From: a virus
Lineage: Duplodnaviria; Heunggongvirae; Uroviricota; Caudoviricetes
IMG/VR virus record: IMGVR_UViG_2700988907_000001
Direction: 5' to 3' (one strand)
DNA: 18,204 nt
Position numbers and translations under genes: made by a program. This document shows, one piece after another, positions 1 to 18,204 of the stretch. The notes under the pieces were generated by a model. That model worked only from the letters and a program-made list of their open reading frames with translations. It was not told the DNA's origin and ran no database searches. Numbering within the stretch: position 1 is the first letter of the stretch; each line of letters begins with the position of its first letter.

Positions 1-410
1 GCTTTTGCCATTTCTTTATTAAAAGCAGCATGACCCCCACCGTATGGGACATCTCCTAATTCTTCTACATTTAATTTACTTAATGTGTAACTTTCAGCCC
101 ACTCTTGCAATCTTGTAAAAGTATCAACTACCACAGCATCGTATTGTTCTTGTATTTTAGGGTCTCTAATTAGTTTCATTACTTTTAAATATTCTGCATA
201 ATTAGATATATTAATTACCTTTGCCCCAGCTAAAAAGTTATGTCTTCTTTCTGTTGCAATAAATAAAACTCTATCTCCGTATAACTCATGAATAAATGTA
301 CTTTTACCAGATTTTACTGCCCCTAAAATCATTAAACTTGCTGATTTTGCATCTGTACTAACTTTAACTGGTTCAATATTCACTAAATCGTCTAATGTAA
401 TTTTTGCCAT
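1..410 (-). CDS. AAA_24/Sak4-like phage P-loop ATPase, 5' part (runs off the window edge)
   Basis: Not in the ORF track. Manual translation from ATG 410: MAKITLDDLVNIEPVKVSTDAKSASLMILGAVKSGKSTFIHELYGDRVLFIATE...YDAVVVDTFTRL. Walker A GAVKSGKST, Walker B VVVD, SD AAAGGAG upstream. Confidence 0.85.
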   Translation of the reverse strand, partial: MAKITLDDLVNIEPVKVSTDAKSASLMILGAVKSGKSTFIHELYGDRVLFIATERRHNFLAGAKVINISNYAEYLKVMKLIRDPKIQEQYDAVVVDTFTRLQEWAESYTLSKLNVEELGDVPYGGGHAAFNKEMAK

Positions 411-463
411 AATTAATTTCTCCTTTGATTTTATAATGTTTTATGATTTTTTTATATTGCTAA

Positions 464-727
464 TTAATTAAATGGTTTTAATTCTTCAACAGAGTTATCT
501 AGTGTATCTAAGACTTCTTCTGATAATGCAATTAAAGTTTCTGACGTATCTAATGATGAACCTTTTTCATATACTGTGTCCATAACAGAAAAAAGATATT
601 TTCTTATTTCTCCTACTGTACCATCTGTGTTGTTAATTGCATTCTGTAATAAATGACTTCCTAATGTTGTTAATTGTTCTTTAATTTGTTCAACACTCAT
701 TAAATCATCCAATTTAATCTCTTTCAT
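464..727 (-). CDS. Small acidic hypothetical protein, paralogue of 987-1373
   Basis: 87 aa ORF with SD AAGGAG. Shares the KEQL..LLQNA..T.GT..IR..L and TLI..LDN..KPF patterns with 987-1373. Confidence 0.8.
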   Translation of the reverse strand: MKEIKLDDLMSVEQIKEQLTTLGSHLLQNAINNTDGTVGEIRKYLFSVMDTVYEKGSSLDTSETLIALSEEVLDTLDNSVEELKPFN

Positions 728-749
728 AAATAATTTCTCCTTTATTATA

Positions 750-974
750 TTATATTAATTTCACTTTATCAAGTCTAAATTCTAATTCATTCTCAACCTC
801 AGTAAAGAAAGCTACCATTAAATACTCATTCTTACTGTCAGCTTCTTGTTTGTTTAGTGTTAAAATGTTTTTAATTGTTCCATAATTTTCATGTTTAAAA
901 ATTAAATTATCTAAATACTCTTCGACCTTTTCCTCTAATAATTCTCCATAATGTGTATAATAATCAAAACCCAT
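750..974 (-). CDS. Small acidic hypothetical protein
   Basis: 74 aa ORF with SD AAGGAGG, tightly packed in the operon. Confidence 0.8.
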   Translation of the reverse strand: MGFDYYTHYGELLEEKVEEYLDNLIFKHENYGTIKNILTLNKQEADSKNEYLMVAFFTEVENELEFRLDKVKLI

Positions 975-986
975 TATTATTCCTCC

Positions 987-1373
987 TTATCCATGCAATT
1001 CTTCTGATACATTTGTATCATCATCTAATACATCATCCGTATCATCTTCTGGCTCATTTACTTCAGATGTTTTATCTGTCTCTGCAAAAGGTTTTACATT
1101 CTGCATCTTATTATCTAGTTTAGTAATTGCATCATTTACTACTTGGATAGTAATTAAAGTTTGTGTCTGAGAGCTTTCTTCTAATTCTGATTCTGTTACA
1201 TCGTCCATACCTCTATCATTATTAGTTAATTCTTGTTGATATTCATATAATTTATTTCTAATCTGATTATAAGTCCCATTATTAGTTTCTGATACTGCTT
1301 GTTCTAAAACTCTGTCTGAGTATTGTTCTAATTCTTCTTTAAGTTCATCTAAAAACATATTATATTCCTCCAT
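987..1373 (-). CDS. Acidic hypothetical protein with D/E-rich tail
   Basis: 128 aa ORF, operonic spacing, paralogous to 464-727. Confidence 0.8.
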   Translation of the reverse strand: MEEYNMFLDELKEELEQYSDRVLEQAVSETNNGTYNQIRNKLYEYQQELTNNDRGMDDVTESELEESSQTQTLITIQVVNDAITKLDNKMQNVKPFAETDKTSEVNEPEDDTDDVLDDDTNVSEELHG

Positions 1374-1384
1374 TATTTATTGTA

Positions 1385-2257
1385 TTAATTTTTTTCAATA
1401 ATATCCTTTGAGTCCCAACCTCTTAAATATCTTTTGTAAAGTTTGTCTTTAGATACTTTTAGTTCTACCGCCCATTCTGAAATAGTTTTGGTTTTATCGT
1501 TGTAAGTTAGTTTTATTTCTCTATCTTTAGTGCTTTTGTTTAGAATATTTTTCACATTCCAACCTTTTTCTAACCTATAATGAATAATATATTTTGGCAA
1601 TCCTGTATATTTACTCCAATCAGATATAGATTTTTTATCTCCATTATATGTTAAATATATTTCATTATCTGTTCTAGGAGTAGTCATTATTTTCTCATCT
1701 GACCAACCACGTTTTTTCCTACTTCTAACACTATTTTCATCCATATTTAAAATTTTACCTGCTTCTTTGAAAGTATATTTTTTATTGTTATACTCTATAA
1801 ACACATTATTTCTTTTATTGTTGGCTTGAACATACAAATCAACCCATCTACAATTCTCCGGATTATAATTTCCATCATTATTTATCCTGTCTATAGTCAA
1901 ATTAGGATTATACCCGTTTTCTAAAGACCAATTATAAAAAGATTCAAAGGAGTTTCTCCAAGCATCGCAAACTTTAATCCCTCTTCCTCCATAGTTATTA
2001 AATGATATGTTCTCTCTATTGTAACATCTGTCAATTATTTTATACCATCTATTATACAAATTTCTTCTTATAACATCTCTAGAATTTAAACAACCACAAG
2101 ATTTAGTCTTTTTTAAAGAGTCTAAACGGACAGCTTGTTTTTTGCCACATTTACATATAGTATTATAATATTTCCTTCCTTCATCATCTATTTTAGAAAG
2201 AGAGAGAGCCAATCTCTCTCCAAAATATTTTCCTACGTTATCATCTTTAAAAGTCAA
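1385..2257 (-). CDS. Free-standing HNH-type homing endonuclease with N-terminal Cys domain and three C-terminal DNA-binding repeats (likely TTG start at 2257, not 2350)
   Basis: Motifs GKYFG..CKCG..KSCGC and RCYN..YGGRGIKVCDAW..LTIDRINNDGNYNPENCRW, plus three (L/I)xYN..R..RGW repeats. SD GAGGAG (2268-2273) lies 10 nt before TTG. Confidence 0.85.
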   Translation of the reverse strand: MTFKDDNVGKYFGERLALSLSKIDDEGRKYYNTICKCGKKQAVRLDSLKKTKSCGCLNSRDVIRRNLYNRWYKIIDRCYNRENISFNNYGGRGIKVCDAWRNSFESFYNWSLENGYNPNLTIDRINNDGNYNPENCRWVDLYVQANNKRNNVFIEYNNKKYTFKEAGKILNMDENSVRSRKKRGWSDEKIMTTPRTDNEIYLTYNGDKKSISDWSKYTGLPKYIIHYRLEKGWNVKNILNKSTKDREIKLTYNDKTKTISEWAVELKVSKDKLYKRYLRGWDSKDIIEKN

Positions 2258-3236
2258 GCTCTTCAAGCTCCTCATCATCAATATCAGATTTAACATTATT
2301 ATCTTCTTTTTTTTCAAAAGCATTGCCGTCTGGCGTATCTGATGGAACATAATTTTGTTCTAATTGTTCTAATGCTCTTTTTCTGTATTTATGAGCTAAT
2401 TTAATTTGTTCTTCATCATATTCTCTACCATCAGCATAAGGCGTAGTACCCCCTACAACTTCAAAGTTATTGACAAAATTACGTTTAACTTCTGCTAAAT
2501 CTTCTGTATCTCCGAAACCATCAATCTCTTCTTGCAATTCTTCTGGTTCAGCATCTACTGCGTAATTATTAATTTTTAATGTAAATTTACCAGTGTCGCC
2601 TTCGTCGTATAACTCTTCAAATTTTTCAGCAATATCAGATGGAACAATAGCTTCAATAGGAATGATTGGTCTAGCATTGTCACGTAATTGTTTGTAGAAA
2701 TCAACATTAAAGAACTCTAATTTTTTATCGTCTGTTGGTAGTCCATCGTCATCATTAATATCTTTGATACCAGTAACGATACCTTCGACTACTACTTTAG
2801 CTTTAGGTCCTTTGGCTTTCTTAACCTGTTCCTCTGTTAATCTATTAAAGAATTTTGCGCTAACGTTGTTATGACGTCTAACATTTCCGTCTTGACCAAT
2901 ATATTCGTTCAATTCTACTGAACCGTCAACTCTAACTAAATCTGCTTCTTTCTTATTACCAGTCTCTTCAATTGATTTATATTCATCTAATACTGTTTTA
3001 AACCCTTTATATAAACCGTTCTCGTTCCCGTCCTGTTTAAATCTATTAGAATAAACACGTGCTCTAATATCATGAGAACGTACTTCTCCATTAACTGATT
3101 CTTCTACAAGAATAGTTACAGAACCTTTAATATTTTCTTTGCCATCTTTTGTTTCTCCTAATTCAAGGTCTACTGATTTAACACGACCAATAACCTCTGC
3201 CTCATTCTTTAACGCTTTTAATGTTGTATCTGCCAT
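2247..3236 (-). CDS. Putative phage single-stranded DNA-binding protein (SPbeta YorF-like, from recall)
   Basis: 329 aa, beta-rich, acidic tail ending DIDDEELEELDF typical of SSBs. Lies upstream of the AAA_24 ATPase and has its own promoter and SD. Confidence 0.65.
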   Translation of the reverse strand: MADTTLKALKNEAEVIGRVKSVDLELGETKDGKENIKGSVTILVEESVNGEVRSHDIRARVYSNRFKQDGNENGLYKGFKTVLDEYKSIEETGNKKEADLVRVDGSVELNEYIGQDGNVRRHNNVSAKFFNRLTEEQVKKAKGPKAKVVVEGIVTGIKDINDDDGLPTDDKKLEFFNVDFYKQLRDNARPIIPIEAIVPSDIAEKFEELYDEGDTGKFTLKINNYAVDAEPEELQEEIDGFGDTEDLAEVKRNFVNNFEVVGGTTPYADGREYDEEQIKLAHKYRKRALEQLEQNYVPSDTPDGNAFEKKEDNNVKSDIDDEELEELDF

Positions 3237-3268
3237 AAATAATTTCTCCTTTTTTAATCTTTTTATTC

Positions 3269-3298
3269 ATTATAACATGACCCCCCTAAAGGTGTCAA
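3269..3298 (-). promoter_or_regulatory. sigmaA-type promoter of the SSB-like operon
   Basis: TTGACA-18 nt-TATAAT with TG extension (..CATGT TATAAT). Confidence 0.8.
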
Positions 3299-3327
3299 GT
3301 AAAAATTAATTATTTTTGATAAAAATG

Positions 3328-3564
3328 TTATCCTAATGTTCCAACAAATTGCATACATTCCATTTGACCTTTGTATACAGTGTCATCTCCTTGTCGATTG
3401 TCAATGATAGCTGGAACACTCATAATACCATGTTCTACAGCAATGTCTGGTGTTTCCTCAACATCGACATATTCAACATCAACATTCTTGTCAGCCAATT
3501 GGCTTTTCACAATAGGACATCTTGTGCAACTTTGTGTACTTAACATATAAATTTTGTTTTCCAT
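3328..3564 (-). CDS. Glutaredoxin/NrdH-like redoxin (start corrected to 3564)
   Basis: CTRC CxxC motif followed by P, and cis-Pro motif IMSVP. SD AAAGGAG at 3574-3580 precedes ATG GAA AAC. Confidence 0.85.
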   Translation of the reverse strand: MENKIYMLSTQSCTRCPIVKSQLADKNVDVEYVDVEETPDIAVEHGIMSVPAIIDNRQGDDTVYKGQMECMQFVGTLG

Positions 3565-3578
3565 AATTAAAAACTCCT

Positions 3579-4562
3579 TTATCTCCATCTTAATTCCATA
3601 GCTTTATGGTTTACTTTTTTAATTGCAGCTTCTATTGATTGTCTAACAGAAGATTCATCATTTCCTATTATATCAGCTATAGCGACATTTGTCAAGCCAT
3701 TTCTATAAAATTTTAAACATTCTCTTTCACGTTCTGTCATTTCAGTACGTTCTATAAGATTATCTAAATCATATAATATACATTGAAAATCATTTTGAAA
3801 ATCTCCATTAAACTTAAATCTCAATAATCCATCTACTTTATTAAAGTGTGGATTACTATAATCTAATGAATACCCCTTTAAATGATTATAATTTGCAAAA
3901 TCAATCACATCTAAATTTGGCTGTGTCGATTCACTAAAATATCTTAATGAATAACCGTGAATTTTCATTAAACTATCTTTTGCTAATATCATATCTTTTT
4001 TAACTTCGCCTTTAATTCTGTCTACTTTAAACTTCTGACCTTCTTCTGATTTTCTTTTCAATACATTAAGATAAGTATCATAGTCTCTAAGAACTGAACC
4101 TAACCAGTCCCCACGTCTTAAGTCTTTAGCAGTTATTTTTTGGTCTTTACTTTTTTTATAATTACTTTGACCTGCTAATAGAAAATCTATTACTTCTGGT
4201 TCTTGGTCTTGATATAATTTTTCTTTATTAACTGCTTTTCTAAAAGCATCTTCATCATAATAAAACTTATAATTCACATCGTTATCTTCTCTTTTATCAG
4301 CAGAATTAAGCAGATATGTTGCATAATTTTCTAATACTTTACAAACATTATTATCCATAGAAAGATAATCATTTTGAGAAGCTACTGGATTATAATAATC
4401 TGTAAAATATTCTTCAAAGAATGTCGTCCCCTCTAATGTTTGATTAATGCAATCCAATCTATCGTTATAATTAAGGAGACTTCTATCCATAACTTTATTT
4501 AATTTAATAGCATTAGTTCCGTCTAATGTTGCTGTAAAATTTTGTTGTGTTGTAAAAGCCAC
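3579..4562 (-). CDS. Sigma70 region-4-type HTH protein (phage transcription regulator or sigma-like factor)
   Basis: C-terminal MTERERECLKFYRNGLTNVAIADIIGNDESSVRQSIEAAIKKV fits a sigma4/LuxR-type HTH. GTG start with SD AGGAG. Confidence 0.7.
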   Translation of the reverse strand: MAFTTQQNFTATLDGTNAIKLNKVMDRSLLNYNDRLDCINQTLEGTTFFEEYFTDYYNPVASQNDYLSMDNNVCKVLENYATYLLNSADKREDNDVNYKFYYDEDAFRKAVNKEKLYQDQEPEVIDFLLAGQSNYKKSKDQKITAKDLRRGDWLGSVLRDYDTYLNVLKRKSEEGQKFKVDRIKGEVKKDMILAKDSLMKIHGYSLRYFSESTQPNLDVIDFANYNHLKGYSLDYSNPHFNKVDGLLRFKFNGDFQNDFQCILYDLDNLIERTEMTERERECLKFYRNGLTNVAIADIIGNDESSVRQSIEAAIKKVNHKAMELRWR

Positions 4563-4591
4563 TATTTCTCAACTCCTATATTCTGTTTCAT
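4562..4591 (-). CDS. 9-aa leader peptide MKQNIGVEK overlapping the start of the HTH gene
   Basis: SD GGAGGT (4599-4604) then ATG 4591. Its TAG shares one base with the downstream GTG (TAGTG). Confidence 0.5.
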   Translation of the reverse strand: MKQNIGVEK

Positions 4592-4621
4592 AAATAATAC
4601 CTCCAATTATTTCGTATAATT

Positions 4622-4651
4622 ATTATAACATATGCGTAGTGTTCTTGTCAA
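4622..4651 (-). promoter_or_regulatory. sigmaA-type promoter
   Basis: TTGACA-18 nt-TATAAT with ATGT immediately before the -10. Confidence 0.8.
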
Positions 4652-4688
4652 TTATTATTTTTAAAAAAGATACATATTCATCCCTTTT

Positions 4689-4880
4689 TATAATACCCCT
4701 GTCATTTTTGAACAAAAAATTTTTAAAGCTAGTGTAAAAATAACCCCCTTATAGCTACAACAAATGTATATTAATAAGTCGGTAAAAATTAAGCCCCCTA
4801 TCTGACAACAAAATCATTTATAAAAAGGCGGCAAAATTGAACCCTACCTATCTGTAGAAAAACGTTTTTATTTTTGGGGT
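4689..4880. repeat. Degenerate ~49 bp-period repeats centred on C-runs
   Basis: C-runs at 4696, 4744, 4794 and 4842. Units: aaaaataacccccttatagctacaacaaa / aaaaattaagccccctatctgacaacaaaa / aaaattgaaccctacctatctgtagaaaaa. Confidence 0.55.
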
Positions 4881-5331
4881 AAAATCAGAGTGTTTTTGTT
4901 TAGGTTTGATGGTATATGACTATAGTATAATCTAATAGATGGGTTTCTTTTAGGTTTAAGTCATGTTCTATACAACAGTATTATATACATCTAATAGTTG
5001 TAATACACACAACATTATCATAATTCATGTCAGTGTTTGTGCCTTAATAAATACTATAATGTAGTATTGATTGTTATTATCCTTATAGCATTTCTCAAAA
5101 CTGTTTATTTTCAATAAATCTTCATTCTATTATATACTTTATATAATATATTTATAATTATAGTGTCGTAATATATATTACATTTAATTATTATAGAATG
5201 TTCTCCAAAGGAATGTTTTTTAGATACCCTATATGTTGAAAAGTGTATCTATCTTTAAAACTATATTCCACTATATATTTAATTGATATAATCGATTAAT
5301 TATTTGCTGTCATTTATAGTATGTTTCATTA

Positions 5332-5868
5332 TTAATCTATATGCTTCCATTGTTTTCTTGTAACAACATCACTAATTGTTCGTGGACTAACATTAAACAT
5401 TTTAGCCAATTCCACTTGTTTATATTCTTTAAGCTCCCATAATATCCTTATTTCTATAACTTCTTCGGGAGTAAGTTTACTGCCATTGACATCTTCTCCT
5501 TTGGAATGCTTAGAATCTTTAATAGATTCTTCTTTCTTTTTATATTTTAATAAGCCTGTCTCAATAGCATGTCTAATATTTTCTTTAGGTGTAACCCATT
5601 CTAAATTTTCAGCTCTATTATCTCCTTTTATTCCATTTATATGATTGACCTGGGCTTTATCATATTCGTTTTCAACAAATGATTCAGCTACAAGTCTATG
5701 AATATATTTATAATGCTGTTTTTTATTCTTAGAAAGACATGTCGCTACATAGCCGTCGTCTTTAACAAATGTTTTTTTATCTTCTAATGTTTCTACTATT
5801 TTTACTCTTCCTTTATTACTAATTAAATAATTAGAAAATCCTTCAATTACTTTCCATTTCTCTTTCAT
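5332..5868 (-). CDS. NUMOD4-HNH homing endonuclease with C-terminal HTH
   Basis: EKWKVIEGFSNYLISNKGRVK (NUMOD4), HRLVAESF, VNHINGIKGDNRAENLEWVT (HNH), and QVELAKMFNVSPRTISDV (HTH). SD AAGGAG. Confidence 0.9.
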   Translation of the reverse strand: MKEKWKVIEGFSNYLISNKGRVKIVETLEDKKTFVKDDGYVATCLSKNKKQHYKYIHRLVAESFVENEYDKAQVNHINGIKGDNRAENLEWVTPKENIRHAIETGLLKYKKKEESIKDSKHSKGEDVNGSKLTPEEVIEIRILWELKEYKQVELAKMFNVSPRTISDVVTRKQWKHID

Positions 5869-6071
5869 ATTTATATTTCTCCTTTTTGTTGTTTATATAT
5901 TATATACTCTGCGGGATTTTCAAAAAACTCTACAATCATGAATACTCCATTTTTATGTTCAAAAAAGTTCCCCGGGTTTTTGAAAAATCGCTTCTATCAT
6001 AACTCTTTCTCATTTTTTACGAAAAAAAGTTGTCGATTTTTTTGCGATTTGTCTACCGTCTAACGACTGTC

Positions 6072-6221
6072 TTATAAAATAATTTATTTATACAATAATA
6101 AATATATAGTATAATTTTTTTATATAATATAATAATTATTCAATAATTTTTTATATAACAATTTATATATCACTTTATATTTTTAATATATAACAAAATT
6201 ATATAATTTATTATTTAAAAA
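6072..6221. other. Extremely AT-rich tract in the divergent intergenic region
   Basis: By hand count, 7 G/C in 150 nt. Confidence 0.8.
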
Positions 6222-6337
6222 CTTTTTAACAGTGTTCTGTTTTTGTTCGTATTAATTTATCAATGTTCTAATTTCTTTCTTTTAACTTGTCTATATCGTA
6301 ACGCCGTTTTTTGATTTTGCGTTAAAAATGACTTATT

Positions 6338-6435
6338 TTGTAACATTCTTGTAATATAAAATAACTAAAACATACGCCGTTAAGCTATTTTTTATTAAAT
6401 TATAATTATTATTATTTGTAATATTCTTGTAATAT
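6338..6435 (+). repeat. Two copies of the 20-nt direct repeat TTGTAAYATTCTTGTAATAT (putative operator)
   Basis: Copies at 6338-6357 and 6416-6435; a third at 8165-8190. Confidence 0.7.
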
Positions 6436-6593
6436 AGGCGTGTTTCTTCTATATAAAGGAAAAAAACGATTTTTAAAACTTTATTTTTCCTTTAATGGTA
6501 GAAACTATTTCAAAAAATAAAATTTAAATTTTTTTGTTCTTACTCTCCCAACGGGTTTGGGCGTTTTTTAGTGTGTAACTTTAATATTTTTGT

Positions 6594-6622
6594 TTGCATT
6601 ATTTTATAAATAGGCGTATAGT
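6594..6622 (+). promoter_or_regulatory. sigmaA-type promoter starting the plus-strand island
   Basis: TTGCAT-17 nt-TATAGT. Confidence 0.65.
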
Positions 6623-6671
6623 AAGAATTGTCAAAGGGACAACAAATAAAAAAGAAAAGGATTTGATTATA

Positions 6672-6952
6672 ATGAAAAAAATTACAGATACATTGAAACA
6701 GTAACAGTAGGAAATAAAGAAATTGAAGCGTTTAGAATCGAAAATGATAATAACGGAAATCCACGTTATGTAGTGCATTTCACAGATTTAGGCGTTAGCC
6801 TATGGGATTATGACAACATTAATAAACTATACGGCTTCAAAAAATATACTGCCAAATGGTTCGGTGGTGGTGTAGTGTTCCAAAGCTACAACATTGAAGA
6901 AACTATCAAATGGGCACTAGAAACAGTTAAGAAAATAGAAGCGGTTAAATAA
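6672..6952 (+). pseudogene. Frameshifted small phage gene (about 93 aa if restored: MKKNYRYIETVTVGNKEIEAFRIENDNNGNPRYVVHF...FGGGVVFQSYNIEE...)
   Basis: SD AAAGGA and ATG 6672 are followed by A7. One extra A joins the ATG to an otherwise startless ~90-codon frame ending TAA 6950-6952. Confidence 0.7.
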
Positions 6953-6960
6953 TACCGCTT
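6939..6960 (+). terminator. Hairpin over the stop codon (terminator or processing site)
   Basis: AAGCGGT-8 nt-ACCGCTT perfect stem; poor U-tract. Confidence 0.45.
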
Positions 6961-7002
6961 CTGAATTAAATAAAAAAATTATATAAAAAGGATATGATTA
7001 TT

Positions 7003-7232
7003 ATGACAAAAAATTATAATGAATTGATTACAACTGAACCAAATAACGAAGAATTATAAAATGCAATATATACTTACCATGAACCTATAGTTTATGAATT
7101 AGATAATAACCAGTTTATTATTGTAAATGAAATAAACGAACAACAGGAACAAAAGAAATATCTACTACTCCTAAATGTGTTAAACTTATTCTTAATGATA
7201 ATAAAACAAAATATATAAAAAAAGGAGCTTAA
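7003..7232 (+). pseudogene. Disrupted small gene (nonsense codon plus frameshift) sharing a C-terminal module with 9591-9830
   Basis: SD AAAGGA and ATG 7003, TAA at 7057-7059, frame continues. A shifted frame after ~7140 reads GTKEISTTPKCVKLILNDNKTKYIKK versus GVKEISVTPKFVKLILNNDKAKYIKK. Confidence 0.7.
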
Positions 7233-7235
7233 AAA

Positions 7236-7517
7236 ATGAAAAGTAAAACATATGATATTATTAATCAATTATTATTGGAGTATGAAACAGGCGTAAGAAA
7301 AAACGATGATATAACAATTCATGAAGTCATAGGACTTCATGAAGAAAAAGGTGTTATTTTTGGCGCTCTCGAAGTGGAATATAACGATTATTGTTATCTA
7401 ATACATTTTGAGATTGGCAACCGTTGGGTTTTTCCGTCTAAAAATGATATAAAAGAAATCGAGAACACTCTATTTAATATAATAGATGAAGAAATTAAAA
7501 AACATTTTAAAAATTAA
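7236..7517 (+). CDS. Hypothetical protein (early island)
   Basis: 93 aa ORF with SD AAAGGAG. Confidence 0.8.
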   Translation: MKSKTYDIINQLLLEYETGVRKNDDITIHEVIGLHEEKGVIFGALEVEYNDYCYLIHFEIGNRWVFPSKNDIKEIENTLFNIIDEEIKKHFKN

Positions 7518-7537
7518 TAAAAAAGGAATGGTACAAA

Positions 7538-7924
7538 ATGATGAATGAAAAACAATTAATTAATAATATTATGTATGCTTTAAATGAATATGACAACATG
7601 AATGACTTTTTACAATGTGAAAACATGGACAAAATGGAGTTTGAAGAATTATGCGATAATGGTTGGTATAGTGAGATTACTTGCGGCACTTATAACGGTG
7701 CTACTGATACATTTACACCATATCAATTGACTAATGAAAATATTATAAGTACATTATATACTATGATGAATGAGTTTGAATTTTGGGAATTTATAAATGA
7801 GATTGTAGAAAATGAAGCCATAGAGAATAATTGGCATGATTTACAATATATTAATGAGCTTGTACATTTTTACGATATTATTATTATAAAAGATGAAAGA
7901 AAACTATATATTGATATGGACTAA
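7538..7924 (+). CDS. Highly acidic hypothetical protein (DNA-mimic candidate)
   Basis: 128 aa, about 27 D/E versus 5 K/R. SD AAAGGA. Confidence 0.8.
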   Translation: MMNEKQLINNIMYALNEYDNMNDFLQCENMDKMEFEELCDNGWYSEITCGTYNGATDTFTPYQLTNENIISTLYTMMNEFEFWEFINEIVENEAIENNWHDLQYINELVHFYDIIIIKDERKLYIDMD

Positions 7925-7931
7925 ATTTTTT

Positions 7932-7957
7932 AGCGGGCTTTTATAAGTCCGTTTTTT
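7932..7957 (+). terminator. Rho-independent terminator
   Basis: CGGGCTT-TTAT-AAGTCCG followed by T6. Confidence 0.75.
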
Positions 7958-8109
7958 ACGTCTTTTTTTAGGTCGTAAATGAAAGCGTTTGCAAACCGTT
8001 GATATAGAGGCATTTTGTTCATATAGCGACTTTATAAAGTTTTTAGGGGTATTATACCTAAAAAGACCAAAGGCTTTAAAAAGGGGCTTAAAATGAATTT
8101 TAAGGCATG

Positions 8110-8140
8110 TTGACAATATTATAAACTTGTGTTATATAAT
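8110..8140 (+). promoter_or_regulatory. sigmaA-type promoter
   Basis: TTGACA-17 nt-TATATA (or TATAAT at 19 nt), immediately upstream of the 11-bp repeat array. Confidence 0.65.
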
Positions 8141-8164
8141 CAGTTTGTAATTTTACACATTATT

Positions 8165-8190
8165 TTGTAATATTCTTGTAATATTCTTGT
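8165..8190 (+). repeat. 11-bp tandem repeat TTGTAATATTC x2.4 (putative operator)
   Basis: ttgtaatattc ttgtaatattc ttgt; same motif as 6338 and 6416. Confidence 0.7.
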
Positions 8191-8260
8191 GGTTGATTTG
8201 TAACAGTCAAAGTGTTAAAGTATAGACAGTTAGAAAAAACAAGTGAAACGGGGGCATAAG

Positions 8261-8347
8261 ATGATTATATTATACGTGTTAGCGCATTGGCGTATGAGTA
8301 AAGAAAAGAAAAAACAAAGTGAATTATATTTCGCTTATATTAGATAA
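8261..8347 (+). CDS. 28-aa micro-ORF MIILYVLAHWRMSKEKKKQSELYFAYIR
   Basis: GGGGG SD-like run 6 nt upstream. Its stop abuts the SD of the next gene. Confidence 0.4.
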   Translation: MIILYVLAHWRMSKEKKKQSELYFAYIR

Positions 8348-8360
8348 GGTGGTGTAAAAA

Positions 8361-8507
8361 ATGATTAGATTTAAATTAAAAGGCAAAACCTACAGAAGCA
8401 CACAGACGACAGACGCACTAATAACGTTGTTTGGTGGCACGATAATTATTACTATTCTTAACTGGCTTGTGTCAATTCAAGATAATATAAATATTTTTAT
8501 TAAATAG
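8361..8507 (+). CDS. 48-aa single-TM membrane protein
   Basis: SD AAGGTGGTG. MIRFKLKGKTYRSTQTTDALITLFGGTIIITILNWLVSIQDNINIFIK; not in the ORF track. Confidence 0.65.
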   Translation: MIRFKLKGKTYRSTQTTDALITLFGGTIIITILNWLVSIQDNINIFIK

Positions 8508-8509
8508 TG

Positions 8510-8541
8510 TTGACATTGTTAACACAATGCTTTAGTATAAT
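8510..8541 (+). promoter_or_regulatory. sigmaA-type promoter with a palindrome in the spacer
   Basis: TTGACA-17 nt-TAGTAT; CATTGT-TAAC-ACAATG at 8514-8529. Confidence 0.6.
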
Positions 8542-8580
8542 AGACAAGCAAGACAATAATATAAAAAAGGATGATAAAAG

Positions 8581-8892
8581 ATGAACTTACCACAATGGGA
8601 AATGAGAGACGTATTACAATTTGCTAAAACTGAAATGAAACAAGGCGAAACAGAAAGCACACAAGTTGTTGTAAACAATTACCAAATACAAGAGGAAGAT
8701 GGTAGAACATATTACGAGATTTACGAAAGTGTTGTAAACATTAATGAAGAAACTACAGAAGATGAGTTTTTCGAATCAGTGATAAAAAATGAAATGTTAG
8801 TAAAAGAATATAAAACACTAAAAGGTTTAATTAATAACCTAAAAAAACAATATACACAACAATTTAATTATAATATCTTAACTACAATTTAA
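8581..8892 (+). CDS. Acidic hypothetical protein
   Basis: 103 aa ORF with SD AAAGGATG. Confidence 0.8.
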   Translation: MNLPQWEMRDVLQFAKTEMKQGETESTQVVVNNYQIQEEDGRTYYEIYESVVNINEETTEDEFFESVIKNEMLVKEYKTLKGLINNLKKQYTQQFNYNILTTI

Positions 8893-8983
8893 AAACATTT
8901 AGCACTGTTAGTGTAGCCGATTAAGTCGGCTATATTATAGAGTGTTAAAACTCAAAAAATAAATTATAAAGGAATGATTGTAA

Positions 8984-9535
8984 ATGCAAGAATTATCAAA
9001 TGTTTTAAAAAATATGGAATTAGAAACTCATGGAGTAAAAAATGATATAATAAATTACTTATTGAACAATAGTAATGATAGTGAAGATATTCAAATATTG
9101 TTAGAAGATATAAATAACTACGGTTGTGAATCCGGTATAGTCAATCACTTAATTTACTATACTGATACAGTGGCATATTTTGAAAAACACGAAGATGAAA
9201 TACAAGAAATGATAAATAATACTTATAGTATTGATTTATATTCTATGGGAGTAGAAGAATTTGATAAACTTATGAATATTTTAAATCTTGATAGCTTTGA
9301 GGATAGACTTAACAACATAGGAACACATGAAGAGGCTTTAAAACGTGTAGCATATGATAACAATATATCAATAGATAAAGCAGACACAAAAGACTATGAA
9401 GAGGAAGTTTTTACAGAACGTTATTATATAGCTACAGAATTAGGCATTGCAGACAAAAATTATCTTGCATGGGCTATATTTGAATATAATGCAAGTGTGT
9501 TATATGATGAGTTATATGAAATGAGTTTAGTTTAA
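8984..9535 (+). CDS. Very acidic conserved-looking phage protein with GCxSG..LIYYxDT motif (Ocr-like DNA-mimic candidate)
   Basis: 183 aa, about 39 D/E versus 11 K/R. SD AAAGGA. Confidence 0.8.
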   Translation: MQELSNVLKNMELETHGVKNDIINYLLNNSNDSEDIQILLEDINNYGCESGIVNHLIYYTDTVAYFEKHEDEIQEMINNTYSIDLYSMGVEEFDKLMNILNLDSFEDRLNNIGTHEEALKRVAYDNNISIDKADTKDYEEEVFTERYYIATELGIADKNYLAWAIFEYNASVLYDELYEMSLV

Positions 9536-9590
9536 TTTTAAAAACTAACAAAATAAATTAAGGTAATATAGAAATAGAAAGGGTTTAAAA

Positions 9591-9830
9591 ATGAATGAGT
9601 ACAAACAGCATATAAGTGATTGCTATCAACGTATAAAAAACGTTGGCGGCGTCATTATAAATGATTTTAAGCAATGGGACAATAACATAGATGAATGCGA
9701 TGATATTTACTATATTGTAAATCATTGTGCATATAAGATATATAAAAAAGGCGTTAAAGAAATAAGTGTAACGCCAAAGTTTGTTAAATTGATTCTTAAC
9801 AATGATAAAGCTAAATATATTAAAAAATAA
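9591..9830 (+). CDS. Hypothetical protein
   Basis: 79 aa ORF with SD GAAAGGG. Confidence 0.75.
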   Translation: MNEYKQHISDCYQRIKNVGGVIINDFKQWDNNIDECDDIYYIVNHCAYKIYKKGVKEISVTPKFVKLILNNDKAKYIKK

Positions 9831-9845
9831 AAAGGATGATGAAAA

Positions 9846-10142
9846 ATGAAAAGTATTTACGATATTAGTTTAAAATTAAGCAAAGGATATGCAATTGATT
9901 TAAATATTTTAGGTTACAAGTTTTCGCTTGTAAAACATGACAGTAAAACGTTAGGCGTTTTCTATCAAAGTGTTAAAATAGGGGAACTAAATTCTGATAA
10001 TGGTATTTTTTACAGTTTTACGTTTTATGGCGAAGACTTTGGGTCTTATGACGTTACTTATAATAAAGTAACAAACATTAAACAAATGTTAGGCGTATTG
10101 TTGTATCATAATTTCGATATGATAGATTACGACAATTATTAA
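9846..10142 (+). CDS. Hypothetical protein, last gene of the island
   Basis: 98 aa ORF with SD AAAGGATG. Confidence 0.8.
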   Translation: MKSIYDISLKLSKGYAIDLNILGYKFSLVKHDSKTLGVFYQSVKIGELNSDNGIFYSFTFYGEDFGSYDVTYNKVTNIKQMLGVLLYHNFDMIDYDNY

Positions 10143-10229
10143 TATAAAAACATCTATATACTGATTGGATCCATTTCAGCCGAATATATATAAGTCTAGT
10201 TATTTGATAGCTAGGCTTTTTTATTGTGC

Positions 10230-11460
10230 CTTATTTTAAGCGTTATTATATTACGGGTATTATATACCCTTTGACTTATAACGTTTCTGTGTGGCTTTCT
10301 GTGTGGATTGTATGGGGTGTTATATAACGGGAGTATGATAAGGCAGTAATGTATATATGTAGCGTCTACAATATGACGTATATATAAACGATAGATAATA
10401 TAGCAAGCTACTGTATTATATGTAGCGTATATATTAAGGGTGTGTGTAATAATAACACGTGTGTATATGTGTACTGTATGGAACATATAGGGCGTATATA
10501 AAGCGTTACTATATAATAGGTGTATATATAAGGGTGGTATATAAAGACGTGTATATAAGGCTATATGTGGTGTGTATGATATATGTATGTATATGTGTAT
10601 AGCTATTGTGTAGTATGTATATGTGTATATAGTATATATGTATAGTGATATAGTACGTATATGTAACAGTATAGTATATGTATGTGTATATGCTTATGTA
10701 GTATGTATGTATTGTATAGTGTTTATGTATTATATATGTGTATATGATAGTACATTTATATATATGTAAGATACATATATGATATGTATATGTGTAGTTG
10801 TATGTGCATGTTGTATGCTTGTGTGTGGTCTATGTGTGTGTAGTATATCAGTATGTAGTATGTGACAGTGGTATATATTGCAGTGTATATGTGTACATGT
10901 ATATATGTATGTATATAGTTATATGTATGTAGATATGTATATGTATATAGTTATATGATTGTATATTGTTGTTGTGTTGTGTGTTGTTGTATATATAATT
11001 TTGTATAATTAACTACATTGTTATGTATTAGTTTATATATGATTAAGTATATTGTTATATATGATTATGTATTAGATATGTTCAATGTATTAGATTGTAT
11101 TAGTTATATTATGTTTATGTGATTGTGTGTTGTTGTGTTCGTTTATCTTGTTGTTTGTTCGTTGTGTTTGTCTTTGGTTGGTTGATGTGTCATTGCACTG
11201 TATAACCTTTATTAACCTATTAACCATAACACAACCTTATAACCTTATATTATCCTTAACGCTATATAATCGGTATAACGTCATATGTTCGCATGTGTTC
11301 GCATGTTGTGGTGTTCTATATGTGTTTGTATGTATAGTGTTTGATTGTATATTATATTATATTTATCTTTGTTTATTTGAAATGAACATATATATTATTA
11401 TATAATTTTTTTATATTAATATACCGTTATACAATATCTTTGTTATACCTTGTTTATATT
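10230..11460. repeat. Long non-coding low-complexity TA/TG tract with extreme G-over-C skew on the + strand
   Basis: Runs such as tatatgtatgtgtatatg. About 20 C in 10561-11160 versus G at roughly a fifth of positions. Confidence 0.9.
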
Positions 11461-11476
11461 ATCCTATAAAATATTT

Positions 11477-11614
11477 GGGGGAATTTTACACTGCCAGGGG
11501 GTCTTAAAGACCGTAGGGTAGGCTTATGGGGGTCTCTGATATCTTGTGGCTGTAGGGGTCCCCCTGTTTTTTATGTGAAAATTTGATTCTTTTTTAAAAG
11601 ACAAGCGCCCCCCC
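11477..11614. other. G/C-run cluster (packaging/terminus-like signal candidate)
   Basis: G5 11477, G5 11497, G3 11516, G5 11528, G4 11555, C5 11560, C7 11608, in an otherwise very AT-rich context. Confidence 0.45.
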
Positions 11615-11719
11615 TTCGCTCATATAGAAACCCCACAAAAAGGCAAAAATTGTCCACTCTGAATGGACAAATGTTCGTGTTTTAGTTAAATTTGTTTGTT
11701 TTGAGTAGACAATCATCAT
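11594..11719 (-). CDS. 41-aa peptide with hydrophobic aromatic C-half
   Basis: SD AAAGGAG (11726-11732) and ATG. MMIVYSKQTNLTKTRTFVHSEWTIFAFLWGFYMSEGGALVF; has its own consensus promoter. Confidence 0.55.
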   Translation of the reverse strand: MMIVYSKQTNLTKTRTFVHSEWTIFAFLWGFYMSEGGALVF

Positions 11720-11747
11720 TTTTTTCTCCTTTCTTTATCTTAATTAC

Positions 11748-11776
11748 ATTATATAATAGAAATAAGGGGGTGTCAA
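11748..11776 (-). promoter_or_regulatory. Consensus sigmaA promoter firing toward the low-complexity tract
   Basis: TTGACA-17 nt-TATAAT. The -35 sits in the loop of the hairpin AAGGGG-GTGTCAA-CCCCTT (11764-11782). Confidence 0.8.
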
Positions 11777-11794
11777 CCCCTTTTCTCAAATTAA

Positions 11795-12007
11795 TTAAAT
11801 AAAATCTGTTTTAATTCCTTTAAGTTCAAATCCGTATCTCTCTGCTGCTTCTTTAGCTTCTGGTAAATCATCAAATATCTTAGCTTCGTTTATATCCTTA
11901 GTAGTAATTACTATAGTTTCTGTCACTTCTGAACCATATACCTTAACCTCTTCTTCGAAGAATCTTCCATTTTCCATAATCACATAATAAACCTTTCCTA
12001 TATCCAA
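11795..12007 (-). CDS. Hypothetical protein
   Basis: 70 aa, TTG start with SD GGAGTG. Confidence 0.75.
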   Translation of the reverse strand: MDIGKVYYVIMENGRFFEEEVKVYGSEVTETIVITTKDINEAKIFDDLPEAKEAAERYGFELKGIKTDFI

Positions 12008-12018
12008 TTATATCACTC

Positions 12019-12345
12019 CTAATAAAAATCTACAATGAGAAAGAAATAATAATTATCATTAAATACAACTTTCCTTCTATATTCTATTGCTTCTACTAAA
12101 TAATCATCCCTACTAATATCTCTTAGCTCTCTATAGAGCAATCTAACGCTTTCTCTGTCTAAATATAGCTCTCCACTATCTACACGTACGCCATACTTAA
12201 ATAGTAATTCTTTTACAACGTCATACATGGAATCAATTTCTTTATATAACTCTTGAAATATCCATTGATAAGCGTAATTATCATTATATAATAGATATGC
12301 TATATCATTTTTCATTCCAGAATGACACCCATAAACACAAAACAT
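12019..12345 (-). CDS. Hypothetical protein
   Basis: 108 aa, SD AAGGAGTG. Confidence 0.75.
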   Translation of the reverse strand: MFCVYGCHSGMKNDIAYLLYNDNYAYQWIFQELYKEIDSMYDVVKELLFKYGVRVDSGELYLDRESVRLLYRELRDISRDDYLVEAIEYRRKVVFNDNYYFFLIVDFY

Positions 12346-12356
12346 ATTAACACTCC

Positions 12357-12509
12357 TTATATATTAAACAAAAAAGCCATTCCTATTAAAGAAGACAATA
12401 TTCCTAAAGTGGAAAATATAATAGCTTCTATCTTGTTATTAGAAACATATACCATTATTTCAGAAAATATAATAAATGCTAACATAATAAATACAATTAG
12501 CGTTTCCAT
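12357..12509 (-). CDS. 50-aa two-TM membrane protein (start corrected to 12509)
   Basis: SD AGGAGGT before ATG GAA ACG. The longer 12572 start would overlap the promoter. Confidence 0.75.
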   Translation of the reverse strand: METLIVFIMLAFIIFSEIMVYVSNNKIEAIIFSTLGILSSLIGMAFLFNI

Positions 12510-12543
12510 ATAAAATAACCTCCTAAAAAACTTCCTATACAGT

Positions 12544-12572
12544 ATTATACCATATAAGAAGTCATTTGTCAA
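12544..12572 (-). promoter_or_regulatory. sigmaA-type promoter
   Basis: TTGACA-17 nt-TATAAT with TG extension. Confidence 0.8.
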
Positions 12573-12625
12573 TAAATATTATTGTAATGTATCTTTAAAA
12601 TTATCCATATTATCTTCAATAAATT

Positions 12626-13093
12626 CTATTTTTCATATAGAGATTCAAAATCTAATTCCATTTGTTTCAGTAAGAACATATCAGTTACAAATGCTTTTTT
12701 AAGTGACATTGAATGGACTAATTCTATTACATTTTTAGAAAATACATTAACTTTTTTCTCATATTTGAGAACTTTTTTATTAAAATCTCTTATTTTACTT
12801 TCTTCTAAGTAATTTTCAATAGTACGATTAGGTAAATCACTATCAAATTCTAAATCGAAAATCTGATTCATCATATTACTATATTTATAGTTAATGTTTT
12901 TACTTAATGTTATAAGTTCAGTGAATTTATTGTTAAATAATTTCATTTTATTATTATATTCTTCTTCATCTATAATCTCTAATCCTTTAAAATTAACCAA
13001 ATGAAGCATAATCTCTTTAACAACATCTGTATAAAGTGCCATTTTCTCATTATAAAAATCAAATTTAAGAACATTTTCTAGTTCCAGTTTCAT
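12626..13093 (-). CDS. Hypothetical helical protein
   Basis: 155 aa, SD AAGGAGTG. Confidence 0.8.
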   Translation of the reverse strand: MKLELENVLKFDFYNEKMALYTDVVKEIMLHLVNFKGLEIIDEEEYNNKMKLFNNKFTELITLSKNINYKYSNMMNQIFDLEFDSDLPNRTIENYLEESKIRDFNKKVLKYEKKVNVFSKNVIELVHSMSLKKAFVTDMFLLKQMELDFESLYEK

Positions 13094-13104
13094 ACAAGCA
13101 CTCC

Positions 13105-13296
13105 TTATTTAAAACTATTTACATCAATAGGAATAATCTGATGCATTGCTAAGAAATTTTGTTTTTCAACAAATGTTTTAGCTGATTTTTCTGTATCAAA
13201 TACAAAGAATTTTTGCTGGTTTGTATTAGTTAATCCAATAACTTGGAATACTCTACCTTTTCTTTTCATTGCTTTTTTTGTTTCTTCTAAATTCAT
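13105..13296 (-). CDS. Hypothetical protein
   Basis: 63 aa, SD AAAGGAG. Confidence 0.75.
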   Translation of the reverse strand: MNLEETKKAMKRKGRVFQVIGLTNTNQQKFFVFDTEKSAKTFVEKQNFLAMHQIIPIDVNSFK

Positions 13297-13299
13297 ATA

Positions 13300-13452
13300 T
13301 TATTTTTCTCCTTTACTCTTGTATATTTTTAATGCTTGCTCTTTATTATCTGCATTTACTACATATAACTTTTCATTTTCTCTTGATTTTTCTATATTTT
13401 TATGAGTATATCCTATGTTATCTGTAAACTCTCTGATTAAATATTGTGTCAT
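13300..13452 (-). CDS. DUF1381-like staphylococcal phage protein
   Basis: Not in the ORF track. MTQYLIREFTDNIGYTHKNIEKSRENEKLYVVNADNKEQALKIYKSKGEK fits the recalled MTQYL..F.D..G..H pattern; the start overlaps the upstream stop. Confidence 0.75.
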   Translation of the reverse strand: MTQYLIREFTDNIGYTHKNIEKSRENEKLYVVNADNKEQALKIYKSKGEK

Positions 13453-13682
13453 TTGATATTTACGACCCCTTTAACAACAATAATAGAATCATGAGAACCA
13501 TAATCTATGTGTGTTTCATTATTGATTTCCCAAACTCTTAAATAAGGAGATAAAGGTAATTGCTTTAGTTCCGATAATTGTTTAGTCATTTCTAACCAAC
13601 TTGAACCTTTTATAACTTCTCCTAATTTAATACCTCTTTTATGATGATTCTTCCTAAGGTACACTTTAGAATATTGTTCCAT
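13449..13682 (-). CDS. Hypothetical protein
   Basis: 77 aa ORF in the operon. Confidence 0.7.
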   Translation of the reverse strand: MEQYSKVYLRKNHHKRGIKLGEVIKGSSWLEMTKQLSELKQLPLSPYLRVWEINNETHIDYGSHDSIIVVKGVVNIK

Positions 13683-13710
13683 GTTTTACTAACTCACTCT
13701 TTCTAATCGT

Positions 13711-13746
13711 TTCTGATAATAATTTAATTTCTAACTATTTATTCAT
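13711..13746 (-). pseudogene. dut: Relic 5' end of a trimeric dUTPase gene (MNK*LEIKLLSE)
   Basis: Matches the recalled staphylococcal phage Dut N-terminus (L.(V/I)KLLSE) in the expected gene order. TAG at codon 4 and the rest of the gene is absent. Confidence 0.55.
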
Positions 13747-13902
13747 TTATTGTTCATCCTCATTCGGATAAAATTTAATAAACATTTTATTCCCATGTTT
13801 ATCTCTAGCTACCAATTCTTCGTATTCATCGTGTGATACATATTTTTCAATTACGCAATTTTGTAACATCTGCATCATTTGCATATGTTTTTCAGCATTC
13901 AT
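13747..13902 (-). CDS. Conserved small staphylococcal phage protein (MNAEKHMQMMQMLQNCVIEKYVSHDEYEELVARDKHGNKMFIKFYPNEDEQ)
   Basis: 51 aa, SD AAGGAGCGTG; not in the ORF track. Confidence 0.8.
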   Translation of the reverse strand: MNAEKHMQMMQMLQNCVIEKYVSHDEYEELVARDKHGNKMFIKFYPNEDEQ

Positions 13903-14191
13903 CACTATCACGCTCCTTAAAATTTATAATTACATGGCAGATATTTTGGAATATCGCATCTGGTTCTCTATCTTTTAATGTTCCGTTAATGATTAAATTA
14001 TCTATCTCATCAAACGCCTCTGCCTTCTTTTTAATTTCTGCCATATCATTGATGAGTTCATCACGTTGTTTCTTGTATGAGTCACGTTCATCTCTGAACT
14101 TCCACCAATCACTACGCGGATAGCTTTCGTCTAAATCTAAGTCTTTATTCCTGATAAATTCTAATAATTGTTCTTTAGTTATTTCTGCCAT
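13892..14191 (-). CDS. Conserved staphylococcal phage hypothetical protein (MAEITKEQLLEFIRN...)
   Basis: 99 aa; recalled from temperate coagulase-negative staphylococcal phages. Confidence 0.8.
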   Translation of the reverse strand: MAEITKEQLLEFIRNKDLDLDESYPRSDWWKFRDERDSYKKQRDELINDMAEIKKKAEAFDEIDNLIINGTLKDREPDAIFQNICHVIINFKERDSDEC

Positions 14192-14194
14192 TCC

Positions 14195-15007
14195 TTATCC
14201 CTCATTCCATTTAGAGTTTAATATACCTAAATCAACTAATTTTTTAATATCATTCTTTTTGATTTTTCTTTCTCCTTTTTCCCAACGCCATACTTGATTA
14301 CTTTTATATCCTAATTGATGAGAAAGTTTTCTCATGGTCAATCCTTTATTTATTCTTCCTATTTTTAATTCATCTTCTATTGTTTCATTATGTTTGATAT
14401 TATTTTTGTCCCTTTCTACCAATAATGGTTTGGTAGATAAAATTTCTTGAACATTAAATCCTTTGTCATACCTAACCTTTATCAAATCATAAGGAATTTC
14501 TAATTCATCTGCCCATTCAGAACCTAATTTGGTAACTCCATTTAACGTCAATGAAAATTGACAATTTCTATTTTTATGAATTTCTTTTAAATTTCCATCA
14601 TAGAATAACTCATCTCCTACATACCCCTCTTGGTATCTAGCGAAAACAGTTTTATAGCTTAGATTTAATTTCTCACACCATTGTTTTAAAGTCATAGTCT
14701 CATTTTTGTAATCTATGAGTATATTAGTTGTTTTATTATTTGATTGTTCAATGATAGTAGCCCATCTACAATTATCTGGAGAATATCCTTTGCTATTATC
14801 AATTCTGTCTATTGTTAATCCTAATTCATATCCAGTTGATAAAGCCCACTCTTTAAACTTTCCATAATCATTTAACCATTCATCACATACTTTAATACCT
14901 TTAGCACCATACTTTATATATCCTGAACTTTTAGGATTATGGCATCTTTGTACCATCGTTAGATATTTACGTCTCAACACTTTATTAACTTCACTATCTG
15001 AGTACAT
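14195..15007 (-). CDS. HNH homing endonuclease with two DNA-binding repeats and a C-terminal XRE-type HTH
   Basis: YGAKGIKVCDEW..LTIDRIDNSKGYSPDNCRWAT; repeats YKNETMTLKQWCE and LNGVTKLGSEWAD; GLTMRKLSHQLGYKSNQVWRWEKGE. Confidence 0.88.
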   Translation of the reverse strand: MYSDSEVNKVLRRKYLTMVQRCHNPKSSGYIKYGAKGIKVCDEWLNDYGKFKEWALSTGYELGLTIDRIDNSKGYSPDNCRWATIIEQSNNKTTNILIDYKNETMTLKQWCEKLNLSYKTVFARYQEGYVGDELFYDGNLKEIHKNRNCQFSLTLNGVTKLGSEWADELEIPYDLIKVRYDKGFNVQEILSTKPLLVERDKNNIKHNETIEDELKIGRINKGLTMRKLSHQLGYKSNQVWRWEKGERKIKKNDIKKLVDLGILNSKWNEG

Positions 15008-15009
15008 AA

Positions 15010-15081
15010 TTATTCATCCTCTCCGTCTACTACATTAGTACAAACACCTTGAAATATATATAAACTATCTTTAATATCCAA
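15010..15081 (-). pseudogene. N-terminal remnant of a thermonuclease (SNase-like) gene: MDIKDSLYIFQGVCTNVVDGEDE*
   Basis: SD GGAGTG and TTG start. CTNVVDG is the SNase V-V-D-G-D-T motif, truncated where the HNH gene begins. Confidence 0.65.
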
Positions 15082-15094
15082 ATTATCACTCCTA

Positions 15095-15559
15095 TTATGC
15101 TAAACTATAATCATTTCCGTAAATATCTTTATATATTTTAATCTTATCTGGAACGCTAGAATGGTATTCTTTAATCCCGTTCATTACACCTAAGCCAATC
15201 ATTCTTGCATAGGATTGTGTTTTATAAGTTTTTGTATAATTAAACATTCTATCCATGATATTAAATGGTCTCAAGTCACATTCTTTATCGAAAATCACAC
15301 CAATTTTATCATTTCCCATTATTTCTATGTCTCTTTTATGTTCTTTTAGAAATCTTTCAGCTACATATAGCTCGTCTTCTGTAAAAATACCGTCAATTTT
15401 ACTAATAAATACCCCAAATGAGCCACTTTCAACCATTCTAATAGTCTCGATTTGCATGTTTTTTCCGTCTATTTTATCGTAAAATGTCTCGATTTCCATA
15501 ACATTATTAACTTTATTTAAGTCACTTACTTTTAATAAAAAATTCAATTCTTCATACAT
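15095..15559 (-). CDS. Hypothetical protein
   Basis: 154 aa, SD AAGGAG. Confidence 0.8.
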   Translation of the reverse strand: MYEELNFLLKVSDLNKVNNVMEIETFYDKIDGKNMQIETIRMVESGSFGVFISKIDGIFTEDELYVAERFLKEHKRDIEIMGNDKIGVIFDKECDLRPFNIMDRMFNYTKTYKTQSYARMIGLGVMNGIKEYHSSVPDKIKIYKDIYGNDYSLA

Positions 15560-15586
15560 TTTCCTAATTTCTCCTTATTTTCTTAC

Positions 15587-15916
15587 TTATTTTACCTTAT
15601 AATTAGTAATTCCACGCATTTTAAACTGTTTTCTTGCTGCTTTTATATTATTATCTGTTGGATTCTTTAATGTTACCACATATTTACCTCTTTTGTAAAG
15701 TATTGTATTAGAACCAGCTACTCTATTAAGTTCTGATTTTAATAATTCTAAACTTCTTTTACCATTTTCTTTAGAAAATTTATTATTTGCTACTTCTTGT
15801 TGCAGTTCTTGTTTACCACTATGTACTATTCCTAAGAAAATTAGTATAGGTATTATTATAAATTGTCCGATAATTATAAATGAACATATAATAAAAACTA
15901 ATCCAATTATAAACAT
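15587..15916 (-). CDS. Membrane-anchored hypothetical protein
   Basis: N-terminal hydrophobic segment; SD AAAGGAG. Confidence 0.8.
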   Translation of the reverse strand: MFIIGLVFIICSFIIIGQFIIIPILIFLGIVHSGKQELQQEVANNKFSKENGKRSLELLKSELNRVAGSNTILYKRGKYVVTLKNPTDNNIKAARKQFKMRGITNYKVK

Positions 15917-15931
15917 ATTAATCTCTCCTTT

Positions 15932-16249
15932 TTACATTATTCTAAAGTTTTTGACACCATGTTTAATAAGAATATCATATGTTTTTTCTTCGTTTTTCTT
16001 ATTAACAACATTAATATCAAAATATTTTCTTTTTATATCATATTCAAAACTACAATTACAATCTTTTTCAACTAATTCTTCAAGTAATTCAGTTCTTTTA
16101 TCTTTTCCAATCTGTTCATCTAAATATTCAACAGAATTTTTTCTTTTAGGTGCTAACTTCTTAGCTCCAAGTCCTAATAATCCAATAACTAAAATGTATG
16201 ACATATATATTAAACCTATAGTTACTCCTAACAGGAATAGTAATATCAT
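15932..16249 (-). CDS. Membrane-anchored hypothetical protein, probable paralogue of 15587-15916
   Basis: N-terminal hydrophobic segment and a similar C-domain pattern; SD AAGGAGTG. Confidence 0.8.
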   Translation of the reverse strand: MILLFLLGVTIGLIYMSYILVIGLLGLGAKKLAPKRKNSVEYLDEQIGKDKRTELLEELVEKDCNCSFEYDIKRKYFDINVVNKKNEEKTYDILIKHGVKNFRIM

Positions 16250-16279
16250 TATTAAACACTCCTTTTTGTTTATATATTA

Positions 16280-16307
16280 ATTATAACATATTATTTATCT
16301 TTGTCAA
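16280..16307 (-). promoter_or_regulatory. Possible internal sigmaA promoter
   Basis: TTGACA-16 nt-TATAAT with ATGT before the -10; the -35 lies inside upstream codons. Confidence 0.45.
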
Positions 16308-16614
16308 CCTTAAATTCATTAATAATATCTAAATATTCTTGTCTTTCTTGTTCTCTTTTCTCAATGGCTTGTTGTTTAGTTGAACGTTTATGTTTAATTA
16401 CTGTTACTAAAATTTCTGTATTACCTTTCTTTTGTAAGATAAATTCTCTATAATTTTTATAAAATATATGTTTTTTGTCTCCAATATTAATAATTCTTTT
16501 GTTTTTGAGCGCTTTTAAATCTTTCATTATAGCGTCTCTTGTTTTCTTTTGATTATAGTTGATACGTTCTGCATATCTCTCCATTGCATGGTCTGTAATT
16601 ATGTATTTTGTCAT
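16291..16614 (-). CDS. Small basic protein with ITDHAxERYxER motif (DUF4258/RelE-like fold candidate)
   Basis: 107 aa, SD AAGGAGTG. Confidence 0.6.
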   Translation of the reverse strand: MTKYIITDHAMERYAERINYNQKKTRDAIMKDLKALKNKRIINIGDKKHIFYKNYREFILQKKGNTEILVTVIKHKRSTKQQAIEKREQERQEYLDIINEFKVDKDK

Positions 16615-16670
16615 TTTTAATTCACTCCTTATTTGTTATACTCTTATTATAAACTAAAACTCTCAAAGTG

Positions 16671-17372
16671 TCAACCATGAGAGTTAGAAAAACTAGAAAT
16701 TTTTCTTTTTTTATTTTTAAATTTTACTTTCTTAAATTTTTTATAACTCCAGTATCTCATTGAATATAAATCTAAAAGTAACTTTGTATAATCTAAATTT
16801 AATTCATTCATAATTTTACAAAAACCAATGTCTTTTATAATATAAGTTTCGTTTTCTTTTTGAATAATATGATTTGAATCATTTTTTAAATCTTCGCATA
16901 TTTCAAAAATATATTTTTCGTTAGTATCTAAAATATCAGCAATTACTTTATGACTATAATATATTTGTCCATAAAGAACAGAATAAGGAATATTACCTAA
17001 CTCTGTATTATCGTGTTTGATTCCTTTATCTTTTGGAACATAAGCTATATCTTTGTTTTTATTATTTTTATTTCTATATTTTCCTAATATTAAACTAGAT
17101 TTTCTATGTTTCCTATTTCTACCTTTAAGATTTTTCAATAACAATTCATATCCTGTTTGGGATAAATAATATTTATTGTTTTTTAATATTACTATATTTT
17201 TTTCTCCTTTTTTTATAGATTTTACAATAGGAACTATTTTATCTTTTCTTAAATTCAATTGCTCTAATATATCATCTAATTTAATACAGTATAATATTTT
17301 GTTTCCTACTTTAAACTCATAAAAACTAACATCTACTTTTATACTATTATTATTAAAATTCTTTTTATACAT
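16671..17372 (-). CDS. Basic putative DNA-binding protein with two internal repeats (antirepressor-like)
   Basis: 233 aa. Segments LYCIKLDDILEQLN..KNNKYYLSQTGY and IYYSHKVIADILD..ENETYIIKDIGF; SD AAGGAG. Confidence 0.5.
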   Translation of the reverse strand: MYKKNFNNNSIKVDVSFYEFKVGNKILYCIKLDDILEQLNLRKDKIVPIVKSIKKGEKNIVILKNNKYYLSQTGYELLLKNLKGRNRKHRKSSLILGKYRNKNNKNKDIAYVPKDKGIKHDNTELGNIPYSVLYGQIYYSHKVIADILDTNEKYIFEICEDLKNDSNHIIQKENETYIIKDIGFCKIMNELNLDYTKLLLDLYSMRYWSYKKFKKVKFKNKKRKISSFSNSHG

Positions 17373-17430
17373 ATTGTTTCTCCTTATTCATACATAATAA
17401 AAAAACTATTGTATATTTTTCAGAATGAAA

Positions 17431-17630
17431 AATGTAATCAATATATATTTACAATGTGTTTGTTAGTGAGCTAAGCGAACTAACATTACAGATTGTTATA
17501 TATATTGTAAGTATCTCGATGAAGTGTTTAGTCGCTAACAAGTTAGCTCCTGTGTGCCAAAAATTACTACGTAATTGTTTGTCACAGTATTTTTTAATTA
17601 TTATTTTTTAAACACTTAATAACAAACACT
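17431..17630. other. Inverted-repeat cluster, replication-origin-like
   Basis: GTTAGT-11 nt-ACTAAC hairpin (17462-17484) flanked by caatatatat/atatatattg; GCTAAC-AA-GTTAGC; AATTAC-3 nt-GTAATT; AAACACT repeats. Confidence 0.35.
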
Positions 17631-17696
17631 CAATAAACAATAGTTAAAAAAGTATATACTTATCCCTAATATACTCTCTGTTCTCAAAAACTTTTT

Positions 17697-18019
17697 TCAA
17701 AAAGATACCGCACTTGAAAGCCTAACGGTAATTACATTGAGACGATACGTACTGAAAAGCACGCCTAAATTCTCCAAGTTAAAGCAACTGTTCTTACGGG
17801 AAGTTACAATAACACCCAACCTTTAAGTATTTATTGTGCGGACTGGTTTAACCACACTAGAACATAGCTAGATACTCAAAACGAAATAAGTCTAACGTAA
17901 CAATATACGCAATGCTATGCTGGTCTACTTTCTAATCATCATCTATTATCGGCGAGACGACCACCTGTCCGTTTATACAAACATAGGACAACTAACAAAA
18001 CTTAAACTATTTATTTTCT
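17697..18019 (-). ncRNA. Candidate ~320 nt structured non-coding RNA
   Basis: Consensus promoter at 18026-18055, no ORF or SD, raised GC, serial helices with G-U pairs, and a final stem plus U-tract at 17699-17730. Confidence 0.55.
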
Positions 18020-18025
18020 ATATAT

Positions 18026-18055
18026 ATTATAACATACACCTGATATATCTGTCAA
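18026..18055 (-). promoter_or_regulatory. sigmaA-type promoter of the non-coding region
   Basis: TTGACA-18 nt-TATAAT with ATGT before the -10. The 20-mer tttctatatatattataaca is duplicated ~80 bp upstream (second possible -10). Confidence 0.8.
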
Positions 18056-18204
18056 GCGTTTTTTAAAATTTATTTAAAAATATTATATTTTTTCTTTCTA
18101 TATATATTATAACACACAGAGTAATGTTTGTGTTAATTATTTTATGACAAATTTGTGACATTATTATTCTTATTTATGTAAAAAATTAGTAAACAACACC
18201 CGAA

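What the first reader, a model, noticed from the sequence alone, without database searches (positions are those of the whole stretch)
17697..18055. Promoter-driven ~320 nt multi-junction non-coding RNA candidate
From a consensus promoter, the minus transcript has no SD-led ORF and folds by eye into serial domains: hairpin TGTCC/GGACA (17966-17990); TGGTC/GACCA domain (17921-17963); an 8-bp helix AGCATAGC/GCTATGTT (17914-17921 with 17861-17868) closing two hairpins as a three-way junction; a second junction with GGG..CCC and GTAA/TTGC arms (~17776-17822); GCGTGC/GTACGT stem (17747-17764); and TACCG/CGGTA stem plus U-tract (17699-17730). The many G-U pairs argue for RNA-level selection. It is not tRNA, tmRNA or an obvious intron. 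It may be a new phage RNA class (decoy, scaffold, antitoxin) or a long attenuating leader for the downstream operon.
Basis: partly seen in the sequence, partly recalled or inferred. Interest (0 to 1): 0.75.

Follow-up and report, generated by a model that had tools for sequence, protein, structure and literature searches.

The report
Conserved early non-coding RNA of Sextaecvirus phages
Just downstream of two strong tandem promoters, this Staphylococcus epidermidis phage and its relatives keep a roughly 370-base untranslated RNA with a conserved three-way junction and hairpins; it matches no described RNA family and its function is unknown.

Summary
The window comes from a 6ec-like Staphylococcus epidermidis siphophage (genus Sextaecvirus). 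The promoter is real: a perfect TTGACA-18-TGTTATAAT. A second extended -10 copy lies 80 nt upstream. No ORF is conserved.

Relatives' substitutions preserve it no better than random mutations do. One named helix, TGGTC/GACCA, is broken in relatives.

- the 8-bp helix and its three-way junction (17861-17921)
- a following hairpin (17836-17857)
- the GCGUGC hairpin (17747-17764)
- the terminal hairpin (17706-17730)

All four keep pairing through compensatory changes. A covariance model built only from 6ec-type sequences finds a metagenomic relative with all 27 pairs canonical, 16 of them changed on both sides.

The element runs on to a conserved UAGGGAUAAGUAUA motif (to about 17647). It occurs in at least four clades and is absent from two phages. 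One clade keeps it without the downstream gene gp13. There is no Rfam match.

It is a real, undescribed, structured non-coding RNA element. Whether it is a self-contained early RNA or a cis-acting leader is open. First readers of this scan had flagged the same gap on three other 6ec-like genomes.

The parts
18106..18114 (-). Upstream promoter copy P1: extended -10 TGTTATAAT. A weak TTAACA -35 lies 19 nt upstream.
   Evidence: Read from the sequence. It is part of a 42-nt direct repeat spaced 80 nt from P2 (D1). Tandem promoter copies are also present in RQ1, SA2, PT1-4 and F1 (2 each) and in L021 (4).
18026..18055 (-). Promoter P2: TTGACA-18-TGTTATAAT, a 12/12 match to consensus. The start site is predicted near 18019.
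   Evidence: It is one of 8 perfect consensus promoters on this strand, against 0.11 expected. The start site is inferred, not measured.
17966..17990 (-). 5' hairpin UGUCC/GGACA.
   Evidence: Complementarity is present. It is invariant in three 6ec-type haplotypes, so they give no comparative evidence; L021 does not keep it in the MAFFT-based consensus fold. Other clades carry some hairpin at about this place.
17947..17953 (-). Conserved single-stranded island GCCGAUA, 67-85 nt from the predicted start in all clades.
   Evidence: Seen by eye in the 6ec, RQ1 and L021 sequences, and as GCCAUUU in F1. It is aligned by models R2 and R3.
17861..17921 (-). Three-way junction. The closing helix pairs 17914-17921 with 17861-17868. 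Hairpin 1 is 17895-17910 and hairpin 2 is 17869-17894.
   Evidence: The window and L021 fold independently to the same topology. Model R2 hits L021 at E 0.004-0.013 with all pairs canonical. In the closing helix, 7 of 8 pairs are changed on both sides.
17836..17857 (-). Hairpin GUGUGG/CCGCAC, followed by the A-rich island CACAAUAAA.
   Evidence: z = -3.45. U.G becomes A-U in L104, and G-C becomes A-U in L021. It is aligned in F1 by model R3.
17747..17764 (-). Hairpin GCGUGCU/AGUACGU, preceded by the conserved UUGGAGA island (17773-17779).
   Evidence: z = -3.0. In L104, G-C becomes A-U and G.U becomes A-U.
17699..17730 (-). Hairpin A (17706-17730, conserved GGCU at the start of the loop) followed by UCUUUUU. 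It is terminator-like but weak (-7 kcal/mol).
   Evidence: Model R1 finds it in RQ1, SA2, PT1-4, L021 and L129. 5 of 6 pairs are changed on both sides. The U-tract is not conserved in RQ1, F1 or L021.
17647..17679 (-). Hairpin B carrying the conserved motif UAGGGAUAAGUAUA in its loop and 3' arm. AGUUUUU lies in the linker before it.
   Evidence: z = -3.3. The motif is single-copy in every relative. The stem is only partly kept: 3 mismatches in L104 and poor pairing in L021.
17386..17646 (-). The rest of the untranslated stretch before gp13, densely packed with inverted repeats, including GCUAAC-UU-GUUAGC and GUUAGU-N11-ACUAAC.
   Evidence: z = -4.15 on both strands. CF9 keeps -65 kcal/mol while random mutants fall to -52.5 +/- 4.3, 0 of 150 as stable. 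Whether this acts in RNA or DNA is not settled.
16671..17372 (-). gp13, the first gene downstream (233 aa, lysine-rich, no known family).
   Evidence: Homologues follow the element in L021 (42% identity) and F1 (36%). It is absent from the RQ1 clade and frameshifted in several S-CoN phages.

Best explanation
This is a conserved, untranslated, structured RNA element that defines its own early transcription unit in Sextaecvirus phages.

Host sigma-A RNA polymerase is predicted to start at tandem consensus promoters, near 18019 from P2. It would transcribe about 370 nt of RNA (to about 17647). This RNA has short conserved single-stranded islands separating covarying helices: a three-way junction, three hairpins, and a 3' module made of a GGCU-loop hairpin, AGUUUUU and UAGGGAUAAGUAUA.

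I think the RNA itself is the product, an abundant early non-coding RNA. In 6ec-type phages part of the transcripts probably end at the weak hairpin-plus-U-tract (giving about 320 nt) and the rest read on into gp13.

Shown: the promoter consensus, the absence of coding, the conservation of the structure, and retention of the element without gp13. Inferred: the start site, the 3' end, early timing, abundance, and any action in trans.
For: Promoters:
- Perfect consensus promoter, with tandem copies in every clade that has the element.

Non-coding:
- No conserved ORF.

Structure:
- The three-way junction and the following hairpin fold identically in the window and in L021.
- A model built from 6ec-type sequences alone finds L021 at E 0.004-0.013 with all 27 pairs canonical.
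- 16 of 27 pairs are changed on both sides. 99% of cells are paired, against 28-48% when the partners are slid.
- Hairpin A covaries in 5 of 6 pairs across clades.
- The enlarged model places its best hit in F1/DH5 exactly where expected.

The RNA strand:
- The transcribed strand folds far better than its complement: -72.9 against -51.1 kcal/mol.
- G.U pairs sit in the covarying helices.

A unit of its own:
- The RQ1, SA2 and PT1-4 clade has the tandem promoters and the RNA but no gp13. The next gene, a gp12 homologue, has its own consensus promoter.
- Between RQ1 and SA2 the RNA is 97-100% identical, while the flanks are 43-94% identical.
- GC is 0.36, against about 0.27 for the window.
Against: - No transcript has been observed. 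The public RNA runs hold only short contigs and show nothing about ends.
- The full-length fold is not better than shuffles.
- The 5' half shows no retention of stability (fraction 0.42).
- No canonical terminator is found. Hairpin A is weak, and its U-tract is not conserved.
- In the 6ec, L021 and F1 clades no clear promoter separates the element from gp13, so there it is formally a 5' leader.
- The covariation rests on few independent lineages and on model-fitted alignments.
- The genomes are mosaic, so high local identity can reflect recent recombination.
- PMBT8 and PT94 lack the element, so it is dispensable.
Confidence: 0.45

Rival explanations
1. It is a cis-acting 5' leader of the leftward early operon. 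The conserved 3' module (hairpin A, linker, AGGGA motif) would be a regulatory site on the nascent transcript: an attenuator, or a nut/put-like antitermination or processing site. The GGAG island would act as a 5' stabiliser. Any short RNA would then be a by-product, like the lambda pR'-tR' 6S transcript.
For: - In the 6ec, L021 and F1 clades the next feature on the strand is gp13, with no clear promoter of its own.
- Hairpin A with UCUUUUU lies about 330 nt upstream of gp13.
- The layout, conserved linear motifs flanking a hairpin with covarying stem and conserved loop, resembles nut sites. This resemblance is from my own knowledge.
- The operon is 6.4 kb long and ends at terminators next to cos.
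- SD-like GGAG islands are conserved.
Against: - The RQ1 clade keeps the promoters and the RNA although gp13 is gone and gp12 has its own promoter.
- The other seven consensus promoters in the window lie among closely packed ORFs, with no comparable ORF-free stretch downstream.
- A three-way junction about 100-160 nt from the start is not needed for any of these cis mechanisms.
- No antiterminator protein is identified.
Confidence: 0.33
2. It is a DNA-level element rather than an RNA: operators, a transcription-activated replication origin, or packaging signals in the divergent control region. In that case the inverted repeats matter as duplex DNA.
For: - The region lies between divergent gene blocks.
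- The stretch 17373-17696 is equally structured on both strands. It holds unique palindromes, GCTAAC-NN-GTTAGC and GTTAGT-N11-ACTAAC.
- Promoter-plus-unwinding-element origins are known in T4 and T7. This is from my own knowledge.
Against: - The cos site is elsewhere: AAGCGCCCCC at 11603-11612 (PMC4125762).
- The covarying helices contain G.U pairs, which are mismatches in DNA.
- The conserved islands are single-stranded loops and linkers, not palindromes.
Confidence: 0.12
3. There is no function beyond the promoters. The stretch would be decaying spacer or the remnant of lost genes, with its conservation explained by recent recombination among mosaic phages.
For: - The overall fold is at chance level.
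- The element is absent from PMBT8 and PT94.
- Identity profiles are mosaic.
Against: - Compensatory changes occur in four helices across lineages that are otherwise barely alignable.
- Two diverged sequences fold to the same topology.
- GC is raised in an AT-rich genome whose coding density is reported as 88% (PMC4125762).
Confidence: 0.1

Closest known systems
phi29 pRNA (Rfam Phage_pRNA)
   Same: A phage-encoded non-coding RNA made from an early promoter, built around a three-way junction, and lying next to the packaging genes.
   Different: It gave no match in the scan of all 4227 Rfam families, which should include this model, even at E up to 10. The phage is a cos-packaging siphovirus with TerS, TerL and HNH, not a protein-primed podovirus. 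This element is about 370 nt, against 120-174 nt for pRNA. It is dispensable in related phages. No interlocking loop pair was identified.
Lambda pR'-tR' 6S leader RNA, and nut/put antitermination sites
   Same: A strong promoter followed by a short untranslated RNA that ends at a hairpin, upstream of a long operon. Conserved linear motifs sit beside a hairpin with covarying stem and conserved loop.
   Different: No sequence or family relationship. No Q- or N-like protein was identified. The hairpin is a weak terminator. The element persists where the first gene is lost.
T7 early region (tandem A1-A3 host promoters and a long untranslated leader with an RNase III site) and the SP82/SPO1 early leaders with 5' stabilisers
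   Same: Tandem host-type consensus promoters, a leader of several hundred nucleotides, and SD-like purine tracts.
   Different: The comparison is by analogy only, from my own knowledge. This element has a conserved multi-helix core that those leaders are not known to have.
Large phage-associated ncRNAs ROOL and GOLLD, and Y-RNA-like YrlA
   Same: Structured non-coding RNAs carried by phages of Firmicutes. 6ec-type phages also encode a DUF2828/vWA protein annotated as 'RNA-binding' 1.1 kb away.
   Different: None of them matched in the Rfam-wide scans, which should include these models. The size and architecture differ. The DUF2828 gene is absent from other clades that have the element.

Membership tests
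Any Rfam 15 family (all 4227 models; Phage_pRNA, ROOL, GOLLD, YrlA, 6S, tmRNA and T-box should be among them) | A covariance-model score at or above the family's gathering threshold. | tested here: not met
   There were 0 matches in the window at gathering score. Nothing relevant appeared at E up to 10 in the 6ec locus, or at E up to 1 in the RQ1, F1 and SpP loci.
Sigma-A (sigma-70-type) promoter | -35 TTGACA, a 16-18 nt spacer and -10 TATAAT, with an optional TG extension. | tested here: met
   A 12/12 match with TG. It is conserved in all clades. Activity was not measured.
Intrinsic (Rho-independent) terminator | A stable G+C-rich hairpin with a short loop, immediately followed by a U-tract. 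| tested here: inconclusive
   The scan found none in 16500-18204. Hairpin A has 6+3 bp around a loop with an internal bulge, folds at -7.0 kcal/mol, and is followed by UCUUUUU. The U-tract is degenerate in RQ1, F1 and L021.
Structured non-coding RNA (generic criteria) | Conserved secondary structure supported by compensatory base changes in homologues. | tested here: met
   For the three-way junction and following hairpin, 16 of 27 pairs are changed on both sides and 99% of cells are paired. For hairpin A, 5 of 6 pairs are. Caveat: few independent lineages and model-fitted alignments.
Structured non-coding RNA (generic criteria) | Thermodynamic stability above the composition-matched background. 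| tested here: not met
   The whole 331 nt gives z = -0.66. Only sub-domains reach z of -2 to -3.5.
Structured non-coding RNA (generic criteria) | A discrete transcript with defined ends. | not testable with these tools
   Only assembled contigs of metatranscriptome or unclear libraries were available.
Protein-coding small gene | An ORF with a start codon and SD, conserved in relatives under purifying selection. | tested here: not met
   No ORF is shared between clades. The 40-aa TTG ORF has about 11 amino-acid changes and loses its stop in L104.
cos site / packaging signal | Contains the cohesive-end sequence of the phage. | tested here: not met
   The 6ec overhang AAGCGCCCCC (PMC4125762) lies at window 11603-11612, 6 kb away.

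The most novel reading that the evidence does not exclude
The element is a new class of phage-encoded trans-acting RNA. It would be made in large amounts from tandem host promoters at the start of infection. Its conserved single-stranded islands (GCCGAUA, CAAUAAA, UUGGAGA, the GGCU loop, UAGGGAUAAGUAUA) would be displayed on a covarying scaffold to bind or sequester a host or phage factor. That would make it a decoy or scaffold used for host takeover or counter-defence, which would explain why it is accessory, evolves fast and is kept without gp13.
Probability: 0.25. Interest if true: 0.8.

Novelty: new variant of a known kind. Interest (0 to 1): 0.58.

Why it matters
Sextaecvirus phages are being isolated as therapy candidates against Staphylococcus epidermidis biofilm infections, and most of their early genes have no known function. 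A conserved, highly expressed, structured early RNA would be a new regulatory or host-interaction component of these phages. It would also be a new entry for RNA family databases.

The RNA can be studied directly:
- The phages grow on laboratory strains.
- Natural variants without the element (PMBT8, PT94) and without gp13 (RQ1, SA2) exist.
- The helices and conserved loops defined here give precise targets for mutation.

Tried and rejected
- **Public RNA runs.** One true metatranscriptome and several unclear libraries hold pieces of the phage, but only as short assembled contigs scattered over the window. They show nothing about transcription, ends or strand.
- **Sequence-only homology between clades.** blastn and nhmmer found only the promoter region and a 47-nt island. 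E-INS-i with RNAalifold on all clades gave no consensus structure. MAFFT Q-INS-i is not installed.
- **MAFFT alignment of the junction with L021.** It was misaligned, so model-based alignment was used instead.
- **cos site in the gap.** I considered this because three records end at window 18204. I rejected it because the published cos overhang is at 11603.
- **Y-RNA idea.** I considered it because a DUF2828/vWA 'RNA-binding' gene is nearby. There was no YrlA or Y RNA hit, and that gene is missing from other clades that have the element.
- **Host mimicry or host-derived sequence.** There was no meaningful match in 41 genomes, apart from one assembly that carries the phage contig.
- **Leader peptide or uORF attenuation.** Small ORFs near hairpin A exist in some clades but are not conserved in position or sequence.
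- **Long-range pairings.** I saw possible pairings of the AGGGA loop and the GGCU loop with upstream segments by eye. They are too short and too inconsistent to claim.
- **Pattern scans of large collections.** Scans of metagenome and genome collections gave mostly chance matches. Only phage-like contigs passed the model.
- **RQ1-clade junction.** Model R3 did not detect it.

Full report
**Context.** The window is from a 6ec-like siphophage of Staphylococcus epidermidis, genus Sextaecvirus, about 90 kb. 27 GenBank phage records match the 900-nt region at 91-99% identity. In 6ec the finding lies in a 920-bp stretch without credible genes. On one side is a leftward gene block beginning with gp13 (window 16671-17372, minus strand). 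On the other is a rightward block of gp14, HNH endonuclease, small terminase and more. The published cohesive end of 6ec, AAGCGCCCCC (PMC4125762), is at window 11603-11612. The leftward block therefore runs about 6.4 kb from the finding to terminators beside cos, and the gap is not the packaging site.

**The observation: what holds.**
- The promoter is real as a sequence feature: TTGACA, 18 nt, TATAAT, with a TG extension. It is one of eight perfect consensus promoters on this strand, where 0.11 are expected. The other seven lie among closely packed ORFs, with no comparable ORF-free stretch downstream, so 650 nt without a gene stands out.
- A second TGTTATAAT lies 80 nt upstream, in a direct repeat.
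- No tRNA or tmRNA was found. No Rfam family matched at gathering or relaxed thresholds.
- No ORF is conserved. The only 40-codon frame has a TTG start with no spacing from its SD-like tract. It accumulates amino-acid changes and loses its stop in a relative.

**The observation: what does not hold.**
- The 331-nt fold is not special: z = -0.66.
- I replaced the window's sequence with natural variants and compared each with random mutants carrying the same number and kind of changes. The candidate as a whole keeps its stability no better than chance. The fraction of random mutants at least as stable is 0.37 for CF9 and 0.11 for the 86%-identical metagenomic variant L104.
- Only the 3' half (17870-17697) shows retention, at 0.027.
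- The transcribed strand folds 22 kcal/mol better than its complement. This reflects its G+U-rich composition, which the shuffles share, so 'many G-U pairs' is not in itself evidence of selection.

**Relatives.** I used the neighbouring HNH gene as an anchor.
- The same architecture occurs in more distant Sextaecvirus phages. RQ1, SA2 and PT1-4 (HNH 74-78% identical) and F1/DH5 (57%) have two tandem promoters followed by 320-420 nt without genes.
- The metagenomic contig L021 (HNH 64%) has four tandem promoters.
- PMBT8 and PT94 lack the promoters, the RNA and gp13 altogether. Their gap is only about 180 bp, as measured from the gp14-like start in both.
- In the RQ1 clade gp13 is missing. The non-coding stretch is followed directly by the consensus promoter of the gp12 homologue, so there the tandem promoters drive a unit with no ORF at all.
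- Between RQ1 and SA2 the stretch from the predicted start to the 3' module is 97-100% identical, while both flanks are 43-94% identical.
- The bodies are not alignable by blastn or nhmmer between clades. Semi-global alignment against shuffles links the window to L021 (z 5.7) and RQ1 to F1 (z 3.3).
- By eye, short islands recur in the same order: a 5' AAUUAAAUA, GCCGAYA, CA(C)AAUAAA followed by UGGG, UUGGAGA, and AAUGUAAUU.

**The 3' module.**
- A covariance model (R1) built from 6ec-type sequences alone finds the module at the expected place in RQ1, SA2, PT1-4, L021 and a further contig, at E 0.003-0.03.
- The hairpin's stem differs in each clade: UACCGU/GCGGUA, UACCAU/AUGGUA, GGUUAU/AUAACC, AAUCUG/CAGAUU, and by eye AUCUUUAU/AUAAAGAU in F1. 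The loop always begins with GGCU. 5 of 6 pairs are changed on both sides.
- The U-tract that makes the hairpin terminator-like in 6ec is not kept elsewhere. The hairpin is weak at -7 kcal/mol, and the terminator scan reports nothing.

**The core.**
- Single-sequence folding of window 17836-17925 and of the aligned part of L021 gives the same topology in both. There is a closing helix of 7-8 bp, two hairpins stacked into a three-way junction, then a separate hairpin followed by CACAAUAAA.
- The helices have different sequences in the two.
- A model (R2) built only from the window, CF9 and L104 hits L021 full-length at E 0.004-0.013 with no non-canonical pair. 16 of 27 pairs are changed on both sides, and 99% of cells are paired against 28-48% when the partners are slid.
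- Adding L021 to the model (R3) puts its best hit in F1/DH5 exactly between their GCCAUUU and CAAUAAA islands, at E 0.11-0.14.
- Within the 6ec clade, L104 shows compensatory changes in GUGUGG/CCGCAC and GCGUGCU/AGUACGU. CF9 shows them in junction hairpin 2 and in hairpin A.
- Caveats: the covariation rests on a handful of lineages, the alignments are fitted to the model, and the E-values are rough.

The remaining 325 nt before gp13 (17373-17696) is far more structured than the candidate itself. It has z = -4.15 on both strands. CF9 preserves the stability although random mutants lose 16 kcal/mol (0 of 150 as stable). It contains palindromes found nowhere else in the window. The equivalent stretch is shorter and not unusually structured in L021. 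It may act in RNA or in DNA; the strands do not differ enough to tell.

**Interpretation.**
- A real, undescribed, structured non-coding RNA element family sits at the head of the leftward early block of many Sextaecvirus phages.
- For an RNA product in its own right: the RQ1 clade keeps it without gp13, it is the most conserved segment locally, it has dedicated tandem promoters, and it is accessory and fast-evolving.
- For a cis-acting leader: it runs directly into gp13 in three clades, and the 3' module resembles nut-type sites.
- I rate a self-contained early RNA at 0.45, a cis leader at 0.33, a DNA-level site at 0.12, and no function at 0.10.
- No experiment or usable transcript data exists.

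**Earlier notes in this scan.** First readers had flagged the same gap on three other 6ec-like genomes. One read it as a large ncRNA candidate, which agrees with this report. One read a GC-rich cos candidate, which the published cos sequence contradicts. One read GCTAAC/GTTAGC operators, which concerns the downstream part and remains open.

Noticed in passing
L001 (phage 6ec) 6667-6729 and 6744-6803, + strand; outside the window: Two tandem hairpins of about 60 nt share the motif CUUACAGCAA. They lie just downstream of gp17, a DUF2828 + DUF7788 (vWA-like) protein annotated 'RNA-binding'. They give a weak Rfam hit to Dictyostelium Class I RNA (E about 1) and fold at z -1.3 and -1.5. They could be small RNA partners of that protein, but this is untested.
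   Followed up: partly
window 17373-17696: This stretch is dense with inverted repeats (z -4.15 on both strands), and their stability is preserved in CF9. It includes GCTAAC-TT-GTTAGC and GTTAGT-N11-ACTAAC, which are unique in the window. It could be an operator or origin in DNA, or a structured 5' UTR of gp13.
   Followed up: partly
window, minus strand: 3269, 3667, 4622, 11748, 12544, 16280, 16646, 18026 (match start, i.e. lower coordinate): There are eight perfect TTGACA-N16-18-TATAAT promoters on one strand of an 18-kb window, against 0.11 expected. This is a very strong host-polymerase promoter set for the leftward genes.
   Followed up: no
window 16671-17372 (gp13) and its homologues in S-CoN phages: gp13 is split by frameshifts in several S-CoN phage records, where tblastn matches in 2 pieces. 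It is absent from the RQ1 clade, while the upstream RNA stays intact.
   Followed up: partly
window 11603-11612: The published 10-nt cos overhang of 6ec (AAGCGCCCCC) lies here, so the physical genome end falls inside the window. The records of CF1 and CF9, and the window itself, end instead at 18204, which is not the cos site.
   Followed up: yes
L021 (IMG/VR contig, 4245 nt), about 1610-1850, minus strand: Four tandem promoter units spaced about 72 nt apart lie upstream of the RNA. Three have TGTTATAAT; the second has a weaker -10 (TACACT). They look like an amplified version of the two-copy arrangement in the window.
   Followed up: partly
window 15100-17100 versus 17100-18204, compared with CF9: There is a sharp mosaic boundary. 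The window and CF9 are about 100% identical from 15.1 to 17.1 kb, then 83-97% identical across the 5' half of gp13 and the whole gap. This indicates recombination inside gp13.
   Followed up: no
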